Shown one piece after another: positions 1-64,000 of a stretch of DNA of 64,000 bases (its first letter is position 1; the number at the start of each line of letters is the position of its first letter). Below the pieces are notes generated by a model. The model was not told where the DNA came from. It searched no databases and was given only the letters and a program-made list of their open reading frames with translations. This DNA is from Escherichia coli (GTDB lineage Bacteria; Pseudomonadota; Gammaproteobacteria; Enterobacterales; Enterobacteriaceae): the NCBI RefSeq assembly GCF_013315695.1, contig NZ_CP054353.1, one strand, 5' to 3'. Made by a program: the position numbers and the translations under genes.

Positions 1-251
1 AGTCGCTCATCTGCAACTTCCGTCTGGATTACGCTCCCATTGAGCAACAGTGGGATTTGCACTTCGCTGATTACTTTGCGGAAGATCTCAAGCTGCTCGC
101 CCCGTTAGCAAAAGATGGGCTGGTGGATGTGGATGAGAAGGGGATTCAAGTGACGGCGAAAGGTCGCTTGCTGATCCGCAACATTTGCATGTGCTTTGAT
201 ACCTATCTGCGCCAGAAAGCGCGGATGCAGCAGTTCTCACGGGTGATTTAA
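1..251 (+). CDS. hemN: 3' end of oxygen-independent coproporphyrinogen III oxidase (partial, 5' end outside window)
   Basis: ORF in frame from window edge to stop at 249-251; C-terminal translation ...LLIRNICMCFDTYLRQKARMQQFSRVI; synteny upstream of yshB-glnG. Confidence 0.7.
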   Translation, partial: SLICNFRLDYAPIEQQWDLHFADYFAEDLKLLAPLAKDGLVDVDEKGIQVTAKGRLLIRNICMCFDTYLRQKARMQQFSRVI

Positions 252-317
252 ATAGTGAATGGCGCTTCGTTTACAAAGTAGAAAACGAAAGCGCCATCAA
301 TGTGCTGAGAACAAGAT

Positions 318-470
318 TGCCTGATGCGCTGGGCAACAAAACCTGTAGAAATTATTGCTTTTGTAGGCCAGATAAGGCGTTTACGCCGCATCCGGCATCT
401 GAGCATGATGCCTGATGCGACGCTGGTCGCGTCTTATCAGGCCTACGACTTTCTCCGCATCCGGCATAAA
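318..470. repeat. REP/BIME cluster (several repetitive extragenic palindromic units)
   Basis: Seen directly: units tgcctgatgcgacgctggtcgcgtcttatcaggcctac and inverted gtaggccagataaggcgtttacgccgcatccggca, matching the E. coli REP consensus. Confidence 0.8.
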
Positions 471-479
471 CAACGAGCT

Positions 480-590
480 TCAGCTAAACAGCCCAATCAT
501 CGCGGCACACAGCACGGCAGCAACGGCAGTTTGCGGTGTGTGGCTGTCAACTGCGCCACTCGATACCAGATTAATTATTGATTCCAGCAT
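480..590 (-). CDS. yshB: small protein YshB (36 aa)
   Basis: Manual translation of minus strand gives MLESIINLVSSGAVDSHTPQTAVAAVLCAAMIGLFS; below the ORF-track size cutoff; position between hemN and glnG as in K-12. Confidence 0.55.
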   Translation of the reverse strand: MLESIINLVSSGAVDSHTPQTAVAAVLCAAMIGLFS

Positions 591-701
591 AATGACTCTC
601 CCCGTTTTCCGGGCAAGATCATACTGAACTTATCGGAACAGTAAAGCGCAAAATACCAGCAATTTGCGCTCAATAATCAATCTTTACTCACAAGCCGTGA
701 A

Positions 702-2111
702 TCACTCCATCCCTAGCTCTTTTAACTTACGCGTCAGGGTGTTGCGGCCCCAGCCGAGTAGCCGCGCCGCTTCCTGTTTATGCCCCTGCGTATGTCGCAA
801 CGCGGTCGTCAGTAACGTCCGCTCCAGCTCAGGCTGCGCTTCGGAAAGCAGGTTTTGATGACCGGAACGCAGCGCTCTGTCTGCCCACTGCGCTAAAAGT
901 GTTGCCCAACTGTCCGGTTGCATTTGAGAAGTACTCTCCGCAACCGTTGATTCAAACAGTTCACCGGGCAAATCCTGAATCAACACTTCCTGCCCGGCGG
1001 CCATTACCGTTAACCAGCGGCAGGTGTTTTCCAGCTGACGCACGTTCCCCGGCCACGCCAGGCGCGTCAGCGCGGCTTCGGTTTCCGGATGCAGCAACTT
1101 CGCTTCTACGCCCAGTTCGCGCGCGGCAACCTGTAAAAAATGGCGTGCCAGACGGGGAATATCTTCCCGACGCTCACGCAATGGCGGCAGATGAACGCGG
1201 ATAACGTTCAGGCGGTGGAACAGATCCTCACGGAACTTACCTTCCTGCACCCGCTGTTCAAGATTCTGGTGAGTGGCAGCGATAATCCGCACATCCACTT
1301 TCACCGGCGCATAGCCGCCAACGCGATAAAACTGACCGTCTGCCAGCACGCGCAGCAAACGCGTCTGCACATCCAGCGGCATATCGCCAATTTCATCGAG
1401 GAATAATGTACCGCCATCAGCTTGTTCAAAACGCCCCTGACGAATGGTATTCGCGCCGGTAAATGCGCCTTTCTCGTGACCAAACAGTTCTGATTCGATC
1501 AAATCCTTCGGGATAGCAGCCATATTCAGCGCGATAAATGGCGCTTTGGCTCGCGGACTGTGGCGATGCAGGGCATGAGCGACCAGTTCTTTACCGGTGC
1601 CGGATTCGCCGTTAATCAGCACGCTAATAGAAGAACGCGAAAGCCGACCGATAATACGGAACACGTCCTGCATGGCTGGCGCTTCGCCGATGATATCGGT
1701 CGTTGGGCCGTTAAGCTGAACATTACGCGGCTGCTGCTGTTCCTGATAATGGCTGATGGCGCGCTCAACCAGCGCCACGGCTTCGTCGATATCAAACGGT
1801 TTGGGCAGATAATCAAACGCCCCTTGTTGATAGGCGCTGACGGCAGCATCCAGATCGGAATGTGCGGTCATAATGATGACCGGAAGCATCGGATGGCGCT
1901 GTTTAATCTGCTTGAGCAGCGCCAGCCCGTCCATTCCCGGCATACGGATATCTGAAAGCAGTACATCCGGCGTTTTGCTCGCCAACGCCTCCAGTACTTC
2001 CGCGCCGTTCTCAAATGTCGTACAGGTTAAACCCGCTCCAGCGAGCGCACGTTCAAGCACCCAACGGATGGAACTATCGTCATCGACTACCCAGACTATC
2101 CCTCGTTGCAT
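702..2111 (-). CDS. glnG: nitrogen regulation response regulator NtrC (sigma54-dependent AAA+ activator)
   Basis: ORF 702..2171; likely start [14 protein letters not shown] at 2111; receiver domain, GESGTGKE Walker A, GAFTGA sigma54-interaction motif, C-terminal HTH. Confidence 0.93.
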
Positions 2112-2122
2112 AAACGTCACCT

Positions 2123-3172
2123 TTATTTCCTGATAGGCAGGTAAACCGAGAACTCGGTATGACCTGGCCAACTGGTAAATTCAATTTTGCCTGAATGCTG
2201 ATCAATCAAATTACGGGCGATGGATAAGCCAAGCCCGGTGCCACCTTCGCGGCCGCTGACCATCGGGTAAAACAGCGTATCCTGCAAATGAGGCGGAATG
2301 CCCGGCCCGTTATCTTCCACATCAATCCGCGCCGCCAGCCGATAGCGCTCGCCGTGTAAGGTCAGTTGAAACGCTGTGCGGGTACGCAGAATGATTTCAC
2401 CACCCTCCGGCCCCAGCGCCTGTAGCGCATTGCGCACAATATTCAGCAAGACCTGTTCAATTTGATCCGGGTCGTGCGCCAGTTCCGGCAGGCTGGGATC
2501 GTAATCACGAATCAACCGCACGTTGTCCGGCAGTTCCATCGACACCAGCGTCACCACGCGTTCAGCCACTTTGTGAATACTTTCGGTAACGTGCGTACCG
2601 GGCAGCTGCGGCCCCAACAGACGGTCGACCAGATTTCGCAGCCGGTCCGCCTGTTCGATAATCACTTTGGTATATTCGAGTAGTGACGGGTCAGGTAATG
2701 CCTTGCTGAGTAGCTGCGCCGCGCCACGTAAACCGCCAAGCGGATTTTTAATCTCATGCGCCAGGCCGCGCACTAAATCACGGGCAGCAACCTGCTGGGC
2801 GTGCTGTAGCTGTTCCTGACTTAAGCGGCGCTGGTTATCCATCGGTGCCATCTCCAGCAGGATCATGCCGTCCGGCATACGCTGAGCCGTCACAGAAAGG
2901 ATATGCGAGCGCCCGTCGATGACCAGCGTCACTTCGTTATCGGTAAAACCTTGCCCCGCCTCCAGACTTTCTTGCATCAGCTCGATATTTAATGAGAAGT
3001 AGCTCAACAGTTCCGGTAACGGCGTACCAAACAATTTGCGGGAGCTTTGGGCGAGCAGTTGTTGCGCGGCGGGGTTGGCGTAATGGATCGCCAGATTGTC
3101 ATCGATTAACAAAATACTGTTAATCAGCGAGTTGAGGATCTGCCCAGCATCGGGCTGCGTGCCTGTTGCCAT
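2123..3172 (-). CDS. glnL: nitrogen regulation sensor histidine kinase NtrB
   Basis: 349-aa ORF with H-box [17 protein letters not shown] and ATPase G-boxes; immediately upstream of glnG. Confidence 0.93.
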
Positions 3173-3192
3173 AAAGCAGTCTCCTGAACAGG

Positions 3193-3210
3193 TTGCACCA
3201 TTTTAGTGCA
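3193..3210. promoter_or_regulatory. NtrC-binding palindrome in glnL promoter region
   Basis: ttgcaccattttagtgca resembles the NtrC consensus TGCACCA-N-TGGTGCA; lies between glnA stop and glnL start. Confidence 0.55.
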
Positions 3211-3258
3211 TTATAGCTTTTTACGGATAAAAAGCGCGAAGCATCAGAGAATTGACGG

Positions 3259-3286
3259 AGAAAAAAGCCCATGCAGAGATGGGCTG
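3259..3286 (-). terminator. Rho-independent terminator of glnA
   Basis: Minus-strand hairpin agccca-tctctgca-tgggct followed by U-run (plus strand aaaaaagcccatgcagagatgggct). Confidence 0.7.
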
Positions 3287-3345
3287 AAAGTTTCCACGGC
3301 AACTAAATCCCGGCGTTGTTGCGCCGGGTAGTACAACTTCAACTA

Positions 3346-4755
3346 TTAGACGCTGTAGTACAGCTCAAACTCTACCGGATGCGGAGTCATACGCACGCGG
3401 TCATCTTCTTCGCGACGCAGAGCGATGTACGCATCGATCGCTTCATCAGTGAACACGCCACCGGCTTTCAGGAACTCGCGGTCCAGATCCAGTTCGTTCA
3501 GTGCTTCTTCCAGAGAGCCTGCAACCTGTGGGATCTCTTTCGCTTCTTCTGGCGGCAGGTCATACAGGTTTTTGTCCATGGCTTCGCCCGGATGGATCTT
3601 GTTTTTGATGCCATCAAGACCGGCCATCAGCAGGGCAGCAAAGCACAGATACGGGTTAGCCGCCGGGTCCGGGAAACGCACTTCGATACGACGTGCTTTC
3701 GGAGAAGAAACCACCGGAATACGGATGGAAGCAGAACGGTTACGCGCAGAGTAAGCCAGCATTACCGGTGCTTCGTAGCCCGGGACCAGACGCTTGTAAG
3801 AGTTGGTGGTCGGGTTTGCCAGGGCGTTAATCGCTTTAGCGTGTTTGATTACGCCGCCAATGTAGTACAGCGCCTGTTCAGACAGACCTGCGTATTTGTC
3901 GCCCGCGAACAGGTTAACGCCGTTTTTAGACAGCGACATGTGGCAGTGCATACCGGAACCGTTATCACCGAACATCGGTTTTGGCATAAAGGTCGCAGTT
4001 TTACCGAAGCGGTGCGCTACGTTGTGCACAACATATTTGTAGATCTGAATTTCGTCAGCTTTTTTGGTCATGGTATTGAAGCGGGTAGCCACTTCGTTCT
4101 GACCAGCAGTCGCTACTTCGTGGTGATGGGCTTCAACCACCAGACCCATCTGTTCCATCACCAGACACATTTCAGAACGAATGTCCTGAGCAGAGTCTAC
4201 CGGCGGAACCGGGAAGTAACCGCCTTTCACTGCCGGACGGTGACCTTTGTTACCACCTTCATATTGGGTGGAGGAGTTCCATGCACCTTCGATATCATCG
4301 ATAGCAACGTGGGAACCGGAGATAGATGATCCGAAACGGATGTCATCGAACAGGAAGAATTCAGGTTCTGGCCCGAACAGTACGGTGTCGGCAATGCCAG
4401 TAGAACGCAGGTAATCTTCAGCGCGCTTCGCAATGGAGCGTGGGTCACGGTCATAGCCTTGCAGGGTGCCAGGTTCAAGGATGTCGCAACGGATAATCAG
4501 GGTAGAGTCGGCGAAGAATGGGTCAATCACTGCGGTGGATGCGTCTGGCATCAGCACCATGTCGGATTCGTTAATGCCTTTCCAGCCGCCAATCGAGGAG
4601 CCGTCAAACATTTTGCCTTCTTCGAAGAATTCAGCATTCACCTGATGAGCAGGGATAGTGACGTGCTGTTCTTTACCTTTGGTATCGGTGAAGCGCAAAT
4701 CAACAAACTTCACTTCGTGCTCGTTCAGCATCGTCAGTACGTGTTCAGCGGACAT
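3346..4755 (-). CDS. glnA: glutamine synthetase type I
   Basis: 469-aa [27 protein letters not shown]...; adenylylation-site region NLYDLPPEE; classic glnALG arrangement. Confidence 0.97.
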
Positions 4756-4838
4756 ACTTTAACTCTCCTGGATTGGTCATGGTCGTCGTGGTAACGAAAT
4801 CTGCAATTATTTTGGCCGTGTCGCCGTAAAAAAGATAA

Positions 4839-4855
4839 AGCGAAATCTGTGCCAA
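4839..4855 (-). promoter_or_regulatory. sigma54 promoter glnAp2 (-24/-12 elements)
   Basis: Minus-strand ttggcacagatttcgct matches TGGCAC-N5-TTGC(A/T) class; about 85 bp upstream of glnA ATG. Confidence 0.8.
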
Positions 4856-4927
4856 CTTTTAAATTGCCCCTAAAAGGCGTTATCATGCTTAACATCGTGC
4901 AAAAGGGCTGCACCATGATGTGAATGT

Positions 4928-4976
4928 TGCACCAATATAGTGCTTCAATGGAAACATTAAGCACCATGTTGGTGCA
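4928..4976. promoter_or_regulatory. NtrC enhancer sites upstream of glnAp2
   Basis: Palindromes tgcaccaatatagtgctt (4928..4945) and gcaccatgttggtgca (4961..4976), both matching the NtrC dyad. Confidence 0.75.
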
Positions 4977-5127
4977 ATGACCTTTGGATAACCCTTTTTA
5001 TGCTCCGTGAAAGCGATCACAAAGGGACTCTGCAATACTTGTTTGCGGAGGATGTTTGTGATCCTGTTTTGTAGTGCGATTAATCCGTGTACAATAACGC
5101 GCTATTTCTAATGCCTGAGGCAAAGTT

Positions 5128-6951
5128 GTGATCGAAAAATTGCGTAATATCGCCATCATCGCGCACGTAGACCATGGTAAAACCACCCTGGTAGACAAGC
5201 TGCTCCAACAATCCGGTACGTTCGACTCTCGTGCCGAAACCCAAGAGCGCGTGATGGACTCCAACGATTTGGAGAAAGAGCGTGGGATTACCATCCTCGC
5301 GAAAAACACCGCTATCAAATGGAATGATTACCGTATCAACATCGTTGATACCCCGGGGCACGCCGACTTCGGTGGTGAAGTTGAACGTGTAATGTCCATG
5401 GTAGACTCAGTGCTGCTGGTGGTTGACGCATTTGACGGCCCGATGCCGCAAACGCGCTTCGTAACCAAAAAAGCGTTTGCTTACGGCCTGAAGCCGATTG
5501 TTGTTATCAACAAAGTTGACCGCCCTGGCGCGCGTCCTGATTGGGTTGTGGATCAGGTATTCGACCTGTTCGTTAACCTCGACGCGACCGACGAGCAGCT
5601 GGACTTCCCGATCGTTTACGCTTCTGCGCTGAACGGTATCGCGGGTCTGGACCACGAAGATATGGCGGAAGACATGACCCCGCTGTATCAGGCGATTGTT
5701 GACCACGTTCCTGCGCCGGACGTTGACCTTGACGGTCCGTTCCAGATGCAGATTTCTCAGCTCGATTACAACAGCTATGTTGGCGTTATCGGCATTGGCC
5801 GCATCAAGCGCGGTAAAGTGAAGCCGAACCAGCAGGTTACTATCATCGATAGCGAAGGCAAAACCCGCAACGCGAAAGTCGGTAAAGTGCTGGGCCACCT
5901 CGGTCTGGAACGTATCGAAACCGATCTGGCGGAAGCTGGCGATATCGTTGCGATCACGGGCCTTGGCGAACTGAACATTTCTGACACCGTTTGCGACACG
6001 CAAAACGTTGAAGCGCTGCCGGCACTCTCCGTTGATGAGCCGACCGTTTCTATGTTCTTCTGCGTTAACACCTCGCCGTTCTGCGGTAAAGAAGGTAAGT
6101 TCGTAACGTCTCGTCAGATCCTGGATCGTCTGAACAAAGAACTGGTACACAACGTTGCGCTGCGCGTAGAAGAAACCGAAGACGCCGATGCGTTCCGCGT
6201 TTCTGGTCGTGGCGAACTGCACCTGTCTGTTCTTATTGAAAACATGCGTCGTGAAGGTTTCGAACTGGCGGTATCCCGTCCGAAAGTAATCTTCCGTGAA
6301 ATCGACGGTCGTAAACAAGAGCCGTATGAAAACGTGACGCTGGACGTTGAAGAACAGCATCAGGGTTCTGTGATGCAGGCGCTGGGCGAACGTAAAGGCG
6401 ACCTGAAAAACATGAATCCAGACGGTAAAGGCCGCGTACGTCTCGACTACGTGATCCCAAGCCGTGGTCTGATTGGCTTCCGTTCTGAGTTCATGACCAT
6501 GACCTCTGGTACGGGTCTGTTATACTCCACCTTCAGCCACTATGACGACGTACGTCCGGGTGAAGTGGGTCAGCGTCAGAACGGCGTACTGATCTCTAAC
6601 GGTCAGGGTAAAGCGGTAGCGTTCGCGCTGTTCGGTCTGCAGGATCGCGGTAAGCTGTTCCTCGGTCACGGTGCAGAAGTTTACGAAGGTCAGATTATCG
6701 GTATTCACAGCCGCTCTAACGACCTGACTGTAAACTGCCTGACCGGTAAGAAACTGACCAACATGCGTGCTTCCGGTACTGACGAAGCCGTTGTTCTGGT
6801 TCCGCCTATCCGCATGACTCTGGAACAAGCTCTGGAGTTCATCGATGATGACGAACTGGTAGAAGTGACTCCAACCTCTATCCGTATTCGTAAACGTCAC
6901 CTGACGGAAAACGATCGTCGTCGCGCCAACCGCGCACCGAAAGACGATTAA
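5128..6951 (+). CDS. typA: ribosome-associated translational GTPase BipA/TypA
   Basis: 607-aa ORF with GTG start; [10 protein letters not shown]1 motif, DTPGH G3 motif, NKVD G4 motif; EF-G-like domain order. Confidence 0.95.
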
Positions 6952-6970
6952 TTTCGTTTTTTAGTTATAA

Positions 6971-7001
6971 AAAACCTGCCATCGCTGGCAGGTTTTTTTT
7001 G
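6971..7001 (+). terminator. Rho-independent terminator of typA
   Basis: cctgccatcgctggcagg hairpin followed by tttttttt. Confidence 0.8.
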
Positions 7002-7056
7002 CTTATGGAAAACAAAATCCGCTGAAATTCCCAGCGGATTTTCCGAAATTTCAATT

Positions 7057-7845
7057 TCAGGATACTTCTTGCTCGGCAACCACCAGTTCAACATTCTCTT
7101 CACTTAACAACTGGCAGAAAGAATTGGGAGGCGGGGCATCAGTAAAAAAAGCCCTGACATTCCGTGCATTGCCAATTGAAACGGCAGCAGACGCGGCAAA
7201 CTTCGTATGATCGGCCACTAACAATGTATTCCGCGCATGTTTAATCATCGTTCTCGCGACTAACGCTTCATTTACATCAAATTCCAGTAGGGTGCCGTCA
7301 TGTTCAATGGCACCTATACTGGTGATTAAATAATCTGCGCGGAAGCCTTCAATAAAATCCACGGCTCCTGGGCCGATAATCCCGCCGTTATGAGCGCGTA
7401 AAGTGCCTCCCGGCACCATCACTTCAATATCCTGATTCTTATAAAGAATCTGTGCCACACGTAGGCTGTTAGTGATAATGCGTAAATCACGCCGGTTGAG
7501 TAATGCCCTGGCAACGGCTTCTACGGTTGTACCGATGGTGATAAAGACGGTACAGCGTTCGGGAAGGTAATCGGCGACTGCCTCAGCGATCGCCCGTTTC
7601 TCGGCGGTGAGCGAAAGTTCCCGTTGCTCAAAAGCGGTATTCATGACGCTGGAGACGCGCCCGGCCCCTCCATGATGACGGGTGATCAAGCCCTGCTCAC
7701 TGAGTTTTCGGATATCCCGGCGCACGGTTTGCGTTGAAACATCCAGCAGTTGTGCCAGTTCTTCAATATTCATATAACCGCGTTCTGCGATTAGATGAAC
7801 GAGTTGGTCATGGCGTGGATTACCTGTCACTTCGATGATACTCAT
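7057..7845 (-). CDS. DeoR-family transcriptional regulator (YihW/CsqR-like)
   Basis: 262-aa ORF; N-terminal HTH IEELAQLLDVSTQTVRRDIRKL; C-terminal DeoR sugar-phosphate-binding-type domain. Confidence 0.8.
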   Translation of the reverse strand: MSIIEVTGNPRHDQLVHLIAERGYMNIEELAQLLDVSTQTVRRDIRKLSEQGLITRHHGGAGRVSSVMNTAFEQRELSLTAEKRAIAEAVADYLPERCTVFITIGTTVEAVARALLNRRDLRIITNSLRVAQILYKNQDIEVMVPGGTLRAHNGGIIGPGAVDFIEGFRADYLITSIGAIEHDGTLLEFDVNEALVARTMIKHARNTLLVADHTKFAASAAVSIGNARNVRAFFTDAPPPNSFCQLLSEENVELVVAEQEVS

Positions 7846-7884
7846 GAATACTCCCTTGCCCCTCCTCGGTAGATGTTTACCATT

Positions 7885-8781
7885 TTACGCATAAAGTGAC
7901 AAAAATGATTCGGTTTGCTCACGATTAGGAATGCCGGCCCGACCGCCAGGCTGGGTACATTTCATCGCGGCAACCGCACTGGCAAAACGAATAGCCTCTT
8001 TTGTTGGCATTTTTTCTGCCAACGCTACCGCGAGTGCGCCGTGAAAAACATCGCCTGCTCCAGTGGTATCAACCACATTGACAGAAAATGCCTCCTGTTG
8101 ACACAAATGACCATCTTCAATCCACAACGATCCTTCAGAACCCAGCGTAACATACACTTTACCTGCTGTTTGTGTCGTTGCCTGGAACAAACCTTCTTCA
8201 GGTGACTGCAGGCCAGTCATGCGTTTCAGCCCTGGTGTTGAGAACACGGCGTGATCGGCAAGCGCGACAAGTGGAGAAATATCCTGCGGTGTCATATCGG
8301 CGTCTAAAAGCGTTGTCACACCCGCAAGGCGCGCTAGCGAGAATGCTTTTTCAGTACCGCTATGCCAGCGAACATCGGCCAGAATCAGATCATAACGAGA
8401 GAAATCGATCGCTTCTAACCATTCGGCATCAGTACCGAGATCAGGACTTGGATAATTAACGATAATCCGTTCGCCATGCTGATCAACGAGGATCGCTGAT
8501 TGCGACGAACGGGCGTTAGGATATCGGCGGCAAAATGCGGTATTGACGCCCCAACCCTCAAGTTCTGCAAGTAAGGTATTTCCACAACTGTCATCGCCGA
8601 CGCGACCGATGAAATCAACCTCCACGCCAAGCTTTGCGATTGCAACAGCGGCTGTTGCTGCCGGGCCGCCACCAATCTCAAGATAATGATTTGCCTGATA
8701 TTTCCCGCCGCCCTCCGGCAGAGTGGGCAAAGAATAAATTCTGTCCTGAACTGTGATACCCACGTATGCAATTCTGGTCAT
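7885..8781 (-). CDS. PfkB-family sugar kinase (YihV-like)
   Basis: Seen: GG dipeptide ...[13 protein letters not shown] and C-terminal [12 protein letters not shown]fkB signature; ATG at 8781 preferred over track TTG start at 8820. Confidence 0.8.
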
Positions 8782-8953
8782 ATTTGTCTTGTCCTGTTTA
8801 ATTTTGTCGTCTTTGGTCAATTTAAATGACGCAAATGATCAAATTAGTGATGCGTGTCGTGTTTTTGAACATAAATTACAAATATGCTCAAAAACAGACG
8901 AAAACGAATTTTCAATTGTCATTATTTTGTCAATGTCAGACAGGAGAGTATTC

Positions 8954-9832
8954 ATGGCAACCATTGCATTTCTCGGGCTGGGGCAGATGGGTAGCCCAAT
9001 GGCTAACAATCTATTGCAAAAAGGGCATTCATTGCAGGTATTTGATGTCAATGCACAGGCCGTCGATGCGCTAGTTACGCAGGGGGCCACTGCGGCACAA
9101 ACCCCAGCGGAAGCAGCAGCAGGCGCTGAATTTATCATCACTATGCTTCCCAATGGTGACATTGTTCGACAGGTTCTGTTGGGGGAAAAAGGCGTCTGTG
9201 AGGCTGTTTCATCTGACGCGTTATTGATTGATATGTCGACTATTCATCCCTTACAGACCGATGCATTAATACGGGAGTTACAAGAAAAAGGCATCAGTAT
9301 GATGGACGCTCCCGTGGGCAGAACGTCCGTGAATGCGATTGATGGCACATTGCTGATTTTAGCGGGTGGCACTGATGAGCAGATTGCACGTGCACGCCCG
9401 ATTCTCATGTGCATGGGTAATGAGCTGGTCGAGGCTGGCGGCCCAGGAATGGGGATCCGCGTGAAGCTAATTAACAACTATATGAGCATTGCGCTTAATG
9501 CGCTGTCCTCCGAGGCCGCTGTGTTATGTGAGTCACTGGGATTAAATCTTGATGTCGCAATTAAGGTGATGAGTGGTACGGCAGCAGGGAAAGGACATTT
9601 TACGACCACCTGGCCTGGCAAAGTGCTGAAAGGCGATCTTTCACCCGCCTTCATGGTGGATCTGGCGTTGAAAGATCTGCGTATTGCAGTTGACGTCGCT
9701 CGGGAGACGGGGGCACCGCTCAATATGGGGATTGCAGCAGAAAGTTATTACGCTGCAGCAAGTCAAGACGGCAAAGGGCGGCAGGACTGGAGTGCCCTGC
9801 TAAATCAGGTTCGCCAGCAGGCTGGTCTTTAA
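8954..9832 (+). CDS. NAD(P)-dependent beta-hydroxyacid dehydrogenase (YihU-like, 3-hydroxyisobutyrate dehydrogenase family)
   Basis: Start ATG at 8954 preceded by aggaga RBS; Rossmann motif [14 protein letters not shown]; track ORF begins earlier at a non-ATG codon. Confidence 0.8.
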
Positions 9833-9856
9833 TTTTATCTATTAACAGGAGTTTCT

Positions 9857-10744
9857 ATGTCATCCCACTTCACCCCATTTACGCTGAAAGATATCTCCCG
9901 CCCAGGTGGTGGATTTGCCATGTTAGCTGTCGATCAGCGTGAGGCCATGCGCTTGATGTTTGCGGCAGCAGGGCAGCCAAAACCCATCGCCGACAGTGTA
10001 CTCACCGATTTTAAAGTTGCCGCGACCCGAATCCTTTCTCCTTATGCTTCTGCCGTTCTGGCGGATAAACAATTTTGTCTTGAGCAAATAGTCGAGCAGG
10101 GCGCTGTTGCTAATTCTTGCGGCCTGATTGTCGCTGCCGATCTTTTTATCCCAGGTAATGGCATCCCGGTTGATAGCGTTGAAATAGATATGTCCGTCGA
10201 CCCGCATAAAGCCCGTGAAATGGGGGCTAAGGCAATGAAATTACTTGTACTCTGGCGTGAAGATGAACCCGCAGAGGAACGTCTGGCAATGGTTGATAAA
10301 TTTGTTCGTCGCTGCCGTAGTGCCGGGCTGGTGAGCATTATTGAACCTGTGGTGCGTCCACCTCGTCGCGGTTGGGACTTTGATCGTGAAAGCGCCATTG
10401 TTGCCGCCGCCGCAGAGCTTGGTGGAACAGAGGCTGATCTTTACAAAGCCGAGATGCCATTAGGGGGCAAAGGCGATGAAAAAACCTTACTTGCCGCCTG
10501 TCAGCAACTTAACGATCAGATGAAGATGCCGTGGGTAATTCTTTCTTCTGGCGTTGATGCCGATATTTTTGGCCGTGCAGTAAGTATTGCCATGAAAGGT
10601 GGTGCGTCGGGCTTCCTGGCTGGACGAGCGGTTTGGGCGTCGGTTGTTGGTGCACAAGATCCACAAACTATGCTGCGCGATGTCTCTGTTCCTCGTTTAC
10701 AACGGTTGGCAGAAATTGTCGATGAAGGTATCGCGCAACGCTAA
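9857..10744 (+). CDS. class I aldolase, YihT/LacD-like (sugar-phosphate aldolase)
   Basis: 295-aa ORF with RBS aggag; resembles the YihT sulfofructose-phosphate aldolase / tagatose-bisphosphate aldolase family from memory. Confidence 0.7.
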
Positions 10745-10776
10745 TCCCCTATGGATATCGATTCTGGAGAATAACA

Positions 10777-11787
10777 ATGGATAAAATTACCCAGGTTTTA
10801 TTTTCAGATATTGGGAAAGTCACCACTCAATATGTTGAAGTACCACACCAGGAACTTAAACCGCACGAAGTGCGGATTGCGCCTGTGTTCTATGGGATAT
10901 GCGGTTCGGATCTGCATGTTCTGAAAGGCGGTCATCCGTTTGCCAAACCACCTGTCGTCCCCGGTCATGAAATTGCAGCGCGCGTTACGGAAGTTGGCAG
11001 CGACGTTAAAAATGTACAGCCGGGCGATCATGTTGTGGTCGATCCCATCATGGCTTGCATGGAATGCCGAGCCTGCAAAGCAGGACGTTTTAATCTTTGT
11101 GAACCACCGCAGGTTGCTGGTTTTCGCGCACCGGGCTTTGCTCGCTCACAACACATTGTTCCTGCGCGTAATTGCCATGTCGCACCAGCCTCTTTACCGC
11201 TAAAAGTGTTGGCCTTTGCCGAACCGGCGGCTTGTGCCCGTCACTGCGTTAACCGAATGCCGAAAGCTTCTCTGGAAAGCATACTGGTAATTGGTGCCGG
11301 AACGATAGGCTTATCCATCGTGCAGGCACTGCGCATTATGGGGGCAGGTAAGATTACCGTGATTGAACCTGACGCTGCCAAACGCGCGCTGGCGTTAAAG
11401 CTGGGCGCAGCAGAAGTTTGGGCACCAGGTGAGCTGGCCGCAGATGTGCGATTTACGGGGGCGATTGATGTCGTTGCAGCGCAGGCCACGCTTAACGATG
11501 CATGTACCCGTGTATATGCCGGAGGCACCGTCGTGTGCATGGGCGTACCAAGTGGGCCGCGTGAAATACCATTACCGATGATGCAACGTTTCGAGCGTGA
11601 CTTGCTCAACTCTGGCATGTACATCCCTGAAGATTTCGATGCTGTTATCGAATGGCTGGCGGATGGGCGGTTTGATACCAGTGAACTGGTTACCGATTTA
11701 TTTGCCATTGAGGATGCAGCGGCGGCATTTGAACGCGCGCAGCAAAATGACTCCATAAAGGTCATGCTGCAATTTGTGCCGGAATGA
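10777..11787 (+). CDS. zinc-dependent alcohol/polyol dehydrogenase (MDR superfamily)
   Basis: GICGSDLHV and PGHEIAARV zinc/catalytic motifs; second Cys cluster CMECRACKAGRFNLC (structural Zn); GAGTIG NAD-binding motif. Confidence 0.8.
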   Translation: MDKITQVLFSDIGKVTTQYVEVPHQELKPHEVRIAPVFYGICGSDLHVLKGGHPFAKPPVVPGHEIAARVTEVGSDVKNVQPGDHVVVDPIMACMECRACKAGRFNLCEPPQVAGFRAPGFARSQHIVPARNCHVAPASLPLKVLAFAEPAACARHCVNRMPKASLESILVIGAGTIGLSIVQALRIMGAGKITVIEPDAAKRALALKLGAAEVWAPGELAADVRFTGAIDVVAAQATLNDACTRVYAGGTVVCMGVPSGPREIPLPMMQRFERDLLNSGMYIPEDFDAVIEWLADGRFDTSELVTDLFAIEDAAAAFERAQQNDSIKVMLQFVPE

Positions 11788-11856
11788 TTTTCTAAATCTC
11801 TGTCTGGCGCTGCGTCACGTCAGCGCCACCCTACAACAATTAAAAAGGACACTGCG

Positions 11857-13290
11857 ATGAGTCAAATCACCAGTCCTGCAACTTATTCAATTAGTCGGCC
11901 ACAGGACGTAATTGATATTGTTAATAAGAACTCTGCAATCAACACCAGTATCGGCGTTATTTTTATTGCTTTGGGCGGCATATTGATTGATGCCTACCAG
12001 GCGGCGATGGTGGGGTTTGGTAATAAATACATTGCCGCTCAATTCGGCATTTCGCCGGGTCTTGCTGCAACCGTCAATGCATCAGTATTAATCGCCGCGT
12101 TAATTGGCGGTTTATTAGCGAACCGAGTAATAAACCGCTTTGGGCAAAAGCGGGCATTTATTATTGGCATGGGGCTGTGCACCATCGGTGCTGCAGCGGT
12201 AGCTATTGCTCCCAGTATCTGGTGGGTGCTGGTGTGCCGCGTCATCATGGGCTTTGGTTTAGGCATCGACTTCCCTTTGGCAACCAATGCCGTGGCAGAG
12301 CTTCGTGGTTCAACGTCGAAGAAAACCGGAACGTCGGTCAACCTCTGGCAAATGGCCTGGTATGTTTCGACAACCGTTGTTTATTTGGTACTTTTGCCGC
12401 TGCTTCTGTCGGGTATCGCTGAAGAACAATTGTGGCGTTACGGAATATTCATCGGAGCTATTTTTGCAGTCATCTTCATGATTTTGCGTTACTTCTTTAT
12501 TGGTGAATCCGCAATGTGGGCCGCACGCGTCGGGCGTTACCAGGAAGCGTGCGACATTCTGGGAAAACGTTATGGTGTTCAGGCTCGCGTTGCGGCATCG
12601 GGTACAACAGAAGCGAAATTCTCGGAAAAAGCAGAGAATAAATACAGTGGTGGATATGGCATCTTATTTAATGATCGTTACCGCAAACGCACCATTCTTG
12701 GCTGTGTCGTGGCAACCATGCAGGCGTGGCAATATAACGCCGTAGGTGTTTATCTTCCTCTTACGTTGGCGGGAATAATAAGTGGCGGGCTTACTGGCGC
12801 GTTGACCGGTTCTGCCGTCGTGAATGCCCTTTGTGGGGTGACAGGCGGGATGATCGGCTCGTTTATTCTCCAACGACTGGGTACTCGCCGACAGTCGATG
12901 TATGGATTTGCTGTTGTGACCTTAGCATTGCTGTCGTTAGGCGCACTGGCAACGACTAATCCCTGGCTGTCTTTAGGATTATTGGGATCAATTATTTTCT
13001 TCCATTCAGCGGGTCCTGGTGGGCTGGGCATGACCATTGCCACACTCTCTTATCCTCCCGCTATTCGCCCTACTGGGGTCGGATTTGCCCGCGCTATTAT
13101 GCGCACAGGGGCAATTGCAGGACTCATTTTCTGGCCGATGCTGTGGGGTGCGTTGAAAACTGAAGCGTTTTACTGGTTGGCAATCGTGCCATTCCTGGGG
13201 TTCCTGACCTGCGTATTGATTAATTGGGAACCACTGGGTGCAAATGTTGATGCTGAGGATGCAGAGGTTCTGGCTGAATTGAAGAAATAA
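11857..13290 (+). CDS. MFS-type transporter (sugar porter-like)
   Basis: 477-aa highly hydrophobic ORF with about 12 predicted TM segments; MFS-like GxLaNRxGQKR loop. Confidence 0.7.
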   Translation: MSQITSPATYSISRPQDVIDIVNKNSAINTSIGVIFIALGGILIDAYQAAMVGFGNKYIAAQFGISPGLAATVNASVLIAALIGGLLANRVINRFGQKRAFIIGMGLCTIGAAAVAIAPSIWWVLVCRVIMGFGLGIDFPLATNAVAELRGSTSKKTGTSVNLWQMAWYVSTTVVYLVLLPLLLSGIAEEQLWRYGIFIGAIFAVIFMILRYFFIGESAMWAARVGRYQEACDILGKRYGVQARVAASGTTEAKFSEKAENKYSGGYGILFNDRYRKRTILGCVVATMQAWQYNAVGVYLPLTLAGIISGGLTGALTGSAVVNALCGVTGGMIGSFILQRLGTRRQSMYGFAVVTLALLSLGALATTNPWLSLGLLGSIIFFHSAGPGGLGMTIATLSYPPAIRPTGVGFARAIMRTGAIAGLIFWPMLWGALKTEAFYWLAIVPFLGFLTCVLINWEPLGANVDAEDAEVLAELKK

Positions 13291-13327
13291 ATTAATGCGC
13301 ATCGGCTTAAACCGATGCGCATTAATT
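13290..13327. repeat. perfect 16-bp-arm palindrome between the two transporter genes
   Basis: aattaatgcgcatcgg-cttaaa-ccgatgcgcattaatt; no following T-run. Confidence 0.6.
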
Positions 13328-13388
13328 CAAACTGCCCACGTTTAGTGGTTCGTATCCCAGATTTCTCGCCTACCAGGAGAGGAAAATT

Positions 13389-14738
13389 ATGTCTGAAAAG
13401 TTACCCGCACCGCGTGAAGGGCTTTCCGGTAAAGCCATGAGACGTGTCGTTATGGGCAGTTTCGCAGGCGCGTTAATGGAATGGTATGACTTCTTTATTT
13501 TTGGCACGGCAGCAGGACTGGTATTTGCACCGCTGTTTTATCCAGACAGCGATCCTTTTATAGGTCTTATAGCCGCCTTTGCGACCTTTGGTGTCGGTTT
13601 TCTGACTCGTCCTTTAGGTGGCATCGTCTTTGGTCATTTTGGCGATAAAATCGGGCGAAAAATAACACTTATCTGGACGCTGGCTATTGTCGGTTGCTCC
13701 ACATTTTTGATTGGTTTTATTCCGACGTATCAGGAAATTGGCATTTGGGCACCGCTTGTATTAATGGTGCTGCGTTTGATTCAGGGCTTTGGTCTTGGTG
13801 GCGAGTACGGCGGAGCGGCATTGATGACCATAGAATCAGCGCCCGAATCCCGACGCGGATTTTTAGGTTCACTCCCGCAAACGGCTGCGTCAGTGGGTAT
13901 TATGCTGGCAACCGGTATTTTTGCTCTCTGTAACCATTTTCTTACTTCGGAGCAGTTTCTCTCCTGGGGATGGCGCATTCCGTTTTGGCTTTCTGCGGTG
14001 ATGTTGATCGTTGGGCTGTTTATCCGCCTGCATACCGAAGAAACACTGGATTTTCAAAAGCAAAAAACGACGAATAATAAAGAAAAGTCCGTTCCTCCGT
14101 TGATTGAATTATTCAAAAAACATCCACGAAATATTTTATTGGCACTGGGTGCGAGGCTGGCGGAAAGTGTCTCCTCTAATATTATTAACGCCTTTGGTAT
14201 TGTCTATATTTCCAGCCAATTAGCATTGTCGCGAGATATTCCCCTGACGGGTATGTTGATTGCCTCGGCGATCGGTATTTTCAGTTGTCCATTGGTTGGA
14301 TGGTTATCAGATCGTATAGGTCAAAAAAGTCTGTATTTGTCGGGAGCAGGATTTTGTGTCCTGTTCGCGTTTCCTTTCTTCTTATTACTGGATAGCAAAA
14401 GTACGCTCATCATCTGGTGCAGTATGATCCTCGGCTACAACTTAGGTCCGACGATGATGTTTGCCGTGCAGCCAACACTTTTCACCCGCATGTTCGGTAC
14501 CAAAGTACGATATACCGGCCTTTCTTTTGCTTATCAATTTTCCGCGATTCTTGGCGGACTAAGCCCCCTTATCGCCTCAAGTTTGCTGGCGCTAGGGGGA
14601 GGAAAACCGTGGTATGTCGCTCTGTTTTTATTTGCTGTCTCAGTTCTTTCCTTTGTTTGCGTCTGGCTGATTGAGCCGACCGATGAACAAGAAACCGCTT
14701 CTTACCGCTACATCAGGGAACAATCTCATGAAAACTGA
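13389..14738 (+). CDS. MFS transporter, metabolite:H+ symporter (MHS)-like
   Basis: 449-aa ORF; N-terminal MEWYDFFIFGTAAG and GHFGDKIGRK motifs typical of the ProP/KgtP/ShiA family. Confidence 0.7.
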   Translation: MSEKLPAPREGLSGKAMRRVVMGSFAGALMEWYDFFIFGTAAGLVFAPLFYPDSDPFIGLIAAFATFGVGFLTRPLGGIVFGHFGDKIGRKITLIWTLAIVGCSTFLIGFIPTYQEIGIWAPLVLMVLRLIQGFGLGGEYGGAALMTIESAPESRRGFLGSLPQTAASVGIMLATGIFALCNHFLTSEQFLSWGWRIPFWLSAVMLIVGLFIRLHTEETLDFQKQKTTNNKEKSVPPLIELFKKHPRNILLALGARLAESVSSNIINAFGIVYISSQLALSRDIPLTGMLIASAIGIFSCPLVGWLSDRIGQKSLYLSGAGFCVLFAFPFFLLLDSKSTLIIWCSMILGYNLGPTMMFAVQPTLFTRMFGTKVRYTGLSFAYQFSAILGGLSPLIASSLLALGGGKPWYVALFLFAVSVLSFVCVWLIEPTDEQETASYRYIREQSHEN

Positions 14739-15615
14739 ACGAAAAAACGAGCATTACCTGGCGCTACAACAGGCGTTTGACGCGCCATGGCCTGGGCCTG
14801 TAGGAGAGTTAGTGACGCTGGAAAAAGGCAATATTCACCTGCAGATTTATCCGCATGATGGTGCCAGGATAACCTCGTTAAAGGCATTTGGTTCTGAAGT
14901 ATTACGCCAATGGCAGCCGCAGCGCAGAGCTTTTCAGTATGGCTGTTTCCCAATGGTGCCGTGGGCAGGGCGACTGGGGAATGCGACGCTGAATGCTGGT
15001 GGGCAATGTTATTCTTTACCCGCCAATAAACCACCACATGCGTTGCATGGTATGGCTTGTTACTCAACGTGGGAAATCATCGACAAAACAGCAGATTCCC
15101 TGACTTTACGTATGCCCCTGGCTTCACCGTGGCCCTGGCAAGGGGAAGTGATTCAGACTTTTTTGCTGGAGAACGATGCGCTGGTTTTGCAACTGGAAGT
15201 CCATTCATATGCCGATACATTCCCGGCCTCCGCAGGCTGGCATCCGTGGTTTGCGAAAAAGCTGACTCCGCAAAATACAGAATCGTTGCAGGTGCTTTTT
15301 GATGCGGACTGGCAAGAAGAAGCGGGTAGTGATGAACTGCCAACTGGAAATCGTATCTCTCCTCAAGCCGGTCCCTGGGATGACTGTTTTGGTTTTTATA
15401 ACGGGGTGAAGGTTAAGTTACTGTGGCCTGGTAAACTCGCGATGACCATGATCTCTTCTGCAAACAGTCTGGTGGTATTTGATAAACAGCCCGATGCCAC
15501 CTGTATTAACCCGCTGACTCAGGCACCTAACGCAATAAATCTAACGCCGGAATTGGTGACACCAGATAGGCCGCTGGTCATCGAAACTCGTTGGCAATTT
15601 ACACCTGAATCTTAA
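14728..15615 (+). CDS. aldose 1-epimerase family protein (YihR-like mutarotase)
   Basis: ATG at 14728 overlaps the preceding stop (ATGAAAACTGA); HPYFNL-like region and conserved His/Glu pattern of the galactose-mutarotase fold. Confidence 0.65.
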   Translation: MKTERKNEHYLALQQAFDAPWPGPVGELVTLEKGNIHLQIYPHDGARITSLKAFGSEVLRQWQPQRRAFQYGCFPMVPWAGRLGNATLNAGGQCYSLPANKPPHALHGMACYSTWEIIDKTADSLTLRMPLASPWPWQGEVIQTFLLENDALVLQLEVHSYADTFPASAGWHPWFAKKLTPQNTESLQVLFDADWQEEAGSDELPTGNRISPQAGPWDDCFGFYNGVKVKLLWPGKLAMTMISSANSLVVFDKQPDATCINPLTQAPNAINLTPELVTPDRPLVIETRWQFTPES

Positions 15616-15755
15616 CCATTCATCTATTGCGAAAAAGCCAGTGAAATTACTCTGCTTTTTCGCAATCAGCATCACAAGATTACCCTTATTGCCACATAGC
15701 CAAACCCATCCTTTCCCGCTACAGTTAATTTCTTGTGGCGCGAAAGGAGGCAAAA

Positions 15756-16355
15756 ATGCTCTATATCTTTGATTTAGGTAATGTGATTGTCGATATCGAC
15801 TTTAACCGTGTGCTGGGAGCCTGGAGCGATTTAACGCGTGTTCCACTGGCTACGCTTAAGAAGAGTTTCCACATGGGCGAGGCGTTTCATCAGCATGAGC
15901 GTGGGGAAATTAGCGACGAAGCGTTCGCAGAGGCGCTGTGTCATGAGATGGCTCTACCGCTAAGCTACGAGCAGTTCTCTCACGGCTGGCAGGCGGTGTT
16001 TGTCGCGCTGCGCCCGGAAGTGATCGCCATCATGCATAAACTGCGTGAGCAGGGGCATCGCGTGGTGGTGCTTTCCAATACTAACCGCCTGCATACTACC
16101 TTCTGGCCGGAGGAATACCCGGAAATCCGTGATGCTGCTGACCATATCTATCTGTCGCAAGATCTGGGGATGCGCAAACCTGAAGCACGAATTTACCAGC
16201 ATGTTTTGCAGGCGGAAGGTTTTTCACCCAGCGATACGGTCTTTTTTGACGATAACGCCGATAATATAGAAGGAGCTAATCAGCTAGGCATTACCAGTAT
16301 TCTGGTGAAAGATAAAACCACCATCCCGGACTATTTCGCGAAGGTGTTATGCTAA
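15756..16355 (+). CDS. yihX: alpha-D-glucose-1-phosphate phosphatase (HAD family)
   Basis: Start ATG after aaggagg RBS; HAD motif [12 protein letters not shown]; 199 aa. Confidence 0.9.
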
Positions 16356-17221
16356 AAACCATTCAGGACAAAGCCAGGCACCGTACCCGTCCACTATGGG
16401 CCTGGCTAAAACTACTCTGGCAACGCATTGATGAGGACAACATGACAACCCTGGCAGGTAACCTTGCCTATGTGTCGTTGCTCTCATTAGTGCCGCTGGT
16501 TGCCGTTGTTTTTGCGCTTTTCGCCGCTTTTCCCATGTTTTCCGACGTCAGCATTCAGTTGCGTCACTTTATTTTTGCCAACTTTCTGCCTGCTACTGGC
16601 GATGTTATTCAGCGGTATATCGAACAATTTGTTGCCAATTCCAACAAGATGACCGCCGTTGGGGCGTGCGGGCTGATCGTCACGGCGTTATTGTTGATGT
16701 ACTCCATCGATAGCGCGTTGAATACCATCTGGCGCAGTAAACGAGCGCGACCAAAAATTTACTCGTTTGCCGTGTACTGGATGATTTTAACGCTGGGGCC
16801 GCTGTTGGCGGGGGCCAGTCTGGCGATCAGCTCCTATCTGCTCTCTCTGCGCTGGGCGAGCGATCTCAATACTGTCATCGATAATGTGTTGCGTATTTTT
16901 CCGCTGCTGTTGTCGTGGATCTCTTTCTGGCTGCTGTACAGCATCGTTCCTACCATCCGCGTACCTAATCGCGACGCGATTGTCGGCGCGTTTGTCGCCG
17001 CACTCCTGTTCGAAGCAGGAAAGAAAGGTTTCGCGCTTTATATCACCATGTTCCCCTCATATCAGCTCATTTACGGTGTGCTGGCGGTGATCCCCATTCT
17101 CTTTGTCTGGGTCTACTGGACATGGTGTATCGTCTTGCTTGGTGCGGAAATTACTGTCACTCTCGGGGAATACCGCAAACTAAAACAAGCAGCTGAACAA
17201 GAAGAAGACGACGAACCATGA
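16349..17221 (+). CDS. yihY: inner-membrane protein YihY (formerly rbn)
   Basis: 290-aa multi-TM ORF overlapping yihX stop. Confidence 0.9.
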
Positions 17222-17655
17222 TTGCATTAATTCAACGCGTAACCCGTGCCAGCGTCACCGTGGAGGGAGAAGTGACGGGCGAAATTGGCGCGGGACTTTT
17301 GGTGTTATTGGGTGTCGAAAAGGATGACGACGAACAGAAAGCAAACCGTCTGTGCGAGCGTGTGCTCGGCTATCGCATCTTTAGCGATGTCGAAGGCAAG
17401 ATGAACCTCAACGTGCAACAGGCGGGCGGCAGTGTGCTGGTGGTTTCCCAGTTTACCCTCGCCGCAGATACCGAACGGGGGATGCGTCCAAGTTTCTCCA
17501 AAGGTGCATCACCGGATCGCGCAGAGGCGTTATATGACTATTTCGTCGAACGCTGCCGTCAGCAAGAGATGAACACGCAAACAGGACGCTTCGCTGCGGA
17601 TATGCAGGTATCGCTGGTCAATGATGGCCCCGTGACATTCTGGTTGCAGGTATGA
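17218..17655 (+). CDS. dtd: D-aminoacyl-tRNA deacylase
   Basis: 145-aa [16 protein letters not shown]...; SQFTL motif; ATGA overlap with yihY. Confidence 0.93.
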
Positions 17656-18641
17656 GCCAGCTTCCAGGGTTGTCACGGGAAACAAGAGAGAGTATCGCTA
17701 TGTATCACCTTCGGGTTCCACAAACAGAAGAAGAATTAGAGCGTTACTATCAGTTTCGCTGGGAAATGTTGCGTAAGCCCCTGCATCAACCGAAAGGTTC
17801 GGAACGCGACGCGTGGGATGCGATGGCGCATCACCAGATGGTCGTCGACGAGCAGGGTAATCTGGTGGCGGTAGGCCGACTGTATATTAATGCCGACAAT
17901 GAAGCGTCCATTCGCTTTATGGCCGTTCATCCCGACGTGCAGGACAAAGGGTTAGGAACGCTGATGGCGATGACCCTTGAGTCGGTGGCGCGTCAGGAAG
18001 GCGTTAAGCGCGTGACCTGTAGTGCCCGTGAAGACGCGGTGGAGTTTTTTGCCAAACTGGGGTTTGTCAATCAAGGGGAGATCACTACCCCAACCACCAC
18101 GCCGATTCGCCATTTTTTGATGATTAAACCCGTTGCCACTCTGGATGATATTTTGCATCGCGGCGACTGGTGCGCGCAGCTGCAACAGGCGTGGTACGAA
18201 CATATCCCGCTGAGTGAAAAAATGGGCGTGCGCATTCAGCAATATACCGGGCAAAAATTTATCACCACCATGCCGGAAACCGGTAATCAGAATCCGCACC
18301 ATACGCTGTTTGCCGGGAGTTTATTCTCACTGGCAACGCTCACCGGTTGGGGACTTATCTGGCTGATGCTGCGTGAACGCCATCTGGGCGGTACGATTAT
18401 TCTGGCGGATGCGCATATTCGCTACAGCAAGCCGATTAGCGGTAAACCTCATGCGGTAGCCGACCTCGGTGCCTTAAGCGGCGATCTCGACCGTCTGGCG
18501 CGCGGGCGCAAAGCGCGGGTACAAATGCAGGTCGAAATCTTTGGCGACGAGACGCCGGGCGCAGTGTTTGAAGGCACGTATATCGTTCTGCCCGCGAAGC
18601 CATTTGGCCCGTATGAAGAGGGCGGGAACGAAGAAGAGTAG
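17652..18641 (+). CDS. yiiD: GNAT acetyltransferase / thioesterase-fold protein YiiD (FabY)
   Basis: 329-aa ORF; N-terminal GNAT domain and C-terminal hot-dog-like region; overlaps dtd stop. Confidence 0.88.
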
Positions 18642-18647
18642 CTGATG

Positions 18648-18671
18648 GAGAGGGGCGGTGCTGCCTCTCTC
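18648..18671 (+). terminator. hairpin downstream of yiiD (possible terminator)
   Basis: gagagg-ggcggtgctgcc-tctctc inverted repeat followed by a U-rich stretch. Confidence 0.4.
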
Positions 18672-19056
18672 ATTCTTTCAGGTCATTTACATCAGCCCCT
18701 GACTATTTCGGTTATATTGAATAAGAACTCCATAAATTTTTATTCTTCGTTGGCACCATACGTGTCTTGCTACATCACTGTTCAGGAGCATTTAAATATT
18801 ATTTGTAGAGCTGAGTGGCAATTATCGCTGATAATGCTTAATTCATCATCTTAGTTCAGGTTTGAGCGATTTTTGATAGTCAAAATCCCCTCTGGTGCCA
18901 TACTTTTCTCATAAATATTTTTAAAATCTATAGCTAACAAACATTATGCAAAGATAATGGACTGGCGTCATTGTCAGTATCATTCATTTACTGCTTCTGG
19001 ATGTTGTAAATAATTATGTGGCATGTTTGCTCTTAAACCGTGGGAAGGAGGCTGTA

Positions 19057-20871
19057 ATGGTTGCCAATATTAATCTCATTAAACAAGAAAGTTATTCTAT
19101 TGTTAATTTAGAAAAACAACTAATGAGTAATGAATCACCGAAGCAAACGCTATTAAATGATTTTTCACATCGCCTTAAAATGGAAGGTGAGGAGCAACTG
19201 TGCGATTGTGTTAACGAACTTAAACTCGGGTTGTCGAGTAATAATAAATATGACCTGTTTAAAAATAAAGAAACCTCACTGTGGAAACGCAAAGTACCAG
19301 AAAGTGCAGCGCTGGCAATGACGGGAACAGTATATAAATTATTTGGTAGTCGCTTACTCAACGTCCGCAATCAGTTAGATAAAAATCTCCTCGAAATGGC
19401 TATGCAAATGGTTTATGGCAAAGATATGGTGACAAAGTCCGGGGATATATTGATTGATATACAATTAAACAAGGATGGCAGCCTCCAGAGTAAGCACTAC
19501 ACATTTGATGTAGGTGAAGTTATAAACAGTTATAATATTGACCTCTTTGTGAATGCTTCGAGTATTAATCAAACTTACTTACATGATAAAAATCCTGGTG
19601 ACGTTATTAGCCTGTATGACACTTTAGATAACATTCCTCTTGTAGTTAAGGAATGCACGGGTAAAAATCATCAAATTAACGTTAAAGCCAAATTGCCTCA
19701 AGAACGAAGTGAAAAAGTTGAGGATATGTGTGAAAGAATGAGAGGTGGCATCTCTATGTTTAATCACACTACAAAAACAGCTGGTAATATAGAGCATAAT
19801 TTGCAGCTAAGTTTTCTCGTGGATTCACGACCGTCGATCACAAATAAATACTCAGTCAAAGATGTAGGTCCAGATATACTTGCATTACCCGTCAACGTAT
19901 ATCATGCAGATTTTAAAATTAAAATCAATAATGCAGTAGAGAAGGCTTCGTCAATTGTGTTATGTGCTGTGCAAAAAAATCTCCATGCAGCAAGAAAGGT
20001 TCTTGGCGGGATAATAGGAAATGTGCCAAAAAATAATAAACCAAAAACAATCATTTTTGATTTACGTTTTCTTAGTGCAATTAAGCAGAAAGTTTTTTTG
20101 GGCAGTGAAAAACCGTTGTTTGTAAAGCATACCGCAATGATGAGGGAGGCATGTGAGGAATTACCGCAGTCAGTGGAATATGTTCCTTTAGCCTGTGAAG
20201 CGCATAGCCATCGCAGCGTCGCCCTTGCCAAAACCGTGGCTGCGCCCATCATGGCGACAGGTGTGGGCTCGGCTTTAATGTATGCAACATCATCAGGACC
20301 GTATTATGCACAAAGTCTTTCTGGTTCGCCGGATATCGAGATGATAAAAAATCGCATGGCTCAATTGTTTACCCAATTGGATGCTTCTGTGCGCAACAAA
20401 TATCGCCCGGCTTTTGATAAATGGAATGAGCTGGTAGATAAATTAAATCACGAAAGAAATACAGTTCCGTTTGCGTGTTTGACCACCATTTTAGCGACGG
20501 CGATAAATGAAACTCCTGAGGGGGATACGAATGTTGCCGTTGTGATGGGGTGTAAATCTGCGAAAGATCGCACGATATCCATTGTCCTTGGCAACTCGAT
20601 GTTGCAAACACTCTTTGAAAAACGCCTCGCTGATGATGGAGAAATAGAAAATCTTGTTGATCAACAGGGATATTTTAACTGCGATTCATTAACAGCCGAA
20701 GAATTAATGATATTAAAAGACCTTTTTGATATTCGAGTTCTTCATGTCTCTAACAAATTCAATGTTGGGTTTCAAGGTAATATCAACACTGATGTTTTAC
20801 AAGATTCGTTTTTTAAAAATGTCGATTTCATTCATGAATCTAGCTCGTATACCGTAGGGATGGGAGTCTGA
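19057..20871 (+). CDS. putative phosphoinositide phosphatase, SopB/IpgD-like (candidate type III effector); accessory gene
   Basis: ORF 19018..20871; ATG at 19057 preceded by strong RBS gggaaggagg; product contains CKSAKDRT (CX5R P-loop as in inositol polyphosphate 4-phosphatases and SopB/IpgD); gene and flanks visibly AT-rich; absent from K-12 yiiD-yiiE interval as remembered. Confidence 0.6.
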   Translation: MVANINLIKQESYSIVNLEKQLMSNESPKQTLLNDFSHRLKMEGEEQLCDCVNELKLGLSSNNKYDLFKNKETSLWKRKVPESAALAMTGTVYKLFGSRLLNVRNQLDKNLLEMAMQMVYGKDMVTKSGDILIDIQLNKDGSLQSKHYTFDVGEVINSYNIDLFVNASSINQTYLHDKNPGDVISLYDTLDNIPLVVKECTGKNHQINVKAKLPQERSEKVEDMCERMRGGISMFNHTTKTAGNIEHNLQLSFLVDSRPSITNKYSVKDVGPDILALPVNVYHADFKIKINNAVEKASSIVLCAVQKNLHAARKVLGGIIGNVPKNNKPKTIIFDLRFLSAIKQKVFLGSEKPLFVKHTAMMREACEELPQSVEYVPLACEAHSHRSVALAKTVAAPIMATGVGSALMYATSSGPYYAQSLSGSPDIEMIKNRMAQLFTQLDASVRNKYRPAFDKWNELVDKLNHERNTVPFACLTTILATAINETPEGDTNVAVVMGCKSAKDRTISIVLGNSMLQTLFEKRLADDGEIENLVDQQGYFNCDSLTAEELMILKDLFDIRVLHVSNKFNVGFQGNINTDVLQDSFFKNVDFIHESSSYTVGMGV

Positions 20872-20997
20872 AGAGTAAAACTTATTAGAATTACCAGAAT
20901 TCGGCCAATGCATTGCAAAAATGACATACAAAGAGAGATGTGCGCAGGCACTTAGCCGCGAGGGGCATGGCGAAGCCATACAGAAAGCACCAGCATT

Positions 20998-21041
20998 CAG
21001 AACTCCTGTGAAAGCGGCATAGTGCCGCCTGCTCAGGAGTT
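20998..21041 (+). terminator. extended stem-loop downstream of the effector-like gene
   Basis: aactcctg-tgaaa-gcggca-tag-tgccgc-ctgct-caggagtt followed by tttt. Confidence 0.4.
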
Positions 21042-32130: not shown

Positions 32131-33200
32131 TAATCCACCTGACGGAACTGGCTAAACGCGTTGACTTTCTCCGCGGTTAAGGTGGTCAGAAAATCCCTTA
32201 TCAACGTGAGCAGAGCATCGTAATCGGCTTTTGAAATCATACCGCTATTGGCGTGCAGATAACGCGTTGGCAGACACAGCGCGACAACTGGACGCCCGCC
32301 GCCCATCACGTTGTAGCGCCCGCCATCCGTCGCTCCGGTTTTCATGGTGCAAAATTGCAGTGGTAAATCGTTATGTACGGCACAGTTTTTTAACGCTGCT
32401 ACCAGTTTCTGGTTGGGGAAGTAGCGCTTGTCAAACAACATCAGCCCCGGCCCCTGGCCCAGTTTCAGCGGGTATTTTATGTTATCAATGCCCGGAACAT
32501 CGCCCGCGACAGCGGTATCCAACACGATCACGACGTCCGGTTTAATGTGTTCCGCCGAGGTTTGTGCCCCGCGTAGCCCAACTTCTTCTTCCACGCTGCC
32601 GACGCCATACAGCGTAATTTCGGGGTTATTTACTGTCTGTAGGAGCTCAGCCATCATCGCGCAGCCGATGCGGTTATCCAGCGCCTTGCCGACCACTTTA
32701 TCTTCGCCCCAGCAGGCAAAATTGGCTTCCGGGCTAATAAAATCGCCAATTTCCACGCCGCGCTTTTCCACCTCTTCGCGACTGTTCGCGCCAATATCAA
32801 TGAACATCTCATCAAATGACAGCGGTTGTTGCTTTTGCTTTTCCGTTAACGCATGAGGCGCGACGGAACCAATCACACCAGGGATTTTATATCCCTTGTG
32901 TGTGCGTATGGTTACCCGGTGGTTGAGCATCGACTGATTCCACCAGCTGCCAATGGTGGTAAAGCGCAGAAAACCGCTCTCGTCGATATGGGTGACCATA
33001 AAGCCGACTTCATCCATATGCCCGACAACGGCAACTTTTGGACCTTTATTTCCCTTACGGGCAACAAAGCTGCCCAGACCATCAAAGGTGATCTCATTCA
33101 CGCAAGGTTCCAGCGTGTTTATCAGAATGTCACGAACTTCCTGTTCATCGCCGCTGACGGCGCTGGCTTCGCACAACTGTTGCAGTAACTCAATGTTCAT
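32130..33200 (-). CDS. frvX: M42-family aminopeptidase/cellulase-like protein FrvX
   Basis: M42-family metal-binding His/Asp pattern; start MNIELLQQ (track begins two codons earlier). Confidence 0.85.
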   Translation of the reverse strand: MNIELLQQLCEASAVSGDEQEVRDILINTLEPCVNEITFDGLGSFVARKGNKGPKVAVVGHMDEVGFMVTHIDESGFLRFTTIGSWWNQSMLNHRVTIRTHKGYKIPGVIGSVAPHALTEKQKQQPLSFDEMFIDIGANSREEVEKRGVEIGDFISPEANFACWGEDKVVGKALDNRIGCAMMAELLQTVNNPEITLYGVGSVEEEVGLRGAQTSAEHIKPDVVIVLDTAVAGDVPGIDNIKYPLKLGQGPGLMLFDKRYFPNQKLVAALKNCAVHNDLPLQFCTMKTGATDGGRYNVMGGGRPVVALCLPTRYLHANSGMISKADYDALLTLIRDFLTTLTAEKVNAFSQFRQVD

Positions 33201-34647
33201 GGGCAAGCTCCTGTTGCGCGGCTTTCGCTTTGCGGCGTAACCATAATCCTTTCAGGACGATAATGAATGAAATGTTCAGCGCGAGGCCAATCGCCAGCAC
33301 CAGGTAAAACGAACCTACCGGCGACATCAGGCCGATCAGCGGGTCAAAGATACCCAAACCAGGTGCCAGTCGTTTGATTCCAAAAGCGATCACCAGCACG
33401 CCGGTAATGCCGCCCGCCAGCGTATTGGCGGTGATCATTGGCAGTGGTGCCGCCAGAGCGTAAGGAATAGCCGGTTCGGTCGCGACCGTGGCACCGACCA
33501 CAATGGCGCTACTGGCGGCTTCTTTTTCCTGTTGAGTAAACAGCTTGGGCGCAATGAACGTCGCAAGACCCGCCGCGACAGGCGGCATCAGCGCGACAAC
33601 GCCGACGATGGCGTACCAGTCGTAAATGTGTTTTTCCAGCAGAGAGAAGCAGAAGAACCAGGCGGTTTTGTTGATGGGGCCGCCCATATCGAATGCCAGC
33701 ATCGCACCAACCAGAAACGCCGCCGCAAACTTCATTGACGGAGGAATGGTGTTCAGGAAGTGCAGCAACCCGCCCATGAGGTCGGACATCACCGGTCCGA
33801 TAACGTAGTAAGACAGTACGCCGAAAACCAGCAGAGTGACGAACGGGATCAGCATGGAACCGAGCAGCGGTTGTAATGCTTTGCCAAGGCGCACTTTACG
33901 GAACCAGAAGACGAAATAGCCAATCGCCAGCCCCAGCACCACCGCGCCGAGGAAGCCCGCGCCAGACTGGGTGCCGAGCAGGGCTTTGTCATTCGCCAGA
34001 TAGCAAACCAGAAACGCCGGAGCGAAAGCCGGTTTATCGGCAATCGACGAGGCAATATAAGCGCCCATGATGGGGATCATAAAGGTGAAGCCGAGATAAC
34101 CGATGGATTCCACCACCCAGGTAAACGACGGCGCGCCTTTCGACATATCGGTATACGGCAAACCGAACTGCACCAGCATGTTGGCAAGCGCCACCAGGAT
34201 ACCGCCACCGATGACAAACGGCAGCGCCGCAGAAACACCCGCCATCAGATGGCTCATTACGCTGCCACTTTGCACTTCCTGTTTGCCGAGCTTCACGCCG
34301 CTATCTGCGGCAAAAAGCTGCGAATTTGTCGGTAATTCACTGAAAATCTGGTCGATATTTTTCAGCGCCTGGGAGATGGCAATCTCATAAACCTTTTTCC
34401 CGGCAAATCGCGCGCGATCATCACCGCTCAGGCCACGCCCGGTAGCGAGAATCACGTAATCGGCAGCGGCAATCTCTTCGCTGGATAAGCGGTTTTCGAT
34501 GCCGCTTGATCCTTGAGTTTCAACTTTAATGGTATGACCGAGAGAACGGGCTTTCTGTTCCAGGGCTTCCGCCACCATGTAGGTGTGAGCGATCCCGGCG
34601 GGGCAGTTGGTGATCGCGACAATACGTAAGGATGACTCCATCGCCAC
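33190..34647 (-). CDS. frvB: PTS fructose-like EIIBC component FrvB
   Basis: N-terminal EIIB Cys motif ITNCPAGIAHT; polytopic EIIC domain; start may be 6 nt downstream. Confidence 0.88.
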   Translation of the reverse strand: MAMESSLRIVAITNCPAGIAHTYMVAEALEQKARSLGHTIKVETQGSSGIENRLSSEEIAAADYVILATGRGLSGDDRARFAGKKVYEIAISQALKNIDQIFSELPTNSQLFAADSGVKLGKQEVQSGSVMSHLMAGVSAALPFVIGGGILVALANMLVQFGLPYTDMSKGAPSFTWVVESIGYLGFTFMIPIMGAYIASSIADKPAFAPAFLVCYLANDKALLGTQSGAGFLGAVVLGLAIGYFVFWFRKVRLGKALQPLLGSMLIPFVTLLVFGVLSYYVIGPVMSDLMGGLLHFLNTIPPSMKFAAAFLVGAMLAFDMGGPINKTAWFFCFSLLEKHIYDWYAIVGVVALMPPVAAGLATFIAPKLFTQQEKEAASSAIVVGATVATEPAIPYALAAPLPMITANTLAGGITGVLVIAFGIKRLAPGLGIFDPLIGLMSPVGSFYLVLAIGLALNISFIIVLKGLWLRRKAKAAQQELAHEH

Positions 34648-34651
34648 TTCC

Positions 34652-35098
34652 TTATGAGCTGAGGGTTTGATTTAACAAAGCAAGTACCTGGTCGGCGTCG
34701 CCCTGTCGCAGTTGGTTGATAAAATCCTGGTGGATAATTTTGCGACACAGCGTGCCGATGATTTTGACCTGATCCTCTTCGCCACTTTGCGGCACGCCGA
34801 GGCAGATCCAGCAATTGACGTCTTCGCCGTCGCTGGCTTTCCAGTCAATGGCCTGCGCTTTGCGGGCGAATAACACGAACGGTTGTTTAACGCAGGCGCT
34901 TTTACCGTGCGGCACGGCGACACCGGAACCAAATCCCGTGGAGTGCATTTTTTCGCGCAGCAGCAGGGTTTGCAGGAACTGGTGTGAGTCGGTGATAAAA
35001 CCGTTTTGTAACGCCATTGTCGCCAACTGCTTCAGAACGGAATAAGCGCCATTGCCCTGAATATTCAGGTCAATACAGCTTGCAGTAAGTGCTGCCAT
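34652..35098 (-). CDS. frvA: PTS fructose-like EIIA component FrvA
   Basis: EIIA(Fru/Mtl/Ntr) His motif GVAVPHG; start MAALTASCID at 35098 (track ORF extends further upstream). Confidence 0.85.
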   Translation of the reverse strand: MAALTASCIDLNIQGNGAYSVLKQLATMALQNGFITDSHQFLQTLLLREKMHSTGFGSGVAVPHGKSACVKQPFVLFARKAQAIDWKASDGEDVNCWICLGVPQSGEEDQVKIIGTLCRKIIHQDFINQLRQGDADQVLALLNQTLSS

Positions 35099-35574
35099 TA
35101 TTGGATTCCATGAAAAAATATTATAGTTAATTGTAACGGCGGGGCGGTTTTGTGATGAGCGCGGATATGTCGTGAAGTCGTGACAATATAAGGCAGAGTG
35201 AAGGATAAATTTTGCGGTGTAAGGCACATATTGATGGGTAAAATAAATGCAGTGAATAAAAAATCATTATTTAATGATGTTGTGAATGTTTAACTGCCGC
35301 ACATGTTTTGCAGCAAGGTTATTTATATTTGTGGCTTATGAGTCAGCGTGAATTATATCTAATATTTTTTACGATATTTGGTTAAAAACGGCACTATTGT
35401 TATATTCCTCACGTTCCAGGAAATCAGCGGATTTACTCATATTATGCAGCGGGATACTATCCATCGGCCTGCTGAAGTTGGATTAAAAATTCGAAAGTGC
35501 ACACCTTATATTTCTCTATATACGTATTCCTTTTGGAAAGCGTAGGGTCTCTTTTATTTCAGGGAACGTAAATA

Positions 35575-36969
35575 ATGAAAAAATCGACATTATCTTTAGC
35601 CATCGGTTTATTATTGGCATGTAGTACCGGAATGGCAAAAACACAGCATTTAACGCTGGAACAACGCATGGCATTGCTGGAAGAACGCCTGGAAGCGGCA
35701 GAAATGCGGGCAGCAAAAGCAGAGAGCCAGGTTAAACAGCTGCAGACACAACAAGCCGCTGAGATCCGCGAAATTAAGGCTGCCCAGGGCAATACGCCGG
35801 TAAATGGACAGGCAACGGCGGAATCTGCAAAGAAAAATTCCACCTCACCTAATCTTTTGCTCTCAGGTTATGGCGATTTAAAAATCTACGGCGACGTAGA
35901 ATTTAATATGGATGCGGAAAGTAATCATGGCCTGCTGGCAATGACCAACGCTGATGTGAATAGCGATCCCACTAATGAACAGTGGAATCTCAATGGTCGT
36001 ATTTTGTTAGGTTTTGATGGTATGCGAAAACTGGATAATGGCTATTTCGCCGGGTTCTCCGCACAACCGCTGGGGGATATGCACGGTTCAGTAAATATCG
36101 ATGATGCGGTTTTCTTCTTTGGCAAAGAAAACGACTGGAAGGTCAAAGTAGGCCGTTTTGAAGCCTACGATATGTTCCCGCTGAATCAGGATACCTTTGT
36201 TGAACATTCCGGTAATACTGCGAACGATCTTTATGACGATGGCAGCGGTTATATCTATATGATGAAAGAGGGCCGCGGGCGCTCTAACGCTGGCGGTAAT
36301 TTCCTCGTCAGCAAACAACTTGATAACTGGTATTTTGAATTAAACACGTTACTTGAAGACGGAACATCTTTATATAATGACGGTAATTATCATGGACGCG
36401 ATATGGAGCAGCAGAAAAATGTTGCTTATCTGCGTCCGGTAATTGCCTGGTCGCCGACAGAAGAATTCACCGTTTCCGCAGCGATGGAAGCGAACGTGGT
36501 AAATAATGCTTATGGTTATACCGATAGCAAGGGTAATTTTGTCGATCAGTCCGATCGTACCGGCTATGGTATGAGCATGACCTGGAATGGCCTGAAAACG
36601 GATCCGGAAAATGGCGTCGTGGTTAATCTTAATACCGCCTATTTAGATGCTAATAATGAGAAAGATTTCACTGCCGGGATTAACGCGCTGTGGAAACGTT
36701 TCGAGCTGGGTTATATCTACGCGCACAATAAGATTGATGAATTCAGCGGTGTAGTTTGTGATAACGACTGCTGGATTGATGATGAAGGGACGTACACCAT
36801 TCACACCATTCATGCGTCTTATCAGTTCGCTAATGTGATGGATATGGAGAACTTTAATATTTACCTCGGGACGTATTACTCCATTCTGGATAGCGACGGT
36901 GATAAAAAACACGGTGATGATACTGATGACCGTTACGGCGCACGCGTTCGCTTTAAATACTTCTTCTGA
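35575..36969 (+). CDS. putative outer-membrane carbohydrate porin with N-terminal coiled coil (accessory gene)
   Basis: Signal peptide MKKSTLSLAIGLLLACSTGMA; heptad-like LEQRMALLEERLEAAEMRAAKAESQVKQLQTQQ; alternating beta-strand-like body; C-terminal ...RFKYFF aromatic terminus; AT-rich; no gene here in K-12 as remembered. Confidence 0.65.
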   Translation: MKKSTLSLAIGLLLACSTGMAKTQHLTLEQRMALLEERLEAAEMRAAKAESQVKQLQTQQAAEIREIKAAQGNTPVNGQATAESAKKNSTSPNLLLSGYGDLKIYGDVEFNMDAESNHGLLAMTNADVNSDPTNEQWNLNGRILLGFDGMRKLDNGYFAGFSAQPLGDMHGSVNIDDAVFFFGKENDWKVKVGRFEAYDMFPLNQDTFVEHSGNTANDLYDDGSGYIYMMKEGRGRSNAGGNFLVSKQLDNWYFELNTLLEDGTSLYNDGNYHGRDMEQQKNVAYLRPVIAWSPTEEFTVSAAMEANVVNNAYGYTDSKGNFVDQSDRTGYGMSMTWNGLKTDPENGVVVNLNTAYLDANNEKDFTAGINALWKRFELGYIYAHNKIDEFSGVVCDNDCWIDDEGTYTIHTIHASYQFANVMDMENFNIYLGTYYSILDSDGDKKHGDDTDDRYGARVRFKYFF

Positions 36970-36974
36970 TGAAG

Positions 36975-37003
36975 GCGCGGTGCTGGATATTTTCCGGCAC
37001 CGC
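36975..37003. terminator. hairpin between porin gene and rhaM (convergent)
   Basis: gcggtgc-tggatattttcc-ggcaccgc. Confidence 0.5.
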
Positions 37004-37009
37004 AACTCA

Positions 37010-37324
37010 TTAAGGCAGGTAAAACACTTCTTGCAGCTCGCTACTGACTGGGCTGTTATCCGGGTTAGCTGGCATAACGTCGGTCATATATTTCCACCAA
37101 CGTTGGCAAACATCAGTACTGGCTACCGCATTCCACCGTTCTTCAGATTCAATCTCTACCGTGGCAAACAGCAGATTACGCGCTTTGTCGAGGTAAATGG
37201 CGTAGTTATGTGCACCGTGAGATTTCAACACTGCTTCCAGTTCCGGCCAGATTGGATTATGCCGACGCTGATACTCTTCGTGGGCGTCGGGGTTAACCTG
37301 CATGACAAAGGCTTTGCGGATCAT
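37010..37324 (-). CDS. rhaM: L-rhamnose mutarotase
   Basis: 104-aa [33 protein letters not shown]...; downstream of rhaD. Confidence 0.92.
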
Positions 37325-37333
37325 GTTTGCTCC

Positions 37334-38158
37334 TTACAGCGCCAGCGCACTGGCGAGTGGTGTAACACCGAAACGCTGGCCGAGCGCTATCAGCTCTTCA
37401 CGACTGATGGTCTGTTTCATGCCGCCCATCGAATAAACCTTCACTAATACTTGTGCTGATTTTTCTGCGGTGTCGATTAAACCGAATGTTTCATCCAGTG
37501 TCGGACCGCTGCCGAAGACGCCGTGGAAGGGCCACAACACCAGCGAATGTTTTTGCATTTCCTGTGCGGTCGCCTGGCCGATTTCGTCCGTGCCGGGCAC
37601 CATCCACGGCAAAATGCCGACGCCATCCGGGAACACTACCAGACACTCGGTGCTGCCTTCCCAAAGCTGGCGAGTGAAGAGCGCGGTGTCGTTTTCCAGT
37701 ACGTAGGTAAGGGCGATCAGGTTGGTGGCGTGGCAGTGCATGATCACCCGATCTTTACCGTTGGTAGCTTTAATGCGCTCGCAGTGGGAGAGAAAGTGAG
37801 CCGGAAGTTCAGAAGTTGGAACGGCTTCGTTGGTTAGCCCCCAGAGAATATGGTAGCCCGCGCCGTCGCTGTCGACTTTTACGATGCCTAAGTTAGCCGC
37901 AGGATCAAGCTGGACGTTACGAAAGAATTTGCCGGAGCCGGTGACAATAAACGGTGTATTTGCCAGTAAAGGCATGGGCTGGCTGAGCGGGATATAGCGC
38001 GGTTGTGCATGAAAGTTGTCGTGATACGGTGCGATATCGGCGTCATCCAGGCGCAGCGTCAGGTTACCACCATTGCGCTCGTCCCAGCCTTTCAGCCAGG
38101 CGTCGGTGGTGGCTTTGATCATTCCCTGGACAAACCAGGACTGGGTAATGTTTTGCAT
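37334..38158 (-). CDS. rhaD: rhamnulose-1-phosphate aldolase
   Basis: Start [21 protein letters not shown] at 38158 (track ORF extends upstream); class II aldolase His ligands. Confidence 0.93.
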
Positions 38159-38185
38159 GTTCTGTGTTCCTGTAAATTCGGTGTT

Positions 38186-38238
38186 GTCGGATGCACGACC
38201 CGTAGGCCGGATAAGGCGCTCGCGCCGCATCCGGCAGT
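38186..38238. repeat. REP element in rhaA-rhaD intergenic region
   Basis: cggatgcacgacccgtaggccggataaggcgctcgcgccgcatccggca. Confidence 0.8.
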
Positions 38239-38240
38239 GT

Positions 38241-41253
<3,013 letters not shown>

Positions 41254-42090
41254 ATGACCGTATTACATAGTGTGGATTTTTTTCCGTCTGGTAACGCGTC
41301 CGTGGCGATAGAACCCCGGCTCCCGCAGGCGGATTTTCCTGAACATCATCATGATTTTCATGAAATTGTGATTGTCGAACATGGCACGGGTATTCATGTG
41401 TTTAATGGGCAGCCCTATACCATCACCGGTGGGACGGTCTGTTTTGTGCGCGACCATGATCGGCATCTGTATGAACATACCGATAATCTGTGTCTGACCA
41501 ATGTGCTGTATCGCTCGCCGGATCGATTTCAGTTTCTCGCCGGGCTGAATCAGTTGCTGCCACAAGAGCAGGATGGGCAGTATCCGTCTCACTGGCGCGT
41601 TAACCACAGCGTGTTGCAGCAGGTGCGACAGCTGGTTGCACAGATGGAACAGCAGGAAGAGGAAAATGATTTACCCTCGACCGCCAGTCGCGAGATCTTA
41701 TTTATGCAATTACTGCTCTTGCTGCGTAAAAGCAGTTTGCAGGAGAACCTGGAAAACAGCGCGTCACGTCTCAACTTGCTTCTGGCCTGGCTGGAGGACC
41801 ATTTTGCCGATGAGGTGAATTGGGATGCCGTGGCGGATCAATTTTCTCTTTCGCTGCGTACGCTACATCGGCAGCTTAAGCAGCAAACGGGACTGACGCC
41901 TCAACGTTACCTGAACCGCCTGCGACTGATGAAAGCCCGACATCTGCTACGCCACAGCGAGGCCAGCGTTACTGACATCGCCTATCGCTGCGGATTTAGC
42001 GACAGTAACCACTTTTCGACGCTTTTTCGCCGAGAGTTTAACTGGTCACCGCGTGATATTCGCCAGGGACGGGATGGCTTTCTGCAATAA
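41254..42090 (+). CDS. rhaS: AraC-family activator RhaS
   Basis: 278-aa ORF; cupin N-domain and C-terminal AraC HTH. Confidence 0.95.
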
Positions 42091-42163
42091 CGCGAATCTT
42101 CTCAACGTATTTGTACGCCATATTGCGAATAATCAACTTCGTTCTCTGGCCGAGGTAGCCACG

Positions 42164-43012
42164 GTGGCGCATCAGTTAAAACTTCTCAAAGATGATTTTT
42201 TTGCCAGCGACCAGCAGGCAGTCGCTGTGGCTGACCGTTATCCGCAAGATGTCTTTGCTGAACATACACATGATTTTTGTGAGCTGGTAATTGTCTGGCG
42301 CGGTAATGGTCTGCATGTACTCAACGATCGCCCTTATCGCATTACCCGTGGCGATCTCTTTTACATTCATGCTGACGATAAACACTCCTACGCTTCCGTT
42401 AACGATCTGGTTTTGCAGAATATTATTTATTGCCCGGAGCGGCTGAAGCTGAATCTTGACTGGCAGGGGGCGATTCCGGGATTTAGCGCCAGCGCAGGGC
42501 AACCACACTGGCGCTTAGGTAGCATGGGGATGGCACAGACGCGGCAGATTATCGGTCAGCTTGAGCATGAAAGTAGTCAGCATGTGCCGTTTGCTAACGA
42601 AATGGCAGAGTTGCTGTTCGGGCAGTTGGTGATGTCGCTGAATCGCCATCGTTACACCAGTGATTCGTTGCCGCCAACATCCAGCGAAACGTTGCTGGAT
42701 AAGCTGATTACCCGGCTGGCGGCCAGCCTGAAAAGTCCCTTTGCGCTGGATGAATTTTGTGATGAGGCATCGTGCAGCGAGCGCGTTTTGCGTCAGCAAT
42801 TTCGCCAGCAGACTGGAATGACCATCAATCAATATCTGCGGCAGGTCAGAGTGTGTCATGCGCAATATCTTCTCCAGCATAGCCGCCTGTTAATCAGTGA
42901 TATTTCAACCGAATGTGGCTTTGAAGATAGTAACTATTTTTCGGTGGTGTTTACCCGGGAAACCGGGATGACGCCCAGCCAGTGGCGTCATCTCAATTCG
43001 CAGAAAGATTAA
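42164..43012 (+). CDS. rhaR: AraC-family activator RhaR
   Basis: GTG at 42164 gives 282 aa ([13 protein letters not shown]...); the ORF is open from 42053, so a longer form is possible. Confidence 0.85.
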
Positions 43013-44043
43013 TTCGCCATGCCCATGCCGACGATGTTGGCGGCAACAATAATCACCACACAACCGAGGCTCAACACCGTTACCGGACGGCGTCCTGCAT
43101 TGTTCCACTCTTTCAGCACCAGCCCGACGATACCGCCGCACAATACATAGAAGCTCATATGCAGCATCCAGCTGATGTAGTCATACTGCGCCGGAATACG
43201 CGCGTGGCCCCAGGCATAGAAAAAGAATTGCAGATACCACATCAACCCGCCCAGTGCTGAGAGTAACACGTTGTGAATGATCAGCGGTTTTGCCAGCGAG
43301 AAGTCGGCTTTTAGCGACAAATCCTTCACTTTTGCCAGACGAATGAAGCAGAAACCGAGGTTGATGATCGCGCCGCCTCCCATGATGACAACATAGCTTG
43401 GCAGAGCGACATACAGTGGATCGACGCCCAGTGCGGCAGCGGCTTCATGCATCGGTTTTGCGGCGTTCATCGCAAAGGACATCCCGGCAGAGAAAATGCC
43501 GCACATCACCGCCAGCACCAGCCCTTTTTTCAGGTTGAACTCTTCGGCTTTAATGCCCATCTTGCGCTCTTTCAACTGCCCGGCGCGAGTCACAATCCCT
43601 ACGCCAATCAGCGCCACCAGAACGCCGAGCAACGTCATGCGTCCGCCTTCGGTATTAATCAGAACATCGAAATTGCCGTTGATAATTGGCGTCATCAGCG
43701 TACCGACAATCAACGTAATGCCAATGGCGATGCCAATTCCCATCGACATGCCGAGATAACGCATGGTCAGGCCGTAGTTGATATTACCGATCCCCCACAT
43801 AGCGCCGAACAGAAAAACAGGCAGCAGCGTAGAGAGACTAAACGAGCTGTAATACGCCCAGAAATTCGGCAGTAACAGGGCGCTGATGGCCCACGGCAGA
43901 ATAATCCACGAAACAATCCCACCAACTGACCACATGGTTTCCCATGACCATTTTTTTACTTTTTTGAACGGAGCGTAAAAACAGGCTGCACTGGCCGCGC
44001 CGATCAAATGCCAAAATATCCCCATCGTAATCGCGTTACTCAT
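43009..44043 (-). CDS. rhaT: L-rhamnose:H+ symporter
   Basis: 344-aa 10-[31 protein letters not shown]. Confidence 0.95.
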
Positions 44044-44229
44044 CTTCTTATCCTCATCATTTTTCGTCGCGTCACATCTCCGACGAGATGAGTGTAAAAA
44101 TCGTGCTGTCGATTAACCTTTCGCCTGTTGCCGCCGCTGCCGATTTACTGGCAATCACGGCATTAAGTGGGTGATTTGCTTCACATCTTGGGCATTTTCC
44201 TGCAAAACCATACCCTTACGAAAAGTACG

Positions 44230-44275
44230 GCATTGATAATCATTTTCAATATCATTTAATTAACTATAATGAACC
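44230..44275 (+). promoter_or_regulatory. sodA promoter with Fur-box-like motif and -10 element
   Basis: gataatcattttcaatatcatt (Fur-box-like) and tataat at 44265..44270. Confidence 0.6.
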
Positions 44276-44327
44276 AACTGCTTACGCGGCATTAACAATC
44301 GGCCGCCCGACAATACTGGAGATGAAT

Positions 44328-44948
44328 ATGAGCTATACCCTGCCATCCCTGCCGTATGCTTACGATGCCCTGGAACCGCACTTCGATAAGCAGACCATGG
44401 AAATCCACCACACCAAACACCATCAGACCTACGTCAACAACGCCAACGCGGCGCTGGAAAGCCTGCCAGAATTCGCTAACCTGCCGGTTGAAGAGCTGAT
44501 CACCAAACTGGACCAGCTGCCAGCAGACAAGAAAACCGTACTGCGCAACAACGCTGGCGGTCACGCTAACCACAGCCTGTTCTGGAAAGGTCTGAAAAAA
44601 GGCACCACCCTGCAGGGTGACCTGAAAGCGGCTATCGAACGTGACTTCGGCTCCGTTGATAACTTCAAAGCAGAATTTGAGAAAGCGGCAGCTTCCCGCT
44701 TTGGTTCCGGCTGGGCATGGCTGGTGCTGAAAGGCGATAAACTGGCGGTGGTTTCTACTGCTAACCAGGACTCCCCGCTGATGGGTGAAGCTATTTCTGG
44801 CGCTTCCGGCTTCCCGATTGTGGGCCTGGATGTGTGGGAACATGCTTACTACCTGAAATTCCAGAACCGCCGTCCGGACTACATCAAAGAGTTCTGGAAC
44901 GTGGTGAACTGGGACGAAGCAGCGGCACGTTTCGCGGCGAAAAAATAA
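44328..44948 (+). CDS. sodA: manganese superoxide dismutase
   Basis: [20 protein letters not shown]...; metal ligands His27, His82 and the DVWEHAYY motif. Confidence 0.97.
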
Positions 44949-45005
44949 TCATTTGCCGCCTGCTGCAATGAGGCGTTTACGTCGCATATCAGCTTAAAAA
45001 ATGAA

Positions 45006-45036
45006 CCATCGCCAACGGCGGTGGTTTTTTTGTGAT
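45006..45036 (+). terminator. Rho-independent terminator of sodA
   Basis: ccatcgcc-aacg-gcggtgg hairpin followed by ttttttt. Confidence 0.75.
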
Positions 45037-45068
45037 CAATTTCAAAATAAAAACAATGATCCGATAAA

Positions 45069-45088
45069 AATAAAACAGTGTTTCAATT
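45069..45088. promoter_or_regulatory. KdgR-operator-like palindrome upstream of kdgT
   Basis: aataaaacagtgtttcaatt matches the KdgR consensus AATRAAAYRNYRTTTYATT at 18 of 19 positions. Confidence 0.6.
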
Positions 45089-45207
45089 GATGTGGTTTTG
45101 ATCACTTTTATTGATCAAATGAATGTCTATCTTCGTTTCCATCAACACTGATGCTCCGTTGAGGAATGACGCATCAGCCCTTAAAAATATGCCGACAGGT
45201 GATGGAA

Positions 45208-46109
45208 ATGCAGATAAAACGCTCGATTGAGAAAATCCCGGGGGGGATGATGCTCGTCCCGCTATTCCTTGGCGCACTGTGCCACACCTTCTCGCCGGAG
45301 GCGGGGAAATATTTTGGATCATTCACCAACGGGATGATTACCGGTACGGTGCCCATTCTGGCGGTGTGGTTTTTTTGCATGGGGGCGTCAATAAAATTAA
45401 GCGCGACGGGAACGGTATTGCGTAAATCCGGTACGCTGGTGGTAACAAAAATTGCCGTCGCGTGGGTGGTTGCGGCAATTGCCTCGCGCATTATTCCGGA
45501 ACATGGTGTTGAAGTTGGATTCTTTGCCGGACTTTCAACGCTGGCGCATTTGTGTTGATGTCATTGGAGTCCGGGCCGCTCATGACGATGATTATTCTGG
45601 GCACTGCCGGGATTGCCTCGTTTGAACCGCATGTTTTCGTCGGCGCAGTATTACCGTTCCTGGTGGGCTTTGCCCTTGGGAACCTTGACCCTGAATTACG
45701 AGAATTTTTCAGCAAAGCGGTGCAGACGCTGATTCCATTCTTTGCCTTCGCGCTGGGCAATACCATTGATTTGACTGTAATTGCCCAGACAGGTTTGCTG
45801 GGGATCCTGTTGGGTGTGGCAGTAATTATCGTGACCGGTATTCCGTTGATTATCGCCGATAAATTGATTGGCGGTGGCGATGGCACTGCCGGAATTGCCG
45901 CTTCCAGTTCCGCAGGGGCCGCGGTAGCGACACCTGTGCTGATTGCAGAAATGGTGCCTGCGTTTAAACCGATGGCTCCGGCAGCAACTTCGCTGGTCGC
46001 GACGGCGGTCATTGTGACTTCGATTCTGGTGCCAATTCTTACCTCTATCTGGTCACGTAAAGTCAAAGCCAGAGCGGCGAAAATCGAAATTTTAGGTACG
46101 GTGAAATAA
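45208..46109 (+). pseudogene. kdgT: 2-keto-3-deoxygluconate permease, disrupted (frameshift with apparent internal deletion)
   Basis: N-terminal part ([13 protein letters not shown]...GLSTLA) stops at TGA 45556..45558; C-terminal part (..[14 protein letters not shown]...KIEILGTVK) continues in another frame from about 45552; about 30 codons appear missing versus the 327-aa protein as remembered. Confidence 0.6.
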
Positions 46110-46257
46110 ACCTGCTTCCTTAATCCCCACAGCCGGATGAACTAACGTTCGTCCGGTTTGCTATTGAGCTCCTGCCTGGATACATACCGCGAAAACAGCA
46201 CGCCTGACATAAAATAAATATGGTCTAATGGGGAAATTTCTCGTGGAGAGGGAACAG

Positions 46258-46932
46258 ATGCGATATCCGGTTGATGTATACACAGGCAAGATTCAGGCTT
46301 ATCCCGAAGGCAAACCCAGCGCAATTGCCAAAATCCAGGTTGATGGTGAGTTGATGCTGACGGAGCTGGGGCTGGAAGGTGACGAGCAGGCGGAGAAAAT
46401 GGTTCACGGCGGGCCAGACAGAGCGCTGTGTCATTATCCTCGTGAGCACTATCTCTACTGGGCGCGGGAATTTCCGGAACAGGCGGAGTTGTTTGTTGCG
46501 CCTGCGTTTGGTGAAAATCTCTCAACCGACGGTCTGACGGAAAGTAATGTTTATATGGGCGATATTTTCCGCTGGGGAGAGGCATTAATTCAGGTCAGCC
46601 AGCCGCGCTCGCCTTGCTATAAACTCAATTACCATTTTGATATCAGCGACATAGCGCAGTTGATGCAAAACACGGGTAAAGTGGGGTGGTTGTATAGCGT
46701 AATTGCACCAGGGTTGGTATCTGCTGATGCGCCACTGGAGTTGGTTTCCCGTGTCAGTGATGTGACCGTGCAGGAGGCTGCCGCCATCGCATGGCATATG
46801 CCGTTTGATGACGATCAGTATCACCGTTTACTCTCCGCCGCCGGGTTATCGAAAAGCTGGACGCGGACGATGCAAAAGCGCCGACTGAGCGGCAAGATCG
46901 AAGATTTTTCCCGCCGGTTGTGGGGAAAATAA
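46258..46932 (+). CDS. yiiM: MOSC-domain protein YiiM
   Basis: Start MRYPVDVYTGKIQAY; 224 aa; conserved Cys in SQPRSPCYKLN. Confidence 0.9.
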   Translation: MRYPVDVYTGKIQAYPEGKPSAIAKIQVDGELMLTELGLEGDEQAEKMVHGGPDRALCHYPREHYLYWAREFPEQAELFVAPAFGENLSTDGLTESNVYMGDIFRWGEALIQVSQPRSPCYKLNYHFDISDIAQLMQNTGKVGWLYSVIAPGLVSADAPLELVSRVSDVTVQEAAAIAWHMPFDDDQYHRLLSAAGLSKSWTRTMQKRRLSGKIEDFSRRLWGK

Positions 46933-46940
46933 CCCCCGGA

Positions 46941-47030
46941 GTGTAGGCCTGATAAGACGCTATCGGCGTCGCATCAGGCATCCTGCTCAAATGCCGGATG
47001 CGGCGTAAACGCCTTATCCTGCCTACAATG
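46941..47030. repeat. REP/BIME element
   Basis: gtaggcctgataagacgctatcggcgtcgcatcaggc ... gccggatgcggcgtaaacgccttatcc. Confidence 0.8.
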
Positions 47031-47036
47031 CGGAGT

Positions 47037-48410
47037 TTAACTCCGCTTATACAGCGGCAACCAAATCACCAGCCGTAAACCGCCCAGCGGGCTGTCTTCC
47101 GCCTTCACCCAACCACGGTGCTGCTGAATGGCGGTTTCAACAATCGCCAGCCCCAAACCTGTACCGCCAGATTCACGATCGCGCGCTTCATCGGTACGAT
47201 AGAACGGGCGGAAAATCTGTTCGCGATCTTCCGGGCTAACGCCAGGACCATCGTCATCCACCGTAATGGTGATACCGTCTTTATCTACCGCGAAGCCTAC
47301 TTCAATCTTCGTATGGGAATAACGCAGGGCATTACGAACAATGTTTTCCAGCGCACTTTCCAGGGCGTTCGGGTTGCCGTACAGCGGCCACGGCCCAGGC
47401 GGGAAGTTAACTGTCAACGACTTGCCCATTTGCTCGGCTTCGAACGCCGCGTTATCCAGCACTTCACTCCACAACTGATTGGCTTTGATGGTCTCGCTAA
47501 CCAGCGCGTTTTTCTGCTGATTACGTGACATCACCAACAGGTCGTTAATCATGCTGTCCAGACGTTGCGCTTCGGTTTCAATACGCTCCAGTTCCTTGCT
47601 TTCACCGCTACGACGGCGCAGTAACGCCGTACCCAGTTGTAGACGCGTCAGCGGGGTGCGCAGCTCGTGAGAGATATCAGAAAGCAGACGCTGCTGAGAG
47701 GTCATCATGCGCTCCAGCGCGGTGACCATCTGGTTAAAACTGGCACCAGCGGCAAGGAATTCCTGTGGCCCCGCTTCCAGTTCCGGGTGCTGGCGTAAGT
47801 TTCCCTGGGCAACTTCATCGGCAGCGTTTTTCAGCTTACGCGCCGGTTTTGCCAGACTCCAGGCCAACCACAACAGCAGCGGCGTACTGACCAACATGGT
47901 GACAATCAGCAGTAATAGCGGGCGGTCAAACAGTAAGTTAATGAAATCGGATTGAGAACTGCTGGCCGGACGAATCAGATAAAGTTGGTAATTATCTTCG
48001 CCATCACGCACGGAGAACGGACCGACCAGTTCCACGCGGCCATACTTTTTCTTCTGCGGATGATCGGCGTTATCGGCCTGACCAATAAAGTTACGAATGA
48101 TCTGCATTTCGCTGCGTTCAGCGCCGATCACGCGGCCTTCGGTGGTCACCAATAACAAACGCTGTCCTGGCGGTGCCCACTTATCAATCGCCCGGAACAG
48201 ACGCCGCCACCACATTAAATCATTGGGCGGATCGTTCGCCAGCTCCGCTTCGACATGCTGCTCAATCATCAGACCCTGACGCTGTTCGCTATCCAGAAGC
48301 TCGGTCATCTGGCGTGAATCGAGCTTGGGTAACATCAAAACCAACATCAACACCAGCGCCAGCGTCAGCCAGAAGATGGCGAAGATGCGCGCGGTTAAGC
48401 TGCCTATCAT
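47037..48410 (-). CDS. cpxA: envelope stress sensor histidine kinase CpxA
   Basis: 457-aa ORF; H-box SHELRTPLTRL; N, G1 and G2 boxes. Confidence 0.95.
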   Translation of the reverse strand: MIGSLTARIFAIFWLTLALVLMLVLMLPKLDSRQMTELLDSEQRQGLMIEQHVEAELANDPPNDLMWWRRLFRAIDKWAPPGQRLLLVTTEGRVIGAERSEMQIIRNFIGQADNADHPQKKKYGRVELVGPFSVRDGEDNYQLYLIRPASSSQSDFINLLFDRPLLLLIVTMLVSTPLLLWLAWSLAKPARKLKNAADEVAQGNLRQHPELEAGPQEFLAAGASFNQMVTALERMMTSQQRLLSDISHELRTPLTRLQLGTALLRRRSGESKELERIETEAQRLDSMINDLLVMSRNQQKNALVSETIKANQLWSEVLDNAAFEAEQMGKSLTVNFPPGPWPLYGNPNALESALENIVRNALRYSHTKIEVGFAVDKDGITITVDDDGPGVSPEDREQIFRPFYRTDEARDRESGGTGLGLAIVETAIQQHRGWVKAEDSPLGGLRLVIWLPLYKRS

Positions 48411-49105
48411 GAAGCAGAAACCATCAGATAGCCGCGACCACGCAAGGTTTTAAACCACGGGTGACCATCTTTACGATCCGGCAGTTTACGACGCAGGTTG
48501 GAAATGTGCATATCAATAGCGCGGTCGAAAGGCGTCAGGCGTTTGCCCAGCACTTCCTGGCTTAAATGCTCACGGGAAACCACCTGACCCAGATGCTGTG
48601 CCAGCAAATAGAGCAGGGTAAACTCAGTGCCGGTTAACTCCAGCGTTTGCCCGTCGAAGCTGGCTTCCTGACGGCCTGGATTCAGCACTAAGGCATCAAC
48701 TTCCAGTGTCGGTGAACCGTTGTCGTTGTTTTGCTGTTGCTCGCTCCAGTGCGAACGGCGCAGGATCGCGCGAATACGTGCCACCAGCTCACGATCATTA
48801 AACGGTTTCGGGAGATAGTCATCTGCGCCCAGCTCAAGGCCGAGAACGCGATCAAGTTCACTGCCGCGCGCCGTCAACATAATGACAGGCGTCTGGTGTG
48901 TCTGGCGAAGTGCTTTTAATGTGTCGATACCATTTTTCTTCGGCATCATTACATCAAGCAAAAGTAAATCAATGCTGTCGTCCAGAAGATCAAGCGCCTG
49001 TTCCCCATCGTGGGCAACAATCACGTTGAAGCCTTCCATCTCGAGCAGCTCCTTTAATAGGGAAGTCAGCTCTCGGTCATCATCAACTAACAGGATTTTA
49101 TTCAT
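48407..49105 (-). CDS. cpxR: OmpR-family response regulator CpxR
   Basis: 232-aa ORF MNKILLVDDDRELTSLL; winged-helix C-domain; overlaps cpxA start. Confidence 0.95.
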   Translation of the reverse strand: MNKILLVDDDRELTSLLKELLEMEGFNVIVAHDGEQALDLLDDSIDLLLLDVMMPKKNGIDTLKALRQTHQTPVIMLTARGSELDRVLGLELGADDYLPKPFNDRELVARIRAILRRSHWSEQQQNNDNGSPTLEVDALVLNPGRQEASFDGQTLELTGTEFTLLYLLAQHLGQVVSREHLSQEVLGKRLTPFDRAIDMHISNLRRKLPDRKDGHPWFKTLRGRGYLMVSAS

Positions 49106-49160
49106 TGTTTAAATACCTCCGAGGCAGAAATTACGTCATCAGACGTCGCTAATCCATGAC

Positions 49161-49175
49161 TTTACGTTGTTTTAC
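49161..49175. promoter_or_regulatory. CpxR box in divergent cpxR / cpxP promoter region
   Basis: tttacgttgttttac is the reverse complement of GTAAA-N5-GTAAA; an extra GTAAA at 49205..49209. Confidence 0.7.
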
Positions 49176-49254
49176 ACCCCCTGACGCATGTTTGCAGCCT
49201 GAATCGTAAACTCTCTATCGTTGAATCGCGACAGAAAGATTTTGGGAGCAAATG

Positions 49255-49755
49255 ATGCGCATAGTTACCGCTGCCGTCATGGCCTCAACGCTGGCAGTCA
49301 GTTCATTAAGCCACGCTGCTGAAGTCGGTTCAGGCGATAACTGGCATCCGGGTGAAGAACTTACGCAGCGCAGTACGCAGAGCCATATGTTCGACGGCAT
49401 AAGTTTAACCGAACATCAGCGTCAGCAGATGCGAGATCTTATGCAACAGGCCCGGCACGAACAGCCTCCTGTTAATGTTAGCGAACTGGAGACAATGCAT
49501 CGCCTTGTCACCGCAGAAAATTTTGATGAAAACGCTGTGCGCGCACAGGCAGAAAAAATGGCGAATGAGCAAATTGCTCGTCAGGTTGAGATGGCAAAAG
49601 TCCGCAACCAAATGTATCGCCTGTTAACGCCGGAGCAGCAAGCGGTTTTAAACGAGAAACATCAACAACGAATGGAGCAGTTGCGCGACGTGACGCAATG
49701 GCAAAAAAGTTCATCGTTGAAGCTATTGAGTAGTAGCAACTCACGTTCCCAGTAG
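49255..49755 (+). CDS. cpxP: periplasmic Cpx pathway inhibitor/adaptor CpxP
   Basis: [21 protein letters not shown] signal peptide; two LTxxQ motifs (LTEHQ, LTPEQ). Confidence 0.93.
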
Positions 49756-49759
49756 TAAA

Positions 49760-49822
49760 CCCTGTTTTCCTTGCCATAGACACCATCCCTGTCTTCCCCC
49801 ACATGATGTGGGGGTTTTTTTT
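49760..49822 (+). ncRNA. cpxQ: cpxP 3'UTR with terminator; expected source of CpxQ sRNA
   Basis: cccccacatgatgtggggg hairpin plus U-run at 49796..49822; CpxQ is known to be processed from the cpxP 3'UTR; boundaries approximate. Confidence 0.5.
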
Positions 49823-49903
49823 ATCCTCAATTTGCCTGCTGCTTAATGCATTGCAGATGATTTGCTTCCGTTATACTACCGTCAGTTGATAGCGGGAGTA
49901 TTT

Positions 49904-50806
49904 ATGAATCAATCTTATGGACGGCTGGTCAGTCGGGCGGCGATTGCTGCGACGGCGATGGCTTCGCTGCTATTGCTGATTAAAATTTTTGCATGGTGGT
50001 ATACCGGGTCGGTGAGTATTCTCGCCGCGCTGGTGGATTCGCTGGTGGATATCGGCGCGTCGTTGACGAATTTATTGGTGGTGCGATATTCCCTGCAACC
50101 TGCCGACGATAATCACTCGTTTGGTCACGGTAAAGCTGAGTCCCTCGCGGCGCTGGCGCAAAGTATGTTTATCTCCGGTTCGGCACTATTCCTGTTTTTG
50201 ACAGGTATTCAACATCTGGTATCTCCAACGCCGATGACAGATCCAGGCGTCGGGGTTATCGTGACAATTGTGGCGCTAATTTGTACGATTATCCTTGTCT
50301 CGTTTCAGCGTTGGGTGGTGCGCCGGACGCAAAGCCAGGCGGTGCGGGCTGATATGCTACATTACCAGTCTGATGTTATGATGAACGGCGCAATTCTGCT
50401 GGCGCTGGGGTTGTCCTGGTACGGCTGGCATCGCGCCGATGCTCTGTTTGCATTGGGAATCGGCATCTATATTTTATATAGCGCGTTACGCATGGGATAT
50501 GAGGCGGTACAGTCATTACTGGATCGCGCATTACCTGATGAGGAACGGCAAGAAATTATTGATATCGTGACTTCCTGGCCGGGTGTTAGCGGCGCTCACG
50601 ATCTTCGCACGCGGCAGTCAGGGCCGACCCGCTTTATTCAGATTCATTTGGAAATGGAAGACTCTCTGCCTTTGGTTCAGGCACATATGGTGGCGGATCA
50701 GGTAGAGCAGGCTATTTTACGGCGTTTTCCGGGATCGGATGTGATTATCCATCAGGATCCCTGTTCCGTCGTACCCAGGGAGGGTAAACGGTCTATGCTT
50801 TCATAA
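49904..50806 (+). CDS. fieF: cation-diffusion-facilitator Fe/Zn efflux transporter
   Basis: Start [22 protein letters not shown]; 300 aa; six TM segments plus cytoplasmic domain. Confidence 0.93.
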
Positions 50807-50986
50807 TCAGTATAAAAGAGAGCCAGACCCGCATTTTGTGTATAAAATACCGCCATTTGGCCTGACCTGAATCAATTCAGCAGGAAGTGATTGTTATACT
50901 ATTTGCACATTCGTTGGATCACTTCGATGTGCAAGAAGACTTCCGGCAACAGATTTCATTTTGCATTCCAAAGTTCAGAGGTAGTC

Positions 50987-51949
50987 ATGATTAAGAAAAT
51001 CGGTGTGTTGACAAGCGGCGGTGATGCGCCAGGCATGAACGCCGCAATTCGCGGGGTTGTTCGTTCTGCGCTGACAGAAGGTCTGGAAGTAATGGGCATT
51101 TATGACGGCTATCTGGGTCTGTATGAAGACCGTATGGTACAGCTAGACCGTTACAGCGTTTCTGACATGATCAACCGTGGCGGTACGTTCCTCGGTTCTG
51201 CGCGTTTCCCGGAATTCCGCGACGAGAACATCCGCGCCGTGGCTATCGAAAACCTGAAAAAACGTGGTATCGACGCGCTGGTGGTTATCGGCGGTGACGG
51301 TTCCTACATGGGTGCAATGCGTCTGACCGAAATGGGCTTCCCGTGCATCGGTCTGCCTGGCACTATCGACAACGACATCAAAGGCACTGACTACACTATC
51401 GGTTTCTTCACTGCGCTGAGCACCGTTGTAGAAGCGATCGACCGTCTGCGTGACACCTCTTCTTCTCACCAGCGTATTTCCGTGGTGGAAGTGATGGGTC
51501 GTTATTGTGGCGATCTGACCCTGGCTGCGGCCATTGCCGGTGGCTGTGAATTCGTTGTAGTTCCGGAAGTTGAATTCAGCCGTGAAGACCTGGTAAACGA
51601 AATCAAAGCGGGTATCGCGAAAGGTAAAAAACACGCGATCGTGGCGATTACCGAACATATGTGTGATGTTGACGAACTGGCGCATTTCATCGAGAAAGAA
51701 ACCGGTCGTGAAACCCGCGCAACTGTGCTGGGCCACATCCAGCGCGGTGGTTCTCCGGTGCCTTACGACCGTATTCTGGCTTCCCGTATGGGCGCTTACG
51801 CTATCGATCTGCTGCTGGCAGGCTACGGCGGTCGTTGCGTAGGTATCCAGAACGAACAGCTGGTTCACCACGACATCATCGACGCTATCGAAAACATGAA
51901 GCGTCCGTTCAAAGGCGACTGGCTGGACTGCGCGAAAAAACTGTATTAA
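50987..51949 (+). CDS. pfkA: 6-phosphofructokinase I
   Basis: [31 protein letters not shown] motif; 320 aa. Confidence 0.97.
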
Positions 51950-52004
51950 TGATTTCGGAAAAAGGCAGATTCCTTTAGCCTGAAACCGATGACAGAAGCA
52001 AAAA

Positions 52005-52105
52005 TGCCTGATGCGCTTCGCTTATCAGGCCTACATGAATTCTGCAATTTATTGAATTTGCAAACTTTTGTAGGCCGGATAAGGCGTTCGCGCCGCATCC
52101 GGCAT
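52005..52105. repeat. REP/BIME element
   Basis: tgcctgatgcgcttcgcttatcaggcctac ... gtaggccggataaggcgttcgcgccgcatccggca. Confidence 0.8.
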
Positions 52106-52268
52106 GGACAAAGCGCACTTTGTCAGCAATATGAGGCGGATTTCTTCCGCCTTTTTAATCCCTCAACATATACCCGCAAGTTATAGCCAATCTTTTTTTA
52201 TTCTTTAATGTTTGGTTAACCTTCTGGCACGCTTTGCTCATCACAACACAACATAAGAGAGTCGGGCG

Positions 52269-53258
52269 ATGAACAAGTGGGGCGTAGGGTTAACATTTTT
52301 GCTGGCGGCAACCAGCGTTATGGCAAAGGATATTCAGCTTCTTAACGTTTCATATGATCCAACGCGCGAATTGTACGAACAGTACAACAAGGCATTCAGC
52401 GCCCACTGGAAACAGCAAACTGGCGATAACGTGGTGATTCGTCAGTCACACGGTGGTTCAGGCAAACAAGCGACGTCGGTAATCAATGGTATTGAAGCTG
52501 ATGTTGTCACTCTGGCTCTGGCCTATGACGTGGACGCAATTGCGGAACGCGGGCGGATTGATAAAGAGTGGATCAAACGTCTGCCGGATAACTCCGCACC
52601 GTACACTTCCACCATTGTTTTCCTGGTGCGTAAGGGCAATCCGAAGCAGATCCATGACTGGAACGATCTGATTAAACCGGGTGTTTCGGTGATCACGCCT
52701 AATCCGAAAAGCTCTGGTGGCGCGCGCTGGAACTACCTGGCTGCCTGGGGCTACGCGCTGCATCACAACAACAACGATCAGGCAAAAGCACAGGATTTTG
52801 TTCGGGCACTGTATAAAAACGTCGAAGTTCTGGATTCTGGCGCGCGCGGCTCCACTAACACTTTTGTCGAGCGCGGAATTGGCGATGTACTGATCGCCTG
52901 GGAAAACGAAGCTCTGCTGGCAGCGAATGAACTGGGGAAAGATAAATTCGAAATCGTCACGCCGAGTGAGTCTATCCTCGCAGAGCCAACCGTGTCGGTG
53001 GTCGATAAAGTGGTCGAGAAAAAAGGCACCAAAGAGGTGGCGGAAGCCTACCTGAAATATCTCTACTCGCCAGAAGGTCAGGAAATTGCCGCGAAAAACT
53101 ACTACCGTCCGCGCGATGCTGAGGTGGCGAAAAAGTACGAAAATGCGTTTCCAAAGCTGAAGTTATTCACCATTGATGAAGAGTTCGGCGGCTGGACGAA
53201 AGCGCAAAAAGAGCATTTTGCTAACGGCGGTACGTTCGATCAGATCAGCAAACGCTGA
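52269..53258 (+). CDS. sbp: periplasmic sulfate-binding protein
   Basis: 329-aa ORF with signal peptide; sulfate/thiosulfate-binding-protein fold family. Confidence 0.93.
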
Positions 53259-53278
53259 TTTCTCCAGGATAATTATCA

Positions 53279-53311
53279 AACCCGGTGGTTTCTCGCGACC
53301 GGGTTTTTTAT
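53279..53311 (+). terminator. Rho-independent terminator of sbp
   Basis: aacccggt-ggtttctcgcg-accgggtt followed by ttttttat. Confidence 0.8.
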
Positions 53312-53364
53312 TTGTCACGATTTTGCGTTACCCTTGCATCTCTTTGAGGTACAGGGAAAAAAAG

Positions 53365-54120
53365 ATGAAAAAAGCGGGTCTTCTTTTTTTGGTGATGATA
53401 GTTATCGCCGTTGTGGCTGCCGGTATTGGTTACTGGAAATTAACCGGTGAAGAGTCGGATACATTACGTAAGATTGTCCTTGAGGAATGTTTGCCCAATC
53501 AGCAGCAAAATCAAAATCCTTCGCCATGTGCGGAAGTCAAACCCAACGCCGGATACGTGGTTTTAAAAGATCTTAATGGCCCACTGCAATATCTGTTGAT
53601 GCCAACGTATCGTATTAACGGTACTGAAAGTCCTTTGTTGACCGATCCTTCAACGCCGAACTTCTTTTGGTTGGCCTGGCAGGCGCGTGATTTTATGAGC
53701 AAAAAATACGGCCAGCCGGTTCCCGATCGCGCGGTTTCTTTGGCGATCAACTCTCGCACCGGGCGTACGCAAAACCATTTTCATATTCATATTTCTTGTA
53801 TTCGTCCTGATGTGCGCGAACAGCTGGATAACAATCTGGCGAACATCAGTAGCCGCTGGTTGCCACTGCCAGGTGGTTTGCGTGGGCATGAGTACCTGGC
53901 GCGTCGGGTAACGGAAAGCGAACTGGTACAACGCAGCCCATTTATGATGCTTGCAGAAGAAGTGCCTGAGGCGCGGGAACATATGGGAAGCTACGGGCTG
54001 GCAATGGTACGGCAGAGTGATAACTCATTTGTATTGCTGGCGACACAACGAAATCTACTGACGCTGAACCGTGCTTCAGCCGAGGAAATCCAGGATCATC
54101 AGTGTGAGATTTTGCGTTAA
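53365..54120 (+). CDS. cdh: CDP-diacylglycerol pyrophosphatase
   Basis: Start [20 protein letters not shown] (N-terminal TM); 251 aa; track ORF extends upstream. Confidence 0.9.
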
Positions 54121-54142
54121 GGCGAGGAGTTAAGGAAAGTAA

Positions 54143-54165
54143 GTGCCGGATATGAAATCCGGCAC
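54143..54165. terminator. hairpin between convergent cdh and tpiA
   Basis: gtgccggat-atgaa-atccggcac perfect inverted repeat. Confidence 0.5.
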
Positions 54166-54174
54166 CTGTCAGAC

Positions 54175-54942
54175 TTAAGCCTGTTTAGCCGCTTCTGCAG
54201 CTTTAACGATCACTGCGAAAGCGTCAGCTTTCAGAGAAGCACCGCCAACCAGCGCGCCGTCGATGTCTGGCTGAGCAAACAGTTCTGCAGCGTTAGACGC
54301 GTTTACAGAGCCGCCGTACTGGATGATCACTTGTTCAGCGATGTTAGCGTCAACTTTAGCGATGTGGTCACGGATGAATTTGTGAACAGCCTGTGCCTGA
54401 GCCGGAGTTGCAGATTTGCCAGTACCGATTGCCCATACAGGTTCGTAAGCGATAACCGCACCTTCGAATGCCGCAGCCCCCTGAGTTTTCAGTACCGCGT
54501 CGATCTGACGTGCACAAACTTCTTCAGTTTTGCCCGCTTCGTTTTCCGCTTCGGTTTCACCGATGCACAGAACCGGAGTCAGTCCCTGCTCTTTCAGCAC
54601 CGCGAATTTTTTCGCGATCAGTTCGTCAGACTCTTTGTGGTAAGTACGACGTTCAGAGTGGCCGATGATGATGTACTGTGCGCCGATGTCTTTCAGCATA
54701 GCAGCAGAGGTTTCACCGGTGAATGCGCCGGACAGGTTCAGGTCCACGTTTTGCGCACCCAGCATGATGTGGCTGCCTTCAGCTTCGCGCTTCGCCATAT
54801 CGATGTACATTTCCGGTGGTGCGATTGCAACCGCACAGCCAGCAACACCTGCCAGCTCTTTACGCAGGTTAGAAACCAGCTCGTGAACCATGTGGCGGCT
54901 GCCGTTCAGTTTCCAGTTACCCATCACTAAAGGATGTCGCAT
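54175..54942 (-). CDS. tpiA: triosephosphate isomerase
   Basis: [14 protein letters not shown]; catalytic [12 protein letters not shown] motif; 255 aa. Confidence 0.97.
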
Positions 54943-55049
54943 TTTAATTCTCCACGCTTATAAGCGAATAAAGGAAGATGGCCGCCCCGCAGGGCAGCAG
55001 GTCTGTGAAACAGTATAGAGATTCATCGGCACAAAGGCTTTGCTTTTTG

Positions 55050-55649
55050 TCATTTATTCAAACCTTCAAGCGATTCAGATAGCGCCAGCTTAATCGGTTC
55101 AACAGCGAAGGTCAGCCCCTTTTCGCCGTTGTCCGCGACAACATAACGCAGTGCACCTTCTGTCTCGGTGTAATAACGTTTGTTTTTCCCCGCCGTTAGT
55201 AGCGACTGCAGTTTTTTCTGGCTTTGTGTTTTGGTCATTAATGGGGTGAGTGTGCGGATCACCGCTGCCATGTATTCCTGAGCTTTCGCTTTCGCGGCTT
55301 TTTGCTCTGGCCCCTGGATGGGTAGCCAGGTCATTTGAATGCTTTTGATTTTTAAGGTACCGCGCTCCAGCGCTGTAGAAGCATACAAGTTCTCGTTAAT
55401 TTTACTGGCAGCACGAGTGAGATTGGCTTTGTCGGGACTGCTGTCGATGGCACGAAATTCGTTCAGTGGCAGGCTGGGATTCTGGCTGTTAAAGTCTTCT
55501 CGAAACTGGCTGATGGAGAGATCGAAAGTAGGGGCTCCAGCCAGCAGATAAGGCGCGGTCGTTGCCGTATCTGGTGTTTGTGCATGCGCCGTTGTTGTAA
55601 CGGTTAATGCAGAATATAAGAGAAAAAACAGCGTACACCCTGGCTTCAT
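55050..55649 (-). CDS. yiiQ: periplasmic protein YiiQ (DUF1454)
   Basis: 199-aa ORF with signal peptide MKPGCTLFFLLYSALTVTTTAHA. Confidence 0.85.
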   Translation of the reverse strand: MKPGCTLFFLLYSALTVTTTAHAQTPDTATTAPYLLAGAPTFDLSISQFREDFNSQNPSLPLNEFRAIDSSPDKANLTRAASKINENLYASTALERGTLKIKSIQMTWLPIQGPEQKAAKAKAQEYMAAVIRTLTPLMTKTQSQKKLQSLLTAGKNKRYYTETEGALRYVVADNGEKGLTFAVEPIKLALSESLEGLNK

Positions 55650-55749
55650 TGACAGTACCTTTTGTTATGACTGGCTCCGATTAAAACGATATCTGTCGCC
55701 CTTGTCAAAAGGGTAGAATCCTGGAAAAGACAACCATCAAGGAACTTAC

Positions 55750-56190
55750 ATGACCATACAGCAATGGTTATTCTCATTTAAAGGGCGTATTGGACGCCGT
55801 GATTTCTGGATTTGGATAGGCCTGTGGTTCGCAGGCATGCTGGTGCTTTTCTCACTGGCGGGTAAAAATTTACTCGATATTCAGACCGCGGCGTTTTGCC
55901 TTGTGTGCTTGCTTTGGCCAACAGCGGCAGTAACCGTTAAGCGCTTGCATGATCGCGGGCGTTCCGGCGCATGGGCATTTCTGATGATTGTGGCGTGGAT
56001 GCTGCTGGCGGGTAACTGGGCGATTTTACCGGGTGTCTGGCAATGGGCGGTGGGGCGTTTTGTCCCGACATTGATTCTGGTGATGATGCTTATCGATCTT
56101 GGTGCGTTTGTTGGCACACAAGGCGAAAATAAATATGGTAAAGATACCCAGGATGTGAAGTATAAAGCCGACAATAAATCAAGTAATTAA
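55750..56190 (+). CDS. yiiR: inner-membrane protein YiiR (DUF805)
   Basis: 146-aa hydrophobic ORF; GRIGRRDFW motif typical of DUF805. Confidence 0.85.
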   Translation: MTIQQWLFSFKGRIGRRDFWIWIGLWFAGMLVLFSLAGKNLLDIQTAAFCLVCLLWPTAAVTVKRLHDRGRSGAWAFLMIVAWMLLAGNWAILPGVWQWAVGRFVPTLILVMMLIDLGAFVGTQGENKYGKDTQDVKYKADNKSSN

Positions 56191-56401
56191 CCTTTAATAT
56201 ATCTCTTACTGCTATTTTTTTCCGGGATTGTTATTTCCACGATGCAAGTGACAATGCCCGGAAAATCCTTCTGAACTCTTCACCTTAAGCAATATCAAAA
56301 AAAATGGTAATCCATAAGATCATTACTTGTTTGTTCTTCCTTTAACGGCGCATTATTCTTAAGTCGTAATCGACAGAGAGGCGAATATACAGAGGTGCCC
56401 T

Positions 56402-56701
56402 ATGAAAGATGTCGTAGATAAATGCAGTACTAAAGGATGTGCGATTGATATCGGTACGGTGATTGATAACGACAACTGTACCAGTAAGTTTTCGCGCTTT
56501 TTTGCCACCCGCGAAGAAGCAGAGTCCTTTATGACCAAACTGAAAGAGCTTGCCGCCGCTGCATCCTCTGCAGATGAAGGGGCCAGCGTGGCCTATAAGA
56601 TTAAGGATCTGGAGGGGCAAGTTGAGCTTGATGCGGCCTTCACCTTCTCATGCCAGGCCGAGATGATTATTTTTGAGTTATCACTGCGTTCGTTAGCTTG
56701 A
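56402..56701 (+). CDS. yiiS: UPF0381 protein YiiS
   Basis: 99-aa ORF; K-12 synteny. Confidence 0.8.
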
Positions 56702-56727
56702 TGGAGTTGCTTTAGAAGGAGTTAAAC

Positions 56728-57156
56728 ATGGCTTATAAACACATTGGCGTGGCAATTTCCGGGAATGAAGAAGATGCCTTACTGGTGAATAAAGCCCTGG
56801 AGCTCGCCAGACATAATGACGCTCACCTGACGTTAATTCATATTGATGATGGCTTAAGCGAGTTGTATCCGGGTATCTACTTCCCTGCAACAGAAGATAT
56901 TCTTCAATTGTTGAAGAATAAGTCGGATAACAAGCTGTATAAACTGACGAAAAATATTCAATGGCCGAAGACAAAACTGCGTATTGAACGCGGAGAAATG
57001 CCGGAAACACTGCTGGAAATTATGCAAAAAGAGCAGTGCGACCTCCTTGTCTGTGGTCATCACCACTCATTTATCAACCGTTTGATGCCGGCATATCGCG
57101 GGATGATCAATAAGTTGAGTGCGGATTTGCTCATCGTGCCGTTTATCGATAAGTAA
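56728..57156 (+). CDS. uspD: universal stress protein D
   Basis: 142-aa [31 protein letters not shown]; UspA fold. Confidence 0.9.
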
Positions 57157-57160
57157 CCGC

Positions 57161-57907
57161 TTACCAGTAATGCTCCGCTGTCATATGGCCCGGTCGACGA
57201 CGTAAATGTTTCGTCATCTGCCGGGTCTCCTTCAGCAACTGTTGCGTATCGCGCACCATCTGTGGATTGCCGCACAGCATCACATGGCTGGTTTCTTTAT
57301 TCATCGGCAGGCCAACCGCGCTTTCCAGTTCACCACTTTCAATTAATGCCGGTATCCGCCCGGTGAGCGACCCCGCCGACGTTTCCCGACTGACCACCGC
57401 CTGAATGCGCAGTTTCCCTTCGTAGCGTTTTTCCAGTTCTTGCATCAGTGGCAAATAGCTTAAGTCGGCGGTATAACGTGCGGCGTGAACCAGAACCAGA
57501 TTTTTGAAGCGATCTAAATCTTTACCCAGTTGCAGAATTGATAAATAAGGGCCAATCGCTGTACCGGTTGCCAGCATCCACAGTGTTTCGCAGTCAGGGA
57601 CCTCATCCAGCACAAAGAAGCCAGCTGCTTCGCTAACCACCTGTACTTCATCGCCCGGTTTCAGTGCCGCTAATCGTGGGCTTAATTTTCCATCGGGAAC
57701 GGTCACCAGGTAAAACTCCAGATCGGGATTATCAGGAGAGTTAACGTAGGAATAGGCGCGCTGGACGCGTTCGCCATCAATTTCAAGGCCTAGTTTGGTG
57801 AATTGCCCGGCAGTAAATGGAAGCACGGGAGCGTGAACGGTGAGACTAAACAGGGCGTCGGTCCAGTTCTGCACTTTAGTGACTTTGCCTGTTACCCAAT
57901 CAGCCAT
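57161..57907 (-). CDS. fpr: ferredoxin/flavodoxin-NADP+ reductase
   Basis: 248-aa ORF; FAD-binding RAYS motif (VQRAYSYVN) and NADP-binding GTGIGP motif. Confidence 0.93.
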   Translation of the reverse strand: MADWVTGKVTKVQNWTDALFSLTVHAPVLPFTAGQFTKLGLEIDGERVQRAYSYVNSPDNPDLEFYLVTVPDGKLSPRLAALKPGDEVQVVSEAAGFFVLDEVPDCETLWMLATGTAIGPYLSILQLGKDLDRFKNLVLVHAARYTADLSYLPLMQELEKRYEGKLRIQAVVSRETSAGSLTGRIPALIESGELESAVGLPMNKETSHVMLCGNPQMVRDTQQLLKETRQMTKHLRRRPGHMTAEHYW

Positions 57908-57952
57908 GTTTTTCTCCTGTTTTGATTGACTTGCCTTATCTTCGTTCTCCGA

Positions 57953-57983
57953 ACAAAAAAATTCCAGTCCCGAAGGACTGGAA
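57953..57983 (-). terminator. Rho-independent terminator of glpX
   Basis: Minus-strand ccagtcc-ttcgg-gactgg hairpin followed by U-run (plus strand aaaaaaattccagtcccgaaggactgg). Confidence 0.75.
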
Positions 57984-58003
57984 GGCTCAATCGATCAAAT
58001 CAA

Positions 58004-59014
58004 TCAGAGGATGTGCACCTGCATTTCTGGGTCTTTGCGATCCAGATAGTGGATAGACTGAATGCGGCGAATGGTGCGTGACTTGCCGCGGATCAGCAGC
58101 GTTTCGGTAGTCGCGATATTGCCTTTGCGGCTAATGCCTTCCAGCAGATCGCCTTTGGTAATACCGGTGGCAGAAAAGATGACGTTATCGCTGCGTGCCA
58201 TATCGCCCAGACGTAATACTTTACCGGCTTCGATGCCCATTGCTTTGCAGCGTGCCAGCTCCTGCTCGCCAATGCGACGATTCTCTTCGTTGTCGCCTTT
58301 GACGTCATGACGCGCCAGCAGACGACCGTTCATGTCACCATCTAATGCGCGGATCACCGCCGCAGAAACCACGCCTTCCGGCGCGCCACCAATACCGTAC
58401 AGCACGTCAACTTCGCTGTCTGGCATACAGGTGAGAATTGAGGCCGCAACGTCGCCGTCCGGAATAGCAAATACGCGTACGCCGAGTTGCTGCATTTCAG
58501 CGATAACGGCATCGTGGCGTGGTTTAGCCAGAATCGTTACCGTCAGTTCGCTCAACGGTTTGCCGAGCGCCGCCGCTACATTGCGCAGGTTATCCGCCAG
58601 CGGCAGGTTCAGATCAATGGTGCCTTTGGCTCCCGGTCCGACGATCAGCTTCTCCATATACATATCTGGCGCATTGAGGAAGCAGCCTTTATCGCCTACT
58701 GCCAGCACTGCCAGCGCGTTAGCCTGGCCCATCGCCGTCATGCGCGTGCCTTCAATCGGATCAACAGCAATATCTACCGCGTCGCCGCGACCAGTACCGA
58801 CTTTTTCACCAATGTAGAGCATCGGTGCTTCGTCGATTTCACCTTCACCAATAACGATGGTGCCGTCAATGTTGACCTGGTTGAGCATAATACGCATGGC
58901 GTTTACCGCTGCGCCGTCCGCGGTGTTTTTATCGCCGCGTCCTAGCCATTTGTAGCCAGCCAGCGCCGCAGATTCGGTGACGCGGGAAAATTCGATGGCA
59001 AGTTCTCGTCTCAT
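58004..59014 (-). CDS. glpX: fructose-1,6-bisphosphatase class II
   Basis: Start MRRELAIEFSRVTESAALAGYKWLGRGDK at 59014 (track ORF extends upstream); 336 aa. Confidence 0.93.
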   Translation of the reverse strand: MRRELAIEFSRVTESAALAGYKWLGRGDKNTADGAAVNAMRIMLNQVNIDGTIVIGEGEIDEAPMLYIGEKVGTGRGDAVDIAVDPIEGTRMTAMGQANALAVLAVGDKGCFLNAPDMYMEKLIVGPGAKGTIDLNLPLADNLRNVAAALGKPLSELTVTILAKPRHDAVIAEMQQLGVRVFAIPDGDVAASILTCMPDSEVDVLYGIGGAPEGVVSAAVIRALDGDMNGRLLARHDVKGDNEENRRIGEQELARCKAMGIEAGKVLRLGDMARSDNVIFSATGITKGDLLEGISRKGNIATTETLLIRGKSRTIRRIQSIHYLDRKDPEMQVHIL

Positions 59015-59112
59015 AGCAAACTCTAAGCAGTAAGGAATGGCGCGAAGTGTAGCACAGGGTAAGGGCGGGATTATTGATGTGTGCGGGGTTGCCCCCGCAC
59101 GATTCAGGACTA

Positions 59113-59142
59113 CCGGATGCGGCATAAACGCTTCATCCGGCA
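59113..59142. repeat. REP-like palindromic unit between glpX and glpK
   Basis: ccggatgcggcataaacgcttcatccggca. Confidence 0.6.
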
Positions 59143-59148
59143 TTTACA

Positions 59149-61525
<2,377 letters not shown>

Positions 61526-61901
61526 AATCGGATCCTGAAGAGTTAATGTTTGTTGTATGCGTGAAAGTCACGGACCTCCACGATGCTTGTAGGCATGCTG
61601 TAAACTTATCGTTAACGAGCAAAAACGAGAAATATCGAACTTAAAATGTGTGTGCTTCGTCATAAAATGAGCGTTATCGCGCCATTTATTCCGTCTGATT
61701 GTACATGATGCATGTTTGTTAGATCATTCGCGCAACAAATTTATTAACATTTTCGATTGATGTGGATTATGTCACCAGGAGAAGGATGAAAAGTGTGGCA
61801 AACCGTAATCTGCAAGGCGTGCCGCTGGACAGCGATGGCGCGGCTTCATACAATCGGAGCTAACTAAAGTGCGCTCGTATTTATTAAGGCGTCACCGGTA
61901 A

Positions 61902-62195
<294 letters not shown>

Positions 62196-62208
62196 TCTCT
62201 TCCATGCA

Positions 62209-62235
62209 GAGGCGCCGCAAGGCGCCTTATTTTTT
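62209..62235 (+). terminator. Rho-independent terminator of zapB
   Basis: ggcgcc-gcaa-ggcgcc hairpin followed by ttatttttt. Confidence 0.75.
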
Positions 62236-62950
62236 ACTTCACTGCATTTTTAGCGGAAAGCATAATCTCCATCGCCTGTTGGCGATATTTATCTGCCGTA
62301 TCTGGCGCCATTAATGCAATGATCCCCACAGCCCTGGGGGTGTCTTCAAGATAAACACTGATGGTTCTTTTCTGCTGACCATCAAAATTTATCAACACAT
62401 CCTGATACTTACAGGTGAAATGTTTGGCATTACAATCATGAAACTGGAAGGCTTCCTCATTGTATTGATCCTTGAGATTGTCTCGCTGCTTCTTCTTTAA
62501 CGCTTCCAGCGGGTCATCGGCGCTACGTCCTGCGGGCAGACGGAAAGCAGAAATGAAGACGCTATTATCCTCACTTCTTATATCAATGGTTTTATTAGTA
62601 CTAATGGAAACCGTATTCCAGTGTCGGTTCGGGATAGTCACGGTTATCGCAGCATTCTCAAAGGTATATTGCCACGGGGTAAACATACGAAACGTATTGC
62701 CGACTTTGGATAAAAGCAGGATTCCCAATACCCAACAGCACCCGCGAGTAAAACTGGCGAAGTTACGTGTTTTTTTAATAAATGCGCACAGAATACCTGA
62801 CACAAGCACGGGAAGTAACAACGGCCCCAGAAATACTGAACCGATATACTCGCCAACCATGCCAGGATCTCCAGACAGTAGGTTGCTGTGCTGAAGATGA
62901 CTAAGAAAAGTAGTTATTATCCATAGTATTAATAAGATAACGTATCTCAT
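62234..62950 (-). CDS. hypothetical membrane protein (3 predicted N-terminal TM helices plus C-terminal domain), paralog A; accessory
   Basis: 238-aa ORF with RBS aaggga; hydrophobic segments near 3-19, 35-58, 70-83; shares W.YTF..ITVT.P and H.C....F.C.YQ motifs with the upstream ORF; AT-rich. Confidence 0.6.
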   Translation of the reverse strand: MRYVILLILWIITTFLSHLQHSNLLSGDPGMVGEYIGSVFLGPLLLPVLVSGILCAFIKKTRNFASFTRGCCWVLGILLLSKVGNTFRMFTPWQYTFENAAITVTIPNRHWNTVSISTNKTIDIRSEDNSVFISAFRLPAGRSADDPLEALKKKQRDNLKDQYNEEAFQFHDCNAKHFTCKYQDVLINFDGQQKRTISVYLEDTPRAVGIIALMAPDTADKYRQQAMEIMLSAKNAVK

Positions 62951-62982
62951 ATCAATCCCTTATTATTAACATACACATCAGA

Positions 62983-63669
62983 TTATTGATGGGCAGAAAG
63001 TATCATTTTCATTACTTCTTCTTGATATTCGTCCAAATAATCTGGGTCGATAGCTGCGACCAGTCGTATCAAATTAGTGTTATCCAGTAGAGTCATGAAA
63101 ATAGCATGTCTTATTTTGCCATCACTCATTGTTTGAATTCCTTCCTGATAAGCGCAGGCAAATCCCTTAACATCACAAACATGCATTTCTGCAGTTCCGT
63201 TTTGAGTCGCGGTAAGTTCCTCGATTGAATGCACACCGAGTTCATTTTGTGAGAAGGCAACAATAACTAAAATAGCATGGGCATCCCGAGTCACCAGGAT
63301 TGGTCCTTGTTTTACTATATTGGCAACCCACTGTTTGCTCGGAACTGTGACGGTGATACCTGGCCCCGGGAAAGTATAATCCCATGTGCTGTGTCGTTCC
63401 CACACTGTATAGCTGCTATAGATAAGAAATAATCCCATTAACCAACAAGTGCCGCGAATAAAGCTGTGGCTGCTTCTTTTTTTTATCGTTATACAGATGA
63501 TTGTGGCGATAATAAATGATAAGGCAAGTGGGTTAAAAAATACGTTAGCAAAATATAAAATCATTTCACCCGTGTTGCCAGACAAAAGGAATTTGTAGCG
63601 GAAATGGTTAACGACTATAAGTAATAAATATATAAATAAAAGAATAATATTCTGCATGAATACGTCCAT
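62983..63669 (-). CDS. hypothetical membrane protein, paralog B of the preceding ORF; accessory
   Basis: 228-aa ORF with the same architecture and motifs as paralog A (HVCDVKGFACAYQ vs HDCNAKHFTCKYQ); start may be the ATG at 63657; AT-rich. Confidence 0.55.
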   Translation of the reverse strand: MDVFMQNIILLFIYLLLIVVNHFRYKFLLSGNTGEMILYFANVFFNPLALSFIIATIICITIKKRSSHSFIRGTCWLMGLFLIYSSYTVWERHSTWDYTFPGPGITVTVPSKQWVANIVKQGPILVTRDAHAILVIVAFSQNELGVHSIEELTATQNGTAEMHVCDVKGFACAYQEGIQTMSDGKIRHAIFMTLLDNTNLIRLVAAIDPDYLDEYQEEVMKMILSAHQ

Positions 63670-63671
63670 GT

Positions 63672-63700
63672 ATAAAAAAGGGGAATTTAATTCCCCTTTT
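63672..63700. terminator. bidirectional-type terminator hairpin downstream of rraA
   Basis: aaaaaa-ggggaatttaattcccc-tttt. Confidence 0.65.
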
Positions 63701-63716
63701 AACGCATGGCAGGTAC

Positions 63717-64000
63717 TTATTCAATATCCAACGGATCTTCAGAAAGAATAATCCCGGTATTGTCGGCATAAAGATGGTCGCCGGAGAAGAAGGTGACACC
63801 GCCAAAATTGACGCGGACATCGCTTTCGCCAATGCCTTCGCCAGCGGCACCGACTGGAATTGCTGCCATCGCCTGGATGCCGATATCCAGCTCTTCCAGG
63901 TCATCTACCTGACGCACCGCGCCGTAAATGACCAGGCCTTCCCATTCATTTTGTACTGCCAGACGCGCCAGTTCAGCATCGACCAGTGCGCGACGAACAG
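63717..64000 (-). CDS. rraA: RNase E inhibitor RraA (partial, 5' end outside window)
   Basis: C-terminal translation ...[66 protein letters not shown]; stop at 63717; ORF remains open to window end. Confidence 0.85.

What the first reader, a model, noticed from the sequence alone, without database searches (positions are those of the whole stretch)
63640..63720. Paralog B start codon abuts the rraA terminator, leaving no room for its own promoter
The rraA stop is at 63717, the terminator-like hairpin (ggggaatttaattcccc plus U-run) spans about 63672..63700, and the first ATG of paralog B is at 63667..63669 (alternative ATG at 63655..63657). Neither ATG has an obvious Shine-Dalgarno sequence. 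Expression of the paralog pair would therefore need read-through of the rraA terminator or a promoter inside the rraA 3' region. The hairpin may instead be part of a 5' leader, or paralog B may be poorly expressed or a pseudogene.
Basis: seen in the sequence. Interest (0 to 1): 0.35.

Follow-up and report, generated by a model that had tools for sequence, protein, structure and literature searches.

The report
Conserved leaky terminator between rraA and neighbour
A small terminator hairpin sits between the E. coli gene rraA and an uncharacterised membrane-protein gene, an arrangement kept in Salmonella and another enterobacterium, so the downstream gene pair is most likely expressed by transcription leaking through that terminator; this is a tidy but fairly ordinary kind of operon design.

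Summary
rraA stops at 63719..63717 (-). A hairpin (63696..63680) with a U6 run (63679..63674) follows 20 nt later. The first ATG of paralog B is 4 nt after the U run.

The real start is almost certainly the second ATG (63657). It aligns with the N-termini of all homologues, has a minimal GGA Shine-Dalgarno sequence 7 nt upstream, and the first ATG is missing in Salmonella.

B and A are real genes. dN/dS is about 0.2 and dS equals that of rraA. They are intact in 659 of 5426 complete E. coli genomes. Each has three transmembrane helices and a PsbP/DUF1795-like domain.

The layout stop, 20 nt, hairpin, U6, AUAYAWGGAYGUAU, AUG is kept in E. coli, E. albertii, Salmonella and an unnamed enterobacterium, although the proteins are only 36-51% identical. 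Family genes that stand alone have spacers of 180-390 nt instead.

No convincing promoter lies between rraA's 3' part and B. The hairpin is weaker than K-12's rraA terminator.

Best reading: B-A is a 3' appendix of the rraA transcript, fed by partial read-through. Translational coupling may add to this, because the hairpin flanks occlude the SD strongly in Salmonella and L021 but not significantly in E. coli.

No TSS or 3'-end data settle it. It is a new member of a known kind, of moderate interest.

The parts
63717..64000 (-). 3' part of rraA (runs off the window end); stop codon TAA at 63719..63717
   Evidence: PGAP: ribonuclease E activity regulator RraA
63697..63716 (-). 20-nt 5' flank of the hairpin (GUACCUGCCAUGCGUUAAAA). 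The A-tract pairs with the U-tract. CCAUG and AGUAC can pair with CAUGG and GUAUU upstream of B's start.
   Evidence: Its sequence evolves near neutrally against Salmonella (10/20 differences). The pairing is not significant in E. coli.
63680..63696 (-). Terminator-type hairpin GGGGAAU-UAA-AUUCCCC (7 bp, 3-nt loop)
   Evidence: Stem dG is -8.4 kcal/mol, or -12.8 with the A/U extension. It is kept in Salmonella (GGGGGA...UCCCCC) and in L021 (GGGGAAA...UUUCCCC, a U-A to A-U swap).
63674..63679 (-). U6 tract of the terminator. It is also the start of the family's conserved A/U-rich leader UUUUAUACAAGGAU.
63665..63669 (-). AUGGA: degenerate Shine-Dalgarno motif (GGA at 63667..63665, 7 nt before ATG2). 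Its first three bases form the spurious ATG1 (63669..63667).
   Evidence: orthologues have AAGGA or AUGGA at the same place
62983..63657 (-). Paralog B CDS, 224 aa: three TM helices plus a PsbP/DcrB/DUF1795-like domain. The true start is ATG at 63657.
63545..63581 (-). Promoter-like CTGGCA-18-TATATT inside B (63581..63552), with a TSS mapped at 63545 (EDL933 5007791) in stationary M9 only
   Evidence: scan; Cappable-seq supplement of PMC10469882
62951..62982 (-). 32-nt B-A spacer with SD AAGGGA 5 nt before A's ATG
62234..62950 (-). Paralog A CDS, 238 aa (29% identical to B). PGAP's start at 62860 cuts off a conserved first TM helix.
62209..62228 (.). GC hairpin between A and zapB. It has a U-run only on the + strand, so it is the zapB terminator; on the A strand no U-run follows.
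63684..63712 (-). Best, but weak, promoter candidate: CTGCCA-17-TAAATT (8/12). The -10 lies in the hairpin loop and the predicted TSS is near 63677.
   Evidence: The -35 is not kept in Salmonella and the -10 is not kept in L021.

Best explanation
The rraA-B junction is a compact, conserved intercistronic element. B has no promoter of its own, so B-A is expressed as a 3' extension of the rraA transcript. According to the literature, rraA is transcribed from PrraA, which is sigma-S dependent and induced in stationary phase.

Shown:
- RNA polymerase leaving rraA meets a modest intrinsic terminator: a 7-bp stem and a U6 run, 20 nt after the stop codon.
- B starts at ATG 63657 behind a weak GGA Shine-Dalgarno sequence and an A/U-rich leader.
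- A follows 32 nt after B with a better SD.

Inferred:
- Most polymerases stop at the terminator, giving the abundant monocistronic rraA mRNA.
- A fraction reads through and carries B and A, so the hairpin sets a low B-A : rraA ratio.
- In read-through RNA, the stretch just after the rraA stop codon can pair with the SD region of B. This puts the rraA stop and the B start at the base of one irregular stem of about 21-25 bp. A ribosome finishing rraA would melt the outer pairs and free B's SD (translational coupling). This layer is well supported in the Salmonella and L021 orthologues but only weakly in the window's own sequence.
For: Genes are real and inherited vertically:
- dN/dS is 0.19-0.22 for B and 0.14 for A between E. 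coli and E. albertii.
- dS is 0.26, the same as for rraA.
- B is intact in 659 of 5426 complete E. coli genomes.

The junction is constrained:
- There are 0 substitutions in 51 nt between E. coli and E. albertii (P = 2.6e-6 at the rraA synonymous rate).
- There are 5 differences in 43 columns between E. coli and Salmonella, from the G-run to the ATG (P = 8e-6).
- The 20-nt 5' flank differs at 10 of 20 positions.

The same layout recurs:
- It occurs in Salmonella (B orthologue 51% identical).
- It occurs in an unnamed enterobacterium, L021 (36% identical), with a compensatory U-A to A-U swap in the stem.

Family genes not abutting a hairpin have their own long upstream regions:
- Citrobacter has 180 nt after a K-12-type terminator.
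- Atlantibacter has 386 nt and an opposite-strand nlpA.
- L024 has a ~280-nt rraA-to-gene gap.

The terminator is weaker than K-12's rraA terminator. The stem is -8.4 against -13.5 kcal/mol, and -12.8 against -17.7 with the A/U extension.

No promoter of 9/12 or better lies on the minus strand between 64000 and 63640.

rraA has its own TSS 26 nt upstream of its ATG in EDL933. PrraA is reported as its only promoter and as sigma-S dependent (PMC11288022).

SD occlusion:
- P(unpaired) of the SD region is 0.12-0.37 in all lineages.
- The flank order beats 99% of shuffles or more in Salmonella and L021.
- RNAalifold gives three nested helices, with 3 pairs changed on both sides.
Against: No transcript data cross the junction. 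The Cappable-seq sheet that would list a TSS upstream of B is truncated at 2.2 Mb in the held copy. No 3'-end mapping or expression table for ECs4855/Z5475 could be retrieved.

The U6 run plus upstream A-tract is a good terminator signature, so read-through could be very low.

A TSS inside B (63545) exists in one condition, so A at least may have another source.

In E. coli itself, the SD-occluding outer helices are no better than shuffled flanks (p = 0.12-0.22). The alifold covariation term is only -0.14 kcal/mol from three independent lineages.

A weak promoter (8/12) overlapping the hairpin cannot be excluded.
Confidence: 0.5

Rival explanations
1. A dedicated promoter overlaps the terminator. 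The -35 is CTGCCA (63712..63707) and the -10 is TAAATT (63689..63684, in the hairpin loop). Transcription would start near 63677 in the T run. The resulting short-leader B-A mRNA would lack the hairpin's 5' arm, so it would be neither terminated nor SD-occluded.
For: It is the best match on the minus strand in 64000..63640, with the key A2 and T6 of the -10 present. TAAATT is also present in the Salmonella hairpin loop. The region is AT-rich (GC 0.30-0.36).
Against: The match is only 8/12 and falls below the scan threshold. The -35 is not conserved in Salmonella (ATCCTG). The -10 is absent in L021 (loop UUUA), although the layout is conserved there. The constraint covers the whole stem and the U run, which a promoter would not need.
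Confidence: 0.15
2. The hairpin is an efficient, ordinary rraA terminator, and B is essentially untranscribed under laboratory conditions. Only occasional AT-rich intragenic promoters fire, such as the one giving the TSS at 63545. These yield A mRNA with a long leader or spurious transcripts.
For: The only TSS retrievable for the pair is internal to B. It appears in 1 of 8 conditions and matches CTGGCA-18-TATATT. The island is AT-rich. The terminator has a canonical A-tract, stem and U6. About 20 E. coli genomes, E. whittamii and the E. albertii type strain have lost B and kept A.
Against: B is under purifying selection and is as old as the flanking core genes. B's translation-initiation region is conserved to the base across Escherichia and largely in Salmonella. 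That is hard to explain for a gene that is never transcribed from upstream. A transcript from 63545 lacks the first 37 codons and both N-terminal Met candidates.
Confidence: 0.17
3. The long irregular stem from the rraA stop to the B start is a regulated device rather than a passive leak. It could be a processing site for a double-strand-specific or RraA-modulated RNase. It could also be a factor-dependent antitermination site that switches B-A on under specific conditions.
For: The stem is about 21-25 bp with internal loops in all three lineages. The MFE is far below flank shuffles in Salmonella (-32.5 against -22.1 kcal/mol). It sits next to a gene that regulates RNase E.
Against: No Rfam family matches. 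No conserved unpaired motif for a ligand or protein was seen. In E. coli the outer helices are at chance level. This is pure inference without RNA-end data.
Confidence: 0.1
4. Paralog B is a decaying pseudogene left over from a duplication of A.
For: It has a weak SD, no promoter and is annotated as hypothetical. Some lineages carry only a decayed 5' stub of B.
Against: The ORF is intact in 659 genomes and in four species. dN/dS is about 0.2. The Cys/His/Trp/Tyr pattern is invariant and shared with A.
Confidence: 0.03

Closest known systems
Intra-operon attenuating terminators of E. coli (for example the rplL-rpoB attenuator, or rpsO-pnp); recalled from general knowledge, not tested here
   Same: A Rho-independent hairpin with a U run lies between two same-strand genes. 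The downstream gene has no strong promoter of its own. The likely role is to set a lower level for the distal genes.
   Different: Here the start codon lies only 16 nt after the U run, so the U run doubles as the A/U-rich leader. The distal genes are accessory and are absent from about 88% of E. coli genomes. No read-through measurement exists.
Translational coupling by SD occlusion (for example the long-range pairing that makes MS2 replicase translation depend on coat-gene translation); general knowledge
   Same: The sequence next to the upstream gene's end is complementary to the downstream SD. A ribosome on the upstream cistron would open it.
   Different: The occluding helix encloses a terminator hairpin. 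It is strong only in the Salmonella and L021 orthologues, and in E. coli it is at chance level.
K-12 and Citrobacter rraA terminator (AAAGGCACCGCAAGGUGCCUUUUUU)
   Same: It is in the same position just after rraA and has the same A-tract/stem/U-tract design.
   Different: It has a different sequence and is about 5 kcal/mol more stable. In K-12 it is terminal and faces zapB. Homology with the window breaks exactly at the rraA and zapB stop codons.
PsbP-like / DcrB / DUF1795 / Tsi3 / EagT6 fold proteins
   Same: The C-terminal ~135 residues of B model as this alpha/beta sandwich (Foldseek E = 6e-6 to PsbP; also DcrB, Tsi3 and EagT6). One UniRef entry names an A-type member as DUF1795.
   Different: There are three N-terminal TM helices. 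No Pfam or NCBIfam hit appears, even at E <= 1. The function is unknown.

Membership tests
Rho-independent (intrinsic) terminator | G+C-rich stem-loop immediately followed by a run of U | tested here: met
   7-bp stem (4 G-C pairs), 3-nt loop, then U6 followed by AU
Rho-independent (intrinsic) terminator | Placed shortly downstream of a stop codon on the coding strand | tested here: met
   20 nt after the rraA TAA. The spacing is 19-20 nt in Salmonella, L021 and L024.
Rho-independent (intrinsic) terminator | RNA 3' ends at the U run, or measured termination | not testable with these tools
   No Term-seq or 3'-end data could be retrieved
Intra-operon attenuator (leaky terminator feeding distal genes) | The downstream same-strand gene lacks its own promoter | tested here: inconclusive
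   No match of 9/12 or better; the best is 8/12. The gap is 16 nt. The Cappable-seq sheet of upstream TSSs is truncated in the held copy.
Intra-operon attenuator (leaky terminator feeding distal genes) | Read-through transcripts span the junction | not testable with these tools
Intra-operon attenuator (leaky terminator feeding distal genes) | Arrangement conserved together with the distal gene | tested here: met
   All B-type genes found abut the hairpin. Where B is lost, a decayed stub of its start remains behind the hairpin.
Translational coupling by SD occlusion | Sequence near the upstream stop codon is complementary to the downstream SD beyond chance | tested here: inconclusive
   Met in Salmonella (p = 0.001-0.01) and L021 (p = 0.007-0.011). 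Not met in E. coli or E. albertii (p = 0.09-0.22).
Translational coupling by SD occlusion | Downstream translation depends on upstream translation | not testable with these tools
   Needs reporter genetics
Sigma-70 promoter between rraA's 3' part and B | -35 and -10 hexamers at 16-18 nt spacing with at least 9/12 matches | tested here: not met
Known structured RNA family (Rfam) | Covariance-model match at the gathering score | tested here: not met
   The best hits score 21-25 bits against thresholds of 45-56
PsbP-like / DUF1795 (DcrB) domain proteins (for B and A) | Fold match | tested here: met
   Foldseek probability 1.0, E = 6e-6, TM (target) 0.5-0.64. The model has a mean pLDDT of 76.
PsbP-like / DUF1795 (DcrB) domain proteins (for B and A) | Sequence-profile match to the Pfam or NCBIfam model | tested here: not met
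   No such hit at E <= 1

The most novel reading that the evidence does not exclude
The whole 59-nt spacer is a purpose-built coupling device. A terminator is nested at the tip of a long irregular stem whose base joins the rraA stop codon to the B start codon. Only polymerases that escape termination produce B-A mRNA, and only mRNAs on which rraA is being translated produce B. The stem may also serve as a nuclease target, linking B-A output to RraA-modulated RNA decay.
Probability: 0.12. Interest if true: 0.55.

Novelty: new member of a known kind. Interest (0 to 1): 0.35.

Why it matters
The finding explains how an uncharacterised pair of accessory inner-membrane proteins can be expressed without a promoter. 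The pair is present in E. coli O157:H7 and in about 12% of complete E. coli genomes. The model predicts stationary-phase, sigma-S-linked, low-level expression tied to rraA. It corrects two start-codon calls: B starts at 63657, not 63669, and A starts at 62950, not PGAP's 62860. It also shows that the rraA-zapB gap is an old, polymorphic slot for this gene family across Enterobacteriaceae. As a mechanism, it is one more example of an intercistronic attenuating terminator, so the general significance is modest unless the nested coupling stem proves functional.

Tried and rejected
- A full-text search for my first guessed locus tags (Z5474/5, ECs4853-5, c4881) returned only unrelated papers.
- Supplement searches for expression or TSS values found nothing in PMC4048457, PMC5597208 or PMC4765031, and PMC7547250 has no held supplements.
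- In PMC10469882 the sheet of upstream TSSs is truncated at 2.2 Mb, so a missing TSS before B cannot be read from it.
- A metagenome scan for the non-E. coli junction variant CCCCTTTTTTATAYAWGGATGTAT found nothing.
- Pfam, NCBIfam and PADLOC gave no family for A or B.
- Rfam gave no family for the junction.
- I considered a homology link between K-12's rraA terminator and the hairpin after A. The stems are similar but the loops are inverted, so I judged it not demonstrable.
- I considered the mini-ORF ATG-CGT-TAA (63707..63699) as a leader peptide. I rejected it because it is absent in Salmonella and L021.
- I considered ATG1 as the start, because the differences before ATG2 fall mostly on third codon positions. 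I rejected this as not significant (4 of 6 changes, my hand calculation gives p about 0.1), and Salmonella lacks ATG1.
- My first shuffle test overstated the flank pairing because it scattered the A-tract. I repeated it with the A-tract fixed.

Full report
**What is at the site.** The window end is the E. coli glpK-glpF / zapB / rraA-menA-hslU region. On the minus strand, rraA ends with GAA TAA at 63722..63717. Twenty nucleotides later comes GGGGAATTAAATTCCCC (63696..63680), preceded by AAAA. After the hairpin come TTTTTT (63679..63674), ATAC, ATG (63669..63667), GAC GTA TTC, and ATG (63657..63655). The terminator scan reports the hairpin. The 17-mer is expected 0.01 times in the window. The 91-nt junction folds at -26.8 kcal/mol, z = -4.2. 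Two paralogous ORFs follow on the same strand: B runs to 62983 and A is at 62950..62234. They are 29% identical (E = 4e-30).

**Which ATG is the start.** PGAP and all database homologues start B at the second ATG, giving 224 aa. In an alignment of B-type and A-type proteins from several species, the N-terminal Met is an invariant column. The Salmonella orthologue has AAG where E. coli has ATG1. ATG1 is the first three letters of AUGGA. The same position reads AAGGA in Salmonella, Citrobacter and L013, and AUGGA in L021. It is therefore the family's Shine-Dalgarno motif, 7 nt before ATG2. The duplex energies with the 16S 3' end are as follows.

| Start site | Duplex energy (kcal/mol) |
|---|---|
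| ATG1 (63669) | +1.9 |
| ATG2 (63657) | -4.0 |
| Salmonella B | -6.1 |
| A (62950) | -5.3 |

The same alignment shows that PGAP's start for A (62860) removes a conserved first transmembrane helix. 62950 is the better call for A.

**The genes are real and old.** The B-A pair lies between the rraA and zapB stop codons in 658-659 of 5426 complete E. coli genomes, including O157:H7 Sakai (ECs4855, ECs4854) and EDL933. K-12 has instead an 84-bp spacer with a different, stronger bidirectional terminator, and homology breaks exactly at the two stop codons. About 20 E. coli genomes carry rraA, the same hairpin, an AT-rich spacer of about 190 nt and A only. So do the E. albertii type strain, E. whittamii and Escherichia sp. 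E1V33. The first 40-100 nt of that spacer are a decayed copy of B's start region. Between E. coli and E. albertii, dN/dS is 0.19-0.22 for B, 0.14 for A and 0.03 for rraA. dS is the same for all three (0.26-0.28). B is therefore not a pseudogene, and the pair was inherited vertically with its neighbours.

**What the proteins look like.** The AlphaFold model of B has a mean pLDDT of 76. It shows three N-terminal helices (the predicted transmembrane segments) and an alpha/beta domain. That domain matches PsbP (Foldseek E = 6e-6), DcrB, Tsi3 and EagT6. No Pfam, NCBIfam or PADLOC model matches. The family is small, with 35 representatives at 50% identity. Its function is unknown.

**The arrangement is conserved with B-type genes.** The layouts found downstream of rraA are listed below.

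| Locus | Organism | Layout downstream of rraA |
|---|---|---|
| L004 | Salmonella (MenA identical to a Salmonella multispecies protein) | TAA, 20 nt, GGGGGAUUAAAUUCCCCC, U6, AUACAAGGAUGUAUUU, AUG; then B (51% identical to E. coli B) and A |
| L021 | Unnamed enterobacterium | TAA, 19 nt, GGGGAAAUUUAUUUCCCC, U6, AUAUAUGGAUGUAUAU, AUG; then a B-type gene (36% identical to E. coli B, 41% to Salmonella B) |
| L014 | Citrobacter | K-12-type terminator, then 180 nt, then a stand-alone family gene |
| L019 | Atlantibacter | Opposite-strand nlpA, then 386 nt, then a stand-alone family gene |
| L024 | Same gene neighbourhood as L021 | Hairpin and a decayed B start region, within a ~280-nt rraA-to-gene gap, then a stand-alone family gene |

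The top stem pair in L021 is swapped from U-A to A-U relative to E. coli. The leader UUUUAUACAAGGAUG of the Citrobacter gene is the same as B's leader in Salmonella. B has therefore kept the family's ancestral translation-initiation region, but in place of a promoter region it has the rraA terminator. The U run serves both elements.

**Selection on the junction.** E. coli and E. albertii show no substitution in the 51 nt from CUGCC to the ATG, and one extra G. At the rraA synonymous rate, about 11 changes would be expected (P = 2.6e-6). E. coli and Salmonella differ at 5 of 43 columns from the G-run to the ATG (P = 8e-6). The 20-nt 5' flank differs at 10 of 20 positions, about the neutral rate.

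**Is there a promoter?** On the minus strand between 64000 and 63640, no -35/-10 pair reaches 9/12. The best is CTGCCA-17-TAAATT (8/12). Its -10 lies in the hairpin loop, and it would start transcription in the T run. Its -35 is not kept in Salmonella and its -10 is not kept in L021. Published Cappable-seq data for EDL933 (PMC10469882) place the rraA TSS 26 nt upstream of its ATG. For B they list a single TSS, at 5007791. This maps to window 63545, which is 112 nt inside B. It was seen only in stationary-phase M9 and appears in the sheet of TSSs downstream of annotated starts. It fits the promoter-like CTGGCA-18-TATATT found by the scan. The sheet that would list a TSS upstream of B is truncated in the held copy, so absence cannot be claimed. 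The literature describes rraA as transcribed from one sigma-S-dependent promoter in the menA-rraA spacer (PMC11288022 citing earlier work).

**Terminator strength.** The stem alone is -8.4 kcal/mol, or -12.8 with the A/U extension. The K-12 and Citrobacter rraA terminators are -13.5 (stem) and -17.7/-17.9 (extended). The U run is good: six U followed by AU. A partial terminator is plausible but unmeasured.

**A possible second layer.** In every lineage, the minimum-energy fold of the spacer is one long irregular stem. The terminator is at its tip, and the SD region of B is paired to the stretch just after the rraA stop codon. P(unpaired) of the SD region is 0.12-0.37. In Salmonella, UACAUCCU pairs with AGGAUGUA. 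In L021, AUACAUC pairs with GAUGUAU. In E. coli, the pairs are CCAUG/CAUGG and AGUAC/GUAUU. I shuffled only the distal flank and kept the A-tract fixed. The observed fold then beats 99% of shuffles or more in Salmonella (p = 0.001-0.01) and in L021 (p = 0.007-0.011), but not in E. coli or E. albertii (p = 0.09-0.22). An earlier test that also scattered the A-tract overstated the effect. RNAalifold returns three nested helices, with 3 pairs changed on both sides, but the covariation term is only -0.14 kcal/mol. A ribosome stopping at rraA would cover the first 12-15 nt after the stop codon and so open the outer helices. That would couple B translation to rraA translation. This step is inference from general knowledge of ribosome footprints.

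**Verdict.** The most likely mechanism is that B-A is a low-level 3' appendix of the rraA transcript, produced by read-through of a conserved, moderately weak terminator. B starts at 63657. I give this a confidence of about 0.5. The rivals are a weak promoter embedded in the hairpin (0.15), near-silence of B with A fed from intragenic promoters (0.17), a regulated processing or antitermination device (0.1) and a pseudogene (0.03). This is a known kind of operon architecture in a new place, attached to an uncharacterised gene family. The interest is moderate.

Noticed in passing
window 62860..62950 (-): PGAP starts paralog A at 62860 (208 aa). The 30 residues upstream, from ATG 62950 with SD AAGGGA, form a first TM helix conserved in every family member, so the annotated start is probably too short.
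   Followed up: yes
window 62196..63716; L003 1797..1880: The rraA-zapB gap is a polymorphic slot. K-12-type genomes have 84 bp with a different terminator, about 12% have B+A, and about 0.4% have A only. Homology between the alleles breaks exactly at the two stop codons.
   Followed up: yes
L011 2285..2330; L017 1500..1628; L024 311..368: Lineages lacking B keep the hairpin followed by a decayed copy of B's start region (ATG changed to ATA). B was therefore lost by internal deletion or decay rather than never having been present.
   Followed up: yes
window 62209..62228: The GC hairpin between A and zapB has a U-run only on the + strand (for zapB). On A's strand it is followed by CUGCAUGG. A transcripts may therefore not terminate cleanly and could run antisense into zapB.
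   Followed up: no
window 63545 (-), 63552..63581: A published Cappable-seq TSS (EDL933 5007791, stationary M9 only) lies 112 nt inside B, just downstream of a CTGGCA-18-TATATT match. Its transcript would lack B's first 37 codons.
   Followed up: partly
window 62983..63657 and 62234..62950 (proteins): His18, Cys55, Trp72, His159, Cys161, Cys168, Tyr170 and Gln171 (B numbering) are invariant across the 13 aligned members. Cys71 is invariant in the 7-sequence alignment and is replaced in two A-type members of the larger set. A KKR loop lies between TM2 and TM3. This suggests a periplasmic C-terminal domain with a disulfide or metal site.
   Followed up: partly
L004 5497..6072 and 4985..5016: In the Salmonella contig, a 31-aa ORF and a Y1-transposase (REP-associated type) gene lie between A and zapB. 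The A orthologue carries a triple 9-nt repeat (CCAACTATC x3, giving LSQLSQLSQ).
   Followed up: no
window 63699..63707 (-): A two-codon mini-ORF, ATG CGT TAA, sits just before the hairpin. It is absent in Salmonella and L021, so it is probably chance.
   Followed up: yes
L014 3288..3325; L003 1850..1880: Citrobacter and K-12 share the same rraA terminator (GGCACCGCAAGGTGCC). In Citrobacter, a family gene still follows 180 nt downstream. The terminator type and the presence of the gene are therefore not strictly linked.
   Followed up: partly
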